In this document: positions 1 to 64,000 of the stretch, in pieces
Layout: each line of letters begins with the position of its first letter
How positions within the stretch are numbered: position 1 is the stretch's first letter
Assembly: GCA_035708525.1 (NCBI GenBank)
Contig: DASSSH010000026.1
Location: 478-64,477 of the forward strand
Reading direction: 5' to 3'
DNA from: Candidatus Methylomirabilota bacterium
Lineage (GTDB): Bacteria > Methylomirabilota > Methylomirabilia > Rokubacteriales > CSP1-6
Length of the DNA stretch: 64,000 nt
Notes under the pieces: generated by a model
Seen by the model: only the letters and a program-made list of their open reading frames with translations
Told to the model about the DNA's origin: nothing
Databases searched by the model: none
Position numbers and translations under genes: made by a program

Positions 1-252
1 CTTTACGAAAAAGGCCATACCTTGCTCTCGGTCTTCATGGTCCCGGCCTCGGCGGCCGGCACCGAGCTGACGGGCAAGCGCGTTCCGTATGGGGGTCGCG
101 AGTACATCACGGCGGAGCGCAAGGGCTACCGCACGGTGTCGTGGACCGATGGGCAGACGGTCTACGGACTGGTGTCTCTCCTCGACTACGATGCTCTGCT
201 CGAGTGTGCCGATCGGCTCCGCGCTGAACGCGCACGCGAAGCGCGGCTGTAG
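1..252 (+). CDS. anti-sigma factor, C-terminal fragment (5' end lies outside the window)
   Basis: Frame 1 is open from the window edge to TAG 250-252. The motif GYRTVSWTDGQTVYGLVSLLDYDALLECADRL resembles the C-terminal end of zf-HC2/ChrR-type anti-sigma factors. Confidence 0.5.
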   Translation, partial: LYEKGHTLLSVFMVPASAAGTELTGKRVPYGGREYITAERKGYRTVSWTDGQTVYGLVSLLDYDALLECADRLRAERAREARL

Positions 253-262
253 CAGTTGCCCG

Positions 263-1366
263 ATGGGGGCTCGGCTCGCGCGGCTCGGGCTCTTGGCGGT
301 GTTGGGCTGCCTGGCCGCCGTCGACAGCTCCCATGCCGGGGCCTTGCGGACCGACCTCAGCAAGGCCTTGGTCCCGTTGGACGAGATCGTCTCGGGCGGC
401 CCTCCCCCCGATGGCATTCCTGCGATCGATCGGCCGAGCTTCGTGACACTGGCCGCGGCCGATGCCTGGCTCAAGCCCAAGGAGCCGGTGGTGGCGCTTG
501 AGATCAGCGGCGACGCCCGGGCCTACCCCCTCCAGATTCTCATGTGGCACGAGATCGTCAACGACACGGTGGGCGGCAGGCCCGTCACCGTCACCTACTG
601 CCCGCTCTGCAACTCGGGGCTCGTCTTCGACCGCGTCGTGGGTGGCGTCACGCTCGACTTCGGCACCTCGGGCAAGCTCTACAAGAGCGATCTGGTCATG
701 TACGATCGGCAGAGTCATTCGCTCTGGGCCCAGATGGAGGGCCGGGCCATCGTCGGTGAGCGGGCGGGGACGCGTCTGGGCCTGATTCCCGCCAACACCG
801 TCGCCTACGAGGATTTCAAGGCGATCTATCCGGGTGGGAAGGTGTTGTCCCGGGAGACGGGCCACGCACGCTCCTACGGACGCAACCCCTATGAGGCCTA
901 CGACCGCCCCGATTCGTCCCCCTTCCTCCTGCAAGGCACGGCCGACCGGCGGCGCCCGCCCAAGGAGCGTGTGGTGGGGGTCCTCATGAGCGGGATGCCC
1001 CGGGCCTATCCGTGGTCGGTGCTCGAGAAGCAGGGCGTACTCCATGACACACTGGGCGGTGAGCCGCTGGTGATCTTCCATCGTCCAGGTGCGCTGTCCG
1101 CGCTGGATGATTCGCGCATGGAACAGTCCCGCGCGATCGGCGCTACGGCCGTGTTCAGCTCTGTGCTGGCTGGCAAGCTACTGACCTTCGAGCGGGTGGC
1201 CGATGGATTCCGCGACAAACAGACCAGCAGCCTCTGGAGCCTGCTGGGCTACGCGACCAAGGGTCCGCTGGCCGGCAAGCGGCTTAAACCGATCCAGCAC
1301 GTGGATGCGTTCTGGTTCGCCTGGGCCGCGTTCAACCCCGCGACCTCGGTCTACGTCACACCGTGA
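263..1366 (+). CDS. DUF3179 domain-containing secreted protein
   Basis: ATG 263 gives the signal peptide MGARLARLGLLAVLGCLAAVDSSHA. DUF3179 motifs are present: DGIPAIDRPSF, YPLQILMWHEIVNDTVGG, VTYCPLCNSG and SGKLYKSDLVMYDRQSHSLW. Confidence 0.85.
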   Translation: MGARLARLGLLAVLGCLAAVDSSHAGALRTDLSKALVPLDEIVSGGPPPDGIPAIDRPSFVTLAAADAWLKPKEPVVALEISGDARAYPLQILMWHEIVNDTVGGRPVTVTYCPLCNSGLVFDRVVGGVTLDFGTSGKLYKSDLVMYDRQSHSLWAQMEGRAIVGERAGTRLGLIPANTVAYEDFKAIYPGGKVLSRETGHARSYGRNPYEAYDRPDSSPFLLQGTADRRRPPKERVVGVLMSGMPRAYPWSVLEKQGVLHDTLGGEPLVIFHRPGALSALDDSRMEQSRAIGATAVFSSVLAGKLLTFERVADGFRDKQTSSLWSLLGYATKGPLAGKRLKPIQHVDAFWFAWAAFNPATSVYVTP

Positions 1367-1956
1367 CCGCCCTCGAGGAGCTCGCCGCCCTGCTCGCAGA
1401 GCTCGAGCGGGCGCGCACATCCATCATGGCCCTGGCGCGTGGCAACTGCGCGCAGGAGCCCTGGAGGCTCTATCCGGGCGAATACGGGATCTTCGACCGC
1501 AAGACGCATAGCCAGTTCTACTACCACTCGCACGAAGGTGCCCGGCACGAGGCCGGCCACTTTCACACTGTCCGCCTCTTCACCGATCGCTCGGTGCATC
1601 TGGTGGCCATCTCCATGGCCGAGACCGGCTGGCCGCAGGCGCTGTTCACCGTCAACGGTTGGGCCATCGGTGACGCCTGGGAACCACCGGAGACGCTCAA
1701 GCAATACATTCGCCGATTCCACATCGGGCCGGGCCGAGGGCCCGCGCCACTGGTCCGGTTCATCAACCTGATGTTTGAGGCCTTCACCCTCGAAATGGAG
1801 CAGCTTCAGGACGACAAGGAGCGTGTGCTGCGGGCTTACTGCGCCGCCCATCCGGGGAAGGATCCCCTCCAAGACTGGTCGCTGGAGATCCTGAGCCGGG
1901 TCGAGATCGACATGAAGGCCCGTCTCGCCGGGCCGGCAGAAGTGGTCAGGCCTTGA
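1363..1956 (+). CDS. hypothetical protein with a His-rich motif (YYHSHEGARHEAGHFH), possibly metal-binding
   Basis: The GTG start overlaps the upstream stop (GTGA at 1363-1366). Third-position GC is coding-like. The protein sits between the DUF3179 gene and the TlpA-like gene, with overlapping junctions on both sides. Confidence 0.65.
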   Translation: MTALEELAALLAELERARTSIMALARGNCAQEPWRLYPGEYGIFDRKTHSQFYYHSHEGARHEAGHFHTVRLFTDRSVHLVAISMAETGWPQALFTVNGWAIGDAWEPPETLKQYIRRFHIGPGRGPAPLVRFINLMFEAFTLEMEQLQDDKERVLRAYCAAHPGKDPLQDWSLEILSRVEIDMKARLAGPAEVVRP

Positions 1957-2516
1957 TCCGCGCACGGATCCTCGCCGTGCTCGTCGGGGTGGTCGCGCTC
2001 GGCGGGGTCTTGCAAGTGGCCGCCGTGGGCCCGGATCCGACGCTCGGGGCGGATCTCTGGCGGGTCGCAGGCATCGCGCGGGCCGGTCGCCAGGTCGCCG
2101 CGCCGTCGTTCCAGCTGCAGGATATCGCCGGGAACCGGGTCGAGCTGCGCCAGCTCCGCGGGCGAATCGTGCTGGTCTACTTCTGGGGCTCGTGGTGACC
2201 GCACTGCACGAGGGAGTTGCCCTCGGTGGATGGGCTGCACGAGAAGCTGGCGCGAGAAGGGCTCACCGTTCTCCTCGTGAACATCGGGGAGACCCGTGAG
2301 ACCGTGGTCCGGGCCCTGGCGTCGCGCCGCTACACAGCCCCCGTGTTCCTCGACTCGAACGGCAAGACCAGCGAGTCCTATCGCGTCGCAGGCACCCCCA
2401 CGGTGTTCATCATCGGTCGGGACGGGATGATCCTCGGGAGTGCCGTGGGCCCTGGCCCCTGGGCGGAACCGGCCGGGCGCGCGCTGCTCGAAGCGCTGCT
2501 CCGCGGTCGAACGTAA
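1953..2516 (+). CDS. TlpA/ResA-like thiol:disulfide oxidoreductase, selenocysteine-containing (UGA 2196-2198 read as Sec)
   Basis: ORFs 1953..2198 and 2217..2516 are in the same frame. The junction reads VLVYFWGSW-[TGA]-PHC-TRELPSV, the thioredoxin-fold WCxxC site. There is an N-terminal membrane anchor and a C-terminal AGTPTVFIIGRDG motif. The TTG start overlaps the upstream TGA (TTGA). Confidence 0.8.
2204..2229 (+). promoter_or_regulatory. putative bacterial SECIS hairpin for UGA 2196
   Basis: CGAGGG-AGUUG-CCCUCG at 2209-2225. It can be extended by 4 pairs with a bulged A at 2208. The loop A lies 19 nt from the U of UGA. Confidence 0.6.
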
Positions 2517-2560
2517 GCAGAGGTCATGCCGATTCCGCCGGTCTCCTTGCACCGCGCGGT

Positions 2561-3514
2561 TCAGTCGCCGGCCGCGCGGAATCCTCGCCAGGCGAGCCGG
2601 TGCTTCCGGAAAAAGAACGCGAGCATGGCGACGGCGGATAGTAGATTACCGATCAGAATGGTCCACCAGGCCAACGCTTCCAGCAGCCACTCGGCCAGCG
2701 CCGCGACCAACCCGATGAAGAAGACCTCGAAGCAGCAGAAGAGCATGACGAAGGCGTAGAGCAGGCGCGGCTCGCGGTCGGCCAGCGCCAGCAGTCCTGC
2801 GGCGGCCCAGCCGAAGGCAACGAAGGCTGCGCCGTGCACCACGGTGTACTTGGCGACGGCCGGCACCGTGACGGTCAGGGCATTGACGTCCCGTAGTCCG
2901 TCGAAAAGCGCGGCGCCGAGCAAGGCCGGAGTGCGCAATGGCCGGCCAGCCGCCAAGTCGTAGAGCAGAAACCACACCGCCACCGTCACCGCGCCCAGCA
3001 GCCCGGCCATGAAGCCTTCCCTAGTCGCGCCCGTCCATGGGCCCAGCAGCGCGCGTCCGAGCGCGCGATGCCCGACGAAAAAGTACGCGAGCATCCCGGC
3101 GGCGGCGAGCAGATTGGCCGCCAAGATTGCCCACCAAGCCACTTCGGTCAGGACCGGGTGAGCCAGCCAGACCACGAGAGCGAGAGACAAGACCTCGAAG
3201 CACATGAGACCGATGAAGAGCACGAGCAGCCGGCTCGGGTGAGTTTGGGCTGAGGCGATGAGATACGCGATCAGCACCCCGATCATCGCGAAGACGACGC
3301 CGTGCAGCACCGTGTATTGGAGGACCAGGCCGGGCGACGTGGACACCGCCCCAGGGTCGGTCGCGCCCTGGAGCGCGGCAGCGCCTAGCACAGCGGGCGT
3401 GCGAAAGGGATGCCCGCGCGCCGCATCAAGGATCAAAAACCATACGGCGACGACTGCGGCGCCGATCATGCCGCCGATGACGCCTTCACGAACGAAGCGG
3501 TGTGAGAGCGCCAT
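2561..3514 (-). CDS. integral membrane protein with an internal duplication (two ~150-aa halves)
   Basis: ATG 3514 is preceded by an AGGAGG ribosome-binding site (RBS). Both halves share REG..G..GA..VAVWFL..D.A.G.P.RTPA.LGAA ... CFEV ... WW.IL..NLL.A..MLA.FF..HR. Confidence 0.75.
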   Translation of the reverse strand: MALSHRFVREGVIGGMIGAAVVAVWFLILDAARGHPFRTPAVLGAAALQGATDPGAVSTSPGLVLQYTVLHGVVFAMIGVLIAYLIASAQTHPSRLLVLFIGLMCFEVLSLALVVWLAHPVLTEVAWWAILAANLLAAAGMLAYFFVGHRALGRALLGPWTGATREGFMAGLLGAVTVAVWFLLYDLAAGRPLRTPALLGAALFDGLRDVNALTVTVPAVAKYTVVHGAAFVAFGWAAAGLLALADREPRLLYAFVMLFCCFEVFFIGLVAALAEWLLEALAWWTILIGNLLSAVAMLAFFFRKHRLAWRGFRAAGD

Positions 3515-3668
3515 TGAGCCTCCTGTGTTGGTGCCCAGGGCGATGTCGGATGGGACCGCTAACAAAACAGGAAACCGGGTGATCTACCTACTTATTCCTC
3601 TGAAAACCGAGCGCCGGCTGGGAATACGAGCGCCGCCAGGGGAGTTGTCCGGATGAGGAGGACGAGCC

Positions 3669-3788
3669 ATGAAGATCCTACCGTTGGTTGCCCTGTTCCT
3701 GGCTGTCGCGGCTCCCGTTTATGCTTTTCACGACAAGCCCCCGGACATCCAGGCCCCCCTCAGCGCGGACGATATCCAGGCTCCGTGA
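3669..3788 (+). CDS. small secreted peptide (39 aa), hypothetical
   Basis: A GAGGAGGA RBS lies about 7 nt upstream. The product is MKILPLVALFLAVAAPVYA-FHDKPPDIQAPLSADDIQAP, a signal peptide followed by a DIQAP repeat. It is too short for the ORF track. Confidence 0.3.
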   Translation: MKILPLVALFLAVAAPVYAFHDKPPDIQAPLSADDIQAP

Positions 3789-3851
3789 GGTCGAGTTGCC
3801 TTCGCACCGGATCTCCCGGGTGGCGTTTGTTCGCGTGCCCACGCGAATGTT

Positions 3852-4190
3852 TCAAGACGCGGAGCGGGCCAGATACGAGGTAAGCCAGTAGAGCGAGATG
3901 TAGACGATGACCATCGCGACGGCCACGGTGAGGAGCAGATGCCATTGGGCTTGCGCGCCGCGCAGACTGCAGGCGTTCCGGCGGCGCAGGATGGCCATCA
4001 CGCCTAGCACGGCCAAGATAAGGGCCGCGCCGCGGAAATACCACCCGTAGCCGTAGTAGAGAGTGTTGCCCAGGCTGATCGCGAAGGACGCCGAGGCGAG
4101 CCCAAGCAGGACCAACACGACGGGGCTCACGCAGCAGGAGATCCCGAGCAGGCCAGCCAGCAGGCCGAGCTTGAGACCCGTCTTGTCCAT
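3852..4190 (-). CDS. small membrane protein with a vicinal Cys-Cys in TM1 (MerT/MerF-like)
   Basis: MDKTGLKLGLLAGLLGISCCVSPVVLVLLG followed by further TM helices. The ATG overlaps the DUF547 stop (TGATG at 4188-4192). Confidence 0.6.
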   Translation of the reverse strand: MDKTGLKLGLLAGLLGISCCVSPVVLVLLGLASASFAISLGNTLYYGYGWYFRGAALILAVLGVMAILRRRNACSLRGAQAQWHLLLTVAVAMVIVYISLYWLTSYLARSAS

Positions 4191-4870
4191 CAGCGCAATC
4201 CCGCGGAATGGCTCGCCGATCGCTCCGGCAGCTGCCAGTCGTACTCCCGCCAGGTGACGCGGTCGAGCCCGCCTGCGAGGACCGTCCGCCTGACCGGACC
4301 GTCCTCGAGGTGGTCGGCGAGGAAGCCCACGAGCCCGCCTGGCCACTGGGCGAAGTCGGCGGCGAACCATTGGAAGATGGGCGTGGCGACCAACCGCTCC
4401 TTGTCCAGCGTCACCTCCCGGGTCACGAAGCCCCGCGTCGCCGCGTCGAGCTGGTCGTGCACGTGGACGCTGTCGTAGTGCTGCAGGGGCGGGCACGATC
4501 GCGCGCCGCAGTCGATGGCGAAGTGGATCCGGGGATCAAGGTCCGATATCACGTGCGCCAGACGCGGGTCGTCAGGCGAGAACGGTGGCGCGCCCGAGAG
4601 CGGATTGGGCCGGTTGCCGCGGAGCACCCCATGCTCGATGTCGTTGGCCGAGAACTCCAGCCCGCCGATGCGAGCGCGAATACGGTCGAAGAAGTCCGGG
4701 ACCTCCCAGACCGTCTGCCGGATCCCGAGGGCTGCGAGGCCCCCGGTGACCAAATCATTGTAGGCGTTGATCCAGAACGCGAGCCGCTCCCCACGTGTCG
4801 CGAGGCCGGCGAGCGGCGGGGCGGAAAGGTCCCTCAGTACCACGGCAACCATTAAACCAAACCGCGACAT
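4190..4870 (-). CDS. DUF547 domain-containing protein
   Basis: Motifs ERLAFWINAYN, IEHGVLRGNRPNP and DPRIHFAIDCGARSCPPL are typical of DUF547. Confidence 0.8.
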   Translation of the reverse strand: MSRFGLMVAVVLRDLSAPPLAGLATRGERLAFWINAYNDLVTGGLAALGIRQTVWEVPDFFDRIRARIGGLEFSANDIEHGVLRGNRPNPLSGAPPFSPDDPRLAHVISDLDPRIHFAIDCGARSCPPLQHYDSVHVHDQLDAATRGFVTREVTLDKERLVATPIFQWFAADFAQWPGGLVGFLADHLEDGPVRRTVLAGGLDRVTWREYDWQLPERSASHSAGLR

Positions 4871-4949
4871 CGCCTATTCCCGGTGCTTGACGGGCAGGCC
4901 ACGGTTGATGCGGTGCCGGCACGGGCGTGCGAGACGGGCGATTTTCCTC

Positions 4950-4980
4950 TTGACCTTGCCCCAAGGGGCCGGGTTTAGGC
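4950..4980 (+). promoter_or_regulatory. MerR/CueR-type promoter-operator (TTGACC, 19-bp spacer with dyad, TTAGGC)
   Basis: CTTGACCTTGCCCCAAGGGGCCGGGTTTAGGCT closely resembles, from memory, the E. coli copA promoter CTTGACCTTCCCCTTGCTGGAAGGTTTAACCT. The dyad ACCTTGCCCC/GGGGCCGGGT matches at 8 of 10 positions. The -10 element ends 7 nt before ATG 4988, so the transcript may be leaderless. Confidence 0.55.
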
Positions 4981-4987
4981 TGCGGTC

Positions 4988-5410
4988 ATGGGACGAGATG
5001 GCCTGCTGATCGGTGAGGTGGCGAAGCAGAGCGGCGCAAGCCGGAAGGCGCTGCGGCTGTATGAGACCGCGGGTATCCTTCCCGCTCCCCGCCGCACCGG
5101 GGCGGGCTATCGCGTGTACGGAGCCGACACGCTGGCGCTCCTCTCGTTCGTCCGGCGGGCGCAGCGACTCGGCTTCTCCCTGGAGGAGATCAAGGAGATC
5201 GTCGCCATCCGGCGAGCGGGACGCGCTCCATGCCCTCACGTCCGTGAGCTTGTCCGACGGAAGACCGAGGAACTCGACCGGCGGCTCACGGACCTGATGG
5301 AGGTGCGTGCTGGCCTTCGAGCCCTGGTGAAGGGCTGGCGCTCTTCGGGGCAGGGCCGCGCGGCGGTCTGCCCGCACATCGAGCGCGGCACTGGTCAGAG
5401 GGGGAGGTGA
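4988..5410 (+). CDS. MerR family (heavy-metal/CueR-like) transcriptional regulator
   Basis: N-terminal HTH LIGEVAKQSGASRKALRLYETAGILP..R...GYR.Y, a coiled-coil dimerisation helix, and two CPH motifs (APCPHV, VCPHIE). Confidence 0.9.
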   Translation: MGRDGLLIGEVAKQSGASRKALRLYETAGILPAPRRTGAGYRVYGADTLALLSFVRRAQRLGFSLEEIKEIVAIRRAGRAPCPHVRELVRRKTEELDRRLTDLMEVRAGLRALVKGWRSSGQGRAAVCPHIERGTGQRGR

Positions 5411-5416
5411 GAAGTG

Positions 5417-5557
5417 ATGCCTTGGAAGAAGGGTGAGGTGTACAGGTGCCCTGACCCCAACTGCGGGTGTGAGGTCGCGGTGACGAGAGAGCCGAGGCCT
5501 GGGATGGGAGGCGATCGGGCACCGGCCTGCTGCTGCGGCAAGACCATGACGAAGTAG
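5417..5557 (+). CDS. small Cys-rich desulforedoxin-like metal-binding protein (46 aa)
   Basis: MPWKKGEVYRCPDPNCGCEVAVT...APACCCGKTMTK matches the Dx pattern VY.C..CG..V.V...CCG..M. A GGGGGAGG RBS is present. The gene is too short for the ORF track. Confidence 0.55.
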   Translation: MPWKKGEVYRCPDPNCGCEVAVTREPRPGMGGDRAPACCCGKTMTK

Positions 5558-5583
5558 AACGTCCAAACAAGGAGGGATAGAGG

Positions 5584-5754
5584 ATGGACAGCCTGAAGAT
5601 GTCGCTGTGCCCGGCGTGTACCGCGTGCCCTGAAGTCGAGATCGCCGGGGACGAGGTCAGGATCGGCGAAACCGGCAACCTTGCCGTGCTGAAGCGAGAC
5701 GAATGGAACGTGCTGGTAGACCTGATCCAGGCGGGCCAGCTGTCGAAGCTCTGA
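5584..5754 (+). CDS. small hypothetical protein with a CPACTACP motif (56 aa)
   Basis: An AAGGAGGG RBS lies 8 nt upstream. The product is MDSLKMSLCPACTACPEVEIAGDEVRIGETGNLAVLKRDEWNVLVDLIQAGQLSKL, with high third-position GC. Confidence 0.45.
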   Translation: MDSLKMSLCPACTACPEVEIAGDEVRIGETGNLAVLKRDEWNVLVDLIQAGQLSKL

Positions 5755-5985
5755 TCAGCACCGACCTCCAACGTCCCGCGCGGGTCACCGGTCGAAGAGG
5801 CCGGTGGCCCGCAGGTCGTTTCAGGCCTGGGGTTGGCCCATCGCGTAAAATGCCTTCACCGCGGCCGCGGCCCGGCGCAGAGGTGGCCAAGGCCAGGGCC
5901 TGTGGGAATAAGTCGCCGAGGAGCTGTGTTATGTGTGTTGGTGTACACGCCGGGCGGCCCCCGGAAGACGAGAAAGGAGCCGAGA

Positions 5986-6480
5986 ATGGCGAGAGCGGGA
6001 AATCGAATCCTCGACAGCGGCGAGGTGCTGCCGACAATCGCCATGGACACCGTTGCCCATGAGCGAATCAGCGCGCCAGAGTGCTTCGGAAGCGGCTGGG
6101 GGGTCTTCCTCATCTACCGCGCCCACTGGTGACCATACTGCAAGCAGCAGTTAGCTGCCTTCGAGCGTGCGCTGCCAAAACTCCAGGATGAAGGGATTAC
6201 CGTCGTAGGGGCGTCCACTGACGCGCTGGAAAAGGCCAAAGAGACAGTAAGAGAACACGCCCTCTCCTTCCCCATCGGCTATGGGCTCCCGCTCCGAGAG
6301 ACTGCGGCAACCCTAGGCACGTTCTACGAGGAGCGCCGAGGCATCTTGCAGTCTACCGGGTTCTTGATCAAGCCGGACAAGACGATCGCGGTCGCGCAGT
6401 ACAGCTCAGGACCCATCGGTCGCTTGGTCTGGCAGGACGTCCTCGGTCTGGTTCAGTTCTATAAGAAGCAGGCGAAATAG
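5986..6480 (+). CDS. peroxiredoxin-like (AhpC/TSA, PRX-like2-type) selenoprotein (UGA 6130-6132 read as Sec)
   Basis: A GAAAGGAG RBS precedes ATG 5986. The junction reads GVFLIYRAHW-[TGA]-PYC-KQQLAAFERALPKLQDEGITVVGASTD. The frame then stays open for 115 more codons to TAG 6478-6480 (…FPIGYGLP…SGPIGRL…). The downstream half is absent from the ORF track because it has no start codon. Confidence 0.8.
6142..6161 (+). promoter_or_regulatory. putative bacterial SECIS hairpin for UGA 6130
   Basis: AAGCAGC-AGUUA-GCUGC(C)UU, a stem with a bulged C. The loop A at 6149 lies 19 nt from the U of UGA. Confidence 0.55.
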
Positions 6481-6517
6481 CGATTCGGCCTACGAACCGG
6501 AGGCACGGGACCTGCTC

Positions 6518-6862
6518 ATGACCGCGATGGAGTGGGACTGCTGCCGGCACGGGGAAGAGACCCGTCTGACGTTTCAGTTCGCAGGTCGATCGGGGTCGGT
6601 TCGCAAATGCTGGTGGTGTGCGCTCGTGCACCCGCCCATGCTCTGGCGGTCCGTGAAGATTGGGCTTGTGGTAGGGAGCGTTCTGGCCGCCATCAACCAT
6701 GGCGGCGTCCTGGTGAGTGGCGAGCTGACCTCTGGCGTAGCCTGGAAGATCGGGTTGACCTATCTAGTGCCCTTTGTCGTGGCAACGTGGAGCGCCCTCG
6801 CGGCGAGTCGGATCTCCTCCGTCGCCGAGCCACGCGGTCGAGGCTCGGGTCCGGGCACATAA
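6518..6862 (+). CDS. NrtS-like (nitrate/nitrite transporter NrtS family) small membrane protein with a Cys-rich N-terminal extension
   Basis: The core LWRSVKIGLVVGSVLAAINHGGVLVSGELTSGVAWKIGLTYLVPFVVATWSAL matches NrtS-family sequences. The N-terminus carries CC..H and CWWC. Confidence 0.65.
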   Translation: MTAMEWDCCRHGEETRLTFQFAGRSGSVRKCWWCALVHPPMLWRSVKIGLVVGSVLAAINHGGVLVSGELTSGVAWKIGLTYLVPFVVATWSALAASRISSVAEPRGRGSGPGT

Positions 6863-6958
6863 GGTCATGACGGAGAAACCTCATCGAAGAGAGTTGACGC
6901 CGCCGTGACAAACCAGCGCAGTGTCCGTGGGAGGATGGAGCACAAAGGAGGTTTCGCG

Positions 6959-7441
6959 ATGCGACGCGGACTGATCGCGGCAGTCCTCTTGGGCCTGGGC
7001 GCGACCGTGAGCTGGGCCGCGACGCCGGCCCCGACCTTCATCTTGCCCCTCATCCAGGGCGGTAAGGTGTTCGATTCCAAAGCCGAGATCGGCAGGCGGG
7101 TCCTGGTTGTCCGCTTCCAGGCCTCCTGGTGACCCACCTGCGTGCAGGAGTCTCCTGCATTCGAGAAAGCCTACCGGAAGTACAAGACGCGTGGCGTCGA
7201 GTTCGTGGGCGTCCAGGTGCAGGACGAGGAGGCTGACGCCCGGCGGTTCCTCAAGGCTCACCAGGCGACCTATCCCGCAGGGCTCGATCCCGATCTGGCT
7301 ATCGCCAAGCGCTTCGGCTACACAGCGACGCCTCTGACCGTCATCATTGACCGTCAGGGCAACATCGCCGCGCGCCAGTTCGGGCCGGCGGACGACACCT
7401 GGATCGCCGCCCACCTCGCCCCGTTGCTCAAGCCCAAGTAG
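6959..7441 (+). CDS. TlpA-like periplasmic thiol:disulfide oxidoreductase, selenocysteine-containing (UGA 7130-7132 read as Sec)
   Basis: AAAGGAGG RBS, then the signal peptide MRRGLIAAVLLGLGATVSWA. The junction reads RVLVVRFQASW-[TGA]-PTC-VQESPAFEKAYRKYKTRGVEFVGVQVQD. ORFs 6905..7132 and 7142..7441 are in the same frame. Confidence 0.8.
7142..7160 (+). promoter_or_regulatory. putative bacterial SECIS hairpin for UGA 7130
   Basis: UGCAGG-AGUCU-CCUGCA at 7143-7159. The loop A at 7149 lies 19 nt from the U of UGA. Confidence 0.6.
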
Positions 7442-7513
7442 GGACTACGGCTTCAGCACGATCTTCATCGGGCGGTCGGTCGGTTCCAATTCGACCCCGC
7501 AACCAAGGCATCC

Positions 7514-7553
7514 AAGGGGTGAGCGAGGTGATCGCTAACCCCTTCGTGTTTTC
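7514..7553 (+). terminator. intrinsic terminator-like hairpin after the TlpA-like gene
   Basis: AAGGGGUGAGCGA-GGUGA-UCGCUAACCCCUU followed by CGUGUUUU. It lies in the gap between convergent genes. Confidence 0.5.
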
Positions 7554-7606
7554 TCCTGCCAGTTTGCCCCAAACCTTCCCGGATTGTCCGCCTGTCGAGC
7601 TGACCC

Positions 7607-8545
7607 TTATCCCGTGGAGTCTCGAATGGACGGCAGGACCTCGTGGGCGAAGCGCTCGATCTGCTCCAGCCGTTGTGGCCAGCGCGGCACCATGAATTGA
7701 AGCGCGATGTGCTCCACCCCGATCCTGCGATAGGCGGTGAGCGCCTTGACGAGCTGGGTCGAATCGCCGATCAATCGGTCCTCTTCCTGGGGCACGGGCT
7801 CCCGCGTGAGCTCGATGGGGAGACAACACGCCAGGCTGATCTGGCCGGGGTCTCTGCCTTGCTTGACCGCCCAGCTCCGCACGTTGTCGAACCGGGCGGC
7901 CAGCTCGCGCGGCGTGATCCGGACGAAGTAGGGAAACCACGCGTCTCCATACACGGCCGCCCGACGCTGGGCTCGCGCCCCTTCGCCGCCCACCCAGATC
8001 GGGATCCGGGGCCTCTGAAAGGGCTTCGGCGAAAAGCCGATCTCCTGAAAGCGGTAGTACCGGCCGTCGAACCGGGGCCGTTCTTCGGTCCAGACCCGGT
8101 TCACGACGTCGAGCTGTTCATCGGCGACGGCGCCACGGTCCGTGAACGGAGCCCCGAGCGCGCTGAACTCCTCGAGCATCCAGCCGACGCCCACCCCCAG
8201 GATCAAGCGCCCGAGTGAGAGGTGGTCGATCGTGGCGGCGATCTTGGCCCAGTAGAGAGGATGGCGATACGGCATGACCAGGACGCTCATCCCGAGCAGA
8301 ACCCGTCGCGTGCAGCCCGCCAGGAAGGCGAGACAGGTCAGCGCCTCCAGGAACGGAACATCAGGGGGAACGATGAAGCGCTGGTCCGCGCTGTACGGGT
8401 AGGGGGTCTTGATCTCCCACGGCGTGACGATCCGATCGGCGGCCCACACCGAGTCAAAGCCCAGGGCTTCGGCCCGATTCGCCGCCTCCGTGAGGACGCC
8501 GCTCGCGGCTCTGCCCGAGATCGGGAGAAAGACACCGACCTTCAT
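7607..8545 (-). CDS. LLM-class (luciferase-like) F420/flavin-dependent oxidoreductase
   Basis: MKVGVFLP..., LGFDSVWAADR, LGRLILGVGVGW, RPRIPIWVGG. Confidence 0.9.
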   Translation of the reverse strand: MKVGVFLPISGRAASGVLTEAANRAEALGFDSVWAADRIVTPWEIKTPYPYSADQRFIVPPDVPFLEALTCLAFLAGCTRRVLLGMSVLVMPYRHPLYWAKIAATIDHLSLGRLILGVGVGWMLEEFSALGAPFTDRGAVADEQLDVVNRVWTEERPRFDGRYYRFQEIGFSPKPFQRPRIPIWVGGEGARAQRRAAVYGDAWFPYFVRITPRELAARFDNVRSWAVKQGRDPGQISLACCLPIELTREPVPQEEDRLIGDSTQLVKALTAYRRIGVEHIALQFMVPRWPQRLEQIERFAHEVLPSIRDSTG

Positions 8546-8549
8546 TGGC

Positions 8550-9092
8550 CTAGACCGAGCTGACGCGGCGGGCGACGAACTCCACGTTGAGACGCCACGT
8601 GGCTCCACCATCGGCGGACACCTCACCCCGCCAGCGAAACGATTTCGGCGCCATCTCGGAGAAGCTCCATCGGATCAGACTCCCGTCGGGGCCGTTCCCT
8701 TCCTGGACGATGTCTTCACCCCGCTTGCGGCCGATCATCGTGAAGTACGTCTGCGATGCCGGATCCGTCCACTGGATGTGCCACGCGTCGATTCGTGGAT
8801 CGTAGACGCGCAACGTCGTGCCATAGTAGGCGCTGCTGGCCGCGGGATCCCCCTCGCGCTTTGCGCTGCGCGCCGGGACGATCCAGACATCCTGGATGGC
8901 GCGGCCTTCGAGCACCCATCCGAAGTGCCATTCGCCGGAGCTGCGACGCTTCGAGCCATCTTCCAGGTATCCGGTCACGTCGAGCTCCCAGGAGCCCACC
9001 AGCCAGCCGTAGAGGTCCATCTTGCCGGCGCGGTCTGCTGCCGGGCCGTTGGCGTGAAGAACGCCGAGAAATGGAGACGAGGGTGCGATCAT
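8550..9092 (-). CDS. hypothetical protein (DUF1579-like beta-barrel)
   Basis: AAGGAGG RBS. Motifs LVGSWELDVTGYLEDG...GEWHFGWVLEGRAIQDVW. The gene lies 4 nt upstream of the LLM gene. Confidence 0.7.
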   Translation of the reverse strand: MIAPSSPFLGVLHANGPAADRAGKMDLYGWLVGSWELDVTGYLEDGSKRRSSGEWHFGWVLEGRAIQDVWIVPARSAKREGDPAASSAYYGTTLRVYDPRIDAWHIQWTDPASQTYFTMIGRKRGEDIVQEGNGPDGSLIRWSFSEMAPKSFRWRGEVSADGGATWRLNVEFVARRVSSV

Positions 9093-9693
9093 GTGCCACC
9101 TCCTTCTGCTGGTCGCGCAGGCCCGGGTCCCAGCCCCGCTTCATGACGCCGTCATGACGCGGCGGCATCGTAGCACGTCGCGCGGCCGCCACTCTTGGTT
9201 CCGCTATCCCATGAAACACCGGATCCGGTGATTCGTGAAGACGGGGTCCGGCTGACCCCGGCGCCAGCGCTGAGGGTTGGGCCGCGGAGCTGCCGTCCGC
9301 GATAGAGACGGCGCCTGTGACCTGGGCGGCGCCGGCACGGAAGTGGAAGGTCGCCGGCGCCGCCCTTCGTTAACCGCAGCAGCCAGCCTTGGCGGGCTCA
9401 GGGGAGGGGCGGCGGCGCGGGCCGAGCATGCGGTCTGCCGCCTGAGGATCAGGCGCGCCGGGGTTTCCTTCACCTTCTCGGCGACCGTTAGGGCCGCGCG
9501 GAGCTGATCCTCCGTCGTCCCTTGTGTTCGAACGACCGTGACCGTCTCGGCGCCCTATGCCGCAGCAGCCGCGCCCGCCCGCGGCCAGCAGATAGAGGGC
9601 CATCATCCCCACGCAGACCAGCAGCAGTTGTCCACCGCTCATCAAGATCAAAACTGCGAGTGCAGATTACAAACAACCGCGTGATGGGTCTCC

Positions 9694-10020
9694 TTAGACG
9701 ACCGGCGCTCCATTCGGCACCGGGCGGTTGACCGTCAGGAGAGCGACCGCGTCGGCCTGTTCGCAGCCGACGCCCAGGAGCATGCCCTGGGATTCGATCC
9801 CCCGGATTCGAGCCGGGGCCAGATTCGCCACGACCACGACCTTCAACCCGTGGAGCTCGTCCGGTCGGTAGCTCTGCCCGAGCCCGCCGACGACGGTTCG
9901 CCGATCTCCTCCAAGGTCCACCGTGAGCCGAAGCAGCCGGTCGGACCCAGGGACGGATTCAGCAGCAAGCACCTCGCCGATCCGCAGTTCGATCCGCTTG
10001 AACTCGTCCAAAGAAATCAT
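9694..10020 (-). CDS. tRNA-binding domain protein (CsaA/EMAP-like)
   Basis: MISLDEFKRIELRIGEVLAAESVPGSDRLLRLTVDLGG..RTVVGGL...Y.PDEL.G.KVVVVANLAPARIRGIESQGMLL. Confidence 0.8.
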   Translation of the reverse strand: MISLDEFKRIELRIGEVLAAESVPGSDRLLRLTVDLGGDRRTVVGGLGQSYRPDELHGLKVVVVANLAPARIRGIESQGMLLGVGCEQADAVALLTVNRPVPNGAPVV

Positions 10021-10777
10021 CCGCCTGGCCTCCCGTCTCGCTCGGTCTGAACACCGGGATCCGTTTCGCGAGGAGCGCGTCGATCCCCTCTCGCCAGTCC
10101 GCCTTGCCCCAGACGCTCTCGAAGCATCCCACCTCATCCCTGCCCGCGAGCGCACACTTCGCGGCTCGAAGGGCCGCGGCTGACAGCGCGGCCGTTTCCC
10201 GGCCTCGCCCCATTACCTCTCCCAAGAGGCGCTCGGAGGACACAACCTGGGTCACGAGCCCCATGTCCAGGGCGCGGCTCGCATCGACCCTCCGGCCGGT
10301 CAGGAGCAACTCCGCCGCGTTGGCCCGACCGACGAGATCGACGAGGCGGCTGATGAGCCCCCAGCCGGGGATGAAGCCGTATCCGACCTCCGGGAGCCGA
10401 AAGGCCGCGTTTTCTGACGCGATCCGAAGGTCGCACGCGAGCGCGAGGGTGAGCCCGTCGCCGATGACGTGGCCATTGATGGCGGCGATGGTCGGCTTGG
10501 ATAGCCGCGCGATCCGGTCGAAGACCTCGCGGCCCGCCCGACTGACCGCTTCAGCGTCATGGATCCCGCGCCAGTAGCCGAGGTCGCCCCCCGAGCAAAA
10601 GATGCCGTCGATTCCGCTCATGAGAACAAGCGCGCGAGCGCCGGCGTCCGCCTCGACGTCTCGGGCGATCGCCGCCAACTGCAACAGGGCGTCGCGGTCG
10701 AGGGCGTTGATGGGGGGACGGGTGAGGGTGACGAGGGCGATCGGCCCCTCTTGCCGACGGACGAATGCCTGGCTCAT
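9959..10777 (-). CDS. enoyl-CoA hydratase/isomerase family protein
   Basis: ALVLMSGIDGIFCSGGDL, KPTIAAINGHVIGDGLTLALACDLRIA, FRLPEVGYGFIPGWG. The 3' end overlaps the CsaA-like gene by 62 nt. Confidence 0.85.
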   Translation of the reverse strand: MSQAFVRRQEGPIALVTLTRPPINALDRDALLQLAAIARDVEADAGARALVLMSGIDGIFCSGGDLGYWRGIHDAEAVSRAGREVFDRIARLSKPTIAAINGHVIGDGLTLALACDLRIASENAAFRLPEVGYGFIPGWGLISRLVDLVGRANAAELLLTGRRVDASRALDMGLVTQVVSSERLLGEVMGRGRETAALSAAALRAAKCALAGRDEVGCFESVWGKADWREGIDALLAKRIPVFRPSETGGQADDFFGRVQADRTADRRGACC

Positions 10778-10973
10778 GGCGGTGTCCTCCCGACTCCCGC
10801 GAGGGGGTCTCCGCGCGTCATGCCGCACTCCTCGGGTCCCTTCAGTAGTGGTAGAAGTGCCGCGGCTCGGCAGATTTCATATTTCCATAGATATCAAACT
10901 ATAGACAGGCTGTCAAGCGAATCGTTTCTGCCCGGCGGGCCCCGCCCTCGAAGGCGAGGGGAGACGACTGGGT

Positions 10974-12155
10974 CTACAGCGCCGCGTAGACTCGATCGAT
11001 GAGCTGGCGCACGTGCTTGTGCTGCCAGCCTTCCCGGCCCTGGTTCATGGCGTAGGCGAAGGCGACGCGCGCGTCGGGATCGGCGAACCCGAGCGAGCCG
11101 CCGGCGCCGAAGTGCCCGAACGAGCGCGGGTTCGGCCCGAGTGGCCGCTCCCGCATGGTGAGCTGGAATCCCAGCCCGAAGCGCGTCGGCCGCTGGAGGA
11201 CGAGGTCCTCTTCGTACACCTGCTCAGTGATCGCCAGCTCGAGGATCGCGGGGGAGAGAATGTGGATCCCGTCCAGCTCGCCGTCGGTCGCCAGCGCCGA
11301 ATAGAGCCGTGCGACCGCTCGCGCGTTGCCGTGGCCGTTGGTGGACGGCACCTCGGCCGCGCGCCACTCGCGCGTGTTGACGATGCCCTGTCCTGAGAGA
11401 TCTGGCGGGTTCCGATAGGCGCCCGCGCGCATGCGCGACAGGCCGGTGAATGCTGCCAGGTCGCCCTCGAGCAGCAGCCTCCGCTGCTCCCCCTCCGGCC
11501 CCGGCACGGCCGGGATCAGGTCAGCGCAACGCGGGTCGAGCTCCGGGCCAAACCCGATGAAGAAGTCGATGCCGGCCGGGCCGGCGATCTCCTCCCGCAG
11601 ATAGGCGCCGAGGCTCTTGCCGGTGACCCTTCGGACCACCTCGCCGATGAGGAACCCGTAGGTATTGACGTGGTAGCCGTGCCCCTCGCCCGGCTTCCAC
11701 CACGGCTCCTGGCTGGCGAGGGCCTCCGTCATGACTTCCCACTCGAGCACCGCGCCCTTCGGCAGCTCGCGGAAGACCGCGGGCAACCCCGCCTGGTGGG
11801 TCAAGAGATAGCGAACGGGGAGATGCTTCTTCCCGGCCTGAGCGAACTCGGGCCAGTACCATGAGACGGGCGCGTCGAGGTCGAGCAGGCCGCGCTCCAC
11901 GAGCTGGAGCGCGCAGACGGCGGTGATGGCCTTCCCCACGGAATAGAGGTTGACGAGGGTGTGCTCGTCCCACGGGCGCGTCCTGGCTCGATCCGTGTGG
12001 CCGGCCCACAGGTCGACGACCGATTGCTTGCCCACATAGACCGCGAGCGCAGCACCCACCTCGCGCCCGGTGTCGATGCTGTCGGCGAGGGCCGCTCGCA
12101 GCGACTCGAACGCGGGCTCGCAGCGTCCGTGAACCTCGGCCGCCTCGGCCTTCAT
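10974..12155 (-). CDS. serine hydrolase (class C beta-lactamase/esterase family)
   Basis: SxxK motif in LYSVGKAITAVCALQLVERG, with family-typical length and motifs. Confidence 0.9.
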   Translation of the reverse strand: MKAEAAEVHGRCEPAFESLRAALADSIDTGREVGAALAVYVGKQSVVDLWAGHTDRARTRPWDEHTLVNLYSVGKAITAVCALQLVERGLLDLDAPVSWYWPEFAQAGKKHLPVRYLLTHQAGLPAVFRELPKGAVLEWEVMTEALASQEPWWKPGEGHGYHVNTYGFLIGEVVRRVTGKSLGAYLREEIAGPAGIDFFIGFGPELDPRCADLIPAVPGPEGEQRRLLLEGDLAAFTGLSRMRAGAYRNPPDLSGQGIVNTREWRAAEVPSTNGHGNARAVARLYSALATDGELDGIHILSPAILELAITEQVYEEDLVLQRPTRFGLGFQLTMRERPLGPNPRSFGHFGAGGSLGFADPDARVAFAYAMNQGREGWQHKHVRQLIDRVYAAL

Positions 12156-12298
12156 GGGCGACGGCTTCTCATCGTTGCGTGCGTTCTCCGCCCGCTTCGC
12201 CCGGCCGCCTCCGGGTCGTCCCCATTGATAGGAGCAGCCTAGCAGACGTTGTCGCCAGCGGCTGACCTATCGTTCGCGCCCGGTCTGGGCGCGGCGGC

Positions 12299-12895
12299 TC
12301 AGGACAGCCGTGTTCTGATCTTCTTGATCAAGTCGCGGTACGAGGAGGTCTTGATCACGCCTTCGAACTGCGTGCGGTAGTTGGCCACCAGGCTGACGCT
12401 CTCGATCACCACGTCGTGGATCATCCAGCGGGCGCCCTGCCGGGCCATGCGATAGTCCACCATCACTTCCTGGCCGGGCCTGAGGGTGACGCGGGTGCGC
12501 ACCATGGCCGCGTCGTCGTCCGTGGCCTCACCGACGTAGGCGACGTTCTCGGCGCCGTACCGCTCGATCTTTCCGATGTACGCACGCTCCAGGAGATCGC
12601 GGAACAGGGCGACGAACTCCGCCTGCTCTGCGGCCGTGCGCTCTTCCCAGTGCCGCCCCAGGGCCTGCCGGGCCATCTCGGGCCAGTCGAAGATACCGTC
12701 CGTGATCGTCCGGATGGCCTGACGGCGCTCGGCGGTCCGGGACTCGGGCTGCAGGGACGGGTTCTCGATCGTCGCGATGACCCGGGCGATCTCGGACTTG
12801 AGCTGCTCCGTCGCGGGCCCGGCCGCTGCGCCGGCCGTCGTGCCCAGCACGAGCGACGCCACCAGCGCGCTCCCGATGACGAATCGATTCCGCAT
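12299..12895 (-). CDS. MlaC/Ttg2D-family phospholipid-binding periplasmic protein
   Basis: Signal peptide, then FD...MARQALGRHW...T..EQ.EF..LF..LLERAY and SLVANYRTQF. Confidence 0.8.
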   Translation of the reverse strand: MRNRFVIGSALVASLVLGTTAGAAAGPATEQLKSEIARVIATIENPSLQPESRTAERRQAIRTITDGIFDWPEMARQALGRHWEERTAAEQAEFVALFRDLLERAYIGKIERYGAENVAYVGEATDDDAAMVRTRVTLRPGQEVMVDYRMARQGARWMIHDVVIESVSLVANYRTQFEGVIKTSSYRDLIKKIRTRLS

Positions 12896-13140
12896 GCGTT
12901 CTCCTCGGTTTGGGTGGATTGAACGGGCCCCCTGAGGGCGCCGGGACCCGACATAAGAAGAGCCCCGCGAGTGCCGGGGCTCCGTGGTCTTCCTGAAGCC
13001 GCACTCGAGTATACATGCGATCTCCGCCGGGCGCCAGGGATCGCCGCGGGAGCCCTTGCGCGGATCGGCGTACCTGCTAGACTCGCGGCCACGGCGGGAG
13101 GGCGGGCCGAGCGGTCATCGCAGGAGCCGGGAGGACGATC

Positions 13141-14196
13141 ATGGGCGAGCGGCTGGGGGTGTCACACGTCTACGTCGGCGCCGCGAGGTTCACGGCTACG
13201 GCCGTCGGGGGGATCTTCCGGTGGGCCGTCGGTGACGAACGCTGGGAGCCGCTCGCGAAAGGCCTGCCCGAGCCGGCGAACGTCCAGGCGATCACCGTCC
13301 ACCCGGTAAATCCCGACCTCGTATACCTCGGCACTCAGGACGGCCCGTACCGCAGCGTGGACCGCGGCGAGCGCTGGGAGCGCCTCGACTTCCCCCGGGA
13401 GACCGAGGTCTGGTCGATTCTCGTCCATCCGAGCCGCCCGCGCACCCTCTATGCCGGCACGTCGCCCATCGGGGTCTACCGCAGCGAGGATGGCGGCGAC
13501 ACCTGGCGGCGCCTTCCGGCGCGGTCACCGGACCGCGTCCGGATGAGCTTCGCCTGCCGGGTGATGCGGCTCGCCGCCGATCCGGCGCGCCCGGACGAGC
13601 TCTACGCGACGCTCGAGGTCGGCGGCGTGATCCGCAGCCTGGACGGCGGCGAATCGTGGGAGGACATGAGCGCCGACCTCGTCGCGCTGGCCGAGCGGCC
13701 GCATCTCAAGAGCCGGATCCAGAGCGACACCGAGACGGAGGGCATGCTGGACGGCCACGCCCTCTGCGTCAGCGCTGCGGCGCCGGGCGTGGTGTTCCTC
13801 GCCGTGCGGATGGGGCTGTTCCGCAGCGCCGACCGCGGCGCCAGCTGGCAGGACATGGAGATCGGCCGGTTCTCCCCGCTGACCTACGCGCGGGACCTCC
13901 GGGTCTCGCCTCAGGATCCCCGCGTGCTGTACGGGTGCCTCAGCCCTGCGGCGCGCAGCGAGGACGGTTCGCTCTACCGCAGCCTGGACCTCGGCGAGAC
14001 GTGGACGCGCTTCGACCACGGCATCAAGGCCGAGAGCACCATGATGGCCGTCGCCTTGAATCATCGGGATGCGCGCCAGGTCCACTGCGTCAGCCGGACC
14101 GGCCAGGTGTTCAGCACCGAGGACGGCGGCGAGGCGTGGCGTAAGCGCCGGCTGCCCGCGGGCGTCCAGGACGTGTACGCCGTCGCGTGCGGATGA
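13141..14196 (+). CDS. BNR/Ycf48-like beta-propeller repeat protein
   Basis: Repeated S.D.G..W motifs (YRSVDRGERW, YRSEDGGDTW, IRSLDGGESW, FRSADRGASW, YRSLDLGETW, FSTEDGGEAW). Confidence 0.8.
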   Translation: MGERLGVSHVYVGAARFTATAVGGIFRWAVGDERWEPLAKGLPEPANVQAITVHPVNPDLVYLGTQDGPYRSVDRGERWERLDFPRETEVWSILVHPSRPRTLYAGTSPIGVYRSEDGGDTWRRLPARSPDRVRMSFACRVMRLAADPARPDELYATLEVGGVIRSLDGGESWEDMSADLVALAERPHLKSRIQSDTETEGMLDGHALCVSAAAPGVVFLAVRMGLFRSADRGASWQDMEIGRFSPLTYARDLRVSPQDPRVLYGCLSPAARSEDGSLYRSLDLGETWTRFDHGIKAESTMMAVALNHRDARQVHCVSRTGQVFSTEDGGEAWRKRRLPAGVQDVYAVACG

Positions 14197-14248
14197 CGGG
14201 ACGGTCGGGCTCGCGGGACGCTCGCCTCACCCGAAGGGAGGACTGTCC

Positions 14249-14866
14249 ATGATCTACGAGATCCGGACCTACACGCTGAAGCCCCGCAGCCTCGCCGAGG
14301 TGGAGAAGCGGTACGGTGAGGCCTACGAGTACCGGCGGAAGTACTCGCCGCTCGCCGCCTTCTGGCACACGGAGGTCGGCCCGCTCAACGAGATCATCCA
14401 CGTCTGGCCCTACACCGACCTCGCCGAGCGCGCCCGCATTCGCGCGGAGGCGGCCAAGGATCCGAACTGGCCGCCGAAGACCCGCGAGTTCATCGTCCAC
14501 CAGGAGGTGGAGATCGTGACGCCGTTCCCGTTCATCCCGGAGATCACGCCCGGCACGATGGGCCCGATCTTCGAGATCCGGTGCTACAGTCTCCGGCCCG
14601 GCTCGCTGCCGGAGGTGATGAAGCGGTGGGAGGGAAAGATCGCCGAGCGAACGAAGCTGTCGCCGGTCGTGCTGGCCGGCGGCGTGGAGTTCGGCCAGGC
14701 CAACCGGTTCATCCACATCTGGGCGTACAAGAGCATGGACGAGCGGCTGGCCATCCGGAACCAGGCGCGGGCGGCCGGCGTGTGGCCGCCGCCGGGCGGC
14801 GGCGACGAGCTGCTGGCGCAGACGAACAAGATCGTGATGCCCGCCGCCTTCTCGCCGCTGCAGTAG
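14249..14866 (+). CDS. NIPSNAP family protein (two NIPSNAP repeats)
   Basis: GAAGGGAGGA RBS. MIYEIRTYTLKP and a second repeat IFEIRCYSLRPG. IHVWPY / IHIWAY. Confidence 0.85.
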   Translation: MIYEIRTYTLKPRSLAEVEKRYGEAYEYRRKYSPLAAFWHTEVGPLNEIIHVWPYTDLAERARIRAEAAKDPNWPPKTREFIVHQEVEIVTPFPFIPEITPGTMGPIFEIRCYSLRPGSLPEVMKRWEGKIAERTKLSPVVLAGGVEFGQANRFIHIWAYKSMDERLAIRNQARAAGVWPPPGGGDELLAQTNKIVMPAAFSPLQ

Positions 14867-14911
14867 CGCCTCGCGCGCCCCCGTGTGGGGTGGCGGGCTC
14901 GAGGGGCGGGA

Positions 14912-15742
14912 TCAGCCGATGAAGAGGCCGCCGTTCGGCGAGAGCCACTGGCCGGTGTAGAAGGCGCCGTCGTCCGAGGCGAGGAACAGCGCTGTGGCCG
15001 CCACGTCGCGGGGCTCGCCCCAGCGGCCGAGGGGCGTGCGCGCCAGGACGGCGGCGCGCATGAGGGGTGACACCGCCTCGGTCATGGGCGTGTCGATGAA
15101 GCCCGGGCAGATCGCGTTCACGCGGATGCCGCGCGAGCCCACCTCGCGCGCGACCGAGCGGGTGAAGGCGAGAATGCCCCCCTTGGCGGCGCTGTAGTGC
15201 GGGACGCTGTCGAGCCCGGCGAGAGCGGCCACGCTCGACATGTTGATGATGACGCCGCGCTGCGCCCGGCGCATGAGTCGCAGGGCCTCGCGGGTGCAGA
15301 AGAACGTGCCGTTCAAGTGTACCCCGATCATCCGATGCCACGCCTCGTCGGTCATGTTCTCGGTGATGTCCCAGTGGGTCTGGATCCCCTGGCCCGACAT
15401 CAGCTCGCCCAGCCGCGCCTCAGCCTTCCGGCTGATCTCCTCGTGCTCCCCGGCGGCGGTCACCGCGATCCCCGCGTTGTTGACCAGGATGTCGAGCCTG
15501 CCGAACTCGCGCTCGACCTCGGCGAACATCGCCCGGACCTGCCGGCTGTCGGACACATCCGCCCGGATCGCGCGGGCCTGGCACGCGCGCGGGCCCATCG
15601 CCTCCAGCGTCTCCTGCGCGGCCTCGAGCCGGAGATCGTTCACGACGACGCGCGCGCCCTCCGCGGCGAAGAGCAGGGCGATGGCCCGGCCGATTCCCGA
15701 TCCTGCGCCCGTGACGAGGGCCACCCGGTCCAGCAGCTTCAT
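14912..15742 (-). CDS. SDR family oxidoreductase (FabG-like)
   Basis: VALVTGAGSGIGRA, NNAG, and YSAAK catalytic motifs. Confidence 0.9.
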   Translation of the reverse strand: MKLLDRVALVTGAGSGIGRAIALLFAAEGARVVVNDLRLEAAQETLEAMGPRACQARAIRADVSDSRQVRAMFAEVEREFGRLDILVNNAGIAVTAAGEHEEISRKAEARLGELMSGQGIQTHWDITENMTDEAWHRMIGVHLNGTFFCTREALRLMRRAQRGVIINMSSVAALAGLDSVPHYSAAKGGILAFTRSVAREVGSRGIRVNAICPGFIDTPMTEAVSPLMRAAVLARTPLGRWGEPRDVAATALFLASDDGAFYTGQWLSPNGGLFIG

Positions 15743-15745
15743 CGT

Positions 15746-16891
15746 CTATCGCCCGATTCCGGCGGTCTCGTCCACGTGGGCATCCTCCCGGAAATGCGGC
15801 ATGACCTCCCGCGAGAAGAGCTCCATCATCTCCAGCGTCTTCTCGTGACTGCCGCCGTTGAGGCCCGAGCACACGATCCCGGCCTGAAGCTCATCGGAGA
15901 AGACCGTGAGCTTGTCGCGCACCGTGGCGGGGCTGCCCACGATGATGTACCCCCCGGCCTCGAGATCGTCGAAGGTCAGCTCGGTGGGTGGCTTCGGCCG
16001 GTTGGCGAGCACGCGCCTCAGCGACGTCTCCGTCACGTAGCCCGGAGGCAGGTAAAACGGCGTTCGCATGCGGAGCCCCACGTTGTAGACCCAGAGGACG
16101 TTCTGCCGCGCGATCTCATAAGCCTTGGCGTCGTTCTCGGCCACCACGATGGGCAGGTTCACGGTGAGCTGGTAGCGGCTGGCCGTGTAGCCGGAACGCT
16201 CGCAGGCTTCCCGGTACTCGCCGTAGATCTGGGCGATGCGCTTGATGGGCGTGAAGACCATCAGATAGGGAAAGCGGCGCTGGGCCGCCCACTCGACCGT
16301 CTCGGTGCTGCCCTGGGACGGGCACCAGACGGGCGGATGCGGCTTCTGGAGCGGCCGGGGCCAGGGATTGACGTAGGGGTAGCGGAAGAAGCGGCCGTCA
16401 AAGGGGAACGGGCCTTCCTCGGTCCAGGCGCGGATGATCAGCTCGGCGGCCTCGTAGAAGCGCTCGCGCGAGTGAGTCGGGTTGACGGCCAGCGAGAAGT
16501 ACTCGGGGCCGATGCCGCGCACGAAGCCCGAGATCACGCGCCCCCCGGAGACCACATCCAGCATGGCGATCTCCTCGGCGACGCGGAGGGGATTCTCCCG
16601 GAGCGGGAGGCCATTGCCGAGGATGGCGATCTTCGCGCGGCTCGTCCTTCGCACCAGCATGGCCGCCATTACGTTGGGGCTCGGCATGGTGCCGTAGCAG
16701 TTCTGATGGTGCTCGTTGACGCACAGGCCATCCCAGCCGAGCCGCTCGGCGTATTCCAGCTGATCGAGGTACTGGTGGTACAGCCCGTGGCCGATCGCGG
16801 GGTCGTAATGGCGATTGGACAGCGTCACCCAGGACGACGGCTCCTCATGGTCCATCAGGTAGGGCATCAGATGGAAGTAGTAGAACTTCAC
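15746..16891 (-). CDS. LLM-class flavin-dependent oxidoreductase
   Basis: Luciferase-like motifs (GWDGLCVNEHH, PPVWCPSQGS). The ATG overlaps the upstream stop (ATGA). Confidence 0.9.
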   Translation of the reverse strand: MKFYYFHLMPYLMDHEEPSSWVTLSNRHYDPAIGHGLYHQYLDQLEYAERLGWDGLCVNEHHQNCYGTMPSPNVMAAMLVRRTSRAKIAILGNGLPLRENPLRVAEEIAMLDVVSGGRVISGFVRGIGPEYFSLAVNPTHSRERFYEAAELIIRAWTEEGPFPFDGRFFRYPYVNPWPRPLQKPHPPVWCPSQGSTETVEWAAQRRFPYLMVFTPIKRIAQIYGEYREACERSGYTASRYQLTVNLPIVVAENDAKAYEIARQNVLWVYNVGLRMRTPFYLPPGYVTETSLRRVLANRPKPPTELTFDDLEAGGYIIVGSPATVRDKLTVFSDELQAGIVCSGLNGGSHEKTLEMMELFSREVMPHFREDAHVDETAGIGR

Positions 16892-17679
16892 CGCGTGCCT
16901 TCCTGGCGGCAGCAGAAGTCGACCACGGCCGCGGCGACCGCCTCGGGCTCCTCCAGGTGTGGCACGTGGCCCGATTCACGGAAGGTCACGAGTCGGGCCC
17001 CGGGAATCTCCTTCATCCAGGCGTCCGCGCAGAGGAGCGGGCTCAGCTGGTCGTGCTCGCCCCAGCAGAGCAAGGTCGGCGCGGTGATCCGCGGCAGGCG
17101 CCGCCTGAGCAGCGGGTTGTAGAGGTAAGGATTCCAGGCCACGCGGGCCAGCGCCGCGTTCTGCCGGTAGAGCTCGGCGAGGGTGTCGATGGACTGATCC
17201 TTGGGCGCGAGGGCGAGCGCCGCTTCGGGGCGATGAAACACCGTCGCCACCAGCTCCGGGAGCTCCATCCCGAAGAGGAACGGATAGATCCAGCCGGTGA
17301 CCTTGATGCCGACCGGGTCGATGAGGACGAGCGAGCGGAGGCGATGCGAGGCCATGACCGCGATCTCGGCGGCGATCCACCCGCCGAACGACGCGCCGAC
17401 CAAGTGCACGCGGTCGAGCCCGAGCTCATCCAGGAGATCGAGGTAGTGGAAGGCCAGGTCCGAGACGTGCTCGATCCACTCGGCGGCCGGGGAGCCGCTA
17501 TGGCCGGGATGGCTCGGAGCGTAGACCGTGAAGTGGCGGGCCACGTGTTCCTGGAAGGTGAGCCAGCGTCCGCCCGCGCCGGCGCCGTGAAGGAAGAGGA
17601 GCGCCGGCCCGCTGCCGTCTGAAAGCAGGTGAACCGGGGTACCGCGCACCGAAAGCCGGCGCTCCGCTGGCGGGCTCAA
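16888..17679 (-). CDS. alpha/beta hydrolase
   Basis: LLFLHGAGAGG and the nucleophile elbow GASFGG. I chose TTG 17679 as the start because it overlaps the P450 stop (TTGA). The ATG at 17730 is an alternative. Confidence 0.8.
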   Translation of the reverse strand: MSPPAERRLSVRGTPVHLLSDGSGPALLFLHGAGAGGRWLTFQEHVARHFTVYAPSHPGHSGSPAAEWIEHVSDLAFHYLDLLDELGLDRVHLVGASFGGWIAAEIAVMASHRLRSLVLIDPVGIKVTGWIYPFLFGMELPELVATVFHRPEAALALAPKDQSIDTLAELYRQNAALARVAWNPYLYNPLLRRRLPRITAPTLLCWGEHDQLSPLLCADAWMKEIPGARLVTFRESGHVPHLEEPEAVAAAVVDFCCRQEGTR

Positions 17680-18878
17680 CAGCTGACCGGCAGGCTCTTG
17701 AGACCGCGGAGCACTTGGGACTCCCGCCACTCCAGCCGGTCCGTGGCGAGCGTAAGCCGCGGCAATCGGCGGACCAGGGTCCCAAGCGCGATCTGTCCCT
17801 CGAGGCGCGCCAGCGGTGCGCCCAGACAGAAGTGGATCCCGAAGCCGAAGGCGATGTGACGGTTGTCGGGCCGCGAGATGTCGAGCCGATCGGGATCGGG
17901 GAAGTGAGCGGGATCCCGGTTCGCGGCGCCGATCACGGTGACGACCATGGAGCGGTGAGCGATCTTGTGCCCGCCGATCTCCACGTCGGCGTTGGTGATC
18001 CGCGCGGTCCGTTGGACCGGTCCGTCATAGCGGAGCAGCTCCTCGACGGCGCTCTGGGTCAGCGCCGGATCGTCGCGGAGCCGCTTGAGCTCCGCGGGAT
18101 GACGGAGCAGGGCCAGCAGGCCATTGCCGATCAGGTTGACGGTCGTCTCATGACCGGCGATGTAAAGGAGCACGCACGTGGCCAGGAGCTCGCCTTCGGA
18201 GAGCTTGTCGCCCTGCTCCTCGGCCTCGATCAGCAGGCTCAGCAGATCGCCGCGAGGGCGCTTCTTGCGGTCGGGGATAAGACTGCGGAAGTAGTCGCCG
18301 ATCGCGCGCCGCCCCGTCCTGCCGCGCTCCACGATCTCCTGGTCCGTCGGGAGGCCGATGGCGTCCAGGCTCCGCGCGATGTCCGCGGACCATTGCTTGA
18401 TCCGCTCGCGATCGTCCTCGGGAACGCCGAGCATCTCCGAGATCACCGTGACGGGCAAGGGGTAGGCGAGGTCGGCGATCACCTCCATCCGCCCCGCCTC
18501 CTGGATCCGATCCAGCAACCCGTCCACGATCTGCTGGATGCGGGGCCGCAGCCCCTCGATCACCCGGGGAGTGAAGGCGCGGCTCACCAGCCCGCGCAGC
18601 CGCGTGTGATCGGGTGGGTCCCGGAAGAGCATGGAGGTCGGGAGCCGCCCCGGCTCGGCCGCGCCGCCGTAGACCGACTCGAGCATGGCTTCAAACCCTG
18701 CGCGGCCGAAGCGTGGATCGCGCAGGACCATCACGCAGTCGTCGTAGCGCGTGAGGACCCAGAAGCCGAGCGGGCTCTGATGGACCGGATCGACCTCGCG
18801 CAGGCGCTGGTAGAAGGGATACGGGTCAGCGTTGAAGTCGGGCAGGAACGGGTCGAACAGCGCCTCGGCGGATGCCAT
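17676..18878 (-). CDS. cytochrome P450
   Basis: Heme loop FGFGIHFCLGAPLARLE, EELLR (ExxR), and AGHETT in the I-helix. Confidence 0.92.
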   Translation of the reverse strand: MASAEALFDPFLPDFNADPYPFYQRLREVDPVHQSPLGFWVLTRYDDCVMVLRDPRFGRAGFEAMLESVYGGAAEPGRLPTSMLFRDPPDHTRLRGLVSRAFTPRVIEGLRPRIQQIVDGLLDRIQEAGRMEVIADLAYPLPVTVISEMLGVPEDDRERIKQWSADIARSLDAIGLPTDQEIVERGRTGRRAIGDYFRSLIPDRKKRPRGDLLSLLIEAEEQGDKLSEGELLATCVLLYIAGHETTVNLIGNGLLALLRHPAELKRLRDDPALTQSAVEELLRYDGPVQRTARITNADVEIGGHKIAHRSMVVTVIGAANRDPAHFPDPDRLDISRPDNRHIAFGFGIHFCLGAPLARLEGQIALGTLVRRLPRLTLATDRLEWRESQVLRGLKSLPVSC

Positions 18879-19027
18879 GGCTGGCGATGGTAAACGAAGC
18901 CCCGGCAGCCCGCAAGGGATCCCGGCGAGGGTCCGCGCGGCGCGGCGGAATTCAGGGACAGGACGCCCGGGGTGGGTGTATAAAGGACCCTCGTGTCGGC
19001 CTGAAACCTTCCACCAAGGAGCCGCTC

Positions 19028-20011
19028 GTGGCCACCAAGGTCGTGCTTTCGCCGAAGCTGCCCGTCCCGCTGGTCGAGATCGCGCGCTCCGTCATGCCCG
19101 CCGGCTACGAGCTCCATGTCGCCGACCAGGGCACCGCGGAGTTTTTCGACACCCTGGAGGACGCCGAGTACTTCGTGGGCTTCGCCCGGTCGAGCCTCGG
19201 CTCGGACTTCTACCGCGCCGCTCCGCGGCTCAAGCTCGTCCAGCTCATCAGCGCCGGCTACGACCGACTCGACCTCGAGGCGGCCCGCAAGGCGCGCGTG
19301 CCCGTCGCCAACAACGGGGGCGCCAACGCCATCGCGGTCGCCGAGCACACCCTGGCGCTCATGCTGGCGGTGATGAAGAAGATCGTGTGGCAGCACAACA
19401 ACGTCGTCGCCGGCAAGTGGCGGGTCGGCGACTTCTCGGCCACGCGGCTCTACGAGCTCTCCGGCAAGACCCTCGGCATCGTCGGGCTCGGCAACATCGG
19501 CAAGAAGGTGGCCCGGCGGGCGCTGGGATTCGACATGCAGGTGCGGTATTACGACATCGTCCGGCTCGCGGAGGACCGAGAGGACGCCCTCGGCGTCCGC
19601 TTCGCGCTCTTCGAGGAGCTCCTCCGGGTCTCCGATGTCGTGAGTCTGCACGTGCCGCTGACGGATCGGACGCGCGGGATGATGGGCGAGCGCGAGTTCG
19701 CTCTGATGAAGCCCAGCGCGATCCTCATCAACACCTGTCGCGGCCCGGTGGTGGACGAGGTCGCCCTCCACGCGGCGCTCACGAGCGGGCGGATCGCCGG
19801 CGCCGGGCTCGACGTCATGCTCGAGGAGCCGCCGCCGGCGGACCATCCGCTCTTCGCGCTCGACACCGTGACGATCACGCCGCACATGGCGGGCCCCACG
19901 TGGGACAACTGGTCGCGGTGCTTCCGGAACGCCTTCGACAACATCCAGCGTGTCGCCTGCGGCGACCGGCCGCTCTGGATCATCCCCGAGCTGGAGCAGC
20001 CGCCGCGCTGA
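19028..20011 (+). CDS. D-isomer-specific 2-hydroxyacid dehydrogenase family protein
   Basis: GTG 19028 with an AAGGAG RBS. NAD-binding site GIVGLGNIGKKVA, and TPHMAG at the catalytic His region. Confidence 0.88.
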   Translation: MATKVVLSPKLPVPLVEIARSVMPAGYELHVADQGTAEFFDTLEDAEYFVGFARSSLGSDFYRAAPRLKLVQLISAGYDRLDLEAARKARVPVANNGGANAIAVAEHTLALMLAVMKKIVWQHNNVVAGKWRVGDFSATRLYELSGKTLGIVGLGNIGKKVARRALGFDMQVRYYDIVRLAEDREDALGVRFALFEELLRVSDVVSLHVPLTDRTRGMMGEREFALMKPSAILINTCRGPVVDEVALHAALTSGRIAGAGLDVMLEEPPPADHPLFALDTVTITPHMAGPTWDNWSRCFRNAFDNIQRVACGDRPLWIIPELEQPPR

Positions 20012-20107
20012 GCGCCTGGGTCGAAGCCGGGCGACCTGGCTCGCGCCGGCGGGCGATCGCTTGACGGGACCGCGGGCTGGTGGGACGCTCTGCTCGCGAG
20101 CACGGCG

Positions 20108-20698
20108 ATGAGACGGGTGGGCCTTCTTCATCTCGTGAGTGCGCTCGGCGCCTTGGCGCTGTTGACCGGCGCGGCCGCGGCTCAGGAGCGTCCGAGGTCA
20201 CACGACCGCCTCCCGACGACCGCGCCCAACCAGGTCGTCGCCCATCCCCGGTTCTCACAGCGGATTCACCCAGCCTTTCTCCCGCGGCATCGGGCCCCGC
20301 ATATCCCATATCCGTATTCGAGCTATTTCTACGGGCCGCCGATGGTGTACGAGCAGCCCTCGTCGTACCTGATCGCGCCCCCCGCCCCGATCCCGTCGGT
20401 GATCGAGTACCCGAACGGCCGTTATGAGCTGCGGGGGGACGGCGTCACCACGCCGTTTCGCTGGGTGTGGATTCCCAAGCCGCCCCCTGGGCCGCCCGAA
20501 GCCCCCCCGGCCGCGCCACCCGCTCCGCCTGAGCCGCCGGTAGCGGCCAAGCCCAGCGCCGAGCGGCGGCCGGCGTCTCCCACGGCCGTCTATCGCTGGA
20601 CCGACGAGGAGGGCGTGACGCACTGGACCGATCAGCTGGAAAATATTCCCGAGCGCTACCGCGCCAAGGTCCAACGGCCGACTCTCGCCGGACGGTAG
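20108..20698 (+). CDS. secreted Pro-rich protein with a C-terminal DUF4124 domain
   Basis: Signal peptide, the motif YPNGRYELRGDGVTTPFRWVWIPKPPP, and the DUF4124-like VYRWTDEEGVTHWTDQLENIP. Confidence 0.75.
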   Translation: MRRVGLLHLVSALGALALLTGAAAAQERPRSHDRLPTTAPNQVVAHPRFSQRIHPAFLPRHRAPHIPYPYSSYFYGPPMVYEQPSSYLIAPPAPIPSVIEYPNGRYELRGDGVTTPFRWVWIPKPPPGPPEAPPAAPPAPPEPPVAAKPSAERRPASPTAVYRWTDEEGVTHWTDQLENIPERYRAKVQRPTLAGR

Positions 20699-20951
20699 GG
20701 GCGGTCCTCAAGGGGCCGTGGAACGAAGACTGAGCCCGCCGAGTTTGGGGCGGTAAGAAGGATGGATGAGGCCGGCCGCGGCGGAGCGGCGGGTTATGGC
20801 GCCCTGCGTTGGATAGCTGCGAGCGATCCACGGGGGGTGGCGGGGGGATACTAGTCGGGCCGCCCTGTCGGTTTTCTTCTTCTGCGTTGAATGGCCGAGA
20901 GGGTAGCCGGGTCCAAGGTAATAGCGAGTCGGCAGGGCCAGGAGGCGGGCA

Positions 20952-21401
20952 ATGAAGCGGTTGGTGATCGTGGCTCTTGCGGTGCTGGCGTCAGTCTTCT
21001 GGAGTACAGCCCCGAGTCAGGCCTGGGACGGCCGTCACGGTGGGTCCAGGGGCCATCACCACGGCTTCCGGGGCCATCATCACGGCTTCCGGGGTCACCA
21101 TGGCTTCGTCGGCGCCCGGGTCTTCATCGGGCCTGGGATCTTCTTCGGCGCCCCGTTCGTGTATCCCTATACCTACCCGTACGCGTATCGTTATACCTAC
21201 CCGTACGCGTATCCTTATCCGGTCTACTCGCCGCCCGCCGTCGTCGAGGCCCCGCCTCCGGTCTATGCTCAGCCTCAGCCGCAGTACTGGTACTACTGCC
21301 AGGACGCGCAGGGGTACTACCCGTATGTCTCGCAGTGTCCGGGGGGCTGGCTCCAGGTCGCACCCTCCCCGCAGCCCGGGGGTCCTTCCCAGGGATACTA
21401 G
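20952..21401 (+). CDS. secreted His/Tyr/Pro-rich repeat protein with a C-terminal YWYYC...CPGGW motif
   Basis: AGGAGG RBS, signal peptide MKRLVIVALAVLASVFWSTAPSQA, GHHHGFR repeats, YTYPYAYR repeats, and QYWYYCQDAQGYYPYVSQCPGGWLQV. Confidence 0.7.
   Translation: MKRLVIVALAVLASVFWSTAPSQAWDGRHGGSRGHHHGFRGHHHGFRGHHGFVGARVFIGPGIFFGAPFVYPYTYPYAYRYTYPYAYPYPVYSPPAVVEAPPPVYAQPQPQYWYYCQDAQGYYPYVSQCPGGWLQVAPSPQPGGPSQGY
21051..21107 (+). repeat. intragenic 21-nt tandem repeat (about 2.7 units) encoding GHHHGFR
   Basis: ggccatcaccacggcttccgg / ggccatcatcacggcttccgg / ggtcaccatggcttc. Confidence 0.85.
21168..21215 (+). repeat. intragenic 24-nt tandem repeat (2 units) encoding YTYPYAY(R/P)
   Basis: tatacctacccgtacgcgtatcgt / tatacctacccgtacgcgtatcct. 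Confidence 0.85.
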
Positions 21402-21427
21402 AGGAGGGCAGCACCACCTGAGCGCGG

Positions 21428-23284
21428 TCAGGAGGCGACGAGCTTCCGCACCGTCTCGACGATGTGCCGGGCGCTGATCCCGTAGCGGTCGAGCAAGGCC
21501 TCGGACGGACCGCTCCGCGGCAGCTCGCTGACGGCGAGCTTGTGGACCTGGACTCCCTCGCCGGCGACAGCCTCCAGCACCGCATCGCCAAGCCCGCCCT
21601 GCAGGTAGTGGTCCTCCACCGTGACCAGTCGGCCGCCGGTCGCGCGGGCCGCGGCCAGCAGGCTCTCCCGGTCGAGGGGCTTGACAGAGTACAGGTCGAT
21701 CACCCGGATCGAAATGCCGTGTCGACCGAGTTCCTCGCGGGCCTTGAGCGCCTCGTGAAGGGTGATGCCCGCGGCCACGACGGTCACGCGGTCGGCCTCG
21801 CTCTGGGCGACCACCTTCAGACCGCCGATGGCGAAGGTCTCATCGGGGCCGTAGAGGACCGGCGTCTTGGGGCGGGTGGTGCGGATATAGACGATCCCTC
21901 GCCGACCCGCGGCCAGCTCCACGCATCGCTCCGTCGACACCGAATCGGCCGGGTACAGGATGACCGAATCCGGGATGACGCGGAACATGGCCAGATCCTC
22001 CAGCCCCATCTGAGACGGCCCGTCCTCACCGATGCTCACGCCGCAGTGCGAGCCGCTGAACTTCACGTTGGCCCGCGAGATGGCAGCCATGCGGATCTGG
22101 TCGAACGCGCGGGTCAGGAAGCACGCGAAGGTCGAGACGAAGGGGATCTTCCCATAGGCGGCTAGGCCGACCGCGACCCCGACCATGTTCTGCTCGGCGA
22201 TGAAGCCCTCGACGTACTGCTCCGGGCACGCCTTCTTGAAGAGCTCCGCGTAGGTCGAGTTCTTGACGTCGCCGTCCAGCGCCACGATGCCCGGACTGAG
22301 CCTCCCGAGCTTGGCCAGCGCCTCGCCATAGGCCTGGCGCGTCGCCACGGCGGTCCCCTTGTCATGCGCGGAGACGCGGAAGGCTTCCGGGTTGGCCGCC
22401 TTCGGAGCGGCCGGCGGCGGCCCCTGGGGCGGATGAACCGGCGGGAGCTTGGCCCCGTGCAGCCGCGCTTCCAGCGCCGCGATCGCCTTGCTGGCGGCGG
22501 TCTCGTCGAGCGCCCGTCCGTGCCAGCCCTCCTGATCCTCGATGCCCTCGATGCCTTTGCCCTTGAAGGTTCGGGCGATCACGGCGACCGGAACACCTGA
22601 TGGACGGCGCGCCCGGCGCAAGGCTCGGACGACCTGCTCCATCTCGTGGCCTTCGACGAGAAGGGCCCGCCAGCCGAAGGCCTCGAAGCGTCCCTGGTAG
22701 ACCCGGATGTCGTGCTCGAGCATGGTGGGCTGCGACTGGCCGAGGCGGTTGACGTCCACGACCGCGATCAGGTTTTCCAGCCGGTAGTAGCCGGCGAAGG
22801 CCGCCGCTTCCCACACGCTGCCCTCGGCGCATTCTCCGTCGCCGAGGAGCACGAAGATCGCCCCGGGAGCATTGTCGAGCTTGCGCGCGAGGGCCATGCC
22901 GACCCCGACGCTGAGACCCTGGCCGAGCGAGCCCGTGGCGACCTCCACGAACTTCAGGCGCGGGGTCGGGTGACCTTCGAGATCGCTGTCCAGGTGTCGG
23001 AGCGTCACGAGGTCTTCGGGCGAGAGGACTCCAGCTTCGGCCCAGGCCGCGTACAGCAGCGGCGCCGCGTGCCCTTTGCTGAGGATCAGCCGATCATTGT
23101 CGGGCGCGAGCGGCTCGGTCGGCCTGAAGCGCATGACGTCGAAGAAGAGGGCGGCCATCAGGTCGGCCGCCGAGCAGCAGCTCGTCGGATGCCCGCTGCC
23201 GGCCGCGGTGGTGGCGCGAATCGAATGGATGCGGAGTCGCGTGGCTCGATCTTCGAGGCCGGGCAGATCCGGCTGAGTTGGCAT
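21428..23284 (-). CDS. transketolase (single polypeptide carrying both N- and C-terminal halves)
   Basis: ATG 23284 with a GGAGGA RBS. GSGHPTSCCSAADL, the TPP-binding motif GDGECAEGSVWEA, and the pyrimidine-binding and C-terminal domains. Confidence 0.9.
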   Translation of the reverse strand: MPTQPDLPGLEDRATRLRIHSIRATTAAGSGHPTSCCSAADLMAALFFDVMRFRPTEPLAPDNDRLILSKGHAAPLLYAAWAEAGVLSPEDLVTLRHLDSDLEGHPTPRLKFVEVATGSLGQGLSVGVGMALARKLDNAPGAIFVLLGDGECAEGSVWEAAAFAGYYRLENLIAVVDVNRLGQSQPTMLEHDIRVYQGRFEAFGWRALLVEGHEMEQVVRALRRARRPSGVPVAVIARTFKGKGIEGIEDQEGWHGRALDETAASKAIAALEARLHGAKLPPVHPPQGPPPAAPKAANPEAFRVSAHDKGTAVATRQAYGEALAKLGRLSPGIVALDGDVKNSTYAELFKKACPEQYVEGFIAEQNMVGVAVGLAAYGKIPFVSTFACFLTRAFDQIRMAAISRANVKFSGSHCGVSIGEDGPSQMGLEDLAMFRVIPDSVILYPADSVSTERCVELAAGRRGIVYIRTTRPKTPVLYGPDETFAIGGLKVVAQSEADRVTVVAAGITLHEALKAREELGRHGISIRVIDLYSVKPLDRESLLAAARATGGRLVTVEDHYLQGGLGDAVLEAVAGEGVQVHKLAVSELPRSGPSEALLDRYGISARHIVETVRKLVAS

Positions 23285-23542
23285 GACATCCTCCGTATCG
23301 TCCGAGGCGAAGCGCGCTGGCCCGTGAATGCGGCCGATCGCCTCCGTCTCAATGGCATCAAGCAAAGGCTCACGCCGGATGCGCATGTTGTCAAGGCACC
23401 GCAAGCCCACTTGGCACCGGCGCGCCCCGCGAATCCTGGAGCGCTTCGGGCCTTGGCACGGAGAATGCTCCGGAGAATCTCCGAAGTCGCAAAGGGATCG
23501 AGATCCACGGACGATTCGGGCGCTCGGGGGAGGAGCCAGCCG

Positions 23543-23923
23543 ATGATGACCATCGTGACTCACACCGAGGTGAAAGATGGGGCGGAACGCCGGTGGGACG
23601 CGGTGATGCGCGAGCGTATGATCGCCGCGAAGGCGCAGCCGGGGTGGATTGGCGGACAGCTGCTTCGGTCAGCCGATGAGCCGAACAAGCGCGTAATCGT
23701 CGGCACATGGAGGGCTCGCGCCGACTGGGAGAAGTGGCACAAGGATCCCCGGTTCGCCGAGACCCGCCAGGAGCTCGACGAGCTGGTGACCGGACCCGCC
23801 GAGCACTGGTGGCACGAGGTGGTGCTCGATGTCAGAAAGGCGGGAGTGAAAGCGGCTCCGCCTGCGGCCAAATCGAAAGGCAAGCGCTCCGCGAAGCGCA
23901 AGGCGAGATATACGGGCCGGTAA
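23543..23923 (+). CDS. antibiotic-biosynthesis-monooxygenase (ABM) domain protein with a Lys-rich tail
   Basis: GGGGGAGGAG RBS. MMTIVTHTEVKDG...VIVGTWRARADWEKWH. The upstream part of ORF 22646..23923 is antisense to the transketolase gene. Confidence 0.75.
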   Translation: MMTIVTHTEVKDGAERRWDAVMRERMIAAKAQPGWIGGQLLRSADEPNKRVIVGTWRARADWEKWHKDPRFAETRQELDELVTGPAEHWWHEVVLDVRKAGVKAAPPAAKSKGKRSAKRKARYTGR

Positions 23924-23973
23924 ATCTTACCCGCCATGCCGGTACTTCTTTCCGGCGCCGGAGGACTGTCTCC

Positions 23974-24345
23974 ATGAGGATCACCACTGAATCACGGATC
24001 AGCGACATCCTCCAGCGGTACCCGAGCACGGGGCCCGTGTTCATCCAGAGCGGACGCTTGTACGTGAACCGGCCGGGCGAGCTCTACGCGCGGTTCCCTG
24101 AGCTCTCGGTGGAGGAGTTCGCCAGGCAGAACGGGATCGACCTGTCCTCGCTGCTCAGAGAACTCGACGCCCTCGCGGGATCCGAGGAGGCGGCATGGAG
24201 CGGTCGCGCTCCGCGGGCCGTCGAGGAAGCCCGCGGCGACTTCTCGTTGACCCTGGGCTATACCGGCAGCTATCGGCCTGGCGAGGACTCGGCTCCCCAG
24301 AGAGTCTCGGTGGTCGCGACGCAGTCCGCCCGCGGTCCCGAGTAG
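23974..24345 (+). CDS. DUF1858-like domain protein
   Basis: MRITTESRISDILQRYPSTGPVFIQSG...SVEEFARQNGIDLSSLLRELD resembles DUF1858 N-terminal domains. Confidence 0.6.
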   Translation: MRITTESRISDILQRYPSTGPVFIQSGRLYVNRPGELYARFPELSVEEFARQNGIDLSSLLRELDALAGSEEAAWSGRAPRAVEEARGDFSLTLGYTGSYRPGEDSAPQRVSVVATQSARGPE

Positions 24346-24380
24346 CCGACGAAGCGAGCGGGCGAGAGGAGGGCGACGAC

Positions 24381-24698
24381 ATGGTGATGGTGACGATGCG
24401 AGCGAAGGAGGCGCTGGTACGCATTCGGGCATCGGCGAACGTGAACGACCCGGACATCGGGCTGCGATTGGAGGCCGCGAACGCCGGCTTCGGGCTGTTT
24501 CCGGACCGCGGGAAGCCGGGCGATCAGATCGTCGAGCACGACGGCGAGAAGATCTTGCTCATCGACGATAAACTGTCCGAAGCCCTTACAGGAGCCCGGA
24601 TCGACTGCAAGCGGGCCGGGGACGAGATCCAGCTCGTGATCGGCCGAGCCGAGGACTCCCCGTCACCGGCCAGCAACGGCGGGCCGGGGGCCGCATAA
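24381..24698 (+). CDS. HesB/IscA-fold-like small protein lacking the Cys triad
   Basis: The pattern MVTMRAKEALVRIRA...GLRLEAA..GFGLFPD..KPGDQIVEHDGEKILLIDDKLSEALTGARIDC resembles HesB-like proteins. A GAGGAGGG RBS is present. Confidence 0.55.
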   Translation: MVMVTMRAKEALVRIRASANVNDPDIGLRLEAANAGFGLFPDRGKPGDQIVEHDGEKILLIDDKLSEALTGARIDCKRAGDEIQLVIGRAEDSPSPASNGGPGAA

Positions 24699-24786
24699 TC
24701 GGGTCGACCCTCACGCCCTGAGTGCTTCGCTCCTCGCCCCAGAATCCCGGGTGGCGCGCCGGCGCGTCCAGACGGTATGATCAGAT

Positions 24787-25104
24787 ATGGGCGCGTCCGG
24801 TCCGGCAGCGGCCTCTGATCCCCTCGCGAAGGCTATCGAGCTCTTGGCCGAGGGAGCATGGCAGCCGGCCCACGACCTCGTCCAGCGCGAGAAGTCCCCG
24901 CTGGCCGCGTGGCTCCACGGCATCGCGCATACCGTCGAGGGCGATCTCGAGAATGCGCGGTACTGGTACCGCAGAGCGGACCGCGCCTTTCCTGGGCGAG
25001 ATGCCCTGGAACGCGAGATCGCGGCGGCCCGAGACGCGCTGCGGGACCGGAGCCATCCGGAACGGTGTGAGGGCTTTCCCGGGCCCGACGCAAGACGGCC
25101 ATGA
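24787..25104 (+). CDS. conserved hypothetical protein
   Basis: AHDLVQ...AAWLHGIAHTVEGDLENARYWYRRADR is a recurrent small-protein motif. Codon bias looks coding. Confidence 0.55.
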   Translation: MGASGPAAASDPLAKAIELLAEGAWQPAHDLVQREKSPLAAWLHGIAHTVEGDLENARYWYRRADRAFPGRDALEREIAAARDALRDRSHPERCEGFPGPDARRP

Positions 25105-25152
25105 CGTCGTCTGGGCCGCCCGCTCGTGACTCCAACACAGGAGGGTTCAGAC

Positions 25153-26034
25153 GTGGCGCTTTCACGGCGTAGCCTTTTCCTGCTCCTGCCCGCGCTCGCC
25201 CAGCTCCCCGCGTCCCTGCTCGCGGCCGCCGCGGCCCATGCCACCGGCGGCCCGGGCGATCCACCCGCGCCGCTCCCCGAGGCGAAGGGCCATGACGTCG
25301 CCCAGCGCACCGTGATCGTCAACGCGGACGACTTCGGTGAGAGCGTGGGCGTCAACCGCGGCATCATCGAGGCCCACGAGCGCGGGGTCGTCACGAGCGC
25401 GAGCCTCATGGTCGGCCGGCCGGGCACCGTCGCGGCCGTGGCCCTGGCGCGTCAGCGTCCGGATCTGAGCCTGGGGCTCCACGTCAATCTCGACGGCATC
25501 GGTCTCGCCCTGATCGGACAGGAGCGTCTGGACGTCCTCGGCCGGGAGATCGAGCGGCAGTTCAAGATGTTCACTGACCTGACCGGCAGCTTGCCGACCC
25601 ATCTCGACTCCCATCATCACGTGCACCGGCAGCTGAACGTCGCGCGCCTCTTCCTCACCCTCAGCCAGCGTCACGGGATCCCGCTCCGCGGGTTCTCCGA
25701 TGTGGTCTATCTCGGTGGGTTCTACGCGCAGTGGGATTTCGGCAAGTTCGACCGGAGGCACATCAGCGTCGAGTATCTGATCACCCTGTTCGGAAAGGCG
25801 GCGCCGGGCTTCACCGAGATCGGTTGCCATCCGGGCTACACAGACTTCGTTGCTGACGCGGCCTACAGCTGGCAGCGCGAGGTCGAGCTGAATACGCTCA
25901 CGGATCCCCGCGCCAAGGCGAGCCTCTTGGCCCTGGGGATTCGGCTCGTGAACTACCGTGACTACGGGTCCACGGTGGGCGTGACGGCTGCCCAGGCCTC
26001 CGTGCCGGGCTGCCAGTCGACCATGACCCGCTGA
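25153..26034 (+). CDS. ChbG/YdjC/HpnK-family carbohydrate deacetylase with a Tat-type signal
   Basis: GTG 25153 after an AGGAGGG RBS. SRRSLFLLLPALA (twin-Arg), VIVNADDFGESVGVNRGIIEAHERGVVTSASLMV, LGLHVNL. Confidence 0.82.
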   Translation: MALSRRSLFLLLPALAQLPASLLAAAAAHATGGPGDPPAPLPEAKGHDVAQRTVIVNADDFGESVGVNRGIIEAHERGVVTSASLMVGRPGTVAAVALARQRPDLSLGLHVNLDGIGLALIGQERLDVLGREIERQFKMFTDLTGSLPTHLDSHHHVHRQLNVARLFLTLSQRHGIPLRGFSDVVYLGGFYAQWDFGKFDRRHISVEYLITLFGKAAPGFTEIGCHPGYTDFVADAAYSWQREVELNTLTDPRAKASLLALGIRLVNYRDYGSTVGVTAAQASVPGCQSTMTR

Positions 26035-26105
26035 GCCGGCTCGTGGAAGGGAATATGGCCCGCGCCGGTTCGTGTGTCGAGTCCTGGATCACCAGGTTCC
26101 CGCGG

Positions 26106-27260
26106 TTACATCACTTGATCTAGTAAGCGGGTGAGCACCTTCTTCGAGTCCAGATACTCCTCGGCGATCCGCCGGGCAGAGCGGGAGTGGCGGTCGTAAT
26201 TGGCGGCAATCCGATCTAGCGCTTCCGCCGCCTCGTCGACGGACCGGAAACCGAACAGGCCCTCGCCGACCGGCAACCACCGCTCGAACCCGCTGGGCTG
26301 CGTCACCACCGGGCGGCCGCTGGCCAGATAGCACGAGCTTCGGTCGCTGAACCATCCGCTGGGCAGGCTGCGATAGATCTCCTTGACCACGGTGAACTCC
26401 CCCGCCGACGCCCGGATGAACTGGGCAAATGCATGACAGGACATGGTTACCGGCTCAGGGTCGATGCACCTCCAGCCGCGGGATTCGAAGCGCGACCGCA
26501 CGTCGCCGGGCATGGTCTGCATGCCGATCGTCATCGTCCAGCGGGAGGCGCGACGGGGCAGGTCGATGACCTTCATCCATTCGACCCCTTTACTGGACAG
26601 ATATCGCCTGCCTTCGAACTCCACGTGGCGGTCGGTCGCGTGCTCCCACTTGCCGACGGTCGTAAAGTCGCGCGAGATCGCCGGCACCACGGGCCAATGC
26701 GGGAGGCAGACCGGCTGACAGGTTGGAACCCAGTCGATCCCGTGAGTGGGGATCGAACACTCGCTCGTTCCGATCAATCTCCCAAAGGTCGCGGCCCGAT
26801 CGAACTGCCGGTAGTAGTCGAGAAACTCCGTGTCATCCTGCATCCGAAGTTGCGTGAACGCTGGATCCGTGTCGATCACCGCTGCCCGCCGGGGCCGGGG
26901 TCGGTCCGGTCGCACCGCCGTCACACCGCTGACGCAGAGGAGCAGGTCGGCTCGACGGAGCAGATCGTGAAGCTCCGCCCGGGTCAGCCCATAATATTCA
27001 CCCCGGGATTGCGCGTAATAGCAGTAGCGCAGCGCCAGGCCGTGCTCCCGGAGGGTCGTCTCCAGGTACTCGATTCCGTAGGTCGGATCGGCGTCGCATG
27101 TCCGCGTGGCAGGGTTATAGGGGACGGCGTCGTCTCCGGAATCCTCCAGGAACCAGACCTCGTGCCCCAGTTCGTGCAGGCCGAGCAGGTAGTTCAGATG
27201 ATGCCAAGTCATTCCGCCGAGCGGGAAGGCGACGATGTATCCGCCGACGACAATGGTCAT
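26106..27260 (-). CDS. CgeB-like GT-B glycosyltransferase-like protein, paralogue A
   Basis: N-terminus IVVGGYIVAFPLGGMTWHHLNYLLGLHELGHEVWFLEDSG. C-terminus GWFSDRSSCYLASGRPVVTQPSGF...EAAEALDRIAANYDRHSRSARRIA (Glyco_trans_1_2-like). Confidence 0.78.
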   Translation of the reverse strand: MTIVVGGYIVAFPLGGMTWHHLNYLLGLHELGHEVWFLEDSGDDAVPYNPATRTCDADPTYGIEYLETTLREHGLALRYCYYAQSRGEYYGLTRAELHDLLRRADLLLCVSGVTAVRPDRPRPRRAAVIDTDPAFTQLRMQDDTEFLDYYRQFDRAATFGRLIGTSECSIPTHGIDWVPTCQPVCLPHWPVVPAISRDFTTVGKWEHATDRHVEFEGRRYLSSKGVEWMKVIDLPRRASRWTMTIGMQTMPGDVRSRFESRGWRCIDPEPVTMSCHAFAQFIRASAGEFTVVKEIYRSLPSGWFSDRSSCYLASGRPVVTQPSGFERWLPVGEGLFGFRSVDEAAEALDRIAANYDRHSRSARRIAEEYLDSKKVLTRLLDQVM

Positions 27261-27291
27261 GAGACGCCGGACCCTCCGCCGTGTTCTCCAC

Positions 27292-28446
27292 TCAACCTGC
27301 GAGCGCGGCCTCGACGAGGCGTTCGAGCACCTTGCGCGCGTCGAAATACTGGTGCGCGATCTCACGCGCCGCGCGGGCGTGGGCGTCATAATTCGCCTCG
27401 ACCTCGCGGATGTCGGCGACCGCCTCGTCCGGATTGGAGAAAGAGAGTACCCCGCGCCCGGTCGGGATCACCGCGTCGAAACCCGTGTCCTCGACCACGA
27501 CCGGCCTACCGGCTGCCAGGTAGCACGCGGATCGGCAGGAAAACCAGCCCGACTTACCTACGACATAGCCGTTCTTCGCGACGCTCCATTCGGCCTTCGA
27601 GGCTGAAAGATAGTGTCGGTAGGAGTCGAGGTCGGGGCACACCGTGTCCGGGTCGGCGAGGCGCCAGCCCTTGTGACGCAGGAGATCGTACGGCGTCTTG
27701 CGCGTCTTTCCGAGGTTCACGGCGATCTCGAGCTCGGTCGGCTTCACCCGTGCCGGCAGGTCGATGAAGCGCTCGAACTCGATGTCCTTCTGGCCATAAC
27801 GCACGCCCTCGTGGACGATCGGCCGCGCCGTGGTCCAGTTCATGACGGTGGTGAACACCTCGCGGCGCTCGTCGATGGCTGGCCATTCGTCGAGCAGGAT
27901 CGGCTGGCGCGTCGGGATCCACGCATACTGCGTCGGTGGCGTGTTACCAGGCAGCGCCTCGCCAAAGCTGAAATGCACATCGTGCGCGACCATCAGCGAG
28001 GCGAGGCTCGTCTCGCCGCGCGCGAGCTTCACCTGGGTGAACACGGGATCGCTGTCGATATAGGCGAGCCGACGCACCGAGCGGTACTTCGCCGGGGCGG
28101 CCAGCGTTCCCGAAATGTTGAGCAGGAGGTCGGCGGTCTCGATGACCTCCTTGCGGCTCGCGTCCGACAGCCCGAACCACTGCGACCCGTGCGGGAAGCA
28201 ATAGGCCCAGCGGCTCCCCAGCCCAAAGCGATCCATCAACTGCTGCAGATAGCGAACGTTGTAGTCGCATATCTTGCTGATGCCGCCTTCCTCCGGGTTG
28301 TAGGGCCAGATGCCCGTGTCCTCGACGTAGTAGGCGTCGTAGCCGAGCCGCGCGAGCCCTGCGACATATTGCACGTAGTCCCAGGCGACGCCACCCAGGG
28401 GATACTGCGCGATCAGCCCGGAGACGATGATCCGCGGGCGGGGCAT
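27292..28446 (-). CDS. CgeB-like GT-B glycosyltransferase-like protein, paralogue B
   Basis: IIVSGLIAQYPLGGVAWDYVQYVAGLARLGYDAYYVEDTG ... GWFSCRSACYLAAGRPVVVEDTGF. Same length as paralogue A. Confidence 0.82.
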   Translation of the reverse strand: MPRPRIIVSGLIAQYPLGGVAWDYVQYVAGLARLGYDAYYVEDTGIWPYNPEEGGISKICDYNVRYLQQLMDRFGLGSRWAYCFPHGSQWFGLSDASRKEVIETADLLLNISGTLAAPAKYRSVRRLAYIDSDPVFTQVKLARGETSLASLMVAHDVHFSFGEALPGNTPPTQYAWIPTRQPILLDEWPAIDERREVFTTVMNWTTARPIVHEGVRYGQKDIEFERFIDLPARVKPTELEIAVNLGKTRKTPYDLLRHKGWRLADPDTVCPDLDSYRHYLSASKAEWSVAKNGYVVGKSGWFSCRSACYLAAGRPVVVEDTGFDAVIPTGRGVLSFSNPDEAVADIREVEANYDAHARAAREIAHQYFDARKVLERLVEAALAG

Positions 28447-29090
28447 CAGGATTGGGGCGAGTCCATCGTGGCGTGACAGCGCGCAACTGGGGGAAGACTG
28501 CGTCGGGTTACCGAGGGGTCCCCTTTCTCACTTCCCCGTGACGGATCGCGGGTCGGCGCCGGCTGCTCGTGGAAGCCGTAGAGGCGCCAGACGGAGCCTT
28601 CGCGCCGGGCCACTTCCGGCTCGCGCTCCCACCAGAGAAACGTCACCCATCTCTTCACGATTGGCAGACGGCCGGAGACCTCTCCGGTCGTGTAGACCCG
28701 CGCGGCGCCGTCCACCATGTCCACCGCGTCGATGGTGACCCGGGCGCGCACGGCCTCGTACAACCCGAAGATTCCCAGGAGCTGCTCGCGGATCAGCGCC
28801 TTGGTCAGCAGCCCGCTCCGGTATTGATCCGAGACGTAGGCGAGGACGCCGGCCGCATCGCGAGCCTCGAAGCGCTCTCGGGCCCGGGCCAGGGTGGCTT
28901 GGAGCTCCTGAACCGTCTGCGCGGAAGCGGCCGTGAAGCCCGGGGCGGCGGCGGCCGGCGGAGGTGGCTGCGCCGCACGCGCCACGGCCGTCCAGGACGC
29001 CTCCGCGAGAGCGAGCGTCAGGATGAGCGCGAGGGCAATCTGGGCGCGGCGGTCAGAGGCCGGCCTCGCGGCACAGCTCCGCGAGCACAT
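28446..29090 (-). CDS. secreted NTF2/SnoaL-like (DUF4440-like) protein
   Basis: Signal-like IALALILTLALAEA, then FEARDAAGVLAYVSDQY...ARVYTTGEVSG...WRLYGF. The junctions overlap both flanking GT-like genes. The exact start is uncertain. Confidence 0.55.
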   Translation of the reverse strand: MCSRSCAARPASDRRAQIALALILTLALAEASWTAVARAAQPPPPAAAAPGFTAASAQTVQELQATLARARERFEARDAAGVLAYVSDQYRSGLLTKALIREQLLGIFGLYEAVRARVTIDAVDMVDGAARVYTTGEVSGRLPIVKRWVTFLWWEREPEVARREGSVWRLYGFHEQPAPTRDPSRGSEKGDPSVTRRSLPPVARCHATMDSPQS

Positions 29091-30213
29091 GGTCCGAGCC
29101 GAAGTACTCCGCCGCGACCTCGCGTGCCGCGCGGCACTGGTCGGCGTAGTCGAGATTGATCTCGTCGATGGCCGCAGCCGCCTCCTCGCACGTCGAGAAC
29201 GCGAAGAGCCCGCGACCCGTCGGGATGAACTTGCTGAAACCGGTCTCCTGGGTGACCACCGGCTTGCCGGCGGCCAGGTAGCAGACGCTGCGATCGCTGA
29301 ACCAGCCGCAGTGCGTACGCGCTACCAGATCCTTCGCGACCGTAAACTCGCCCCGGGAGCCGTAGATGTGCGCCTGGTACGTGGCGGTGTCGCGGGATTT
29401 CTCGAAAGGATCCGCGAGTCGCCAGCCGCGACCGCGCAGGAGCCGATCCGTGTCAGCATCCGTCTCGATGGCCAGCTCCAGCGGCTGTGGGGTCAGGCTC
29501 GGGAGGTTCATGAATCGCAGGAAGTTGACATGCTTGGACCAGGAGTATGTCTCTCCCGCGAAATGGATGTCCTTTCCGACGTTCTTCCAAGTGCCGACCG
29601 TGGTGAACGCGGCGGCCGAGGGATCGAAGCGCGGCTCCCAGAGGTCGAGCACGACGGGCGGCCGGGTCGCTCTCCAGTGGAGCTCGCCCAGGGGAATCGG
29701 GCAGTCGGGCCCACCCAGGTTCTCGCCGTACGTGAAGTGGTGGGTGTGAGCCGAGAGCGCGGCCCGGGCCCGCTGGTTGTTCTGGGCCAGGAGGATCTGG
29801 TCGTGCACGGGGTCGGTCTGCACGTAGATGCGGATGGGGCAGCGCAGGTGCTCCTCGCCCAGGCGGCTGGCGCCGCACACGTTGACCAGCGCGTCGGCCT
29901 CGCGGTAAAGCCGCTCGAGCTGCTCGCGGGGCAGGCCGTAACAGCGGCCACTGGCCCCATCCCGGTACACCCAGCGATCGGCGAGCCCGAACCGCTCCAT
30001 GGTCCGACGGAGGAATTCGACGCTGTAGGCACAGTCCTCGACCACGCTCTGGAGCCTCGGATCGTAGGGCGGCGCGGCCGAGTCCTCGACGTAGTACACG
30101 TCGTGACCCAGGCGGCTCAAGCCGACCAGATGGTGGACCGCCTGCCAGCCGATTCCCCCCATCGGGTACTGCCCCGCGAGATGGAGGACCAGGATCCGCT
30201 TACGGGACGGCAA
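29053..30213 (-). CDS. CgeB-like GT-B glycosyltransferase-like protein, paralogue C
   Basis: ILVLHLAGQYPMGGIGWQAVHHLVGLSRLGHDVYYVEDSA ... GWFSDRSVCYLAAGKPVVTQETGF...EEAAAAIDEINLDYADQCRAAREVA. Confidence 0.82.
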   Translation of the reverse strand: MPSRKRILVLHLAGQYPMGGIGWQAVHHLVGLSRLGHDVYYVEDSAAPPYDPRLQSVVEDCAYSVEFLRRTMERFGLADRWVYRDGASGRCYGLPREQLERLYREADALVNVCGASRLGEEHLRCPIRIYVQTDPVHDQILLAQNNQRARAALSAHTHHFTYGENLGGPDCPIPLGELHWRATRPPVVLDLWEPRFDPSAAAFTTVGTWKNVGKDIHFAGETYSWSKHVNFLRFMNLPSLTPQPLELAIETDADTDRLLRGRGWRLADPFEKSRDTATYQAHIYGSRGEFTVAKDLVARTHCGWFSDRSVCYLAAGKPVVTQETGFSKFIPTGRGLFAFSTCEEAAAAIDEINLDYADQCRAAREVAAEYFGSDHVLAELCREAGL

Positions 30214-31984
30214 GGGGGCTCTCCTCCGGGACGCCGCCCTGCAGCCGGTAGAGGGCCGCGAAGGTGCCCCGGCCCTCCATGAGGGCTTCGAAGCCGCCTT
30301 GCTCCACGATCCGGCCGTCCCGCAGGACCACGATGAGGTCGGCCCGCCGCGCCGTGGAGAGCCGGTGAGCGATGATGAAGGTCGTGCGCCCCGCCGTCAG
30401 CCGCTCGAGCCCCTGCATGACGAGCGCCTCGGTCTCGGCGTCGAGGGCTGAGGTGGGCTCGTCCAGGATCAGGATCGGCGAGTCGCGGAGGAGGGCGCGC
30501 GCGATGGTGATCCGCTGCTTCTCGCCCTCCGACAGCGTGACGCCTTGCTCCCCGACCACGGTGTGGTATCCCCGGGGCAACCGGCTGATCATCCCATCGA
30601 TGCGGGCCAGCCGGGCGGCGGCCACGATCTCGTCGGGCCGCGCGCCCGGGCGCCCGAACGCGATGTTGTCGCCCAGCGTGGCCGGGAAGACGAGCGGCGG
30701 CTGGAGCACCATGGCGATCTGGCGACGCAGCGAGGCAAGCTGGTATTCCCGCACGTCGACGCCGTCCACGAGGAGCCGGCCCGCCGTGCAGTCGTAGAAG
30801 CGCGGGAGGAGACTCAGCAGGGTGGACTTGCCGGCGCCCGTCGGGCCGACGATGGCCACCTTTTGCCCCGCCCGGACACGAAGGGTCACGCCGTTCAGCA
30901 CGGGCTGGCCCCGCGTGTACTCGAAGGCGACGTCCTCCCACGCGACCTCGCCCCGGACGCCCTTCGGAACGGTGCGCGGACCATCCGCGATGTCCCGCTC
31001 CACGTCCAGCAGGTCGAAGACGCGCCGCACGCCCACCTTGGACCCCTGGGCGAGCCCGTAGGTCTGGAACATGCTGTTGATGGGACCGTAGAGCGAAGCC
31101 AGATAGGAGACGAAGATCACCAGCGATCCGACGCTCAGCGAGCCGTCCAGGACGTGGCGCGCCCCCACCCAGACGACGGCAGCGGTGCCGAGCGCGATCA
31201 CCACGTTGATCACGCACGAGTAGGAGGTCTGCAGCGTGTAGAGCCGCAGGCCTGCCGCCAGGCTGTGGCGGTTGGCGGTCATGAACCGGCTGTGCTCGTC
31301 GTCCTCGCGCGTGAAGGCCTGGATCACCCGCATCGTGGACATGGCCTGCTGGACGACGGCGTACATCTCGCTCTCGCGCTCGCGCGCGTGCCCCGCCACT
31401 CGCGTGATCCGGCCGTTGAGCCGCGCGATCGCCGCGAACAGCGCCGGGCACACGGCGAGCGCGAGGAGCGTGAGCTTCCAGTCGAGGTGGAGCATGATCG
31501 CGCCCATTCCCGCCAGGAGGACCAGCGCCGTCGCGGCCGGGAAGAGGCAGTTCATGGTGAGGCTCTGCAGCGCGAAGGTGTCGGCGGTGACCCGATAGAG
31601 CAGGTCGCCCACCTGTGCGCGGCTGTGGAAGGCGAGGGAGAGCCGGTGGAGGTGGCCGTACAGATCGCTCCGCAGGTCGCTCACCATTCGCTGCCCGACG
31701 CGGATCGTGGTGTAGTTGTTCAGCACGGTCAGCGCGCCCAGCGTGGCGTAGATGAGCACCAGCGCCACGCACGCCGCGAGCAGCAAGGCCTCGCGGGACC
31801 ATCTGGCCGGCCACCCCCACGGAGCCGGCTGTCCGCCCAGCACCGAGTCGATGATGACCTTGAGCGGCCAGGGCTTGAGCAGCTCACAGCCGGCGATGAG
31901 CAGGACCTGGCCGAGGGCCCAGAGCAAGGTGAGGCGATGCGGCCGGAGATAGCCGAGGACGCGGCCCGCGACCCCGCCGCTCAC
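30200..31984 (-). CDS. ABC exporter, fused permease/ATPase (MsbA-type)
   Basis: The GTG start overlaps the upstream stop (GTGA at 31981-31984). Six-TM domain, Walker A GPTGAGKST, signature LSEGEKQR, Walker B ILILDEPTS. The upstream part of ORF 30200..33817 is out-of-frame overlap with the synthase gene (GC artefact). Confidence 0.9.
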   Translation of the reverse strand: MSGGVAGRVLGYLRPHRLTLLWALGQVLLIAGCELLKPWPLKVIIDSVLGGQPAPWGWPARWSREALLLAACVALVLIYATLGALTVLNNYTTIRVGQRMVSDLRSDLYGHLHRLSLAFHSRAQVGDLLYRVTADTFALQSLTMNCLFPAATALVLLAGMGAIMLHLDWKLTLLALAVCPALFAAIARLNGRITRVAGHARERESEMYAVVQQAMSTMRVIQAFTREDDEHSRFMTANRHSLAAGLRLYTLQTSYSCVINVVIALGTAAVVWVGARHVLDGSLSVGSLVIFVSYLASLYGPINSMFQTYGLAQGSKVGVRRVFDLLDVERDIADGPRTVPKGVRGEVAWEDVAFEYTRGQPVLNGVTLRVRAGQKVAIVGPTGAGKSTLLSLLPRFYDCTAGRLLVDGVDVREYQLASLRRQIAMVLQPPLVFPATLGDNIAFGRPGARPDEIVAAARLARIDGMISRLPRGYHTVVGEQGVTLSEGEKQRITIARALLRDSPILILDEPTSALDAETEALVMQGLERLTAGRTTFIIAHRLSTARRADLIVVLRDGRIVEQGGFEALMEGRGTFAALYRLQGGVPEESPLAVP

Positions 31985-34560
31985 TTCGTCTCCGGCGCCC
32001 GCGCCTGAAGCGGCGGCGCGTAATGGAGCCGGGCCCGGCGCGCCACCGCCTGAAGCGAGCGGTGCAGCGTCCGGCCGAGATTGAGCCCTTCGCGCGCGAA
32101 AGCCAGCCCCCCGACCGCGGCCACGCCGAGGGCGGCCGCGGCCGCGAGCGGCGAGCCGAGCGTCACGGCCAGAGTGCCCAGCAGCAATGCTCCGGCGCCG
32201 ACCAGCCGGGTGAGCAGGGAGGTCCGTAGCGCGCACTTGACGCGCATGACCCGGCGGCCCGCGCAGTGATACTCGGTAGCCACCTTGACACGAGCACGCG
32301 ACCAGAACCCTCCGTACACCTGGAGATCCCACTCGCTCCATCCCTGATCGACGAGGACGAAGTACTGCCGGGCCGTGACGGCCTCTCGCAGGCCGTGCAG
32401 GAGGGTTTCCTTCTCGAGGCCGTTTTCGGTCCAGTAGGAGACGGCGAACGCCCGCTCGCGCCAGGATACCGGCAGGCTGCGGGCCGGGCGATCCTCCTCC
32501 ACGGGCTTCGCCGCCGAGATGCCACGCGCCAGCCAGCGATAGCGCTCGAAGCAGCGCAGCAGTGGTCCCACATAGGTGAGCAGCGCGATCAGCAGGCGGC
32601 CCCGAAGATTGTCCGCCCGCGGGTCCACGCGGGCGCGGAGCGCAGCACCCAGGCAGCAGCCCCACGTCAGCAGCAGCGGGACGGCGCCGAACCAGGCCCA
32701 GCCGCCCCGGACGAACGCGTAGGCGAGGAGGGCGGCAGCCGCCACGCTCCACTCGAGCGTGAAGGGCAGGTACGAGTAGAAGCTCGACGGGGGGTGGTAG
32801 AGCGTCTGGAACAGGCCGCGTCCGAACACGCCGCCGTAGATCACCGGGCGCCGCAGCGAGAACAGCGAGGTGAACAGGGAGTAGATCCCGCCGTAGATCC
32901 GGCCGCGCCAGCGTGAGTAGCCGAGGGCGTTGAAGCGCTGCGGGTGCCGGAAGTAGAGCAGGCCCTCGGCCTTGCCGTAGCCTCGCTGCTGCCCGATATA
33001 GGCCTTGACGGTGTTGCGCCGGAAGTGCCAGACCATGGCGGCAGGGCTGAAGGCGATGCGGTAGCCGCGCTCCTGGAGCCGCCAGCAGAGGTCCACGTCG
33101 TCGCCGGCCGCGCGGTAGATCGGATCGAACCCGCCGAGCTCCTCGAGCACCTCCCGGCGGAAGGCCATGTTGCAGCCGGGAATGTGCTCGGCCTCTTCGT
33201 CGTTCAGCAGCACGTGCAGCGGCCCGCCCGGAGAGGCGGCGACGCAGGTGGCGACCAGGGAGTCCTCCGGCGGCGGCAGATTGGGCCCGCCGACCGCCAC
33301 CCCGCCCGAGGAGAGGAAGGTGGCCACCAGATAGTGCAGCCAGTCGGGATCCACGATGCAGTCGGAGTCGGTGAAGGCGACGATCTCGCCGGTGGACGCG
33401 GCGATGCCGACGTTCCGGGCGGCGCTCAGGCCCTTGTTCTCCTGGTGGATCACGTGGATGCCTTCGTACTGGTCGGCGATCTCTCCCGTGCGGTCGGTGG
33501 AGCCGTCGTCGACCACCACGACCTCGTAGGCGGGGTAGCGGAGCTCCCGGAGCGAATCGAGGCAGGCGGCCATGGTGCTCTCGGCGTTGTAGGCGCAGAC
33601 CACGACGGAGACCTTCGGGTACTCCACGAGGGCGGGCAGCGCGTCGGTCGCGTACCAGCGCCGGACCGCCCGGTAGGCGGCCTTCGTCCGTCGCTCGCGG
33701 TCGACCAGCCCGAAGCCCCAGTCGCGCACCTCCTCGCCGCCCGTGAACCACTCGTCGGTGAGCGCGAAGACATAGGTGCCCGCCGCGCCCATCTCGAGCG
33801 CCGTGCGCACCTGCCACGACAGCGTCTCGGCCTGCTCCTGCTCGCCGTGACGGAACGAGTCCATGCCGAACTCCGTGAGGACGAGGGGCCGGTCCCCCGC
33901 CAGCGTGTGCAAACGGTAGAGGTACCGGCGCAGGTCGGCCTCGCGGTGGAGGTACACGTTGAAAGCCAGGAAGTCCGTGAAGTCGGTCTCCAGATACTCG
34001 GTGGAGGGGAAGTTGGCGTAGCCGACGAGCGACTCGGGATCGATGCCTCGCACGACGTCCACCAGCTCGCGGAGGAAGCCGGCGACCCGCGGCGCGCCAT
34101 ACCAGCGGACGATGTCAGGGGGGATCTCATTGCCCACGAGATACGCGGCCAGCGCGGGATGGTCCGCGCAGCTGGTCACCGCCTCCGCGACCGTGCGACG
34201 GATGGACCGGGTCAGCGGCTTCGAATCGAGAAAGCAGACGTGCTCGGCCCACGGAAGCCCGGCCAGCACCCGCAAGTCCCGCTCCGCCGCCAGGTCGAGC
34301 AGCCAGCGGGGGGGAACGGTGAAGGTCCGGAAGGTGTTCGCCCCGAGTCCGACCATGAGGGAGAGGTCCCGCTTGACGGTCTCGCGGTCGGGAAACTGGG
34401 TGCCGAAGCCATCGGGCGCGAAAGGCCCGTAGGTGACGCCTTTGAGGAAGACCTTCTCGACTCCGGAGAAGAAGAACTTGCCGCGCGCCTCGAGCTTCCT
34501 ACCGTCTTGCAGAAGCCCACGGGGGCTCGGGGGCGGGACGGCGATCGACCGAGACTGCAC
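31981..34560 (-). CDS. fusion protein: clan GH-A TIM-barrel glycoside hydrolase domain, family 2 glycosyltransferase and a C-terminal multi-TM domain (synthase-like)
   Basis: The N-terminus has GNEIP and LTEFG (candidate acid/base and nucleophile Glu). The GT2 part has VSVVVCAYNAE, VVVVDDGSTD, FTDSD and GDDVDLCWR. The motif QQRGYG is followed by several TM helices. Confidence 0.85.
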   Translation of the reverse strand: MQSRSIAVPPPSPRGLLQDGRKLEARGKFFFSGVEKVFLKGVTYGPFAPDGFGTQFPDRETVKRDLSLMVGLGANTFRTFTVPPRWLLDLAAERDLRVLAGLPWAEHVCFLDSKPLTRSIRRTVAEAVTSCADHPALAAYLVGNEIPPDIVRWYGAPRVAGFLRELVDVVRGIDPESLVGYANFPSTEYLETDFTDFLAFNVYLHREADLRRYLYRLHTLAGDRPLVLTEFGMDSFRHGEQEQAETLSWQVRTALEMGAAGTYVFALTDEWFTGGEEVRDWGFGLVDRERRTKAAYRAVRRWYATDALPALVEYPKVSVVVCAYNAESTMAACLDSLRELRYPAYEVVVVDDGSTDRTGEIADQYEGIHVIHQENKGLSAARNVGIAASTGEIVAFTDSDCIVDPDWLHYLVATFLSSGGVAVGGPNLPPPEDSLVATCVAASPGGPLHVLLNDEEAEHIPGCNMAFRREVLEELGGFDPIYRAAGDDVDLCWRLQERGYRIAFSPAAMVWHFRRNTVKAYIGQQRGYGKAEGLLYFRHPQRFNALGYSRWRGRIYGGIYSLFTSLFSLRRPVIYGGVFGRGLFQTLYHPPSSFYSYLPFTLEWSVAAAALLAYAFVRGGWAWFGAVPLLLTWGCCLGAALRARVDPRADNLRGRLLIALLTYVGPLLRCFERYRWLARGISAAKPVEEDRPARSLPVSWRERAFAVSYWTENGLEKETLLHGLREAVTARQYFVLVDQGWSEWDLQVYGGFWSRARVKVATEYHCAGRRVMRVKCALRTSLLTRLVGAGALLLGTLAVTLGSPLAAAAALGVAAVGGLAFAREGLNLGRTLHRSLQAVARRARLHYAPPLQARAPETK

Positions 34561-34918
34561 TAACCGAGACCTCCTTGGGACGGTTGCGCTTCAGACGGGG
34601 GAGGGGTGGCCCCCCGCGGTGACTTCGCTCTCCCCGCCGACCCCCGACGGGTCAGCCCGGCCGACAGGCTCGTGGCCAAGCAGAGGCAACCGCTGTGCCA
34701 GTCCCGGCCGAAGCCTGGCGCCCGTCGAAACCCCTGACTTACAGACACTAATGAGGCCATCACGACCCGAGGGCCGCCCGTCGGCGTCAATCGGCGATAT
34801 GGTGCGTACCTTTTTTACACGTTCGCAGGCAAAAGTTACCGTCGACGCTGCGTGCTGCCGTCGGTGGCGCGATCGGGTCCGGGCTACGTGGCCGGGGTCC
34901 GAGGCCGGGAGCCTTATC

Positions 34919-35107
34919 TTGACAGCTCACCGTCCCTACGGTGCGGGGTATTACCCGTCGGCGTACGCCTATCCGACGCGGGAGGTCCAGTACCCGCACG
35001 GGCGCTACGAGCTGTACGGCGACGGCTAGCGAACGCCCTATCAGTGGGTGTGGATCCCGAACCCGCCGCCTCCGTCCGCGGCTCCGCCGCCTCCGCCGGA
35101 CCGCTAG
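34919..35107 (+). pseudogene. relic or short paralogue of the YPxGRYELxGDG-TPxxWVWIP Pro-rich protein, interrupted by an in-frame TAG (35027-35029)
   Basis: …VQYPHGRYELYGDG-[TAG]-RTPYQWVWIPNPPPPSAAPPPPPDR* aligns with YPNGRYELRGDGVTTPFRWVWIPKPPPGPP of gene 20108..20698. No convincing signal peptide lies upstream. Confidence 0.3.
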
Positions 35108-35406
35108 CGGCGGGGTTTGCGCCTCCGCGCGAGCATCGTCTGCATCAGCCGCTTGGCCTTGGCGAGCTCGGCGCGGCGGGCGGGTGTGAGCTGACGGCCG
35201 GCGCGGTTGATGAAGAACGTCAGCATGCGCAGCCCCGAGGAGACCCCTCGAGGGCTCACGCGCTTGGAGGCGAGCGTTCTCGCGATCGTGCGGGCATCCC
35301 GGGTGAACAGCCCCTTGGGCGGGTACGTCGAGACCGTGGTGACCGTGTGGCTCCAGTAGCGAGTCTTCCTCCGAGCTGATTTCCGGCGGTGTCGCCGTGT
35401 CGTCAT
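35104..35406 (-). CDS. DUF3175 domain-containing protein
   Basis: WSHTVTTVSTYPPKGLFTRDARTIARTLAS...SGLRMLTFFINRAGRQL...LAKAKRLM. Confidence 0.8.
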   Translation of the reverse strand: MTTRRHRRKSARRKTRYWSHTVTTVSTYPPKGLFTRDARTIARTLASKRVSPRGVSSGLRMLTFFINRAGRQLTPARRAELAKAKRLMQTMLARRRKPRR

Positions 35407-35504
35407 CGCGGGTCGCCTCCTCGCCCTCTTTCTGCAAGCCGGGCGGCGTGGGGCAGCTCGACGAGGCGATCAGGCGGCGAGCGACGGAGGCCCCACCCCG
35501 GTCG

Positions 35505-36344
35505 TCAGGTCTTGATGAGCTTGGCCCACTGGTCCAGGAGCGGCAGCACCGTGTCGCGCCCCTCCGGCGGCAGCCGCAGGATGGCCCGCGTGATCCCGGC
35601 CGTCGCGTAGGATTCGAGCGTCGCTTCGTCGGGCTTGGCGCCGAACACCGACACCGAGATGGTCTTCATGTCCCGTCCGGCTCTTGCCGCGCGGGCCCTG
35701 AGGTCCTGGAGCCCCGGCAGAATGGCCTCGTGCGCGCGCCCGCGCGGAAACCATCCGTCGCAGCAGTCGACCACGCGCTGGAGCGTGTGGGCGCTTTCGC
35801 CGCCCAGCAGGATCGGGGGATGGGGCTTCTGCTGGGGCTTGGGCCACGCCCAGATCTTGTCGAAGTTCACGAACCGGCCGTGAAACTCGGCCTCGTCCTT
35901 GGTCCAGATCTCCTTCATCGCGAGGATCTGCTCGCACAGCCGCTTGAAGCGCGTGGGGAAGTCCGTGCCATGGTGCTCCATCTCCTCGCGATTCCACCCA
36001 CCGCCCACGCCGAAAAGAAAGCGGCCGTTGGACAGGACGTCCAGGCTCGCGACCTCCTTGGCCGTGGTGATGGTGTCGCGCTCGATGAGCAGGCAGATGC
36101 CGGTGCCGATCTTGAGCCGCCGGGTAGCCGCGGCCGCCGCCATCAGCGAGACGAAGGGGTCGAAGGTATGGGAGTACTCCGTCGGGATCGGGCCGCCGCT
36201 GGGGAACGGGGTCCGCCGGCTGACCGGGATGTGGGTGTGCTCCGGGACGAAGAGCGACTCGAAGCCGCGCTCCTCGGCGGCCCGCGCCAGCTCGTCGGGG
36301 CGGATCGCGTAGTCCGTGGCGAAGATGCAGACGCCGATATCCAT
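35505..36344 (-). CDS. LLM-class F420-dependent oxidoreductase
   Basis: MDIGVCIFATDYAIRPDELARAAEERGFESLFVPEHTHIP, FLFGVGGGWNREE. Confidence 0.9.
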   Translation of the reverse strand: MDIGVCIFATDYAIRPDELARAAEERGFESLFVPEHTHIPVSRRTPFPSGGPIPTEYSHTFDPFVSLMAAAAATRRLKIGTGICLLIERDTITTAKEVASLDVLSNGRFLFGVGGGWNREEMEHHGTDFPTRFKRLCEQILAMKEIWTKDEAEFHGRFVNFDKIWAWPKPQQKPHPPILLGGESAHTLQRVVDCCDGWFPRGRAHEAILPGLQDLRARAARAGRDMKTISVSVFGAKPDEATLESYATAGITRAILRLPPEGRDTVLPLLDQWAKLIKT

Positions 36345-36441
36345 GGTGACCTCCTGATGGATTCCGGGGAGCGCTCCGTTCGTCGAGCGGAGTCTAGCAC
36401 AGGCACGTTTGGCGGTCCGGACTGCGCTATAGTACGGGGCC

Positions 36442-37650
36442 GTGGAAGCGATGAGGCCTTGGGATCACCCCGGCTCGCCGTCCGAGCGCCCCGGCGTGGA
36501 CTACGTGGAGCGGGCCAAGAAGCTCGCGCCTCAGATCGAGTCCTGGGCGGACCAGGGGGAGCAGGAGCGCCGGCTGCCCGAGCCCATGGTGGCCGCCCTG
36601 TTCGACGCGGGGCTCTTCCGCTTGCTCCTGCCGCGCACGCTCAACGGCGCCGAAGTCGATCCGGTGACCTTCGTGCATGTCGTCGAGGAGATCGCCAAGG
36701 CCGATGGCAGCGCCGCCTGGTGCCTGGGCCAGGCCGCCGGATGCTCGATGGTCTCGGCGTACCTGAAGCCGGACGTCGCTGCGGAGATCTTCGCGGACCC
36801 CCGGGCGCTGCTGGCCTGGGGGCCAGGGCCCGATGCGCGGGCCGTCGCCGTGGAGGGCGGCTATCGGGTGACGGGCACGTGGAGTTTCGCCAGCGGCTGC
36901 CGCCACGCTACCTGGCTGGGCGGCTACTGTTCGGTCTACGAGCCGGACGGCCGGCCCCGTCGACGCCCGGACGGCGCCCCCGTCGGGCGCACGATGTTGT
37001 TCCCCGTCGAGAGCGCCCGCCTCATCGACATCTGGAGCGTCGGCGGCCTGCGAGCGACGGGCAGCGACGCCTTCGCCGTCTCCGATCTCTTCGTCCCGAG
37101 CGAGCGCTCCGCCGCCCGCGATGACCCAGCCGAGCGGCTCCACCCGGGCCCACTCTACTGCTTCCCGATCGGATGCCTCTACGCCTCCGGCTTCGCCGCG
37201 GTCGCCCTCGGAATCGCCCGCAGCATGCTGGACGCCCTGGTCGACCTCGCCAAGGACAAGACTCCGCGCGGGTCGAAGCGCGTGCTGCGCGACAACGCGG
37301 TGATCCAATCCCAGGTCGCCCAGGCGGAGGCGCAGCTCCGCTCCGCGCGGCTGTTCCTCGTCTCCTCGCTCGAGGAGATCTGGCGCGCGGTCGAGCCGAC
37401 CGGCCTGCTCACCCTCGAGCAGCGAGTGCTGATCCGGCTGGCGTCGACCTACGCGATCCATCAGGCGAAGGAGGTCGCCGACGTCGCCCATCACGTGGCT
37501 GGCGCGACGGCGATCTTCACGGCGAGCCCATTCGATCGCCGGTTCCGGGACATCCACGCGGTGACCCAGCAGGTGCAGGGCCGTCAGGCCCACTTCGAGA
37601 CGGTCGGACAGTTCCTGCTCGGCCTCGAGCCCGACACCACCTGGCTCTAA
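36442..37650 (+). CDS. acyl-CoA dehydrogenase family protein (type-2/flavin monooxygenase-like)
   Basis: LFDAGLFRLLLPRTLNGAEVDP, IAKADGSAAWC, and SGCRHATW in the middle domain. The start could be GTG 36442 or ATG 36451. Confidence 0.85.
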   Translation: MEAMRPWDHPGSPSERPGVDYVERAKKLAPQIESWADQGEQERRLPEPMVAALFDAGLFRLLLPRTLNGAEVDPVTFVHVVEEIAKADGSAAWCLGQAAGCSMVSAYLKPDVAAEIFADPRALLAWGPGPDARAVAVEGGYRVTGTWSFASGCRHATWLGGYCSVYEPDGRPRRRPDGAPVGRTMLFPVESARLIDIWSVGGLRATGSDAFAVSDLFVPSERSAARDDPAERLHPGPLYCFPIGCLYASGFAAVALGIARSMLDALVDLAKDKTPRGSKRVLRDNAVIQSQVAQAEAQLRSARLFLVSSLEEIWRAVEPTGLLTLEQRVLIRLASTYAIHQAKEVADVAHHVAGATAIFTASPFDRRFRDIHAVTQQVQGRQAHFETVGQFLLGLEPDTTWL

Positions 37651-38166
37651 GCTGAGAGCCGCGAGGCGAAGTCGCTCCTCAACGCGTCGAGCCTCGACAC
37701 CCCTCGCCACTCCACGCGATCGCGCTCGAACGCGAGAAATAATTTCATCCTGCGTGTAATTCCTACACGGGGAACGCGGGCTGAGAGGGTCTGCCGACGG
37801 CGCGATCGCGGCTCCTCGTCGTGGGATTCATGGCGACCTGTTCGGCGCGCGATCGCGCGTCTTCTGCACTCTCTCCTTGGTGGCAACGCGGGATCTGCCC
37901 CAATGAATTCCAGGGGTCGACGCGGGAGCCAGCCCTGACGGCGGCATCACAGGCGGTGCGCTTCCTTCGCGATTCTTGAGCCTCCTGTCCGTCGTGAGCC
38001 TCCCACAGCGGCGAGAAGAACGGGCTCGAGGCCGATGGCACGCGGATTGAATGCATCGCCGACGACCTCCAGCCGAGCCGCTGGAGGCTTTGTGCGTCCT
38101 GGGACCGACGCCACTGGGCTTGGCTCGCGGTCCCGGGCATCGAACACGAGGGGCTGGGGAGGGCGG

Positions 38167-38421
38167 ATGTCTCAGGGACCACCATCAGGCGGAGCGAGCT
38201 CCGAGGCTGAGGGTGATCGCGCGACGGATGTGCTCCTGACGGAGCTTCGAATGTCTCGAAGCGACCTTGCCCATCTGGTCGAGGTGGTGAGCCGGGAGCG
38301 GCGACAGTACGTCGCCGTGTCGGCGCAGGCGGTGCAGGCCTGGGAGGCCCGGGAGCCACAGGCGTGGGCGACGGTCCGGGCCTGGCTGACGAACCGTGGC
38401 GTCCGCGTCGTGACGATTTAG
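38167..38421 (+). CDS. small hypothetical protein, possibly HTH-like
   Basis: GGGGAGGG RBS. DVLLTELRMSRSDLAHLVEV...VSAQAVQAWEAREP is reminiscent of XRE-type HTH proteins. Support is weak. Confidence 0.3.
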   Translation: MSQGPPSGGASSEAEGDRATDVLLTELRMSRSDLAHLVEVVSRERRQYVAVSAQAVQAWEAREPQAWATVRAWLTNRGVRVVTI

Positions 38422-38442
38422 GGAACGACCGCGAGGCGCCGA

Positions 38443-41400
38443 CTACTTCGCCGGGACGGGCTGGCTCGGCCGGGCCGGGTGCCGGCGTGCCCGCCACTGG
38501 CTCATGCGCTCCCGCAGCCCTTCGAAGTAGAGGTAGATGACCGGGGTGATGTAGAGCGTCAGCAGCTGCGAGAGCACCAGCCCGCCCACCACCGACAGCC
38601 CCAGCGAGCGGCGCGAGTCCGCGCCGGCACCGATGCCGATGGCGATGGGGAGGGTCCCCATCAGCGCCGCCATGGTGGTCATCATGATCGGGCGGAACCG
38701 CAGCCGGCAGCCCTCGTAGATCGCCTCCGCGGCGGGCTTGCCCGCGCGCTGCGCGTCCAGAGCGAAGTCGATCATCATGATGGCGTTCTTCTTCACGATG
38801 CCCACCAGCATCATGACGCCCACGAAGCCGTAGAGGTTCAGCTCCTGGTGGAAGAGCAGCAGGGTCAGCAGCGCGCCCACCCCCGCCGACGGCAGTCCCG
38901 AGAGGATCGTCAGCGGGTGAATGAAGCTCTCGTACAGGATCCCCAGGATCAGGTAGATCACCAGGACCGCGGCCAGGAGCAGCAGGCCGAGGCCCTGCAG
39001 CGACCGCTGGAAGGCCTGCACCGTGCCCTGAAAGCTCGTGCTCAGCGTGGCGGGCAGACGCAGCTCGCGCTCCATCTTCCGGACCTCGTCCACCGCGTCG
39101 CCCAACGAGACTCCTGGGCGCAGGTTGAACGAGATGGTGACCGCCGGCAGCTGCCCGAGGTGGTTGACCGTCAGCGGGCCGACCGTGCGCGTGAGCTTCG
39201 CCACCGAGCCCAGCGGCACCAGCTTGCCGCTCGACGCGCGGATGTAGAGCATGGAGAGCGCCGCCGGATCACGCTGGTACTCGGGGAGGAGCTCCATCAT
39301 GACCCAGTACTGGTTGGTCGGCGTATAGATCGTCGAGACCTGCGGCGCCCCGTAGGCGTTGTTCAACGCGCTCTCGATCTGGTCGGCGGTCACGCCCATC
39401 GCCGACGCCTTGTCCCGGTCGATCTCCACGAGGACCTGCGGGCTTGTGATCTGCAGGTCGGAGTTGACGTCCAGGAAGCCCGGGAGGCTGCGGATCTTCT
39501 CGTAGAGGACGGGCGCCCAGCGGTAGAGCACCTGCGTATCGGCGTCCTGCAGGGTGTACTGGAACAACCCCTTAGTCAGCTGGCCACCGATGCGGATGGT
39601 CGGCAGGATCTGCGGGTAGACATTGATGCCGGGGACGCCGTTGAGCTTGCCCCGCAGGTCCTGAACGATCTCCTCCGCGGACGGGCGCTCGGAGCGCGGC
39701 CGGAGCCGCATGAAGATCCGCCCGACGTTGGGTACGACGTTGATGCCGCTGGCGCCGATCCCTGAGAAGAACGACTCCACGTACGGCTGCTGGCGGACGA
39801 TCGCCGCGACCGCCTGCTGGTTGCGGGCCATGGCATCGAAGGAGACATCCTGGGAGGCCTCGGTGAAGGCGAAGACCTGGCCCGTATCCTCATTGGGGAT
39901 GAAGCCCTTGGGGATGATCATGAAGAGCCCGGCGGTGAGCAAGAGGGTGAGGACGAAGGCGATCATGGTGTAGCGCGGATGACGCAGCACCACTTTCAGC
40001 GTGCGGTCGTAGACGCGCAGCATGCCGTCGAAGACGCGCTCGGAGGTCGCGTAGAGCCGGCCGTGCGAGTGCTGGGGCGGCTTCAGGAAGCGGCTGCAGG
40101 CCATCGGGGTGAGGGTCAGCGAGACGAGGCCGGACACGAGGACAGCGGCGCCGATGACGACGGCGAACTCGTGAAGCAGCCGCCCCACCACACCGCCCAT
40201 GAAGAGCACGGGGAGGAACACGGCGGCCAGTGAGAGGGTCATGGAGACGATGGTGAAGCCGATCTCGTTGGCGCCCTTGATGGCCGCTTCCATGCGGGGC
40301 ATGCCCGCTTCCATGTGCCGGACGATGTTCTCGAGGACGACGATGGCGTCGTCCACGACGAAGCCCACCGCCAGCGTCAGCGCCATCAGAGAGAGGTTAT
40401 CGATGGTGTAGCCCAGCACGTACATCACCATGAAGGTGCCGATGATGGACATGGGCAGCGCCAGGCTCGGGATGATGGTCGCCGACACGTTGCGGAGAAA
40501 GAGGAAGATCACCAGGATCACGAGGGCCATGGCGAGGAACAGCGTGAACTGCACGTCGTGGACCGAGGCGCGGACCGACTGCGACCGGTCGTAGAGGGTG
40601 TTCAGACTCACCGAGGCGGGCAGCTGCGCCCGGAAGGCTGGGAGGATCTTCTTGATCGAGTCGACGACCTCGATGGTGTTGGTCCCCGGCTGGCGCTGGA
40701 TCGCCAGGACGACGGCCCGCTCGTCGTTGTACCAGCTCGCCACCTTGTCCGTCTGCACGCTATCGATCACGCGGCCCAGCTGCTCGAGCCGGACGGGGGA
40801 GCCGTTCCGATAGGCGACGATGAGCGGGCGGTACGCCGCGGCGGTCATGAGCTGTCCCGTGGCCTGCACGCTGAAGGCCTGATACGGCCCCCAGAGCGTT
40901 CCCGTCGGCAGGTTCACGTTGGCCTGGGCGAGCGCCTTCTGCACCTCGTCGATGCCGATGCCCAGGGTGGCCATGGCGCTCGGATCGAGCTGGGCGCGCA
41001 CCGCGTACTTCTGCGGCCCGAAGATCTGCACCTGCGCGACGCCGCTGATCGTGGAGATGCGCTGGGCCAGCATCGTGTCGGCGTACTCGTGCACGGTGTA
41101 CAGCGGCAGCGTCTTGGAGCTGAGCGCCATGTAGAGGACCGGCTGGTCGGCCGGATTGACCTTCCGATAGGACGGCGGGGTCGGCATGCCGGGCGGCAGC
41201 AGGGGCGCGGCGGCGGTGATCGCGGCCTGCACGTCCTGGCCCGCGGCGTCGATGTTCCGGTCGAGCGTGAACTGGATCGTGATCTGGGTCTGGCCCACGG
41301 CGGAGGTCGACGTCATGGAGTCGATCCCGGCGATCGTCGAGAACTGCCGCTCGAGGGGCGTGGCGACCGCGGAGGCCATCGTGTCGGGATTGGCGCCGGG

Positions 41401-41550
41401 CAGGCTGGCGGTGACCTGGATGGTGGGGAAATCCACGTTCGGCAGATCGCTCACCGGCAGGCGCTGGTAGGCCATGACGCCGAAGACCAGGATGCCCGCC
41501 ATGACCAGGCAGGTCATGACGGGACGCCGGATGAAGAGGGCGGGACTCAT
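38443..41550 (-). CDS. RND efflux transporter permease (AcrB/MdtC family)
   Basis: 1035 aa. FIRRPVMT N-terminus, 12-TM/two-loop architecture, and conserved VVDDAIVVLENI and GIVKKNAIMMIDFA. Confidence 0.95.
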   Translation of the reverse strand: MSPALFIRRPVMTCLVMAGILVFGVMAYQRLPVSDLPNVDFPTIQVTASLPGANPDTMASAVATPLERQFSTIAGIDSMTSTSAVGQTQITIQFTLDRNIDAAGQDVQAAITAAAPLLPPGMPTPPSYRKVNPADQPVLYMALSSKTLPLYTVHEYADTMLAQRISTISGVAQVQIFGPQKYAVRAQLDPSAMATLGIGIDEVQKALAQANVNLPTGTLWGPYQAFSVQATGQLMTAAAYRPLIVAYRNGSPVRLEQLGRVIDSVQTDKVASWYNDERAVVLAIQRQPGTNTIEVVDSIKKILPAFRAQLPASVSLNTLYDRSQSVRASVHDVQFTLFLAMALVILVIFLFLRNVSATIIPSLALPMSIIGTFMVMYVLGYTIDNLSLMALTLAVGFVVDDAIVVLENIVRHMEAGMPRMEAAIKGANEIGFTIVSMTLSLAAVFLPVLFMGGVVGRLLHEFAVVIGAAVLVSGLVSLTLTPMACSRFLKPPQHSHGRLYATSERVFDGMLRVYDRTLKVVLRHPRYTMIAFVLTLLLTAGLFMIIPKGFIPNEDTGQVFAFTEASQDVSFDAMARNQQAVAAIVRQQPYVESFFSGIGASGINVVPNVGRIFMRLRPRSERPSAEEIVQDLRGKLNGVPGINVYPQILPTIRIGGQLTKGLFQYTLQDADTQVLYRWAPVLYEKIRSLPGFLDVNSDLQITSPQVLVEIDRDKASAMGVTADQIESALNNAYGAPQVSTIYTPTNQYWVMMELLPEYQRDPAALSMLYIRASSGKLVPLGSVAKLTRTVGPLTVNHLGQLPAVTISFNLRPGVSLGDAVDEVRKMERELRLPATLSTSFQGTVQAFQRSLQGLGLLLLAAVLVIYLILGILYESFIHPLTILSGLPSAGVGALLTLLLFHQELNLYGFVGVMMLVGIVKKNAIMMIDFALDAQRAGKPAAEAIYEGCRLRFRPIMMTTMAALMGTLPIAIGIGAGADSRRSLGLSVVGGLVLSQLLTLYITPVIYLYFEGLRERMSQWRARRHPARPSQPVPAK

Positions 41551-42806
41551 CCGCCGGCGCCCTGACGCGGGGCGGCCGTGGGCGCGGTCTTGACGTCCAC
41601 GCGTGCGCCGGGCACCAGGCGTAGCTGCCCTTCCGTCACGACCTGCTCACCCGCCGCGACGCCTTTGGCGATGACGATGTTCCTGCCGTCCGTGATCCCG
41701 AGGACGACCGGGCGGACTTCCACCGTGCTGTCCGGCTTCACGACGAAGACGTACGAGCCCTGCTGGCTGCTCTGGATGGCCTGGGACGGCACCAGCACCG
41801 CGCGCGCCTGGGTCGTGAGGGTCAGCGTCACGTTGACGAACTGGCCCGGCCAGAGCGCGTTCTCGGCATTCTGGAAGGTCGCCTTCAGCTGGATGGTGCC
41901 GGTGGTCTGGTCCACCGTGTTGTTCACGAAGGTGAGGTCACCGCGGACCGTCGTCGGCGCCGGTCCGGGCGGCGTGGCCTCGACCTTGAGCTCGCCCGTG
42001 GCGCGGTAGCGCTTGATGCGCTCGAGCTCCTGCTCGGGAACGGAGAAGACGACGTAGATCGGGTGGACCTGGGTGATCACCACCAGCGGATTGCCGACGT
42101 CGTTGGCCTTGACGACGTTCCCCCGGTTGATGAGGACGTTACCGGTGCGGCCCTCGACGGGCGAGCGGATCACCGTGTAGCTCAGCAGGAGCTTCGCGTT
42201 CTCCACCATCGCGTCGTCCGCCCGGACCTGCGCCCGTGCATTGGCGATCGCGGCCCGGTCGGCCTCGATCGTGGCGGCCATCGTCCGCTCGGTCGTGACC
42301 AGTCGATCGTACTGCTCCCGGGCGACGTACCCCCGCTCCACCAGCTTGCGGTAGCGCTCCTCCTCGACCCGAGCGTTCTCGAGCTGGGCCATGTCGCGCA
42401 CCAGGTTGGCCTCCGCCTGGGTGACCTGGGCCTGGTGCTGGGCGCGCGTGGCCTGCGCCTGCTCGAGGGCGGCCTGGAACGGGCGCTGATCGATCGTGAA
42501 GAGCAGGTCGCCCTTGCGGACCTCCTGGCCCTCCTTGAAGTGGATCTGAAAGATCTCGCCCCCGACCAGGGAGAGCACGGACACGGTCGTGTAGGCCTGT
42601 ACGTTGCCGATGGCGCGCACCTGCACCGGGACGTCCTGCTCCATGGCCGTAGCCGCGGTCACCGGCAGACCCGGCTTCTGCCCGGCGGCCTTGGCGTCTC
42701 CCGGCCCGTCGCCGCGACAGCCGGCGAGCCCCCCGACGAGAAGCGCGAGGGCGAGGACGCCGGCGAAGCGCCGACCGCCGATACGGACGATCGGTCGGGC
42801 TGTCAC
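41547..42806 (-). CDS. RND efflux periplasmic adaptor (MFP) lipoprotein
   Basis: GTG 42806 after a GGAGG RBS, overlapping the TetR stop (GTGA). Lipobox LAGC, coiled-coil hairpin and beta-barrel motifs. The ATGA junction at 41547-41550 overlaps the RND gene. Confidence 0.88.
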   Translation of the reverse strand: MTARPIVRIGGRRFAGVLALALLVGGLAGCRGDGPGDAKAAGQKPGLPVTAATAMEQDVPVQVRAIGNVQAYTTVSVLSLVGGEIFQIHFKEGQEVRKGDLLFTIDQRPFQAALEQAQATRAQHQAQVTQAEANLVRDMAQLENARVEEERYRKLVERGYVAREQYDRLVTTERTMAATIEADRAAIANARAQVRADDAMVENAKLLLSYTVIRSPVEGRTGNVLINRGNVVKANDVGNPLVVITQVHPIYVVFSVPEQELERIKRYRATGELKVEATPPGPAPTTVRGDLTFVNNTVDQTTGTIQLKATFQNAENALWPGQFVNVTLTLTTQARAVLVPSQAIQSSQQGSYVFVVKPDSTVEVRPVVLGITDGRNIVIAKGVAAGEQVVTEGQLRLVPGARVDVKTAPTAAPRQGAGG

Positions 42807-43474
42807 GAGCGGCCTCCGTGTGGTGCGCCTTTCCGCCTTTGCCGGCGCCAGCGCTTCGGTCGGAGGGCCTCGGCGAACTGGCGCAGGAACTCGACACGCT
42901 GTCGGCGGAAGGCCGGCTCCATGGGCCGCAGCCCGGTGACCAGCCGGGTGAGCTGGGGAAAGGCCAGCGGGAGCATGGTGAGTCCCATCATGGCGAGAAG
43001 CAGATGACGGGGGTCGACATCGGACCGGAGGTGACCGCGCGCCTGACGGTCGCGCAGCAGCTCGACCGCCTGCTGGAGCCTGTGGCGTCGCTCCGTCTCC
43101 CGACTCACGGCTCCCGAGCCCATCTCGAGCGCCTCCCATTCCAGCAGCCGGATCCATTCGGGCTCGCTGTAGACCAGCCCGAACCAGTACGGGAGCGTCT
43201 CAGCCGGATCATCCGGTGTGGCGGTGATCCAGGCCGCGCGCTCCCCGAGCTTACGGCCCAGAACCGCGCGAAAGAGGCCATCCTTGCTCCCGAAGTAGTG
43301 ATAGAGCATCCGCTTGTTGACGCGGGCCCGTCGCGCAATGCGATCCACACGCGTCCCGGCGTAGCCGTGGGCCGCGAACTCGGCAAGCGAGGCAGCGAGG
43401 ATGCGCGCTCGCGTCCGCTCGGGGTGGCGGACGAGGTGCCGAACTTGAGTGGGTAGAGCGGCAACGGCTGCCAT
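42803..43474 (-). CDS. TetR/AcrR family transcriptional regulator
   Basis: N-terminal HTH RILAASLAEFAAHGYAGTRVDRIARRARVNKRMLYHYFGSKDGLF. Confidence 0.9.
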   Translation of the reverse strand: MAAVAALPTQVRHLVRHPERTRARILAASLAEFAAHGYAGTRVDRIARRARVNKRMLYHYFGSKDGLFRAVLGRKLGERAAWITATPDDPAETLPYWFGLVYSEPEWIRLLEWEALEMGSGAVSRETERRHRLQQAVELLRDRQARGHLRSDVDPRHLLLAMMGLTMLPLAFPQLTRLVTGLRPMEPAFRRQRVEFLRQFAEALRPKRWRRQRRKGAPHGGRS

Positions 43475-43475
43475 G

Positions 43476-43503
43476 CGGTTAGTAACCGTTTAGATACTAA
43501 CCG
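43476..43503. promoter_or_regulatory. perfect 9-bp inverted repeat (candidate TetR operator) abutting the tetR start codon
   Basis: CGGTTAGTA-N10-TACTAACCG in an AT-rich patch, beginning 2 nt upstream of ATG 43474. Confidence 0.5.
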
Positions 43504-43567
43504 CTTTGCTCCTGCGGTGCAACACGGAGCGGGCGCCCCGCAGGAGCACCACGGAAGGGTGGGCAGG

Positions 43568-43927
43568 CTACGCGGCCCGGCGCAGCGTGTCCGGCTTGGC
43601 CCCGTGCTCGCGGTCGGGCCTGGAGGAGGGCTGGATCACCAGCTCGTAGCCGCGCGGCACGCGGGCCAGCACGGCTGGCCAGACCTCGGCCAGGAGCGGC
43701 TCCCAGCCCGCCGGCACGGACACCTCCACCCGGCCGACGCGGCCGAGCGAGCCCGCGGTGACCCAGACCGAGATCATGGACTGCCCGTGGAGAGTATGGT
43801 CGACGGCGGACTGGATGTCGGCGCGCACGGCCAGCGCGCGCTCTTCGCGACGGTCCTTCCACAGACCCCAGCCCAGCGGGGCGAGCACCACCAGCGCGAG
43901 CACGATCAACGCGATCCAGTCGCCCAT
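43568..43927 (-). CDS. small membrane-anchored hypothetical protein
   Basis: MGDWIALIVLALVVLAPLGWGLW TM helix followed by a soluble domain, with coding-like GC3. Confidence 0.45.
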   Translation of the reverse strand: MGDWIALIVLALVVLAPLGWGLWKDRREERALAVRADIQSAVDHTLHGQSMISVWVTAGSLGRVGRVEVSVPAGWEPLLAEVWPAVLARVPRGYELVIQPSSRPDREHGAKPDTLRRAA

Positions 43928-44026
43928 GACCCTGTCCTCCCGCACGTTAAGACAGCGCCGGGAGCTCCGGGGATTCCGGTGCCGCTCTGGAATCCCTCGC
44001 GATGTCGGCAGCATCGCAAGGGTGTT

Positions 44027-44473
44027 ATGGCCAAGCGCATTCTGGTCCCCGTCGGGCCCAGCGAATCAGCCGACGCGGGCATTCCGCTCGTGGCCGAGCT
44101 GGCGCGCAGCACTGGCGCCACGGTCAGGCTGCTCACGGTCTACCCAGTGCCGCGTCTCGAGGCAGGCCGTGGCGGCGTTCCCTATGCGGATCGCGAGATC
44201 GAGCGGCTGCAGCGCGCGGGACTCCGGCGACTGGCGCCGCTCGCCGCCCGGCTCGACGGCGTGCCGGTGGAGATGATCGTCCGCTTCGGCAAGCCGGTCG
44301 AGGAGATCCTCATCGAATGCGAAGCCTTCGGCGCGGATCTGATCGCGCTCGGCTCGGTCGAGGAGGACTGGCGTCCCAGGTTCCTCGGTCTCGGGGTGGC
44401 CGATCGCGTGTTCCGCCGCGCCGCTGTGCCCGTCCTCCTGCTGCGCGCCCCATCCCTCGCCGTCGCCGCCTGA
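44027..44473 (+). CDS. universal stress protein (UspA family)
   Basis: KRILVPVGPSESA, GADLIALGS, GVADRVFRRAAVPVLLL. Confidence 0.85.
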   Translation: MAKRILVPVGPSESADAGIPLVAELARSTGATVRLLTVYPVPRLEAGRGGVPYADREIERLQRAGLRRLAPLAARLDGVPVEMIVRFGKPVEEILIECEAFGADLIALGSVEEDWRPRFLGLGVADRVFRRAAVPVLLLRAPSLAVAA

Positions 44474-44552
44474 CGGCTCGCGACCGGTTGCCGTCGCGCC
44501 GCGCTCCGCTGTACACTCCTCGCGGGCCCAGACTTCACGAGGAGACCCCACG

Positions 44553-46073
44553 ATGCGCATCGGAGCGTTGCTCGCCCTGCTCCTCATCGCCGCCTCGACG
44601 GCCGAAGCCCAGCTGGTGCAGATCACCATCGCCCAGCCGGCGGAAGCCACCACCATGGACCCCGGACGCAGCACCCAGGTCCTCACGGTCAACTACTTCT
44701 ACAACCTCTACGACAGCCTGACCCGCTGGGACACGGCGCTGCACCTCCAGCCGGGCCTGGCGACCGCGTGGCGGGCCCTCAACGAGACGACCTGGGAGTT
44801 CACGCTCCGGCCCGGGGTGAAGTTCCACGACGGCTCCACGCTCTCGGCCGAGGACGTCAAGGCCACGCTCGAGCGCAACCTGCAGCCGGGCAAGACCGTG
44901 GTCACGGCTGGGTTCACGACGATCGAGGTGGTGCAGGTCGTGAGCCCGACGGTCGTCCGCATCGTGACCAAGAAGCCCGATCCGCTCCTGCCGGTGCGCA
45001 TGGCGCAGATGGGCTCTCAGATCCTGCCGGCCCGGCTCACCACCGACGATGGCGTCAAGGAGCTGGCGCGCCGTCCGGTCGGCACCGGGGCCTACCGCTT
45101 CGTCGAGTGGATCAAAGACGAGCGGCTCGTGATGGAGGCCAACCGGGACTGGTGGGGCTGGGACGGCCGTCCTCCGGCCATCGACCGCGTGATCTGGAAG
45201 GCGATTCCCGACGACTTCCCGCGGCTAGTGGCGCTCGACAAGGGTGAGGCGGACATCGTGACCAACGTGCCGCCCGACCGGATCAAGGCCATCGCCGAGG
45301 GCCGCGCGACACGTATCGTGAGCACGCCATCCACGCGGACGGTGACCTTCTGGATCAACACGACCCAGCCGCCGCTGTCGGATGCGCGCGTGCGCCAGGC
45401 CATGCACTACGCCATGGATGTGCCCGCGATCGTGCGGAGCCTCTATGCGGGATTGGGCAGGCCGTTCAGCGGTGGGCTCGCCGACACCGACTTCGGCTAC
45501 AATCCCGCGCTCAAGCCGTATCCCCACGATCCGGCGCGGGCCCGTCGCCTGCTGGGCGAGGCCGGCTACCCCCGCGGCATCGACGTCACGCTCTTCGCGG
45601 GCAGCGGCACCATGGTCAACGACAAGCACCTGCTCGAGGTGATCGGGGACATGTGGTCGAGGGTGGGCATCCGCGCCCGCATCGAGATGATGGAGATGGC
45701 CGCCCGCCAGCGCATGAACAACGACCGGACCGTGCCGCCGTCGGGACTGCTGCTGATCAACCCGCAGTCTACCCTGCTGGACGCGGACGGCAGCCTCTGG
45801 CGTCTCTTCCATCCCAGCGGCTTCGGCGGCAAGTACTGGGTGGGCAGCCAGCCGGGCCAGCGCTTCCACGAGCTGATGGAGACGGCGCGCTATTCACTCG
45901 ATCCCGGGAAGCGCAAGCAGCTCTACGCGGAGGCGACGCGGATCATCCACGAGGAGAAGCCGTGGCTCGAGCTGTTCCAGGAAGTGGTGGTCTACGGGAC
46001 GAGCCAGCGGGTCGTCTTCAAGCCGCGGGCCGACTACCGGCTGATCGTCGCGGAGATGACCGCCACCCGGTAG
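44553..46073 (+). CDS. ABC transporter substrate-binding protein, family 5 (peptide/nickel type)
   Basis: Signal peptide, then NLYDSLTRWD, KFHDGSTLSAEDV, and family-typical length. Confidence 0.9.
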   Translation: MRIGALLALLLIAASTAEAQLVQITIAQPAEATTMDPGRSTQVLTVNYFYNLYDSLTRWDTALHLQPGLATAWRALNETTWEFTLRPGVKFHDGSTLSAEDVKATLERNLQPGKTVVTAGFTTIEVVQVVSPTVVRIVTKKPDPLLPVRMAQMGSQILPARLTTDDGVKELARRPVGTGAYRFVEWIKDERLVMEANRDWWGWDGRPPAIDRVIWKAIPDDFPRLVALDKGEADIVTNVPPDRIKAIAEGRATRIVSTPSTRTVTFWINTTQPPLSDARVRQAMHYAMDVPAIVRSLYAGLGRPFSGGLADTDFGYNPALKPYPHDPARARRLLGEAGYPRGIDVTLFAGSGTMVNDKHLLEVIGDMWSRVGIRARIEMMEMAARQRMNNDRTVPPSGLLLINPQSTLLDADGSLWRLFHPSGFGGKYWVGSQPGQRFHELMETARYSLDPGKRKQLYAEATRIIHEEKPWLELFQEVVVYGTSQRVVFKPRADYRLIVAEMTATR

Positions 46074-46120
46074 ATCGCGGAACCGGGGCTCCGGCCCGGA
46101 GCGGGCGGAGCGGGCGCGTC

Positions 46121-46693
46121 CTACTGGTCGCGGCCCATCGTGTAGAACTCGCGGTTCGGCCGCATGGCCGCCAGATTCGCCATGCGGTTGGACAGGTTGA
46201 AGAAGGCCGCGACCGCGCCGATGTCCCAGATGTCCGACTCGCTGAACCCGTGCCGCCGGAGCGGCTCGAAATCAGCCTCCTCGATGCCGGCCGAGTCGAG
46301 CGTGACCTTCACCGCGAAATCCAGCATGGCCCGCTGGCGCGGCGTGAGGTCCGCGTGGCGGTAGTTTGCGGTGATCTGGTCGGCGATCAGGGGGTGCTTC
46401 GACAGGACACGGAGCGCCGCTCCGTGAGCGACCGTTCAGTAGGCGCAGGAATTGGCGGCGCTGACAGCGACCACGATCATCTCGCGCTCGGCACGCGACA
46501 GCCCCGACTCCCCCCGCATGAGGACCTCATAGTAGTGGAAGAAGGCGCGGAAATGATCGGGCTTCCACGCGTACGCGAGAAAGACATTGGGGGTGAAGCC
46601 GGATTTCTTGGCGATCGCCTCGATGGCCTGCTTGAGGTCGGCGGGCAGGTCGGCGGGGTCGGCCACGGGGAAGCGGCTGATCGGCTCGGTCAT
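46121..46693 (-). CDS. AhpD-like peroxidase-related enzyme, selenocysteine-containing (UGA at 46438-46436 read as Sec)
   Basis: ORFs 46436..46786 and 46121..46327 are in the same frame. The junction reads EREMIVVAVSAANSCAY-[TGA]-TVAHGAAL, the CxxCxxxH AhpD core motif with TGA at the second Cys. ATG 46693 overlaps the upstream stop (ATGA). Confidence 0.82.
46408..46426 (-). promoter_or_regulatory. putative bacterial SECIS hairpin for UGA 46438
   Basis: CACGGAGC-GGC-GCUCCGUG, an 8-bp stem (or 7 bp with pentaloop CGGCG), starting 9 nt after the UGA. Confidence 0.6.
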
Positions 46694-47778
46694 GGCTCGG
46701 GCATCCTTTCGTATCGCCCGTACTCGCGGGCGGCCTCCATGAACCACCGCACGCAGTCGGGATTGGCGCGGGGGGGCAGTTCGCACGAGGTGGAGAGCAC
46801 GTAGCGAGAGCGACGTCCGACCGTGCCGAGGCAGCGCCGGACCTCGGCCTCGATCTCGGCCTTGGTGGCGCGCTCGAAGATGGTCACGTCCACGTTGCCG
46901 ATGGCCACGACCCCGCGCTGGTTGCCCAGCGTGACGAGTCGATCCAGCTGGTCCACCTGGAGCGCCGGGTCAGCCTGCTGGTCCAGGTCGATGGTGATGG
47001 CCACGAAGCCGGCGTCCATGAGGTCCTCGTGGATCTGGTGCGTCGTGCCGCAGATGTGCACCGTGGTGCCGACCTTCTTCGCCTTGAAGTAGTTGACCAG
47101 CTCCGTGTGGTACGGCTTGATGAACTCGCGGTATGTGTCGGGCCCGACCAGCGAGCAGGAGGCGGTCGGGTCCGAGTAGCTGAGGCCGATGCGGGTCTCG
47201 AGGACGGCGTCGCCGACGCGCTTGGCGTACTCCGTGGCGAAGCGCATCAGGTCGTGGACGAACGCGGGATCGTCGATCGTGTCGAGGCACATCAGCTCCG
47301 GGTTCCGCATCAGCATGGCGATGGTCCAGGGACCGACGTTGACGGAGCCGAGGGCGCTCGGGAGCCCGGCCGCGGAGAGGGCGGCGCACTGCTCGAGGAA
47401 CGCCGGCAGCCGACCGTCGCGCTTGGGGTCGGGGATCTCGAGGGTCGCCAGCTTGCTTTTGTCCTCCTGCAGGATGTGCCGGTCGATGGACGGCACCACG
47501 TAGTCGGAGTACTTGACGCGGCAGCCGGTGGCTTCGGCCTCCTTGGCCAGGTCGTTGAAGGCGATCATGATGTCGGGCTGGTACCGGTCGTAGTAGTTGA
47601 GCATCGCCTTCGCGGCCTTGGTGGGATTGGTGCAGTACTCTTCGATCGACAGGCCGTCGAGGCAGCCGGCGAACACGCCGGCGATCGGGTAGGCGGGCAC
47701 GCGATCGGCGAAGCTGCCCTTGTAGGCGGCGACGACGCGCTCGCGCGGCGTGTAGTGGGTCTTCTGCTCCTGCGGCAT
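46690..47778 (-). CDS. uroporphyrinogen decarboxylase (URO-D) family protein, MtaA/CmuA-like methyltransferase type
   Basis: URO-D fold motifs (RVPAYPI, FNDLAKEAEATGC, HICGTT). Confidence 0.85.
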   Translation of the reverse strand: MPQEQKTHYTPRERVVAAYKGSFADRVPAYPIAGVFAGCLDGLSIEEYCTNPTKAAKAMLNYYDRYQPDIMIAFNDLAKEAEATGCRVKYSDYVVPSIDRHILQEDKSKLATLEIPDPKRDGRLPAFLEQCAALSAAGLPSALGSVNVGPWTIAMLMRNPELMCLDTIDDPAFVHDLMRFATEYAKRVGDAVLETRIGLSYSDPTASCSLVGPDTYREFIKPYHTELVNYFKAKKVGTTVHICGTTHQIHEDLMDAGFVAITIDLDQQADPALQVDQLDRLVTLGNQRGVVAIGNVDVTIFERATKAEIEAEVRRCLGTVGRRSRYVLSTSCELPPRANPDCVRWFMEAAREYGRYERMPEP

Positions 47779-47973
47779 GTCGCGTCCTTCCCTGTGGGCG
47801 AGTGGCCGGTCTTGCAGAGACGCTGCGACACAGCATTATGGCCCGACGCCGCGCTGGCCGGGAAGGTGCAAATGCACTAGTGCCGGGCCAACTCACGTCG
47901 CCAGGCGCGAAGAGGCGGCGGGAGGAAGACGCTTCTGGGCCGGGCCGCTCAGCGAGCGACCCGGCCCGTGACG

Positions 47974-49860
47974 TTACCGGACGGGCGTTGCGGCTGCCTC
48001 CTCGACGCCCAGCTCGGCCAGCTTGGTCGCCGTGGGCCGCCCGGTCTCGGGGTCCCAGCCGGCCATCTCGTAGTAGGTCCGGCGCGCCGCGAGGAACTCC
48101 GCGGGGTCGATCCGCTGCCCCTGGAGCGCGCCGTTGCCGATTCCCTCGTGCAGCCGCTGGGGCAGGAGATCGTCGGCGGGCGTGAAGCCCTCACGGCAGT
48201 TGAACAGCCGCGCGAGCGTGTTGTTCCGCTCACCCACCTTCATGAGCTCGTACAGGCTCATGTTCCAGCCCGTGACCGCGTTGATGTAGGCGACCATCGG
48301 CTCGAGCTCGAGCCCGTTGAGCGGAGTGCCGACGAAGTCGCACATGCCGACCGAGTTGTAGGCGCTCCAGACCTTCTGGGTTTCGAAGAAGGCCCGGACC
48401 TTCTTGGCGTCGAGCACCAGCGGGTCGAGGGGCTCGATAAGGCCCAGCGCCCCCAGCGGGTGCCCCTGCGGGTGGAAGCCCGCGTAGAGCGGGTCGTGAG
48501 GCGCCTCCATGTGATCGGCGCCCGTGGGCGACAGCGCGTAGGCCAGGGAGAGGCCCTTCTTGCCCCGCGGGTCGTGCATGGGCAGCTCCTGCCCCTTGAC
48601 GTGCAGCGCGAAGCGCTCGGCGCCCTTGCCGAGCTTGGCGGCGGCGCGCTTGACACCCTCGCCCAGCAGCTCGCCGATGCCCTCGCGCGTGCCGATGCGA
48701 TGGACCATCTGCACGACCGCCTCGGCGTTGCCCCATGTGAGGTCGATGCCACCGGTCATCTCCTTGGTGATGATGCCGTGCTCGTAGCACTCCATGGCGA
48801 AGGCGATGACGGCACCGGTCGAGATCGAGTCCAGCACGTACTGGGCGTAGAGCTGGTTGATCAGCGCAAGGGCGTTCAGGTCGCTGACGCCGCAGAGCGA
48901 GCCCGATGCCGCCAGCGTCTCGTACTCGGGCCCGCCGTACTTCGGGGTCACGCCCAGCTCCTTGACCTCCACCTCGCGCTTGCACGCCACGGCGCAGGCG
49001 TAGCACGTGCCGCGGTTGACGAGGATGGTGTCGCGCATCGTCTGGCCGCTGATCGCGCGGGCGCCCTCGAAGGAGCCGTCCCGGAAGTTGCGCGTCGGCA
49101 GGATCCCGCTAGCGTCGAGCGCCAGCACGGCGCTGGAGGAGCCGAGCTGGTGGAAGCGGTCCTTGGCCCGGTCGTAGTGCTCGCGGAACCAGACCAGCTG
49201 GCCCTTGGCCCGCTCCTTGTCCATGGCCACGGGCGGCTTCGTGCCGCGCACGACGACGGCCTTGAGGCGCTTCGCGCCCATCACGGCGCCGAGCCCGCCC
49301 CGTCCGTGGAAATGCTTGAGCTGGTTCACGATGGCCGCGAACCGCACGCCGCGCTCCCCGGCGACGCCCGTCTGCAGCACGCGGACGCGCTTGTCGCCTA
49401 GCTCCTGCTCGATCCCGTCCTGCACCTCACCGGAGAGCTGGCCCCAGTAGGCGGTGGCGTCGCGGAACTCGACCTTGTCGTCCTTGATCCAGAGGTAGAC
49501 GGGGGTCTTCGACGCCCCGCGGATGACGAGCCCGTCCCAGCCGGCCGCCCGCAACTCCGGGCCCCACCAGCCGCCCGCTTCCGACTCGCCGTAGCCGCCG
49601 GTGAGCGGGGACTTCGCGGCCGCCGTGTACCGGTTGGTGCCCGACAGCGACAACCCGTTGATGATGCTGGTCGTGAAGACCAGCACGTTGTCCGGACCCA
49701 GAGGATCCACGCCGGCCGGCATGTCGCGCAGCAGGATCCACGCGGCCAGCGCCCCGCCGCCCAGATACTTCCGCGTCACCGTCTCGGGGACTTCCTCCGT
49801 GCGGGTCTGACGCGTGGTCAGGTCGACGTGCAGGAGCTTCGCCGTGATGCCGGATGCCAT
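47974..49860 (-). CDS. aldehyde:ferredoxin oxidoreductase family (tungstopterin enzyme)
   Basis: The N-terminus LLHVDLTTRQTRTEEVPE...YLGGGALAAWIL, TGGYGESEAGGWWG and 628-aa length are typical of AOR. Confidence 0.9.
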   Translation of the reverse strand: MASGITAKLLHVDLTTRQTRTEEVPETVTRKYLGGGALAAWILLRDMPAGVDPLGPDNVLVFTTSIINGLSLSGTNRYTAAAKSPLTGGYGESEAGGWWGPELRAAGWDGLVIRGASKTPVYLWIKDDKVEFRDATAYWGQLSGEVQDGIEQELGDKRVRVLQTGVAGERGVRFAAIVNQLKHFHGRGGLGAVMGAKRLKAVVVRGTKPPVAMDKERAKGQLVWFREHYDRAKDRFHQLGSSSAVLALDASGILPTRNFRDGSFEGARAISGQTMRDTILVNRGTCYACAVACKREVEVKELGVTPKYGGPEYETLAASGSLCGVSDLNALALINQLYAQYVLDSISTGAVIAFAMECYEHGIITKEMTGGIDLTWGNAEAVVQMVHRIGTREGIGELLGEGVKRAAAKLGKGAERFALHVKGQELPMHDPRGKKGLSLAYALSPTGADHMEAPHDPLYAGFHPQGHPLGALGLIEPLDPLVLDAKKVRAFFETQKVWSAYNSVGMCDFVGTPLNGLELEPMVAYINAVTGWNMSLYELMKVGERNNTLARLFNCREGFTPADDLLPQRLHEGIGNGALQGQRIDPAEFLAARRTYYEMAGWDPETGRPTATKLAELGVEEAAATPVR

Positions 49861-49878
49861 CGTGATGATCTCCTTTCG

Positions 49879-51306
49879 CTACGTCCGTGGCGTGCGAGGC
49901 GTCCGCCGCGCGACCCCGGTCCGCACCGCCGCCTCGGCGACGGCGCCGGAAACCGCGGGCACGACCCGGGAGTCGAACATCGACGGCGTGATGTACTCCT
50001 CGCTCAACTCGCTGTCCGATACGATGCTGGCCAGGGCGTGGGCCGCCGCCAGCTTCATGTCGTCGTTGACCCGGCGCGCGCGGACGTCGAGCAGGCCGCG
50101 GAAGAACCCCGGGAAGCAGCAAGAGTTGTTGATCTGGTTCGGGTAGTCCGAGCGGCCGGTGGCCATGACCCGCACGTAAGGCCCCGCCTCCTCGGGCATG
50201 ATCTCCGGCGTCGGGTTGGCCATGGCGAACACGATCGGGTCGCGGTTCATGGCCTGGATGTCCTTCAGCGACACGACGCCGGGGCCACTCAGGCCGACAA
50301 AGACATCGGCGCCCTTGAGCGCGTCGCCGGCCGAGCCCCGCAGCCGCTCGGGGTTGGTGTGCTCCGCGAACCACTGCTTCATGGAGTTCATGTTGTCGGT
50401 CCGGCCCGCGTAGATGGCGCCGGCCCGGTCGCACCCGATGATGTGGCGGGCCACTTCCAGCATCAGCAGCTTGGCGGTCGCGATGCCCGAGGCACCAGCC
50501 CCCGTGAACACGATCTTCGCGTCGCCCAGCTTCTTGCCCACGACCTTGAGCGCGTTGAGCAGCGCGGCGAGGACCACCACGGCCGTGCCGTGCTGGTCGT
50601 CGTGGAAGACGGGAATGTCGAGGTCCTTCTGGAGACGCTCCTCGATCTCGAAGCAGCGAGGCGCGGAGATGTCCTCGAGGTTGATGCCGCCGAACACCGG
50701 GGCGATGGCTTTGACCGTGGCGACGATCTCGTCGACGTTCTTCGTGTTGAGGCAGATCGGGAACGCGTCCACCCCCGCGAAGTCCTTGAAGATGAGGGCC
50801 TTGCCTTCCATGACCGGCTGGGCACCGTTGGGCCCGATGTCGCCCAGGCCCAGCACGGCGGTGCCGTCCGAGACGACGGCGACCGTGTTCTGCTTGATGG
50901 TCAGCGTGTAGGCCTTTTCGGGATCGTGGTGGATGGCCATGCAGACGCGCGCCACGCCGGGCGTGTAGGCCATGCTGAGATCGTCGCGAGTCTTGACCGG
51001 CACCCGGCCCCGAACCTCGATCTTGCCGCCCAGGTGCATGAGGAAGGTGCGATCCGAGACGTTGACGACCGTGACACCCTCCAGCGTCCGCAGGTGGGCA
51101 GTGATCCGCTCACCGTGCTTCTCATCGCTCGACTTGAAGGTGATGTCACGAATGACGACGTCGCGGCCGGCCTCGACGATGTCGATGGCGCCGATGTCCC
51201 CGCCCTCGTCCCCGATCGCGGAGGTGACTTTTCCCAGCATTCCGGGCTTGTTGGCGATGCGGACCCTGACGGTGAGGCTGTAGCTGGCGACTGGGGCATT
51301 GGTCAT
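49879..51306 (-). CDS. NAD(P)-dependent malic enzyme with an N-terminal ACT domain
   Basis: LSMAYTPGVARVC, VVSDGTAVLGLGDIG, FTGAGASGIA, FAMANPTPEI. Confidence 0.9.
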   Translation of the reverse strand: MTNAPVASYSLTVRVRIANKPGMLGKVTSAIGDEGGDIGAIDIVEAGRDVVIRDITFKSSDEKHGERITAHLRTLEGVTVVNVSDRTFLMHLGGKIEVRGRVPVKTRDDLSMAYTPGVARVCMAIHHDPEKAYTLTIKQNTVAVVSDGTAVLGLGDIGPNGAQPVMEGKALIFKDFAGVDAFPICLNTKNVDEIVATVKAIAPVFGGINLEDISAPRCFEIEERLQKDLDIPVFHDDQHGTAVVVLAALLNALKVVGKKLGDAKIVFTGAGASGIATAKLLMLEVARHIIGCDRAGAIYAGRTDNMNSMKQWFAEHTNPERLRGSAGDALKGADVFVGLSGPGVVSLKDIQAMNRDPIVFAMANPTPEIMPEEAGPYVRVMATGRSDYPNQINNSCCFPGFFRGLLDVRARRVNDDMKLAAAHALASIVSDSELSEEYITPSMFDSRVVPAVSGAVAEAAVRTGVARRTPRTPRT

Positions 51307-51470
51307 TGGGGACCTCCTGTGCTCGGGCTGAATGGCCGGGCGCGCGTTAGGGCTTGAGGATAGAGAGTTGGCACCGCAAACGCAAGAGCCGGATGCCTTA
51401 CTTCCCTAGGCCCCCTTTTCCCCCGTCCGCCGTCCCGGTTGCGCGGCGCATCACGAGGGGACGGCGCCCC

Positions 51471-51635
51471 TCAGGCCGACCGCCGCCGGCGCGAGCCCTT
51501 TCCCTGCTTCACGTGCTTGAAGAACTCGATCTGCCGGAGCCGGCGCTCGGCCTCGGCGCGCGTGTCGTAGGACCCGAAGCTGCGCCCGGTCTTCTCCGAG
51601 AGAACCACGTACTTCCCGCCGCGCTTTCTGATCAT
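51471..51635 (-). CDS. small basic hypothetical protein (54 aa)
   Basis: [40 protein letters not shown]. The ATG overlaps the msrA stop (ATGA at 51632-51635). Confidence 0.45.
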
Positions 51636-52279
51636 GTCGTCACACCCGTCGGGCAGCGGAGGCCGGTGCCGCCGATGCCGCAATAGCCCCAGGGGTTCTT
51701 GGCCAGGTACTGCTGGTGGTAATCCTCGGCGTAGTGGAACTCCGGCGCCTCCCTGATCTCGGTGGTAATGGCGCCGAAGCCGCCATCGCTCAGCACGCGC
51801 TGGAAGGCGCGCCGCGAAGCCTCGGCGGCCTGGCGCTGGGCGTCGCCGTAGCAATAGATGGCCGAGCGGTATTGGGTGCCGGTGTCGTTGCCCTGGCGCA
51901 TGCCCTGGGTCGGGTCGTGGCTTTCCCAGAACACGCGCAGCAGGTCCTCGTAGGCGACCTTGTCCGGATCGAAGACGACCCGGACGCCCTCGGCGTGGCC
52001 CGTGAGGCCGCTGCACACTTCCTCGTAGGTGGGATTGGGCGTGAGTCCGCCCGCATATCCCACCGCGGTCGAGTAGACGCCGGGCAGCTCCCAGAATTTC
52101 CGCTCCGCTCCCCAGAAACAGCCCATCCCGAACAAGGCCAGCGCCGTTCCCTCAGGGAAGGGTGGCTCGAGGCGGGCGCCGCTCACGAAATGAGCGGCCG
52201 GGACCCGAACGCGCTCGGCCCGTCCGGGGAGCGCGTCGGCCGGCGAGGGGAGCGCGGCCTTCTTCGAGCGGAGCCACAT
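51632..52279 (-). CDS. msrA: peptide-methionine (S)-S-oxide reductase
   Basis: SPADALPGR...GMGCFWGAE...[23 protein letters not shown] chose the start [20 protein letters not shown] by analogy with E. coli [19 protein letters not shown]. Confidence 0.9.
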
Positions 52280-52328
52280 GGGGGGCACCTCCACCGGCGA
52301 GTATACCAGGCCCATCGAGCCGCGTGGG

Positions 52329-52769
52329 CTAAGTGCCCTGGCTCAGCCCCGCGACGACGGTCGCATTGGGGAGGCGGGTGAAGACGGCCGGGGCGATCTT
52401 GATCTTCGCCGAGCGGCTGCCGCCGCCCAGGATGACCCACTCGAGCCCCATGAGCGTGTCATCGACGTAGATCGGCAGCCCGTCGGGCAGCGCGAACACC
52501 GTCACGCCGCCGATCATCATCCCGGTCAAGGCCCGCGTGTCCTCGGCGTCAGCGAACGACAGGCGGGAGACGCCCATCAAGCGTCGCACGGTGTGGTTCA
52601 CATCCAGGCGCCGGTCGGCCCGGACCACGCAGGCCGCGAACTGCCGCGGCTCCTTCTTGGAGGCCACGATGATCGTGTTGGCGCTCTGCTGGAGCGTGAA
52701 GCCGTAGCGCTCGCAGAAGGCGGCCGTGTCTGCATACTGGGGATCGATCCGAACCAGCTCGTAGGGCAC
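52329..52769 (-). CDS. YbaK/EbsC-type aminoacyl-tRNA editing domain protein (N-terminus uncertain)
   Basis: [38 protein letters not shown]. The in-frame upstream codons (TVARALDALG) look like genuine N-terminus, but there is no ATG, GTG or TTG. Confidence 0.7.
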
Positions 52770-52869
52770 GCCGAGCGCGTCGAGGGCGCGCGCGACGGTC
52801 TGCTCGATGGCGTCGGTGGTGATGGCCGGATTCCTCCCGGTGCCAGTATAGCCGGTGGCGTCCGGCGCT

Positions 52870-52898
52870 TGACAAGCCGGGCGCAGGCACCGAGACTA
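52870..52898 (+). promoter_or_regulatory. candidate sigma70-type promoter for mscL
   Basis: A perfect TTGACA, a 17-nt spacer, then GAGACT (a weak -10), 37 nt upstream of ATG 52936. Confidence 0.3.
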
Positions 52899-52935
52899 CG
52901 GTCCGCCCGCCGGGACGCGAGCGAGGAGGGACGCC

Positions 52936-53331
52936 ATGCTGGCCGACTTCAAGGAATTCCTGACGAAGACGAACGCGCTGGCCCTGGCCGTAGCCGTGAT
53001 CATCGGCGGCGCGGTCGGCAAGGTCGTCTCCTCGATCGTCGCCGACCTGCTGATGCCCGTGATCGGGCTCGTGCTGGGCGGCGGTGACTGGCGCGCCTGG
53101 CAGATCGCGCTCCGGACCGCCCCGGACGGCAAGATCCTCTCAGCCGTCAACGTCGGCACCTTCCTGGGCGCGCTGGTGGATTTCGTCCTCATCGCCTTCT
53201 GCGTGTTCCTGATCACCCGAGCCCTGCTGCCCCGCGCGCCCGCCCCGCCGCCGATGAAGACCTGCGGCGCGTGCGGTGAGAGCGTCCTCGCCCGGGCGAC
53301 TCGCTGCCGTTACTGCGCGACCGCCGTCTAG
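52936..53331 (+). CDS. mscL: large-conductance mechanosensitive channel with a C-terminal CxxC...CxxC extension
   Basis: MLADFKEFLTKTNALALAVAVIIGGAVGKVVSSIVADLLMPVIG, FLGALVDFVLIAFCVFLI. The tail is KTCGACGESVLARATRCRYCATAV. Confidence 0.9.
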   Translation: MLADFKEFLTKTNALALAVAVIIGGAVGKVVSSIVADLLMPVIGLVLGGGDWRAWQIALRTAPDGKILSAVNVGTFLGALVDFVLIAFCVFLITRALLPRAPAPPPMKTCGACGESVLARATRCRYCATAV

Positions 53332-53365
53332 CCCGATCCGATCCGACGGAGGTTTGGGGGACCCC

Positions 53366-54304
53366 ATGGCGCGTACCCACCAGCTCGAGGCGGATCAGGT
53401 GCACTACGAGTGGAACAATGCGCTGGCGCCGCGTCTGGAGATCGATCCGGGCGATACGGTGGTCTTTGCCACGCGGGATGCGGCCGACCGCTACTACTCG
53501 CGCGACTCGACTCATGCCGATGTCCTGGCCCGTGGGCCGTTCCGCGGCCATCCGCTGACGGGCCCCGTCTACGTCCGAGGCGCCGAGCCCGGAGATGTCC
53601 TGGTGGTGGAGATTCTCGACGTCAAGCCCGACGCCGACTTCGGCTGGACAGCGATCCGCCCCGGGCGCGGGCTCTTACCCGAGGCCGAGTTCCCGAAACC
53701 GTTTCTCCAGATCTGGGATCTGTCCGATGGGAAGTCCGCGCGAATGGGACGGGAGATCACCGTGCCCATCGAGGCCTTTCCGGGAGTGATGGGCACCGCG
53801 CTCGACGAGCCGGGCGGCCACAGCACGATGCCGCCGCGGAAGAACGGCGGCAACATGGACATCAAGCAACTCACGGCGGGCACGACGCTCTATCTGCCGG
53901 TCTGGGTGGACGGGGCGCTCTTCAGCGTGGGCGACGGTCACGCGGCCCAGGGCGACGGCGAGGTGTGCGTCACCGCCGTCGAGATGAACGCGCGGGTGAG
54001 CTTGCGATTCGGGCTCCAGCCGGGCGGCCGGCTGGCTGAGCCCCAGCTTCGAACCAGCGGCGCGCTTGACGCCGGGACCAACCGCGGGCCCCATTTCGCC
54101 ACCACGGCTCACGGCCCGGATCTCTTCGCGGCCGCGCAGCAGGCGACGCGCTACATGATCGAGCATCTGGCCGCCGAGCGCGGGCTCTCGCGCGAGGAGG
54201 CCTATATCCTCTGCAGCGTCGCGGCGGACCTCAAGATCAGCGAGATCGTGGACACGCCCAACTGGATCGTCTCCGCTTTCCTGCCGGAGAGCATCTTCGT
54301 CTGA
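53366..54304 (+). CDS. acetamidase/formamidase family protein
   Basis: GPVYVRGAEPGDVL, GGNMDIKQL, GDGHAAQGDGEV. Confidence 0.9.
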   Translation: MARTHQLEADQVHYEWNNALAPRLEIDPGDTVVFATRDAADRYYSRDSTHADVLARGPFRGHPLTGPVYVRGAEPGDVLVVEILDVKPDADFGWTAIRPGRGLLPEAEFPKPFLQIWDLSDGKSARMGREITVPIEAFPGVMGTALDEPGGHSTMPPRKNGGNMDIKQLTAGTTLYLPVWVDGALFSVGDGHAAQGDGEVCVTAVEMNARVSLRFGLQPGGRLAEPQLRTSGALDAGTNRGPHFATTAHGPDLFAAAQQATRYMIEHLAAERGLSREEAYILCSVAADLKISEIVDTPNWIVSAFLPESIFV

Positions 54305-54345
54305 GGCCGCTTCCTTGCTCTTCCAGCGCCAGTTCGTTCAGAGCT

Positions 54346-55458
54346 TCATGCGCGCCGGAATCCGCTGAGGACCGGCAGCATGTCCCGCACGCGGTCCCGC
54401 CATCGCTCCCGGTACACGCGCTTGATCTCCTGCCAGGCCCGGCCCATCCACACCAGCAGGACGAGCAGGAGCAGGTTGGCGATGACAAAGCGGGGCCAGT
54501 GGTTGAGGCGGATCCCGAGCCACTCGTTGATCAGGGTCAGCACGATCAGGTGGTGGGTGAAGTAGAGGAACAGCGCCGTCTGGCCGAGGATGACCAGCCA
54601 GCGGACGGGGAGGCGGAGGATCTCGACGAGCCAGTAGAACAGGGCCATCTGGCAGAAGACCATCCCCATGACCCAGGCCAGCGTGGCGCCTCGCGGGGTC
54701 CAGTGGTTGTTGAGCGAGAAGTCGCGCGTGAACATCCATTGCTTCGAGGTCTGGGCCCACCAGTCCCAGCCAAAGAACCAGAGGAGGCACAGCACGCCCG
54801 CCGCCGCCATCACCCACATGTACCGCGCACGCGCCGGCTTGTCGGGCTGCTGCACCCACCAGCCGCCCAGCACGAGGCCCACCAGGACCAGGCACAGCCA
54901 GGGCCAGGGCGGAAACTCGAAGAAGAAGATCTTCGAGAACGCCGGGTGTATCTGGACCCACTGGGTGAGCTGCGGGAACGTCCACCAGAAGACGAGATAG
55001 CCGAGGGCCGCGAGGGCGAGCAGCCCCCACTGGGCGGCACGCGAGCGCAGCAGCAGCGCGCCCGGCGTCGCGATGAGGATGCTGAAGCCGATCGTCTGCA
55101 GCACGCCGTTGTTCCAGACGGTTTTCCAGAGCGGCGGATCGGGGAAGACCAGGAGGTTGAGCAGCAGCCCCGCCACGATGAGCCGGACCCCGCGCGTGAG
55201 GCCCTTCGAGAGCGCGGCGACGGCTGATTCGCTCTTCGAGGTGGACAGCGGCACGCAGAAGCCGACGAGGAAGAGGAACATCGGCGCCGCCAGGGTCAGC
55301 GTGACGTAGATGAGGTAGTAGCGCGGCCACCGCATGGAGCCGTCCTGCCACCACCGTGGGGTGTGGTTCAGCACCATCAGGATCAGGGCCAGCCCGCGAA
55401 GAGCGTCGAGAAAGAGCAGCCGTTCCCGCTTGGGCCGGGGCTCCGCACTCGAATCCAC
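54346..55458 (-). CDS. DUF1624 (heparan-alpha-glucosaminide N-acetyltransferase-like) membrane acyltransferase
   Basis: RLLFLDALRGLALILMVLNHT followed by about 10 TM helices. Confidence 0.8.
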   Translation of the reverse strand: MDSSAEPRPKRERLLFLDALRGLALILMVLNHTPRWWQDGSMRWPRYYLIYVTLTLAAPMFLFLVGFCVPLSTSKSESAVAALSKGLTRGVRLIVAGLLLNLLVFPDPPLWKTVWNNGVLQTIGFSILIATPGALLLRSRAAQWGLLALAALGYLVFWWTFPQLTQWVQIHPAFSKIFFFEFPPWPWLCLVLVGLVLGGWWVQQPDKPARARYMWVMAAAGVLCLLWFFGWDWWAQTSKQWMFTRDFSLNNHWTPRGATLAWVMGMVFCQMALFYWLVEILRLPVRWLVILGQTALFLYFTHHLIVLTLINEWLGIRLNHWPRFVIANLLLLVLLVWMGRAWQEIKRVYRERWRDRVRDMLPVLSGFRRA

Positions 55459-55719
55459 CTGGGCTCTCCTTGTCGGTGAGCGGAACGGTGCATCCGCCGG
55501 CGTCAGTCTAGCGTGCCGGCCCTCACTCTGCCACCGCAGCGGTTGAGCCCTGGACGCCCGCGGTCACTGCGGGGCGAGAAGCGGCACCCGGGTGGGGCGC
55601 CGCTGCCCCGCGAGGGCGAGCCTCAGGCTCCTGCGCCCTTTGTTTTCGGGGCGTTGAGAAGGTACCAGTCCCTGGCACGCTTCCTGCTCCGTTCGTTATC
55701 ACGTGACCGGAGACCGAGC

Positions 55720-57648
55720 GTGATCTCAGAGCTCAATAAGGGCATCCTTGTCCCGGAATCCATCGGTCAAGAGCTCCGCCTGCAAGCCGCCGCGCTGGAG
55801 TCAGCCGCCAACGCCATCGTGATCGTGGATCTCTCGGGCGCCGTCGTCTGGGCGAACCCGGCCTTCTCCCGGCTCACGGGGTTCGCCCTCGAGGAGGTGC
55901 TGGGAGAAGATCTGCGCCTGCTCAAGTCCGGCCAGCAGCCGCCCGAGTTCTACAAGGAGCTGTGGGAGACGATCCTCTCGGGCCAGGTCTGGCAGGGGCA
56001 GCTCATCAACCGCCGGAGGGACGGCCGCTTCTACAACGAAGAGATGACCATCACGCCCGTGCGCGACGAGCAGGGCATCGTCACCCATTTCGTCGCGGTG
56101 AAGCAGGACGTCACCGAGCGGCGTCGTGCCGAAGAGAACCTTCAAGACTTGTATCGGCTGTTCCGATCCCTGATGCAGAACGCCCTCGACATCGTCACGA
56201 TCGTGGACGGAGACGGGATGATCCGCTACGGGAGCCCGTCCATCGAGCGGGTCCTGGGCTATACGCCGAGCGAGTTGGTGGGCCGGAGCGCGTTCGATTT
56301 CATGCCCGAGGAAGATGCCCGGAAGGTCGCCGAGCTCATCGCGCGGTCCGACGAGAAGCCCGGCTACGCGGCCTCGCTCGAGTTCCGCTTCCGTCACAAG
56401 GACGGTTCCTGGCACGTGCTCGAAGGTGTCGCCAAGGACATGCGCAAGGACTCGATCGTGGCCGGCATCGTCGTCAACTCGCGCGACGTCACCCAGCGCA
56501 AGCAGGTCGAGGATGAGCTCCAGCAGCAGCGCGAGGCCCGCTACCAGAGCGAGAAGCTGGCCGACATGGGAACCCTGCTGGCCGGCGTGGCACACGAGCT
56601 GAACAACCCGCTGGCCGTTGTCATGGGCTACTCCGCCATGCTCCAGGAGGCGCTCGCGGACGGCCCCCAGGCGCGCCGGGCGGGAAAGATCGTCAAGGCC
56701 GCCGACCGCTGCGTGCGGATCGTGCGCAACTTCCTCGCCCTGGCCCGCCACCATCGGCCCGAGCGCAAGGAAGTCCGACTCAACCAGGTCGTCGAGGAGG
56801 CCGTGGAGCTGCTCGCCTATCCGCTCCGCGTGGACGATGTGAACGTGACGCTCCGGCTGGCTCCCGAGCTGCCGGTGCTCTGGGCCGATCCGCACCAGCT
56901 GCATCAGGTCGTCGTCAACCTCATCACCAACGCCCATCAGGCCATGCGCGCGGCCGCGCCGCCCCGTCGGCTCGTCCTCACGACGACCGTCGATGCGGAC
57001 GGCGGGACAGTCGCGCTCGAGGTCGCGGACACTGGGCCGGGGATCCCGACCGAGATCCGGGCGCGGATCTTCGAGCCGTTCTTCACCACCAAGCCCGAGG
57101 GGCAGGGGACAGGGCTCGGGCTCCCGCTCTGCCAGGGCATCGTCGAGAGCCACGGCGGGACCATCCGGGTCGAGAGCGAGCCGGGGCACGGCGCTGCCTT
57201 CACCATCGAGATTCCGATCGTGGCGCCTCCCGCCGCCGAGGCGGCGGCACCCGATTCGGACGCGATCGTGGTCAAGCGGGGCGCGAAGATCCTGGTCGTG
57301 GACGACGAGCCCGAGGTGGGCAGGCTCCTGGCCGATGTCCTCGCCGTGGACGGCTACGAGGTGGACTCGGCAAGCGACGGCGCCGCGGCGCTGGAAAAGC
57401 TCGAGGAGTGCGACTACGATCTCATCCTGAGCGATCTGCGGATGCCGCGGCTCGACGGCCGGGGCCTCTACCGCGAGGTGGAGCAGCGCTGCCCCGCGCT
57501 GCTCTCGCGCTTCGTCTTTCTCACCGGGGACACGCTGAGCCAGGAGACGCGCACGTTCCTCGAGCAGGTCATGGCGCCCGCCCTGAACAAGCCGTTCGAC
57601 TTCAGTCAGGTCCGTGCCGTCGTGGCACGCGCGCTCCAGGGGCGCTGA
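55720..57648 (+). CDS. hybrid sensor histidine kinase/response regulator with two PAS domains
   Basis: PAS motifs ([12 protein letters not shown]; [14 protein letters not shown]), H-box [14 protein letters not shown] boxes, and a receiver domain ILVVDDEP...[10 protein letters not shown]. The GTG 55720 start is tentative; the ORF is open from 55513. Confidence 0.85.
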
Positions 57649-57664
57649 CGCCGCGGCCCGCGGC

Positions 57665-59296
57665 TCAGCGCTGATACTTGGTCGGAGTCCGGCGGGGCAG
57701 GAAGAAGACGGGGCGCGACATCCGGCCCACCGGCACCTCGATCAGCACCGGCCGGTCCATCTGGACGGCCTCCGAAACGAGACGGCCCACCTCAGTGGGT
57801 TCTTTTGCGCGCAGGCCACGCACCCCGAAGGCCTCGGCCAGCTTCATGAAGTCGGGGTTGGAGAGCTCGGCGCCGTAGGCGCCGCCCCACGATTCGTCCA
57901 GGTCCCGCGCGACGTTGCCGTAGGCGTTGTCGTTGAAGACCACGCTGACCACGTTGATCTTGTACCGGACGGCGGTGGCCAGCTCCTGGGCGTTGTACAT
58001 GAAGCCGCCGTCTCCCGAGACGGCGACGACCGGCCGATCCGGCTGGGCGACCTTGGCTCCCAGCGCCACCGGGAAGGCGTAGCCGAGGTTGCCGGAGTAG
58101 GACGAGCTCAGATAGGTCCGCGGCGCGTACACGGGCCAGAACGGGCGCGAGTAGTAGCCGATCTGGTTCATCCCGGCGACCAGGATGGCGTCCTCCGGCG
58201 TCCCGGCGCGCAGGCTCTTGAGGATCGAGGCCTGAGGCTCCTGGGTGGCGAGGGCGGCCACCTGACCCCGCAGCGCCTGGAACTCCGCCTTGCGCGAGGG
58301 CTTCGGCGGCCCGGCGGCGCGCAGTCGCTCCAGCAGCGCTTCGAGCGTTGCCCGCCCATCGCCGACCAGTCCCACCGCCACCGGATGATTGCGGCCGATC
58401 TCTTCCGGGTCCACGTCGAGCTGGATGATGCGCTGGTCGCGCTGGAAGGAGACGAGCGCCAGTCGTGAGCCCACGGCGAGCACCACGTCGGCCGCGTGCA
58501 CGTGGGCGCGCAGCGGTGATTCGCGCCAGAAGGCCGCGCCCAGGGCGAGATCGCTGTGGTCGCTCACGGCGCCCTTGCCCTCCGCGGAGGTGACGACGCC
58601 CGCCTGGAGGTGCTCGGCGACCGCGGCCAGGGCATCGTGGCAGCCCGAGAGGTGGACGCCGCCGCCGGCGTAGATGACGGGCGCCGCGGCGGCGAGCAGC
58701 AGCTCGGCGGCGCGGTCGAGGTCGGCGGCCGGCGCGGGGGACCGGGTGACGGTCGGGGGCTCGATGAGCTCGACCTCGCCTTCGTCCTCCATGGTCTCCG
58801 GCGGCATCTCGATCTCGACGGGGCGGGGCCGGCCGGTCCGGAGCTGCGTGACGGCCTCGCTCACGGCCGCGGGGATCTCGCCGATCTCGAGGACGCGCCG
58901 GCGCCACTTGGTCACGGGAGCGATGGCGTCGAGCTGGTCGTTGACCTCGTGGAGGAGCCCGATGTTCTTGCCGATGCTGGCCCGCGGGATCTGGCCCGCA
59001 ATCATCAGGACCGGGGAGGAGGCGGCGTAGGCCGTGCTCAGCCCGGACATGGCGTTGAGGAGCCCGGGGCCCGGGACCACGAGCGCGGTGCCGAAGTCTC
59101 CGCCGGCGCGCGCATAGCCGTCGGCCATGAAGCTCGTGGCCTGCTCGTGGCGTGTCGCGATGAAGCGGATCCGCGGCTCGTCGCGCAGCGCCGCCATCAC
59201 GCCGTAGAGCTGGACGCCGGGCAACCCGAAGATCACCCGCACGCCGGCGGCGAACAGGGAGCGGACGAGCGCCTCCCCGCCGGTCATCACCGCCAT
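57665..59296 (-). CDS. thiamine pyrophosphate-dependent enzyme (acetolactate synthase large-subunit-like)
   Basis: [53 protein letters not shown]. Confidence 0.9.
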
Positions 59297-59452
59297 CGTG
59301 TAAGCTCCCCTCGCAGGGCCTCGTGCGTGCCAGGCATCACGACGGGGCAGTATACCAGACGGGCGCTCGCTTGACGCCCCGCCGCCTCGCTGCAACAATC
59401 CGGGCGACGCCGAGGCGACGCGAACGACCCATTCGAGCCGCGGAGGGGAGCC

Positions 59453-60016
59453 ATGCCCATCACACGGATGCTGGAGCTCGACGAGCTGGAGCCGGCCCTG
59501 CGCGAGGCGGCGGAGAAGTGGGGCGCCCAGGGCGGCAACGTGAACATGCACCGGGTATTCGGCCAGATGCCCGACTTCTTCAAGAAGTTCGTCGAGTTCT
59601 ACGGGCCGCTGGTCAACCACGGGCGCGTCCCCGTGCGCGTCAAGGAGCTGGCGCGCATCCGTGTGGCCAACCTCAACGAGTGCCACTACTGACAGAAGAC
59701 CCGCTACGCCTTGGCAAGGCGGGTGACGAGGGAAGCCGAGCTCGAGCGGGTGGACGACTTCGAGGCCGCTGAGTTCAGCCCGGCGGAGAAGGCCGTGCTG
59801 CGCTTCACCGAGGCTTTCTACCGCGACCACAAGACGGTTCCCGATTCGGTGTGGAGCGACTTGCGCCGGCACTACAGCGAGCCCGAGATCATCGAGCTCG
59901 CCTGGACGATCGCGGCCTACATCATGCTGGGCAAGCTGATCTACGCCTTCCGCATTCCGTACGGTGACGAGGGCAGCGGGCCCCGAGGCGGAGCCATCCC
60001 GGAGGAACGCCCATGA
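59453..60016 (+). CDS. carboxymuconolactone decarboxylase/AhpD-like family selenoprotein (UGA 59690-59692 read as Sec)
   Basis: ORFs 59453..59692 and 59711..60016 are in the same frame. The junction reads VKELARIRVANLNECHY-[TGA]-QKTRYAL, i.e. CxxC with TGA at the second Cys. The downstream FSPAEKAVLRFTEAF...EIIELAWTIA is CMD-like. The stop overlaps the next gene's start (ATGA). Confidence 0.78.
59707..59721 (+). promoter_or_regulatory. putative bacterial SECIS hairpin for UGA 59690
   Basis: CGCCUU-GGC-AAGGCG, starting 14 nt after the UGA. An alternative outer pairing is CCCGC/GCGGG (59700-59723). Confidence 0.5.
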
Positions 60017-60807
60017 CCAACGATCTCCTGGAAACGGTCAAGGACGGCGTGGCCGTCCTCACTCTCAACCGGCCCGAGCGGCTGAACGCCATGTCGCGGG
60101 CGATGCTCGACGCGCTGCTCGAGGCGCTGCCCCGCCTCGCGGAGGATCCGGCCGTCGGCGCGGTGGTGCTCACCGGCGCCGGGCGCGGCTTCTGCGCAGG
60201 GGGCGACGTCAAGGCCATGGCCGAAGGGCAGGAGCTGGGCGGCGACACGCTCGAGGACAAGGCCCAGGCCCTGCGCGGCCGCATGGAGGTCTCGCGCTGG
60301 CTGCACGAGCTGCCCAAGCCCACGATCGCCATGGTGCGAGGCGCCGCCGCCGGCGCCGGGCTCTCCCTGGCGATGGCCTGCGACATGCGCATCGCCGGCG
60401 ACAGCGCGCGCTTCGGCACGGCCTTCGCCCGCGTCGGGTACTCGGGCGACTTCGGCGGCAGCTTCTTCCTCACCCAACTGGTGGGGACGGCCAAGGCGCG
60501 GGAGCTCTACTTCACCGCCGATCTGCTGGACGCCCAGCAAGCCCTGGCCCTCGGCCTCGTCAACCGCGTCGTATCCGACGCGCGGCTCGAGGAGGAGACG
60601 ATGGAGCTGGCCGGGCGCCTGGCGCGCGGCCCGCGCATCGCCTATCGCTACATGAAGCGCAATCTGAACGCCGCCGAGAGCGGCACGCTCAAGGAGCTGC
60701 TGGATCTGGAGGCCCTGCATCACACCCGCTGCGGGATGACCGAGGACCACCGGGAGGCCGCGCGGGCCTTCGTGGAGAAGCGGGAGCCGGTCTTCCGCGG
60801 CCGCTAA
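60013..60807 (+). CDS. enoyl-CoA hydratase/isomerase family protein
   Basis: VVLTGAGRGFCAGGD, KPTIAMVRGAAAGAGLSLAMACDMRIA, EDHREAARAFVEKREPVF. Confidence 0.9.
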   Translation: MTNDLLETVKDGVAVLTLNRPERLNAMSRAMLDALLEALPRLAEDPAVGAVVLTGAGRGFCAGGDVKAMAEGQELGGDTLEDKAQALRGRMEVSRWLHELPKPTIAMVRGAAAGAGLSLAMACDMRIAGDSARFGTAFARVGYSGDFGGSFFLTQLVGTAKARELYFTADLLDAQQALALGLVNRVVSDARLEEETMELAGRLARGPRIAYRYMKRNLNAAESGTLKELLDLEALHHTRCGMTEDHREAARAFVEKREPVFRGR

Positions 60808-60903
60808 CCCGGCAGCCTGGTCACTCGTTAACGGCGGGCCAGTTCCCAAGCTGGCTAACGCCGGGGTGAGCGGCGCGCGAAGCGCGTCCGTTCGACTGCG
60901 AAG

Positions 60904-61203
60904 TTATCTGTCCCGTCTGCGCTTCCACGTGCGAGGATCACGAGCGCCGTGGAAAATCGCATACACGAGGATCTCAGAGGTCTCGACCTCGTAGAAGATC
61001 GCGTATGGGAATCGACGAACGAGTGCTCTCCGCATATTGGGGTCGACCAAGGCATACGCCTCGGGATGCCGCTGGATCGACGCGAGCGATGCGTTGACGG
61101 TGGCAAGGAAGTCGGCAGCCAACCGAGGTGCCTGCCGATGGTACCAGAGGTGGGCCTCGTCAAGATCGAGCTCTGCCTCCGGGGTGAGGCGAAGTCGCTT
61201 CAC
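60904..61203 (-). CDS. type II toxin, ParE/RelE superfamily
   Basis: EAELDLDEAHLWY, RRFPYAIFYEVETSEILVYAIFHGARDP. The junction overlaps the antitoxin gene. Confidence 0.8.
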   Translation of the reverse strand: MKRLRLTPEAELDLDEAHLWYHRQAPRLAADFLATVNASLASIQRHPEAYALVDPNMRRALVRRFPYAIFYEVETSEILVYAIFHGARDPRTWKRRRDR

Positions 61204-61424
61204 TTCCGGCGTTGGAGCCTAGCACGTACCTCTGCCCAGGGCTTCGCGGCGGATGGATTCCGAGCGTGGGCACGCCGCCGCCGCGCGAGTTCCTTGCGCT
61301 GCCCATCGGTCACAGGAACGGCTTCGGGCGTCTCGACGAGGCTGTCCCAGATCTCCTCGAGTAGCTGCAGCCGATCAGAGACGCTGAGCGATTGGATCTC
61401 TTTGCGTACGATGCTCATGGGCAA
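61200..61424 (-). CDS. putative addiction-module antitoxin component
   Basis: LSVSDRLQLLEEIWDSL.....VPVTDGQRKELARR matches the addiction-module-component family pattern. Confidence 0.72.
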   Translation of the reverse strand: MPMSIVRKEIQSLSVSDRLQLLEEIWDSLVETPEAVPVTDGQRKELARRRRAHARNPSAAKPWAEVRARLQRRK

Positions 61425-61561
61425 ATTCTCCGCTTCTTGTTCAGTGACCGCAAGTCCCGGTCAGTGTGGATAACGTGCAGGCTCAGCGGCCGCGGGCGAG
61501 CAACGCGAGCCCGCGGCCCGCTGAAGCCTGATGTTCGACGCCCCCTTGTCCGGCCACCCGA

Positions 61562-62587
61562 TCATTCGATCACCTGGTCGGCGCGGAGGAGCACCGAGGG
61601 CGGGATCGTCAAGCCAAGCGCCTTGGCTGTCTTGAGGTTGATGACCATCTCGAACTTGGTGGGCTGTTCCACTGGAAGATCACTGGGCTTCGCTCCCTTG
61701 AGGATGCTGTCGATGTAGACTCCCGCGCGATGGTACTGTTCGGCTTGATTCGGCCCGTAGCACATCAGGATCCCTTCTCGGACATGCTGGGGGAGAAACG
61801 CTATCGTCGGGAGCCGGTTCTTGATCGCCCAATTGGCGATCCTCTGAACGTTAGGGACCGGAAATACGAGCAAAGCGTCCTGACGTTGCCTCAGGGCAGC
61901 CGCGAAGGCGGCGTCGAGATTCGCTGCCGTTCGCACGTCAAACCGCTGTAGTGTGACGCCCAAGATCTTGGCTGCGGCGTCCATGTGCCTATCGGCTAAC
62001 GTCTGGCCTGGATTCGTTGGATCCATCAACAACGCCACCCGAGAAACCGATGGAGCAGCCTCCTTCAGGGTCTCGAGGGCCTTGGGGGCTAGGTCGGCGG
62101 TCAGGACAGACAAGCCCGTGACGTTCCCTCCGGGTCGGGCCAGGCTGGTCACGAGCCCACTCTCGACGGGATCGCCGGCGTAGACCATGACAATCGGAAT
62201 CGTCTTCGTCGCCTGCTTGGCCGCCCGGGCGGATGGCGTACCCAAAGCGAGGATTACGTCAACCTTTAGTCTAACGAGTTCGGCCGCGAGGGCAGGCAGG
62301 CGGTTAGTCGCCTCTGGTGCAGATCGGCATTCAATGATGATGTTCTGGCTCTCGACGTAACCGCGTTCGTGCAGCCCTCGACGGAATGGATCCATAATGT
62401 CGGCACGAATCGGACACCCTGTGTATAAGGACAGAAACCCTATCCGGTACACCTTCCCCGCCTGCGCGTGGGCAGCGCCAGGTAGGGCAAAGGCGAACAG
62501 GAGCCACACCAGTATGAGGGCGGGGGCTCTTTTCGAAATCACTGATTTTGGGACCCGACACCAACGGTGGCCGCGAGTCAGTCGCAT
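61562..62587 (-). CDS. ABC transporter substrate-binding protein (ABC_sub_bind/PF04392-like)
   Basis: Signal peptide ...LLFAFALPGAAHA, then KVYRIGFLS and PIVMVYAGDPV. The start is uncertain; the ORF is open to 62647. Confidence 0.78.
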   Translation of the reverse strand: MRLTRGHRWCRVPKSVISKRAPALILVWLLFAFALPGAAHAQAGKVYRIGFLSLYTGCPIRADIMDPFRRGLHERGYVESQNIIIECRSAPEATNRLPALAAELVRLKVDVILALGTPSARAAKQATKTIPIVMVYAGDPVESGLVTSLARPGGNVTGLSVLTADLAPKALETLKEAAPSVSRVALLMDPTNPGQTLADRHMDAAAKILGVTLQRFDVRTAANLDAAFAAALRQRQDALLVFPVPNVQRIANWAIKNRLPTIAFLPQHVREGILMCYGPNQAEQYHRAGVYIDSILKGAKPSDLPVEQPTKFEMVINLKTAKALGLTIPPSVLLRADQVIE

Positions 62588-62665
62588 CGTCGTCCGCGGG
62601 TGCGGCGAACTAGAATTCGGCTGCAGGATAGGCCGGTCAGCGTTCACGGTAAACCCTGCGAGAAC

Positions 62666-62775
62666 CTGCAGCCTATCCCGATCGAGTTTTGGTAGCGGGC
62701 TTCGCGCAGAAATCCCCGGCCGCGACGCACTTCTAGTCGGGCCCCGAAGCTCTTATCCGCCAAGATAGGCTGCAG
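62666..62775. repeat. 12-bp perfect inverted repeat pair (CTGCAGCCTATC ... GATAGGCTGCAG) flanking about 86 bp of lower-GC non-coding DNA
   Basis: The arms are at 62666-62677 and 62764-62775. A related half-swapped copy, CTGCAGGATAGG, is at 62621-62632. Confidence 0.6.
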
Positions 62776-62838
62776 ACCCGCGCCGCGTATCTTGGCAGAT
62801 TTTCCCGAAAACGCAGCGAGGTATATCAAGCCAAGTGA

Positions 62839-63543
62839 CTAGCGGCGCGCGGCGGCGCGGCCGACCTGCCAGCCGAGATACAGGACGGCCGCCGCGGCGC
62901 CGGCCAGCACCGCGGTCGCGGCCAGGGTGGACAATTCCGACATCCACTTGATCGTCCCGCTCGACAGCCCGGCGAAGGCCAGCCCGAGCACCGGGAGGAC
63001 GGGGGCGCCGCAGCCGGTCACCGTGCAGGGCCCGGTGGACAGCCCAAGCGTGGTCACGAACGCCCCCACGACGCCGCCCTGCTTGGAGCGCCGCAGTCCC
63101 CAGCCGTGAGCCGCCACGGTATCGCGGCGGTAGACCCAGAGCGCGAAGTAGGCTCCGAAGAGCAGAGCCATCACGATGAACCGGAAGAGATCGGTCACCG
63201 TCACCGCGAAGCCCCACTCGGGCTCGATGGAGCCGGCCGAGACGAACCAGAAGAGGGCCAGCTGCGGCAGGAACTCGATCTTGCGCGAGAGCGGCACCTT
63301 GGCCGAGGCGACGAAGTCGGGCAAGTTCTTGAGCCAGGGGTTCAGGGTGAAGGACGTCATCGGCTTTCGGGCGACCGAGAGGACCAGGGGAGGCAGGAAG
63401 ACGTCCAGAAGAAAGATGGCGAGGGCGACGGCGGCGAAGATCTTCCAGCGGCTCTTCACCGCGAGCCCGATCCCTCTCAGAGCCTGGGCGGCGCCGGTCA
63501 TGGCCTGTGCAGCGATTATAGGGTTAGAGTCAGCCGGGCGCAC
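62839..63543 (-). CDS. integral membrane protein, hypothetical
   Basis: Several TM helices, a CTVTGCGAPVLPVLG motif and high GC3. The start could be 63543 or 63501. Confidence 0.6.
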   Translation of the reverse strand: MRPADSNPIIAAQAMTGAAQALRGIGLAVKSRWKIFAAVALAIFLLDVFLPPLVLSVARKPMTSFTLNPWLKNLPDFVASAKVPLSRKIEFLPQLALFWFVSAGSIEPEWGFAVTVTDLFRFIVMALLFGAYFALWVYRRDTVAAHGWGLRRSKQGGVVGAFVTTLGLSTGPCTVTGCGAPVLPVLGLAFAGLSSGTIKWMSELSTLAATAVLAGAAAAVLYLGWQVGRAAARR

Positions 63544-63778
63544 GGCAAGAGCGTCTGTGACGCACCGCGTTCAAGCGACTGCGCCGCCCTGCCTTTTCCA
63601 ACATTCGCGGAACTTTCCTCGGGGGATGGCGGTTTCCGGAACGACTGTCGTGAGTCCAGCCGGCGATGCGCGCTGTCCTGCCTCAGCATTCCCCTTGACA
63701 GGGCAGGGCCCTTGGCGTGATAAACGGGGCGCCTGACCGTGCCGGCTCTTCAACGTTTCCTCACCTAGGAGGGACACC

Positions 63779-64000
63779 ATGGCCGCAGAGGTTTCTCGTC
63801 GTGACTTCCTGAGCCAGCTGGGGGTGACCGTGGGCGCCGCCGCGGCCACCGCGTCGACCGCGCTGCCGCTGGTTGGCAAGGCCGAAGCCCAGCCAAAGGG
63901 CAGCATTCCGGATACACCCTACAAGATCGGCCACATGACCTTCTTCACGGGCCCTGCTGCCGTCCTCGGTGAGCCCTCGTACAAAGGGCATATCCTGGCG
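63779..64000 (+). CDS. Tat-signal periplasmic solute-binding protein (Leu/Ile/Val-type), 5' part only
   Basis: AGGAGGGA RBS. MAAEVSRRDFLSQLGVTVGAAAATA twin-Arg signal. The frame is open to the window end. Confidence 0.7.
   Translation, partial: MAAEVSRRDFLSQLGVTVGAAAATASTALPLVGKAEAQPKGSIPDTPYKIGHMTFFTGPAAVLGEPSYKGHILA

What the first reader, a model, noticed from the sequence alone, without database searches (positions are those of the whole stretch)
5986..6480. Peroxiredoxin-like gene hidden from the ORF track: RAHW-U-PYC followed by 115 open codons
ORF 5833..6132 ends at TGA 6130-6132, directly after the sequence FLIYRAHW. The same frame then stays open to TAG 6478-6480. It encodes PYCKQQLAAFERALPKLQDEGITVVGASTD...FPIGYGLP...SGPIGRL. 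This is the remainder of a PRX-like2/AhpC-TSA protein whose Cys forms read RGHWCPYC. The downstream 115 codons have no start codon, so the ORF track does not list them. The hairpin AAGCAGC-AGUUA-GCUGC(C)UU lies 9 nt after the UGA. ATG 5986 has a GAAAGGAG RBS.
Basis: partly seen in the sequence, partly recalled or inferred. Interest (0 to 1): 0.8.

Follow-up and report, generated by a model that had tools for sequence, protein, structure and literature searches.

The report
Selenocysteine redox gene split by TGA
A 164-codon gene for a peroxiredoxin-like redox protein carries an in-frame TGA that almost certainly encodes selenocysteine, so gene finders cut it in two; this kind of selenoprotein is already known, so the result mainly corrects annotation.

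Summary
ATG 5986 to TAG 6480 (+) is one reading frame interrupted only by TGA 6130-6132. With U read as C, the 164-aa product matches Pfam AhpC/TSA across the TGA (E 5.8e-18).

- **Conservation:** of 81 related gene copies, 62 keep TGA at this column. They come from Rokubacteria/Methylomirabilota, Nitrospinota, Entotheonella and Binatia MAGs. The other 19, more distant, have TGC/TGT.
- **Selection:** both halves are under purifying selection in the same frame.
- **Position of Sec:** it replaces the first Cys of a CxxC motif (U49-P-Y-C52). C52 aligns with the peroxiredoxin peroxidatic Cys, and the Prx Thr and Arg are absent.
- **SECIS:** Codons +4 to +8 are the only stretch of the gene with almost no synonymous variation.
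- **Neighbours:** two nearby redoxin genes (TGA 2196, TGA 7130) have the same UxxC arrangement and the same hairpin geometry with different stems.
- **Not shown:** no Sec machinery lies in the window.

UxxC Prx-like selenoproteins are a known kind, so this is a new member. Public databases mostly hold it as 109-aa fragments.

The parts
5972..5979 (+). Shine-Dalgarno-like GAAAGGAG, 6 nt upstream of the start codon
   Evidence: Read directly from the sequence.
5986..6480 (+). Complete coding sequence of the Prx-like (AhpC/TSA, PRX_like2-type) selenoprotein: 164 codons including Sec49, plus the TAG stop
   Evidence: Translation. Pfam AhpC-TSA 65.5 bits, E 5.8e-18, residues 12-135. 80 related loci match across the TGA. 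pN/pS is 0.35 upstream and 0.25 downstream of the TGA.
6130..6132 (+). In-frame TGA, predicted Sec49 (first position of the U-P-Y-C redox motif)
   Evidence: TGA in 62 of 81 homologous gene copies and TGC/TGT in 19. The column is Cys in most full-length distant homologues.
6139..6141 (+). TGC, Cys52: second residue of the UxxC motif, aligned with the peroxidatic Cys of peroxiredoxins
   Evidence: Profile alignment to PDB peroxiredoxins. At least 90% conserved in the family alignment.
6142..6161 (+). Predicted bacterial SECIS hairpin: AA-GCAGC (6142-6148), loop AGUUA (6149-6153), GCUGC (6154-6158), bulged C6159, UU (6160-6161)
   Evidence: Core hairpin -7.8 kcal/mol; the 45-nt MFE structure (-9.9) has the same apical loop. 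Codons +4..+8 are the only ones of 89 degenerate conserved codons with zero or near-zero synonymous variation in 23 orthologues. Pair 14/30 occurs as A-U, U-A and G-C. The same geometry follows the two other UxxC TGAs in the window. It is present in 24 of 24 Rokubacteria-clade Sec forms and 0 of 19 Cys forms.
6137..6151 (+). Overlapping alternative hairpin ACUGC-AAGCA-GCAGU; mutually exclusive with the SECIS hairpin and of uncertain relevance
   Evidence: 91% of cells are paired across 29 sequences but no pair changes on both sides. It does not explain the invariant GCT codon.
4988..5410 (+). MerR-family regulator gene upstream, same strand; a link to the selenoprotein gene is not shown
   Evidence: Pfam MerR/MerR-DNA-bind. 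The same arrangement occurs in L081, a contig encoding the identical 48-aa N-terminal fragment. Among 80 related loci only one distant MerR match was found, about 5.6 kb from the gene in L002.
1953..2516 (+). Context: second UxxC selenoprotein candidate. TlpA-like, membrane-anchored, TGA 2196-2198 (WGSW-U-PHC); hairpin CGAGGG 2209-2214, loop AGUUG 2215-2219, CCCUCG 2220-2225
   Evidence: Pfam AhpC-TSA 2.3e-24 across the TGA. W*PHC orthologues in L004, L008 and L027; Cys form in L011.
6959..7441 (+). Context: third UxxC selenoprotein candidate. Secreted TlpA/ResA-like redoxin, TGA 7130-7132 (QASW-U-PTC); hairpin GUGCAGG 7142-7148, loop AGUCU 7149-7153, CCUGCAU 7154-7160
   Evidence: Pfam Redoxin 1.4e-24 across the TGA.

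Best explanation
Positions 5986-6480 are a single gene for a 164-residue cytoplasmic thioredoxin-fold protein of the AhpC/TSA superfamily (PRX_like2 type). Codon 49, UGA 6130-6132, is decoded as selenocysteine. While the ribosome approaches the UGA, the mRNA hairpin at 6142-6161 acts as a bacterial SECIS. Its 5-bp G+C-rich stem presents the loop AGUUA 16 nt after the UGA. The hairpin recruits SelB-GTP-Sec-tRNA(Sec), which outcompetes release factor 2. The product carries a U49-P-Y-C52 redox centre at the start of helix alpha-1. By analogy with CxxC and UxxC thioredoxin-fold enzymes, Sec49 is the attacking nucleophile and Cys52 resolves the intermediate as a selenenylsulfide, which a cellular reductant then recycles. 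Shown here: one frame, homology across the UGA, the Cys/Sec column, conservation of the UGA, an RNA-level constraint on the hairpin, and the same element at two neighbouring UxxC genes. Inferred: SelB-dependent decoding, the roles of U49 and C52, and the substrate (disulfide or hydroperoxide).
For: Single frame, with the Pfam AhpC-TSA match spanning the TGA. tblastn matches span query residues 1-164 in most of 80 loci. TGA is at the same column in 62 gene copies from several phyla, and TGC/TGT in 19 more distant ones. Distant full-length homologues read YRGxWCPxC. pN/pS is 0.35 and 0.25 for the parts before and after the TGA. TGA is otherwise the ordinary and commonest stop here, ending 34 of 57 predicted genes, so the code is not reassigned. 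The hairpin satisfies the bSECIS model quoted in PMC13188914: loop 5 nt, stem 5-7 bp, G at loop position 2 followed by U, 16-nt spacing, -7.8 to -9.9 kcal/mol. Synonymous variation vanishes only at codons +4..+8. TTG is used in 22 of 23 and GCT in 23 of 23 sequences, although other Leu and Ala codons in the gene vary freely. The pattern TGA-N16-(stem of at least 5 bp)-AGUNN hits only the three UxxC TGAs in the 64-kb window (0.09 expected). In 1.6 Mb of related loci it hits only 29 sites, all at U-xx-C columns. The hairpin is absent from all 19 Cys forms. A database protein with W at this column is in fact a TGA. A Methylomirabilota MAG has been reported to hold 63 selenoprotein genes (PMC13188914).
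Against: No selA, selB, selD or tRNA-Sec gene lies in the window, and the rest of the genome could not be examined. Rfam gives no SECIS match. Single-sequence folding of 61 nt is not better than shuffles (z = +0.82). Covariation in the stem is thin, with one pair showing three Watson-Crick types, because the region also encodes the conserved KQQLA. An overlapping alternative hairpin is equally compatible with the sequences. The Nitrospinota-type orthologues keep the TGA but show no equivalent hairpin. The SECIS pattern was defined from the three window sites before it was counted. There is no experimental evidence of selenium incorporation.
Confidence: 0.88

Rival explanations
1. The gene is a true selenoprotein, but it works as a peroxidase rather than a thiol-disulfide oxidoreductase. 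The UxxC centre would reduce hydroperoxides through a selenenic acid intermediate that Cys52 resolves. This rival differs from the best explanation only in the substrate.
For: The closest solved structures by sequence profile and by fold are peroxiredoxins (Prx6, AhpC, BCP). Cys52 sits in the peroxidatic-Cys column, and the family keeps the GR motif shared with Prx1/Prx6 types (GPIGRL aligned to EIGR/ELGRL).
Against: The Thr and the Arg of the Prx active site are missing: U49 replaces the Thr and S123 replaces the Arg. Sec sits in the N-terminal CxxC position typical of thioredoxin-like disulfide exchange. ResA-type disulfide oxidoreductases score nearly as well.
Confidence: 0.3
2. UGA 6130 is read through or decoded as another amino acid (Trp, Cys or Gly) without the selenocysteine machinery.
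For: No Sec machinery was seen in the window. One gene caller produced W at this column (P0001).
Against: TGA ends 34 of 57 predicted genes in the window, so it is a normal stop here. The TGA aligns specifically with a redox Cys. An RNA element with SECIS geometry is under selection directly downstream and recurs at two other UxxC TGAs.
Confidence: 0.04
3. The gene is a pseudogene, or the TGA is a sequencing or assembly error, in an ordinary Cys-containing redoxin gene.
For: A single base separates TGA from TGC/TGT. One related contig has TCA at this codon, and L020 has a second TGA next to it.
Against: The same TGA occurs in 62 independent assemblies from several phyla. Both halves are under purifying selection. 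About 117 of the 120 best database proteins are the matching C-terminal fragments, so the interruption is the rule and not an accident.
Confidence: 0.01
4. These are two separate genes: a 48-aa peptide ending at the TGA and an independent 109-aa C-terminal protein, as current gene calls have it.
For: Databases hold the 48-aa piece and 109-aa pieces starting at L/M-AAFE.
Against: In the window, the downstream frame has no start codon until TTG 6346. The AhpC/TSA domain is one fold that needs both parts. The 109-aa calls lack the CxxC centre. Their start codons are simply the Leu of KQQLAAF read as TTG/CTG.
Confidence: 0.01

Closest known systems
Prx-like thiol:disulfide oxidoreductase selenoproteins (PF00578, UxxC/UxxU; called 'Prx-like 1' in the GOS survey, PMC2398784; listed as 'predicted with high confidence' in PMC13188914)
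   Same: AhpC/TSA domain; Sec at the first position of a UxxC motif; Cys homologues with CxxC; SECIS inside the coding region just after the UGA.
   Different: Direct homology to the family's reference sequence (WP_010940744.1) could not be tested. This subfamily (YRAHW-U-PYCKQQL ... SSGPIGRLVWQD) occurs in Methylomirabilota/Rokubacteria, Nitrospinota and Entotheonella MAGs. It has no specific NCBIfam model: the best hit is 30.8 bits against a cut-off of 170.
[quoted passage not shown]
   Same: A CxxC-type motif whose second Cys aligns with the Prx peroxidatic Cys; the Prx Thr and Arg are lacking (the definition of cd02970 is from my own knowledge).
   Different: The catalogued Sec form has UxxS, whereas this one has UxxC (U-P-Y-C). 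The CDD model itself could not be run here.
Peroxiredoxin PrxU / Sec-containing Prx (TxxU; NCBIfam NF040737)
   Same: AhpC/TSA fold and a Sec in the active-site loop.
   Different: Sec lies three residues later there, in the peroxidatic column that Cys52 occupies here. The score is 21.9 bits against a cut-off of 270. The Prx Thr and Arg are absent here.
ResA/TlpA-type thiol-disulfide oxidoreductases, and their Sec forms ('Thiol-disulfide isomerase-like, cd02966, UxxC'; 'Redoxin family protein, PF08534, UxxC' in PMC13188914)
   Same: W-C/U-x-x-C motif at the start of helix alpha-1 of a thioredoxin fold; best NCBIfam hit; among the PDB matches.
   Different: Those proteins are exported or membrane-anchored. 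This one has no signal peptide. The two neighbouring genes (1953-2516 and 6959-7441) are the TlpA-like ones.
Bacterial SECIS consensus (bSECISearch model, quoted in PMC13188914)
   Same: Loop of 3-9 nt, stem of 4-16 bp, G in the first two loop positions followed by U, 16-37 nt from the UGA, MFE of -7.5 kcal/mol or lower: all are met.
   Different: The spacing sits at the very lower limit (16 nt) and the core stem is only 5 bp. The loop AGU(U/C)N is shared by three different genes of this genome, which suggests a lineage-specific SelB preference (inference).

Membership tests
Bacterial selenoprotein gene (UGA recoded to Sec) | In-frame UGA inside a coding region that is conserved and under purifying selection on both sides, in one frame | tested here: met
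   (pN/pS 0.35 upstream, 0.25 downstream).
Bacterial selenoprotein gene (UGA recoded to Sec) | The UGA aligns with Cys in homologues, and UGA-containing orthologues exist in other organisms | tested here: met
   62 TGA against 19 TGC/TGT at the same column. The column is Cys in most of 29 distant full-length homologues.
Bacterial selenoprotein gene (UGA recoded to Sec) | Downstream stem-loop that fits the bSECIS model (loop 3-9 nt, stem 4-16 bp, G in loop positions 1-2, 16-37 nt spacing, MFE of -7.5 kcal/mol or lower) | tested here: met
   Loop AGUUA, 5(+2) bp stem, 16-nt spacing, -7.8 to -9.9 kcal/mol (criteria). Synonymous-site constraint supports it.
Bacterial selenoprotein gene (UGA recoded to Sec) | selA, selB, selC (tRNA-Sec) and selD present in the same genome | not testable with these tools
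   None was found in the 64-kb window (no tRNA; about 37 ORFs scanned with Pfam). The rest of the genome is not available. Indirect support comes from the two further UxxC TGAs in the window and from the literature on Methylomirabilota.
Bacterial selenoprotein gene (UGA recoded to Sec) | Selenium shown in the protein (75Se labelling or mass spectrometry) | not testable with these tools
   This needs an experiment.
Pfam AhpC/TSA (PF00578) | Score above the family's gathering threshold | tested here: met
   65.5 bits against 26; residues 12-135 cover profile positions 2-122 of 124.
Peroxiredoxin proper (catalytic PxxxTxxC plus a conserved Arg) | Cys in the peroxidatic column | tested here: met
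   Cys52 aligns with the Cys of the TPVC motif in 6q5v and 5xbs.
Peroxiredoxin proper (catalytic PxxxTxxC plus a conserved Arg) | Thr (or Ser) three residues before the peroxidatic Cys, and Pro at the start of the motif | tested here: not met
   Sec/Cys49 occupies the Thr column and Arg45 occupies the Pro column.
Peroxiredoxin proper (catalytic PxxxTxxC plus a conserved Arg) | Conserved active-site Arg before the FIID strand | tested here: not met
   The Arg of 'TVRAVFIID' aligns with S123 of 'LQSTGFLIKPD'.
PRX_like2 (CDD cd02970) | CxxC motif whose second Cys corresponds to the Prx peroxidatic Cys, with the other two catalytic-triad residues absent (definition from my own knowledge) | tested here: met
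   alignment. A score against the CDD model itself was not obtainable.
Prx-like thiol:disulfide oxidoreductase selenoprotein family (PF00578, UxxC) | PF00578 domain with Sec in a UxxC motif | tested here: met
   the family is described in PMC2398784 and PMC13188914.
Prx-like thiol:disulfide oxidoreductase selenoprotein family (PF00578, UxxC) | Close homology to the reference member WP_010940744.1 | not tested
   The reference sequence was not retrievable with these tools.
PrxU (NCBIfam NF040737) and SelL-related redox protein (NF040769) | Score above the curated cut-off | tested here: not met
   21.9 bits against 270, and 21.3 bits against 120.

The most novel reading that the evidence does not exclude
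This is a distinct, uncatalogued selenoprotein subfamily (PRX_like2-type, U-P-Y-C) that is essentially Sec-only across Methylomirabilota/Rokubacteria, Nitrospinota, Entotheonella and Binatia. Public databases truncate it systematically. In the Rokubacteria lineage it is served by an unusually compact SECIS (5-bp stem, loop AGU starting exactly 17 nt after the UGA) that several unrelated selenoprotein genes share. That would define a lineage-specific SelB recognition rule, usable to mine what may be the largest bacterial selenoproteomes.
Probability: 0.35. Interest if true: 0.4.

Novelty: new member of a known kind. Interest (0 to 1): 0.3.

Why it matters
**Annotation.** The gene is missed or halved by standard gene finders. 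About 117 of the 120 closest database proteins are 108-115-aa C-terminal fragments lacking the active site, and GenBank names one of them 'redoxin domain-containing protein'. No NCBIfam model covers the subfamily. Recognising the Sec codon restores a complete redox enzyme.

**A practical search rule.** Together with the two neighbouring UxxC genes, the site gives a simple and specific SECIS rule for this lineage: TGA, 16 nt, a stem of at least 5 bp, and a loop AGUNN. The rule produced no hits outside U-xx-C TGAs in 1.6 Mb. It could help chart the selenoproteome of Rokubacteria/Methylomirabilota, a soil and groundwater phylum recently reported to hold a record number of selenoprotein genes.

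**Limits.** The finding does not change what is known about Sec biology.

Tried and rejected
- **Rfam:** the scans at gathering and at permissive thresholds found no SECIS family. This is uninformative, because bacterial SECIS elements are poorly covered.
- **Single-sequence folding:** folding 6130-6190 gave a different MFE structure and z = +0.82, so thermodynamics alone does not support the hairpin.
- **Alternative hairpin B (6137-6151):** it pairs in 91% of cells but shows no double changes and does not explain the invariant GCT codon. It is kept only as a possible alternative conformer.
- **Common SECIS in the Nitrospinota/Entotheonella clade:** neither RNAalifold nor a criteria-based enumeration found one.
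- **Conserved gene neighbours:** clustering ORFs within 4 kb of the gene in 78 loci gave no neighbour shared across the Rokubacteria clade; the synteny seen is only among closely related Nitrospinota genomes. The MerR gene upstream recurs only in L081, a contig with the identical 48-aa N-terminal fragment.
- **Sec machinery in the window:** none was found. An apparent selA/selB-sized gene pair at 47974-51306 is malic enzyme plus aldehyde:ferredoxin oxidoreductase.
- **AlphaFold model of P0001:** low confidence (pLDDT 60.9). Its Foldseek matches (peroxiredoxins and ResA, TM 0.55-0.67) are used only as weak support.
- **W and S at the Sec column in P0001 and P0002:** W is a mistranslated TGA; S is a real TCA.

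Full report
**1. The observation**

- The ORF listed as 5833..6132 ends at TGA 6130-6132, directly after FLIYRAHW.
- The same frame continues for 115 codons to TAG 6478-6480.
- In that downstream part, the ORF track's first start is TTG 6346, so the ORF rule lists only a 44-aa piece.
- ATG 5986 follows GAAAGGAG (5972-5979) at a 6-nt distance.
- The hairpin AAGCAGC-AGUUA-GCUGC(C)UU lies at 6142-6161.

An open frame behind a TGA is not remarkable in this 68% G+C DNA. A scan found 82 TGA sites with open, high-GC3 stretches on both sides. The significance has to come from homology and conservation.

**2. One gene, not two**

With the TGA read as Cys, the 164-aa product matches Pfam AhpC/TSA at 65.5 bits (E 5.8e-18). 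The match covers residues 12-135, so it runs straight across codon 49.

A scan of one genome per species returned 80 related loci, and the tblastn match covers query residues 1-164 in most of them. Reading the codon at the aligned column gave TGA in 62 gene copies and TGC/TGT in 19.
- **TGA forms:** these are the closest relatives (51-80% identity). They come from MAGs labelled Rokubacteria/Methylomirabilota, Nitrospinota, Tectomicrobia/Entotheonella, Binatia and Terriglobia, plus one 'Myxococcaceae' MAG.
- **Cys forms:** these are more distant (38-47% identity). They come from Gemmatimonadota, Myxococcota and Actinomycetota, and read NRGHWCPYC, NRGSWCPFC or YRGAWCPYC.

An exhaustive search of cluster representatives gave the same picture. 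Full-length relatives share YRGxWCPxC, and many further fragments of about 109 aa begin at residue 56-57.

Among 22 Rokubacteria-clade sequences, both halves evolve under purifying selection in this frame. The uncorrected pN/pS is 0.35 for codons 1-48 and 0.25 for codons 50-160. TGA is otherwise the commonest ordinary stop in the window, ending 34 of 57 predicted genes, so the genetic code is not reassigned.

These results exclude three readings: a pseudogene, a sequencing error, and two independent genes.

**3. Which residue the TGA replaces**

A profile of the family was aligned to solved peroxiredoxins. It places 'YRghwCpyC' against 'HPGDFTPVC'.
- The TGA column corresponds to the Thr of the Prx TxxC motif.
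- Cys52 corresponds to the peroxidatic Cys.
- Arg45 occupies the Pro column.
- The active-site Arg of Prx aligns with Ser123.

The protein is therefore not a peroxiredoxin proper. It fits what CDD calls PRX_like2, a thioredoxin-like CxxC protein on a Prx scaffold (that definition is from my own knowledge).

Sec sits at the N-terminal position of the CxxC motif, which is the attacking nucleophile in thioredoxin-fold enzymes. A low-confidence AlphaFold model (pLDDT 60.9) places position 49 just before helix 50-61. It matches peroxiredoxins and ResA at TM 0.55-0.67. No NCBIfam model reaches its cut-off; the best is ResA at 30.8 bits against 170.

**4. The recoding signal**

Folding the single sequence does not single out the hairpin (z = +0.82), and Rfam has no match. 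The comparative evidence is strong.

*Synonymous constraint.* In 23 Rokubacteria-clade orthologues, 89 conserved codons are degenerate. Only four show no synonymous variation at all: +4 AAG, +5 CAG, +6 CAG and +8 GCT. The codon between them, +7 Leu, is TTG in 22 sequences and TTA in the window. Other Leu and Ala codons of the same gene use four or five synonyms. These codons are exactly the hairpin.

*Stem variation.* Ala +9, whose third base is the bulge or mismatch position, varies freely. The outer pair (columns 14/30) occurs as A-U, as U-A (L017, AUG...GCA) and as G-C (marine Nitrospinaceae).

*Fit to the published model.* The element meets the bacterial SECIS criteria quoted in PMC13188914: a 5-nt loop, a 5-7 bp stem, G at loop position 2 followed by U, 16 nt between UGA and loop, and -7.8 kcal/mol for the core or -9.9 for the 45-nt context.

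*Sec forms versus Cys forms.* The hairpin is present in 24 of 24 Rokubacteria-clade Sec forms and in 0 of 19 Cys forms.

*An overlapping alternative.* Hairpin B (6137-6151) is also compatible with the sequences, but it does not explain the fixed GCT codon.

**5. Independent support inside the window**

Two further redoxin genes are split in the same way.
- **Gene 1953-2516:** TGA 2196-2198, motif WGSW-U-PHC, membrane-anchored, TlpA-like.
- **Gene 6959-7441:** TGA 7130-7132, motif QASW-U-PTC, with a signal peptide.

Both match Redoxin/AhpC-TSA across the TGA (E 1e-21 to 1e-24). The first has W*PHC orthologues in L004, L008 and L027 and a WCPHC form in L011.

Each TGA is followed, after exactly 16 nt, by a 5-nt loop AGU(U/C)N. 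The closing stems are unrelated in sequence: CGAGGG/CCCUCG, GCAGC/GCUGC and GUGCAGG/CCUGCAU.

Searching the pattern on both strands of the window returns these three sites and nothing else, against 0.09 expected from shuffles. In 1.6 Mb of related loci it returns 29 sites, all at U-xx-C TGAs. They include a compensated stem, GGAGGG/CCCUCC, in L004. The pattern was defined after seeing the three sites, so the window count is partly circular. The count in the other loci is the fairer test.

**6. What could not be shown**

- No tRNA-Sec, selA, selB or selD lies in the window, and the remaining genome was out of reach.
- The Nitrospinota/Entotheonella orthologues keep the TGA but have Leu-Thr instead of Leu-Ala and no comparable hairpin. 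I found no common SECIS for them.
- The substrate is unknown, and no neighbour is conserved across the Rokubacteria clade.

**7. Comparison with what is known**

UxxC selenoproteins with a PF00578 domain have been catalogued since the first bacterial selenoproteome surveys. They appear as 'Prx-like thiol:disulfide oxidoreductase', or as 'Prx-like 1' with 225 sequences in the GOS data (PMC2398784). They are listed in the 2026 review, together with a cd02970 'UxxS' form, TlpA-like (cd02966) forms and Redoxin (PF08534) UxxC forms (PMC13188914). The same review reports a Methylomirabilota MAG with 63 predicted selenoprotein genes.

The finding is therefore a new member, perhaps a new subfamily, of a known kind. 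What is practically new is twofold. First, this subfamily is almost always truncated in public protein sets. About 117 of the 120 best hits are fragments of 108-115 aa. One full-length entry carries W because its TGA was translated as Trp, and one carries a real TCA. The 48-aa N-terminal piece of the window's own gene is on record as a separate gene. Second, the lineage appears to use a compact and easily recognised SECIS.

**8. Verdict**

- **Observation:** confirmed.
- **Interpretation:** supported, with the correction that Sec occupies the first CxxC position and not the peroxidatic column.
- **Confidence that this is a Sec-encoding gene:** about 0.9.
- **Biochemical role:** a thioredoxin-like disulfide/selenenylsulfide exchange, possibly peroxide reduction. 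This part is inference.
- **Interest:** modest (0.3).
- **Novelty:** new member of a known kind.

Noticed in passing
window 1953-2516 (+), TGA 2196-2198: Second split selenoprotein candidate. It is a membrane-anchored TlpA-like redoxin with VYFWGSW-U-PHC and the hairpin CGAGGG-AGUUG-CCCUCG at 2209-2225. Pfam AhpC-TSA scores 2.3e-24 across the TGA. W*PHC orthologues occur in L004, L008 and L027, and a Cys form in L011. Its TTG start overlaps the stop of the upstream DUF6969 gene.
   Followed up: partly
window 6959-7441 (+), TGA 7130-7132: Third split selenoprotein candidate, 480 nt downstream of the finding. It is a secreted TlpA/ResA-like redoxin (signal peptide, RFQASW-U-PTC) with the hairpin GUGCAGG-AGUCU-CCUGCAU at 7142-7160. 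Pfam Redoxin scores 1.4e-24 across the TGA. The ORF track shows only its 99-aa C-terminal part (7142-7441).
   Followed up: partly
window 2196, 6130 and 7130; loci L004:3069, L008:7166(-), L027:9381, L070:516: The rule 'TGA, 16 nt, stem of at least 5 bp, loop AGUNN' hits only U-xx-C TGAs. It gives 3 of 3 hits in the window and 29 of 29 in 1.6 Mb of related loci. It looks like a lineage-specific SECIS signature.
   Followed up: yes
window 89-1366 (+) and 1363-1956 (+): A DUF3179 protein (Cys form, TYCPLC) and a DUF6969 protein sit directly upstream of the TlpA-like Sec gene. DUF3179 is itself listed as a selenoprotein family (UxxC/T) in PMC13188914. Homologues of the DUF3179, DUF6969 and TlpA-like proteins recur, in varying combinations, in Rokubacteria/Methylomirabilota loci (L004, L008, L010, L012, L014, L015, L017, L027).
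   Followed up: partly
window 6518-6862 (+): A 114-aa predicted membrane protein lies between two selenoprotein genes. It has Cys-rich N-terminal motifs (WDCCRHG, CWWCAL) and no Pfam match. Homologues lie next to the Prx-like gene in L008 and L015.
   Followed up: no
loci L025-L061 (Nitrospinota, Entotheonella): These orthologues keep the in-frame TGA but lack the AGUUG hairpin (Leu-Thr replaces Leu-Ala). No common SECIS could be found for this clade.
   Followed up: partly
L020:2291-2296: Tandem TGA TGA (YRGH**PYC): the Trp codon before the Sec codon is also TGA. This could be a pseudogene, a sequencing error or a second recoded codon.
   Followed up: no
L083:456-458 (P0002) and L082:745-747 (P0001): P0002 has TCA (Ser) at the Sec column and an intact SECIS sequence. 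P0001's 'W' is a TGA translated with a TGA=Trp table.
   Followed up: yes
L004 (second hit, frame 1), L070, L027: One Rokubacteria MAG carries a partial second copy and an apparently frameshifted paralogue that still has the TGA and the hairpin. L027 is frameshifted in the middle of the gene.
   Followed up: no
window 51632-52315 (-) and 47974-49860 (-): MsrA (Cys form; MsrA is a selenoprotein in some bacteria) and an aldehyde:ferredoxin oxidoreductase. The gene pair at 47974-51306 has selB/selA-like sizes but is aldehyde:ferredoxin oxidoreductase plus malic enzyme.
   Followed up: yes

Follow-up and report, generated by a model that had tools for sequence, protein, structure and literature searches.

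At the locus studied here, translation of the forward strand meets a single in-frame TGA at 7130-7132 within 6959..7441, and the public NCBI annotation records only a 99-aa C-terminal fragment (P0001 and seven similar entries), with a 57-aa ORF called 5' of it. The closest database entry, P0001, is annotated as 'TlpA disulfide reductase family protein'. The question is whether this TGA ends a gene or stands inside one, as a codon for selenocysteine (Sec). The latter had been proposed in the first-pass annotation of the window, by which we mean the whole stretch of 64,000 nucleotides that was analysed. Our analysis arrives at the same reading with a probability of about 0.85: 6959..7441 would encode a 160-residue extracytoplasmic TlpA/ResA/CcmG-like oxidoreductase with a U58-P-T-C61 active site, the UGA being decoded as Sec via a SECIS element.

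Reading frame and protein family

By their coordinates and their translation, the two ORFs on either side of the TGA, 6905..7132 and 7142..7441, lie in one frame, and the junction between them reads RVLVVRFQASW-TGA-PTC-VQESPAFEKAYRKYKTRGVEFVGV (in its wider context RVLVVRFQASW-TGA-PTC-VQESPAFEK). Both points had been made in the first-pass annotation and both hold, as does its claim of a ribosome-binding site before a signal peptide, for which a Shine-Dalgarno-like AAAGGAGG was found (Table 1). In the first 20 residues of the product, MRRGLIAAVLLGLGATVSWA, the n-region is basic, the hydrophobic core spans 12 residues with a mean Kyte-Doolittle value of 2.35, and the end reads S-W-A. By-eye inspection found this n-h-c layout, with small residues at -3/-1, to be kept in Sec-type as well as Cys-type homologues. 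The layout of the signal peptide that had been claimed for the product is also seen in its orthologues, and the product is probably exported via this predicted peptide. A Tat signal was considered for the RR present and was rejected, the n-region having only three residues and one orthologue (L001) having RG there.

Table 1 Features of the 6959..7441 locus, of the two further W-U-P-x-C genes and of their surroundings (positions are those of the window)
Feature	Position	Strand	Details	Basis
Full CDS, TlpA-like redoxin	6959..7441	+	160 residues including putative Sec58; stop TAG 7439-7441	translation
Peptide across the UGA		+	FQASW-X-PTCVQESPAFEK, X = codon 58	translation
Shine-Dalgarno-like AAAGGAGG	6944..6951	+	7 nt 5' of ATG 6959	read from sequence
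Predicted signal peptide MRRGLIAAVLLGLGATVSWA	6959..7018	+	likely cleavage after SWA	by layout
Putative Sec58	7130..7132	+	UGA read as selenocysteine; N-terminal nucleophile position of UxxC	alignment with Cys homologues
Resolving Cys61 of U-P-T-C	7139..7141	+	TGC in all Sec-type sequences	equivalent to second Cys of ResA CxxC
cis-Proline of thioredoxin fold	7331..7333	+	Pro125 in ATPLTVIID; invariant column	aligned with ResA Pro
SECIS-type hairpin GUGCAGGA-GUC-UCCUGCAU	7142..7160	+	8 bp, -10.4 kcal/mol	
Alternative fold of the hairpin	7143-7148/7154-7159	+	6-bp stem; loop AGUCU 7149-7153	
Paralogous TlpA-like gene, putative selenoprotein	1953..2516	+	TGA 2196-2198 (W-U-P-H-C), hairpin 2209-2225, loop AGUUG	
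Prx-like AhpC/TSA-type UxxC gene	5986..6480	+	TGA 6130-6132 (W-U-P-Y-C), hairpin 6144-6158	
End of zf-HC2 anti-sigma gene	1..252	+	72% identical to L069	
Block of membrane-protein and DUF547 genes	2561..5754	-	membrane protein of 334 aa, internally repeated, without a Pfam match; MerT-like; DUF547	
Plus-strand genes of the same block	2561..5754	+	MerR-family regulator; two small ORFs, of which 5414..5557 is Cys-rich	

Family searches were run on the translation with Cys in place of the in-frame stop. It matched the Pfam families Redoxin (PF08534; 1.4e-24, 87 bits against a cut-off of 26.6) and AhpC-TSA (PF00578; 2.3e-21, 76.5 bits against a cut-off of 26), and the best matches among solved structures were the thiol:disulfide interchange protein 3or5 (4e-15) and B. 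subtilis ResA (5e-15), as well as DsbE/CcmG proteins. The TGA codon aligns to the first Cys of WCxxC in the matched ResA/DsbE-type structures. Alignments with the homologues and with ResA show that three further residues of the ResA-type active site are kept, namely W57, E64 and the cis-Pro P125. These domains and structure matches confirm the TlpA-like redoxin identity given earlier to the gene. None of the NCBIfam equivalogs was reached, neither ResA (NF002854, 71 vs 170 bits) and TlpA (NF047696, 29 vs 230 bits) nor DsbE/CcmG (TIGR00385, 55 vs 123 bits; NF011941, 34 vs 359 bits). Because all these scores are below cut-off, the predicted product is placed in the broad TlpA-like/Redoxin group (cd02966), outside any characterised subfamily.

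With ResA, Bradyrhizobium TlpA and E. coli CcmG-DsbE the product has in common the W-C-x-x-C-x-x-E motif, the cis-Pro and, by prediction, an N-terminal export or anchor sequence, and it differs from them in the predicted Sec that takes the place of the nucleophilic Cys. The P-T dipeptide of U-P-T-C is the one found in the CPTC motif of CcmG. Near 6959..7441 there are no genes for cytochrome c maturation and no Sco/Cox genes. Two other assignments were tried and rejected. The ResA-like WAxxUGC selenoprotein family (NF041054) is likewise TlpA/ResA-like, but it differs in its motif, which is W-U-P-T-C here, and in its 354-position model, against which the product scored 51 bits with a cut-off of 300. 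A peroxiredoxin proper would carry PxxxTxxC/U, and RFQASWUPTC has no PxxxT before the Sec position.

Conservation of the TGA codon and of a SECIS-type hairpin

Homologues with Cys at the active site are common in Rokubacteria. They are 164-175 aa long and align end to end with the 160-residue product, and in 34 distinct Cys homologues (53-64% identity) the TGA at 7130-7132 aligns with TGC or TGT, the first Cys of WCxxC, within the pattern VLVVRFQASWCK[VLA]CV. A scan of GTDB species representatives returned homologues of the Cys type only. The Sec-type clade was recovered from metagenome contigs, namely NCBI MAGs and Logan, JGI and ENA assemblies, and comprises 20 loci with 14 distinct sequences at 75-99% protein identity, all with TGA at the same codon. 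One of these loci (L005) comes from a separate assembly and is identical to the window, the TGA included. In the Sec-type loci the signal peptide and the mature N-terminus stand in frame 5' of the TGA, and the codon of Cys61 is an invariant TGC. The Sec-type sequences diverge by a dS of about 0.41, and their dN/dS is 0.15 over the 36 codons before the TGA and 0.25 over the 99 codons after it; such values on the two sides indicate that both halves are translated in one frame. The W-U-P-T-C recoding proposed earlier is thereby borne out, by a TGA that aligns with the Cys codon of 34 homologues and is kept, together with a hairpin 3' of it, in 14 sequences.

A neighbour-joining tree groups the 12 distinct Sec forms in one clade, whose sister is the Rokubacterial Cys clade. 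One contig (L045) carries both types on the same strand about 1.2 kb apart, a Cys-type gene with WCKVC (1976) and a Sec-type gene with W-U-T-T-C (3166). The monophyly of the Sec forms, combined with this Cys/Sec pair, points to one ancient change from Cys to Sec in a gene that had been duplicated, by which the Sec gene would derive from a Cys paralogue widespread in Rokubacteria.

The hairpin UGCAGG-AGUCU-CCUGCA noted in the first-pass annotation is present at 7143-7159, with 10 nt between the UGA and the hairpin, and it can also be drawn with a longer stem and a GUC loop (Table 1). Published criteria for bacterial SECIS elements (PMC13188914, Fig. 2) call for 3-9 nt in the loop and 4-16 bp in the stem, for a G at the first or second loop position with U or G next to it, for 16-37 nt from the UGA to the loop and for an energy of at most -7.5 kcal/mol. 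The 7142-7160 hairpin falls within every limit: its loop is GUC or AGUCU, its stem 8 or 6 bp and its spacing 17 or 16 nt, depending on the fold, and its energy is -10.4 kcal/mol. The stem GUGCAGGA/UCCUGCAU is invariant in all Sec-type sequences, and one loop base varies (U or G). Synonymous change is absent from codons +2 to +11 (0 of 10, against 82 of 126 elsewhere; p ~3e-5), and this is the sole 10-codon stretch among 131 with no synonymous variation in the Sec-type sequences. The hairpin holds three consecutive rare codons, TCT (or GCT)-CCT-GCA, each of which makes up 3-6% of the codons for its amino acid in this genome. The Cys homologues have no conserved hairpin; their best energies average -3.2 kcal/mol, against -10.4 kcal/mol here, and lie at scattered positions.

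Taken as a single sequence, the hairpin is unremarkable for DNA of 68% GC: its folding energy is not significant against dinucleotide shuffles (z = -1.19), 23 of 200 of which fold as well. Its significance is therefore to be sought in the conservation of the TGA, in the synonymous invariance and in covariation. A search of the window with Rfam models, at their gathering thresholds, matched no family. In most orthologues a lower stem of 5 bp (CCUGC/GCAGG, e.g. L001 6022-6027) can extend the putative SECIS. This lower stem has been lost in the window through the change of a codon from CAG to AAA (Gln to Lys) at 7163-7168, which leaves the upper stem-loop.

The arrangement resembles that of the E. 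coli fdhF SECIS, the bacterial archetype, in which a short stem-loop likewise adjoins the UGA on its 3' side and has GU in the apical loop. Counted from the U of UGA, the GU of the 7142-7160 loop lies at nt 21-22, and that of fdhF at nt 23-24. Compared with fdhF, the hairpin here has no bulged U, and the window copy has no lower stem. It is known that the upper stem-loop by itself, placed some 10-11 nt 3' of the UGA, is the minimal element required.

Companion W-U-P-x-C genes, decoding and rival explanations

The window holds two further genes of this kind. The first, 1953..2516, with the context YFWGSW-TGA-PHC, had been named in the first-pass annotation as a paralogue with the same recoding geometry, and this relation is upheld, with hairpins in the same register, although the two products are only 29% identical. 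All its orthologues are annotated as C-terminal fragments. The second, 5986..6480, is a third UxxC gene that the earlier annotation did not mention. This candidate selenoprotein gene encodes a predicted cytoplasmic Prx-like protein, which matches AhpC-TSA (5.8e-18) and has no signal peptide, and it reads VFLIYRAHW-TGA-PYC-KQQ, followed by the hairpin GCAGC-AGUUA-GCUGC in the same register as those of the other two genes. The TGA is kept in orthologues of both 1953..2516 (60% protein identity) and 5986..6480 (71%) in four loci, L069-L072. The stretch 6001..8000, within which two of the selenoprotein genes lie, has the lowest GC of the window (0.636 vs ~0.68), and GC3 is low, especially in the Prx-like gene 5986..6480.

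The three W-U-P-x-C genes are not orthologous. In all of them UGA-CC is followed, in the same register, by a stem of 6 bp with an A-G-U/G-Y-N loop, but the stems differ in sequence. A UGA followed by C is the weakest termination context. When nine distinct sequences are aligned without gaps, 98% of cells pair, compared with 31-59% in slid controls, and compensatory changes occur in four of the six pairs; as the stem is invariant within orthologues, this covariation comes from three gene families, i.e. from few independent events. A covariance model was built from the hairpins of the three genes, so that its training sequences match by construction. Across the 447 kb searched it matches UGA-type genes (5986..6480, a training sequence, scores 50.9 bits). 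The window yielded no element beyond those of the three genes. The informative outcome is that for the Cys-type loci, where a single weak match of 18.8 bits was obtained and no other. In two loci a TlpA-like gene, 31% identical to the 1953..2516 product, adjoins the Sec-type gene on its 5' side (L038, 355-816; L039, 2142-2603), and it is probably a Cys form, because the covariance model gave no match there.

Genes for the decoding machinery were sought in the sequences at hand. ARAGORN, run on the window and on 58 loci, detected no tRNA. Neither the window nor any locus had a tblastn match to SelA, SelB or SelD (approximate E. coli queries), and Pfam found no Sec machinery among the ten largest genes of the window. 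Taken together, selA, selB, selD and tRNA-Sec were found neither in the 64-kb window nor in 72 loci, a result that covers those stretches only. For the phylum, Sec machinery is supported by published work only: 63 selenoprotein genes are predicted in a Methylomirabilota MAG (PMC13188914), Sec-type hydrogenases occur in Methylomirabilota, and selABCD is found in ~90% of Sec-type genomes overall (PMC13582414).

The one serious rival to Sec insertion retains the SECIS/SelB route and has Cys inserted at the UGA, either by a tRNA(ReC)/SelC*-type tRNA or by Cys-charged tRNA(Sec) at low selenium, which would yield an ordinary CxxC TlpA-like reductase. Decoding of this kind at a SECIS-directed UGA is documented: tRNA(ReC)-like tRNAs decode UGA as Cys given a downstream SECIS and occur in ~17% of Sec-type genomes, and in the view of the same authors bioinformatics cannot separate Cys from Sec insertion (PMC13582414). 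The sequence data here fit either residue as well. We nevertheless consider Cys insertion improbable, since a plain TGC would give that reductase free of cost, and L045 already has a Cys paralogue on the same contig. Moreover, tRNA(ReC) is enriched in UxxU-type genomes, against ~2.3% in other Sec-type genomes (PMC13582414). The retention of TGA and SECIS across a dS of ~0.4 is also easier to explain if the product differs from the Cys form.

Less probable still is a TGA that acts as a true stop, in a decaying pseudogene or between two genes, one for a 57-aa exported peptide and one for the 99-aa fragment. The public gene calls described above divide the locus in just this way, and no Sec machinery was found in the window. 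A stop would, however, have had to persist in 14 distinct sequences, about a third of whose synonymous sites differ, with purifying selection on both halves. The 99-aa part, for its own part, has no active-site motif, no Shine-Dalgarno sequence and no fold of its own. A hairpin after the TGA that is conserved at synonymous sites and built with rare codons, and the same architecture in two other genes, also argue against termination. That the TGA is a sequencing or assembly error, or a sense codon in a lineage that reads UGA as Trp or Gly, has a negligible probability. One database entry for an orthologue (P0006) does show W at this position (FQASWWATC), probably through a gene call under genetic code 4, but independent assemblies from many samples agree on TGA. 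In the window TGA ends 22 of the 32 confident genes, and a search for in-frame TGA with coding signal on both sides, together with tblastn of the protein against the window, gave three convincing cases, all of them W-U-P-x-C. With TGA as a usual stop and no more than these three recoded cases, the genetic code is standard and UGA is not reassigned.

Under the preferred reading, that of Sec insertion, the hairpin at 7142-7160 would act as a bacterial SECIS and recruit SelB-GTP-Sec-tRNA(Sec) to the ribosome through putative SelB binding, so that the UGA at 7130-7132 would be bypassed as a stop and Sec inserted at codon 58, a residue assigned by alignment with the Cys homologues. The precursor would then be exported through its predicted N-terminal signal peptide. 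Outside the cytoplasm, the selenolate of Sec58 may attack substrate disulfides, or oxidised or metal-bound Cys, and Cys61 would resolve the mixed intermediate to give a selenenylsulfide, which could be re-reduced by a membrane electron carrier.

Relation to known families and genomic neighbourhood

Selenoproteins of the UxxC Prx-like (PF00578), Redoxin (PF08534) and TlpA-like (cd02966) families have been catalogued since 2006-2008, the same families are listed in a 2026 review, and the Cys-to-Sec conversion of thiol oxidoreductases is a documented route (PMC1794560, PMC2398784, PMC13188914). Methylomirabilota are reported to be rich in selenoproteins (PMC13188914). The gene described here shares with the catalogued families the Pfam domains, the Sec-first UxxC, the downstream SECIS and the presumed Cys-to-Sec origin. 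Features of its own that set the Rokubacterial clade apart from them are the predicted signal peptide, the dipeptide of U-P-T-C and the link to ECF-sigma/DUF3179/DUF6969. The gene is a new or at most newly noticed member of these families, as its clade may coincide with one of the catalogued exemplars (WP_010940744.1, MGB1650493.1, HEU0032618.1) or represent a separate conversion event. As UxxC redoxin selenoproteins have long been catalogued, the mechanism is a conventional one, and no new mechanism is revealed.

Public annotation truncates 6959..7441 and its orthologues, as well as those of the two neighbouring selenoprotein genes, and therefore the redox capacity and the selenium dependence of Methylomirabilota MAGs are undercounted. 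The Sec and Cys forms of one predicted exported reductase, which sometimes lie on one contig, offer a natural pair in which to study the benefit of selenium to an extracytoplasmic thiol-disulfide enzyme.

The main interest lies in the association of the three selenoprotein genes with an uncharacterised ECF-sigma/DUF3179/DUF6969 module. At the start of the window, the end of the anti-sigma gene (Table 1) is followed by DUF3179, DUF6969 and then the first TlpA-like selenoprotein gene, 1953..2516, which is the last of the operon. In L069-L072 the operon runs ECF sigma, anti-sigma, DUF3179, DUF6969, TlpA-like(U), Prx-like(U) and, further on, CMD/AhpD-like. In the window, opposite-strand genes seem to break up this operon: they form a block that comes after the first TlpA-like gene. 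The MerT-like membrane protein of this block has a CC motif and a weak match (0.0014), and the gene content of 2561..5754 hints at metal or thiol stress. Orthologues of 6959..7441 have DUF3179, DUF6969, MerT-like, DUF547 and a 114-aa membrane protein within a few kb, in shuffled order, and in L001 the gene and the ECF sigma operon are arranged divergently. This arrangement suggests that 6959..7441 may belong to a common stress module with ECF-sigma/DUF3179/DUF6969.

A more far-reaching proposal, which we put forward tentatively and regard as possible rather than probable, is that the three W-U-P-x-C genes are the selenium-dependent parts of one conserved envelope and redox-stress module of soil Rokubacteria under ECF sigma control. 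Its members would include the zf-HC2 anti-sigma, DUF3179, DUF6969, the MerT-like membrane protein, DUF547 and CMD/AhpD-like, with DUF3179 and DUF6969 as partners or substrates. If this were true, several selenoproteins would form one regulon, with action on either side of the membrane, and this in a lineage that is not considered a classic anaerobic selenium user. Elsewhere in the window, a malic enzyme gene is adjoined by one for an aldehyde:ferredoxin oxidoreductase (47974..49860, minus strand; AFOR_N and AFOR_C, 1e-127), an enzyme that is typical of anaerobes and usually contains tungsten or molybdenum.

Follow-up and report, generated by a model that had tools for sequence, protein, structure and literature searches.

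In the Nod pathway, an oligosaccharide made by a membrane GT2 enzyme (NodC) is decorated in the cytoplasm and then exported by an ABC transporter (NodIJ). Cgs is a multi-domain polypeptide of ~2,800 amino acids. All of its soluble domains are cytoplasmic, and its product exits via the ABC transporter Cgt (PMC10901819). In NdvB, the 'orphan' BcsA-like enzyme of pseudomonads that is responsible for a cyclic beta-1,3-glucan, the GH17 domain is predicted to lie in the periplasm, with a transmembrane (TM) region between it and GT2 (PMC10237404).

Here we describe a predicted operon from a soil Methylomirabilota bacterium, contained in a 64,000-nucleotide stretch of DNA (hereafter the window), which encodes a GH–GT2 membrane synthase, an ABCB-type half-transporter and three GT-like proteins (GT-A, GT-B and GT-C). 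The pairing of a synthase with an ABCB half-transporter, which the preliminary description of this locus, taking it together with the three GT-like proteins, set apart from the canonical Wzx/Wzy, classical ABC and synthase pathways, has a precedent in Cgs/Cgt (PMC10901819). Literature searches returned no experimental study or published characterisation of the synthase, the GT-like family or any other component, in line with the earlier view that the GT-like family is uncharacterised.

Organisation of the operon

All six ORFs on the minus strand, and the YdjC gene that converges on them, were recovered at the same coordinates as in the preliminary description, and the described gene arrangement was confirmed. 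Direct inspection of the sequence shows that the stop codon of the synthase gene and the start codon of the ABC gene share the tetranucleotide GTGA at 31981–31984; the ABC and GT-C genes overlap by 14 nt, GT-C and the small ORF by 38 nt, and the small ORF and GT-B by 1 nt (TGATG), whilst GT-B and GT-A are separated by a 31-nt gap containing a GGAGGG Shine–Dalgarno sequence. GC3 lies between 0.80 and 0.94 across all genes. Judged from these sequence features, the six minus-strand genes form one operon.

A non-coding region of ~540 nt (34561..35103, minus strand) upstream of the synthase gene presumably holds the operon promoter and leader. It contains no ORF with coding-type GC3, no Rfam match and no match to the sigma-70 consensus, and its predicted fold is no stronger than that of shuffled sequences (z = 0.43); neither a promoter nor a terminator of the operon was identified.

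The small ORF (28446..29090, minus strand; GC3 0.83) is the sole open frame in its interval and encodes a predicted secreted protein of 214 aa. Its former label, 'NTF2-like', found no backing, as the protein has neither a Pfam nor a PDB-profile match. A search of 30 related genomes found homologues, 46–56% identical, in 12 of them, and none of the five that were examined adjoins synthase or GT genes; the protein is a lineage-specific insert outside the conserved module.

The YdjC-family deacetylase gene (25153..26034, plus strand) converges on the end of the operon, its GTG start at 25153 following an AGGAGG Shine–Dalgarno sequence. The product scores 153.6 bits against PF04794 (E = 1.2e-44; gathering score 29.7), does not reach the ChbG or HpnK equivalog cut-offs of NCBIfam, and begins M-A-L-S-R-R-S-L-F-L-L-L, a Tat-type signal (SRRSLFLLL motif), as had been proposed. 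It is encoded by the only ydjC gene in the genome. In relatives the gene is linked to the cluster, and these cluster-linked YdjC proteins have no signal peptide.

The synthase

The first gene of the operon (31981..34560, minus strand) has a GTG start preceded by an AAGGAGG Shine–Dalgarno sequence and encodes an 859-aa fusion of a clan GH-A barrel, a GT2 core and a C-terminal membrane region. This agrees with the earlier assignment, Pfam giving GT2 at 4e-38 and a weak GH2_C match at 0.006. The AlphaFold2 (AF2) model has a mean pLDDT of 80.6, and residue conservation was assessed on a 24-sequence alignment of orthologues (A3).

The GH domain (aa 24–303; 33652..34491, minus strand) is a TIM barrel in which the acid/base E145 (in NE(I)) and the nucleophile E230 (in T-E-F-G) are invariant in all 24 orthologues. 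Its best Foldseek matches are the GH157 enzyme LaGH157 (9g4n/9fz9, E 8e-15) and GH2 glucuronidases; a profile search of the PDB returned 9fz9 at 3.8e-18, and the closest solved structure is a GH157 endo-beta-1,3-glucanase. The best Pfam matches of the barrel are GH2_C (3e-4) and GH72 (0.008), and GH17 is not among the Pfam or Foldseek matches listed. Ahead of residue 598 the synthase shows neither a signal peptide nor a hydrophobic segment. With no TM stretch between them, the GH and GT2 domains are both predicted to be cytoplasmic.

The GT2 catalytic domain (aa 317–540; 32941..33612, minus strand) matches PF00535 over aa 318–476, and its fold neighbours include PcManGT (6yv7) and BcsA (4p00). 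D352, D398-x-D400, G486-D-D488 and Q524-Q-x-G-Y528 are invariant in A3. The last of these occupies the QxxRW position of processive synthases, with an invariant Tyr in place of Trp throughout the family, so the processivity of the enzyme is uncertain. The best NCBIfam match of the domain is MftF (2.4e-55), at 188 bits against a cut-off of 280; weak matches are to GT21 ceramide glucosyltransferase, HpnI/HpnB and SunS.

Hydropathy and the secondary structure of the AF2 model place two hydrophobic helical hairpins in the membrane region (aa 598–842; 32035..32769, minus strand), with a small alpha/beta domain (aa 704–780) between them. From their Arg-rich composition, we infer that the connecting loops, together with the C-terminal tail, lie in the cytoplasm. 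A TM channel around the GT2 active site is not predicted: there are only two hairpins, both C-terminal to GT2, and the synthase alone is thus unlikely to form a BcsA-type channel and would need a separate exporter.

The ABC exporter

Such an exporter is encoded by the second gene (30200..31984, minus strand), an ABCB-type (MsbA/NdvA-like) half-transporter of 594 aa. Its designation as an ABC exporter is borne out by Pfam and NCBIfam, which give ABC_membrane (PF00664, 3.6e-44) and ABC_tran (PF00005, 5e-32). The protein nevertheless falls under every NCBIfam equivalog cut-off: it scores 439.5 bits against 602 for MsbA, 387.8 against 733 for the NdvA-type/PRK13657 glucan exporter, and 162.6 against 1000 for PglK. 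It also matches NHLP bacteriocin exporters at 1e-93, and its PDB neighbours are generic ABCB exporters. It resembles lipid flippases (MsbA, for example) and glucan exporters to the same degree, and is a generic ABCB-type exporter.

The GT-like proteins

GT-C (386 aa; 29053..30213), GT-B (384 aa; 27292..28446) and GT-A (384 aa; 26106..27260), all on the minus strand, are 37–40% identical in pairwise comparison (GT-C/GT-B 40%, GT-A/GT-B 37%) and have in common the N- and C-terminal motifs noted previously. Their C-termini had been described as CgeB-like. This stands insofar as the sole Pfam link is to the CgeB-type C-terminal domain (PF13524), although only GT-B, at 25.4 bits, reaches the gathering score of 25; GT-A scores 20.4 and GT-C has no match. 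The Pfam matches listed include no family over the N-terminal halves, and the CgeB-type N-terminal domain (PF12996) was not seen.

The AF2 model of protein GT-B (pLDDT 94.7) adopts a GT-B fold with two Rossmann-like domains, and Foldseek aligns it with GT4 enzymes at E values down to 2e-11, with a probability of 1.00 for many of them and a TM-score of ~0.6; PimA and DGD2, which act on lipids, are among its structural neighbours. No match to PF00534, PF13692 or PF13439 at E <= 0.01 was obtained for any of the paralogues; for comparison, a canonical GT4 encoded in the cluster of a relative reaches 4.5e-35. In hhalign, LAAGRPVV of the GT-like proteins is aligned with MACGTPVL of GT4. Counting back from this register, the EX7E motif is missing, both Glu positions being occupied by invariant residues, G300 and C308, so the catalytic competence and donor type of these proteins are unproven. 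All 39 family-invariant positions are kept in GT-A, GT-B and GT-C; charged residues invariant across distant subfamilies (E42, D43, D133, K220, E286, K291 and R305) lie in both domains. A C-terminal resemblance to Gtf3 (9hu9, 3qkw), with E 0.003 over only ~65 residues, includes the stretch STYLAAGLPV, which has Ser at the position of the second EX7E Glu of GT4.

Profile searches, structure prediction and Foldseek, the checks proposed at the outset, thus place the three paralogues outside any well-characterised GT family with a known product; they form an uncharacterised family that is modelled confidently with a GT-B fold, closest to GT4.

Conservation of the module and origin of the paralogues

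The order synthase–ABC exporter–(GT-like)x1–6 is kept at more than 30 loci, and the genes are conserved together as one module across more than 10 phyla, the ABC gene retaining its position in the relatives. The module occurs in Methylomirabilota, Binatia, Acidobacteriota, Chloroflexota, Verrucomicrobiota, Bacteroidota, Planctomycetota, Nitrospirota and several proteobacterial lineages, its carriers being mostly environmental bacteria. In a phylum sample, the GT-like family was present in 15 of 19 synthase-positive genomes and in one of 20 synthase-negative genomes (Fisher p = 2e-6). Where a GT-B-type gene was unlinked, a full-length synthase was found elsewhere in the genome (6/6 genomes). 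Fusion proteins join an ABC exporter to a GT-like domain, and other GT-like domains are fused to GT2, methyltransferase, sulfotransferase or kinase domains. The clusters of relatives also carry decorating genes, namely those for APH kinases, methyltransferases (NodS-like ones among them), sulfotransferases, pyruvyl transferases, deacetylases, NDP-sugar epimerases and a canonical GT4.

The GT-like family comprises ~3,600 clusters at 50% identity, and the paralogues of the operon belong to distinct parts of it. Protein GT-B belongs to a highly conserved core partner subfamily, with orthologues 60–73% identical across phyla; at loci where the adjoining synthase is only 43–47% identical, this subfamily remains 60–67% identical. 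GT-C falls in a tree clade of 10 rows (support 98), and its subfamily accompanies YdjC in clusters of Binatia, Acidobacteria and delta-type bacteria: ydjC directly follows the GT-C orthologues at five loci (L007 and L010–L013), and at L088 a 387-aa protein, not placed in the tree, lies between a GT-B orthologue and YdjC. GT-A represents a third subfamily, common in Planctomycetota, with 4166 homologues at E <= 1e-30, the best 63–82% identical; an orthologue is found in a synthase–ABC–GT–GT cluster at L106 and in an unlinked GT pair at L104. The lineage-specific tandem triplication considered earlier does not hold, since the three proteins belong to separate, old and widely spread subfamilies with orthologues of 46–73% identity in other phyla. 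The operon is a mosaic.

Proposed mechanism and alternative explanations

We consider it somewhat better than an even chance (roughly 0.55) that the cytoplasmic face of the membrane is where a glycan is made, processed and decorated before the ABC transporter exports it. The GT2 domain would use a nucleotide sugar to build a chain, probably with beta linkages, at the inner membrane face, and the fused clan GH-A barrel would act on this chain in the cytoplasm, whether by trimming, release, branching or, via transglycosylation, cyclisation. GT-A, GT-B and GT-C, as divergent transferases with a GT-B fold, would add side or capping residues, and a homodimer of the half-transporter would carry the finished product over the inner membrane. 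In the source organism the Tat-exported YdjC could remove N-acetyl groups from the product in the periplasm; the YdjC proteins of relatives, which have no signal peptide, would act in the cytoplasm. The basis of this mechanism is the domain identities, catalytic residues, predicted topology, operon structure, co-occurrence and fusions; the donor sugars, the order of the steps and the form of the product (soluble, cyclic or lipid-linked) we infer. A more specific proposal, which we put forward tentatively, is that the GH–GT2 fusion, the ABCB exporter and the EX7E-less family with a GT-B fold, comprising at least three old subfamilies, constitute an undescribed, multi-phylum and horizontally moving glycan route, in which a cytoplasmic GH-A transglycosylase (cyclase, brancher or length-setter) acts on the GT2 chain and the new GT family adds residues or a cap for exporter recognition.

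The same proteins could instead make a lipid-linked glycoconjugate, with GT2 glycosylating a membrane lipid (polyprenyl phosphate, a hopanoid, a ceramide-like lipid or diacylglycerol), the GT-B enzymes extending it on the inner leaflet and the transporter flipping it in the manner of MsbA or PglK. NCBIfam indeed matches the exporter best to MsbA-type flippases, PimA and DGD2 are among the structural neighbours of protein GT-B, and the weak GT21 and HpnI/HpnB matches of GT2 are joined by an HpnK match of YdjC. However, the GT21, Hpn and MsbA matches are far under their family cut-offs, the operon has no priming phosphoglycosyltransferase, the GT2 motifs GDD and QQxGY are of the polymerising type, and the conserved, catalytically intact cytoplasmic GH domain would have no obvious role; we regard this route as unlikely. 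Still less probable, in our judgement, is that the GT-like proteins are not glycosyltransferases at all and serve as non-catalytic scaffolds or adaptors of a synthase–exporter complex, or transfer non-sugar groups. The replacement of both EX7E glutamates by invariant Gly and Cys would fit such a role, as would the single weak 'glycosyl transferase-like' C-terminal domain in Pfam, and the exporter fusions would also suit an adaptor. Against this, the invariant positions include charged residues of both domains across distant subfamilies, the Foldseek matches are to many active GT4 enzymes, the C-terminal motif is similar to the one in Gtf3, which is deposited as a glucosyltransferase and has Ser at the second Glu, and the presence of 2–6 paralogues per cluster suits stepwise sugar addition.

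The MftF and SunS matches of GT2, together with the NHLP match of the exporter, would also be compatible with a small molecule or peptide that is glycosylated much as by mycofactocin MftF or SunS and leaves through an ABC transporter of bacteriocin type. We give this very little credence: the MftF score is below its cut-off, neither the operon nor its surroundings encode a precursor peptide, a radical-SAM enzyme or a peptidase domain, and the accessory genes of relatives are typical of polysaccharide decoration.

If cytoplasmic assembly, decoration and ABC export are correct, the module would be a third architecture for the cytoplasmic 'synthase + processing domain + ABC exporter' arrangement, so far known mainly from cyclic glucans; it would include a new glycosyltransferase family without the canonical GT4 catalytic motif, and would reveal an envelope or periplasmic glycan that is common in uncultured soil phyla yet has so far been invisible. 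That the GT-B subfamily is so highly conserved suggests that its step is tightly constrained, and this step should lend itself readily to assay.

Comparison with known systems

GT-A, GT-B and GT-C share with the GT4 enzymes PimA, BshA, MshA, PglA and HepE a GT-B fold of two Rossmann domains, a Gly-rich loop that follows the first strand and, towards the C-terminus, an A-x-G-x-P-V-V segment, but differ in having no EX7E glutamates and only 10–15% identity to solved GT4 enzymes. Likeness to CgeB is limited to the weak PF13524 match in the C-terminal half, and that to streptococcal Gtf3 to the motif (A/S)-x-Y-L-A-A-G-x-P-V. Where the channel-forming processive GT2 synthases (BcsA, HAS, chitin synthase) have D, DxD, (T/G)ED and QxxRW, the operon synthase has D, DxD, GDD and QQxGY.

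Nod-factor synthesis is similar in that a cytoplasmic oligosaccharide is decorated and then exported by an ABC transporter, as proposed for the operon, and NodS-like methyltransferases, deacetylases and sulfotransferases occur in the relatives' clusters. The synthase, however, scores 45.4 bits against the NodC equivalog TIGR04242 (cut-off 550), the exporter is ABCB-type whereas NodIJ is of the ABC-2 type, and the window operon has no NodA-like acyltransferase. NdvB, like the operon synthase, is a single polypeptide, and the two are of similar size; in each, a GT2 synthase is fused to a clan GH-A barrel with relatives among enzymes active on beta-1,3-glucan (PMC10237404); the operon synthase differs in having no TM segment between the domains, a barrel nearest GH157/GH2 and a need for an ABC exporter.

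Cgs/Cgt is alike in that a membrane-anchored enzyme with cytoplasmic GT and glycan-processing domains, the latter of transglycosylase or hydrolase type (PMC10901819), passes its product to a separate ABCB-type half-transporter (PMC10901819, PMC10834661); this is a working likeness and does not make the operon a member of that system. Cgs consists of GT84, a GH189 cyclase and a GH94 phosphorylase with six TM helices (PMC10901819), domains which the operon synthase does not have. Unlike the very large Cgs, the latter combines GT2 with a GH157/GH2-like clan GH-A barrel in 859 aa, and a family of GT-B enzymes as obligatory partner is absent from the Cgs system.

Gene order and surroundings of the operon

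Six minus-strand ORFs span window positions 34560 to 26106. In order of transcription they encode an 859-aa GH–GT2–membrane fusion protein, hereafter the synthase (31981–34560), a 594-aa ABCB-type half-transporter (ABC; 30200–31984), the GT-like protein GT-C (29053–30213), a 214-aa predicted secreted protein (28446–29090), and the GT-like proteins GT-B (27292–28446) and GT-A (26106–27260). Read directly from the sequence, this chain and its junctions are exactly as given in the preliminary description, with GTGA, 14-nt, 38-nt and 1-nt overlaps and a single 31-nt gap, which contains GGAGGG. The YdjC-type deacetylase gene (PF04794) described beside the GT-A end of the operon is likewise present; it is on the plus strand, and its end lies 71 nt from GT-A. 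GC3 is 0.80–0.94 across all genes, in a window of 65–71% GC. A search upstream of the operon found no riboswitch or structured leader, and a promoter and terminator scan gave no informative signal in this 68% GC genome.

Upstream of the ~540-nt non-coding leader of the operon is a 121-codon minus-strand ORF (35104–35469; GC3 0.83) with a very basic product. At the other end, the ~1.5 kb between a transketolase-like gene and ydjC (23680–25150) holds ORFs whose GC3 is at best 0.71–0.80, below the strong bias of their neighbours; a sub-threshold Rfam match there to the sRNA P36 (E 0.33) is probably due to chance.

The synthase and the exporter

Pfam detects a complete GT2 domain in the synthase (4e-38), together with a weak match to the GH2 TIM-barrel. 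The AF2 model (pLDDT 80.6) places the barrel at residues 24–303 and the GT2 domain at 317–540, followed by hydrophobic helical hairpins at approximately 602–642 and 782–842 with a small α/β domain between them. In an alignment of 24 synthase orthologues drawn from relatives' loci, the clan GH-A acid/base E145 (in N-E-I) and nucleophile E230 (in T-E-F-G) are invariant, as are the GT2 motifs D352, D398-x-D400 and G-D-D488 and the sequence Q-Q-x-G-Y528, a variant of QxxRW. Foldseek finds the barrel nearest to the GH157 endo-β-1,3-glucanase LaGH157 (E 8e-15), then to GH2 glucuronidases, and the profile match of the barrel to 9fz9 is 3.8e-18; neighbours of the GT2 part are PcManGT and, more weakly, BcsA. 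Because no signal peptide or transmembrane segment precedes the GH and GT2 domains or separates them, the predicted topology requires both to be on the nucleotide-sugar side, in the cytoplasm. A BcsA-type channel needs more than two hairpins, from which we infer that export of the product would need a separate protein.

The ABC gene product is a standard ABC_membrane plus ABC_tran half-transporter by Pfam, and its PDB neighbours are generic ABCB exporters.

Fold and probable activity of the GT-like proteins

GT-A, GT-B and GT-C (384–386 aa) are mutually 37–40% identical, and the N- and C-terminal motifs quoted in the preliminary description are common to all three. Only GT-B reaches the gathering score of PF13524, and none of the three has a match in NCBIfam. 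An AF2 model of GT-B from a 43-sequence alignment (pLDDT 94.7, pTM 0.94), examined with Foldseek, bears out the proposed GT-B fold (here the structural class, not the protein). Its best 50 structural matches in the PDB are nearly all glycosyltransferases, mostly of GT4 type; they include methylmannose-polysaccharide mannosyltransferase, PglA, tll1591, BshA, MshA, PimA and HepE, with E values of 2e-11 to 4e-7 and TM scores of ~0.6.

At the sequence level, a search of the PDB with GT-B gave no significant match, and the one match from a profile search was weak (E 0.003), involving the C-terminal motif of Gtf3, a streptococcal glucosyltransferase. The aligned Gtf3 stretch, STYLAAGLPV, has a serine at the position of the second glutamate of EX7E, the two-glutamate motif of GT4 enzymes. 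Profile–profile alignment with canonical GT4s from relatives' clusters matches only the end of the C-terminal domain, and in that register both EX7E glutamates are replaced, by the invariant G300 and C308. The GT-like proteins are not GT4 members in the strict sense. Across the sampled subfamilies 39 positions are invariant, K220, E286, K291 and R305 among them, and all 39 are kept in GT-A, GT-B and GT-C. On the strength of fold, motifs and invariant positions, we consider that the three are probably active transferases belonging to a divergent GT-B family.

Family history and assembly of the operon

Homologues of GT-B number more than 4,600 (90% clusters); a HMMER search gave 3,616 clusters at 50% identity (E ≤ 0.001), and a plasmid collection yielded no match to GT-B. 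Orthologues of GT-B at 63–73% identity come, by their annotation, from Nitrospinae, Alphaproteobacteria, Binatia and Desulfoferrobacter. In a maximum-likelihood tree built with 130 family sequences from fetched loci, GT-B falls in a tight 42-row clade (support 100; more than 10 phyla), where its nearest neighbours are from Alphaproteobacteria MAGs (70–73%) and not the Rokubacteria copy (66%). GT-C belongs to a separate 10-row clade with Binatia, Acidobacteriota, Chloroflexota and Rhodothermota members. GT-A is orphan-like in this tree, where its branch is long; a search devoted to it returned 4,166 homologues, the best at 63–82% identity, and many of those at 63–70% are annotated from Planctomycetota. 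Orthologues of GT-A were located in a synthase–ABC–GT–GT cluster (L106) and as part of an unlinked GT pair (L104). A local, lineage-specific triplication, which the preliminary description proposed to test by phylogeny, is rejected on these separate clades and on GT-A having relatives of its own, and the phylogeny points instead to three old subfamilies brought together in one operon.

The closest relatives of the window synthase and ABC are on Rokubacteria contigs; in one of these, L008, they are 75% and 77% identical to the window proteins, with a GT-B only 66% identical. The closest GT-B (73%) adjoins a synthase only 46% identical to that of the window. Because GT-B identity ranks differently from synthase and ABC identity among the relatives, the operon is a mosaic.

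Linkage and accessory genes in relatives

When 84 loci were scanned by tblastn with the window proteins, the order synthase–ABC followed by one to six GT-like genes proved to be conserved in over 30 of them, representing ten phyla or more. In a phylum sample of 101 genomes the synthase is present in 20; with the window's own genome left out of the comparison, a GT-like gene occurs in 15/19 synthase-positive genomes, mostly on the synthase contig and within 10 kb, versus 1/20 synthase-negative ones (Fisher p = 2e-6). Where a GT-B-type gene stands alone, a full-length synthase was found elsewhere in the genome in all six genomes tested, including Desulfoferrobacter, Verrucomicrobiota and Planctomycetota. 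Among cultured bacteria, Desulfoferrobacter suflitae DRH4 has a GT-B orthologue as well as a synthase homologue. Some proteins are fusions: in three representatives a GT-like domain forms the C-terminal part of an ABC exporter, and in others GT-like domains are joined to GT2, methyltransferase, sulfotransferase, GT4 or APH kinase domains.

Accessory genes in the relatives' clusters encode APH-type kinases, SAM methyltransferases (some NodS-like), sulfotransferases, polysaccharide pyruvyl transferases, NAD-dependent sugar epimerases/dehydratases, a NodB-type deacetylase and canonical GT4s, a set which is a decorated-glycan repertoire. In the closest cluster type (L008–L013), a 241–283-aa methyltransferase, absent from the window, lies between ABC and the first GT-like gene.

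An APH-type kinase or SAM methyltransferase occupies the position immediately following ABC in many relatives (for example L004:8910–9965, L020:4662–8756 and L008:6818–7549); the window operon has neither gene. The arrangement resembles WbdD, a kinase/methyltransferase chain terminator by which O-antigen chains are marked for ABC export. Within 21 kb, an Acidobacteriota (Acidiferrales) contig carries two complete synthase–ABC modules that differ in lineage (L034:4420–21188), with synthases 43% and 60% identical to that of the window and four GT-like genes between the modules. In a Granulosicoccaceae locus, two tandem ABC half-transporter genes follow the GT-like genes (L030:8646–12160), which suggests a heterodimeric exporter variant.

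The deacetylase and the 214-aa protein

In L007 and L010–L013 the gene next after the GT-C orthologue is YdjC, whereas the L088 copy comes after a 387-aa protein absent from the tree. The window copy is the sole YdjC gene of its genome and has a Tat-type signal, SRRSLFLLL...AHA (25153–25330), with a good Shine–Dalgarno sequence ahead. Because the cluster-linked copies of L007, L010–L012 and L088 have no signal peptide, deacetylation appears to have moved from cytoplasm to periplasm in the window's lineage.

The 214-aa protein, encoded between GT-C and GT-B, has homologues in 12/30 related genomes searched; none of the five examined is near synthase or GT genes. Since its homologues lie elsewhere in relatives' genomes, its membership of the conserved module is not supported, and we treat it as a putative lineage-specific insert. 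No family match was found for it, leaving its earlier NTF2-like label unsupported. Relatives' homologues terminate in ...WRLYGYQQ*, but this stop has been lost from the window copy (28446–28570), which runs ~40 codons further, to a stop overlapping the GT-B start, in what looks like a secondary reading-frame fusion after insertion.

Proposed mechanism and comparison with known systems

The best-supported reading is cytoplasmic synthesis followed by export. The GT2 domain would polymerise a chain at the cytoplasmic face, the fused GH-A domain, with its catalytic pair intact, would process it, and the GT-B enzymes would decorate it; the ABCB half-transporter would then export the product which, in the window organism, may undergo periplasmic de-N-acetylation.

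Other explanations were weighed and are less likely. The product might be lipid-linked and flipped by an MsbA-like protein; for the exporter, scores are of similar size with MsbA, NdvA-type glucan exporters, HepA and other families, with every score below the cut-off, and neither a flippase nor a glucan-exporter family was retained as an assignment. GT-A, GT-B and GT-C might be non-catalytic, a possibility favoured by the EX7E replacements and opposed by the retained fold and invariant positions. A further and improbable rival is small-molecule glycosylation, against which the accessory repertoire of the relatives speaks. Cytoplasmic synthesis and subsequent export remains the reading we prefer.

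No study of this system was found in the literature on PF13524, GH157 and GH–GT2/ABC combinations. What is new here on the GT-B partners is their fold, the EX7E loss, at least three old subfamilies and the mosaic operon history, together with genome-level co-occurrence even when unlinked, the exporter fusions and the Tat-signal YdjC variant.

The nearest working precedent for the operon is Cgs/Cgt, in which Cgs has every one of its catalytic domains, a transglycosylating cyclase among them, in the cytoplasm, and export of the cyclic glucan falls to an ABC transporter, Cgt (PMC10901819; PMC10834661). Pseudomonad NdvB, like the window synthase, combines a GH-A barrel with GT2, but in NdvB this barrel, a GH17 domain, is predicted to lie in the periplasm (PMC10237404). 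The defining domains of the Cgs/Cgt and NdvB families are absent from the operon, and the likeness is therefore one of working, not of membership.
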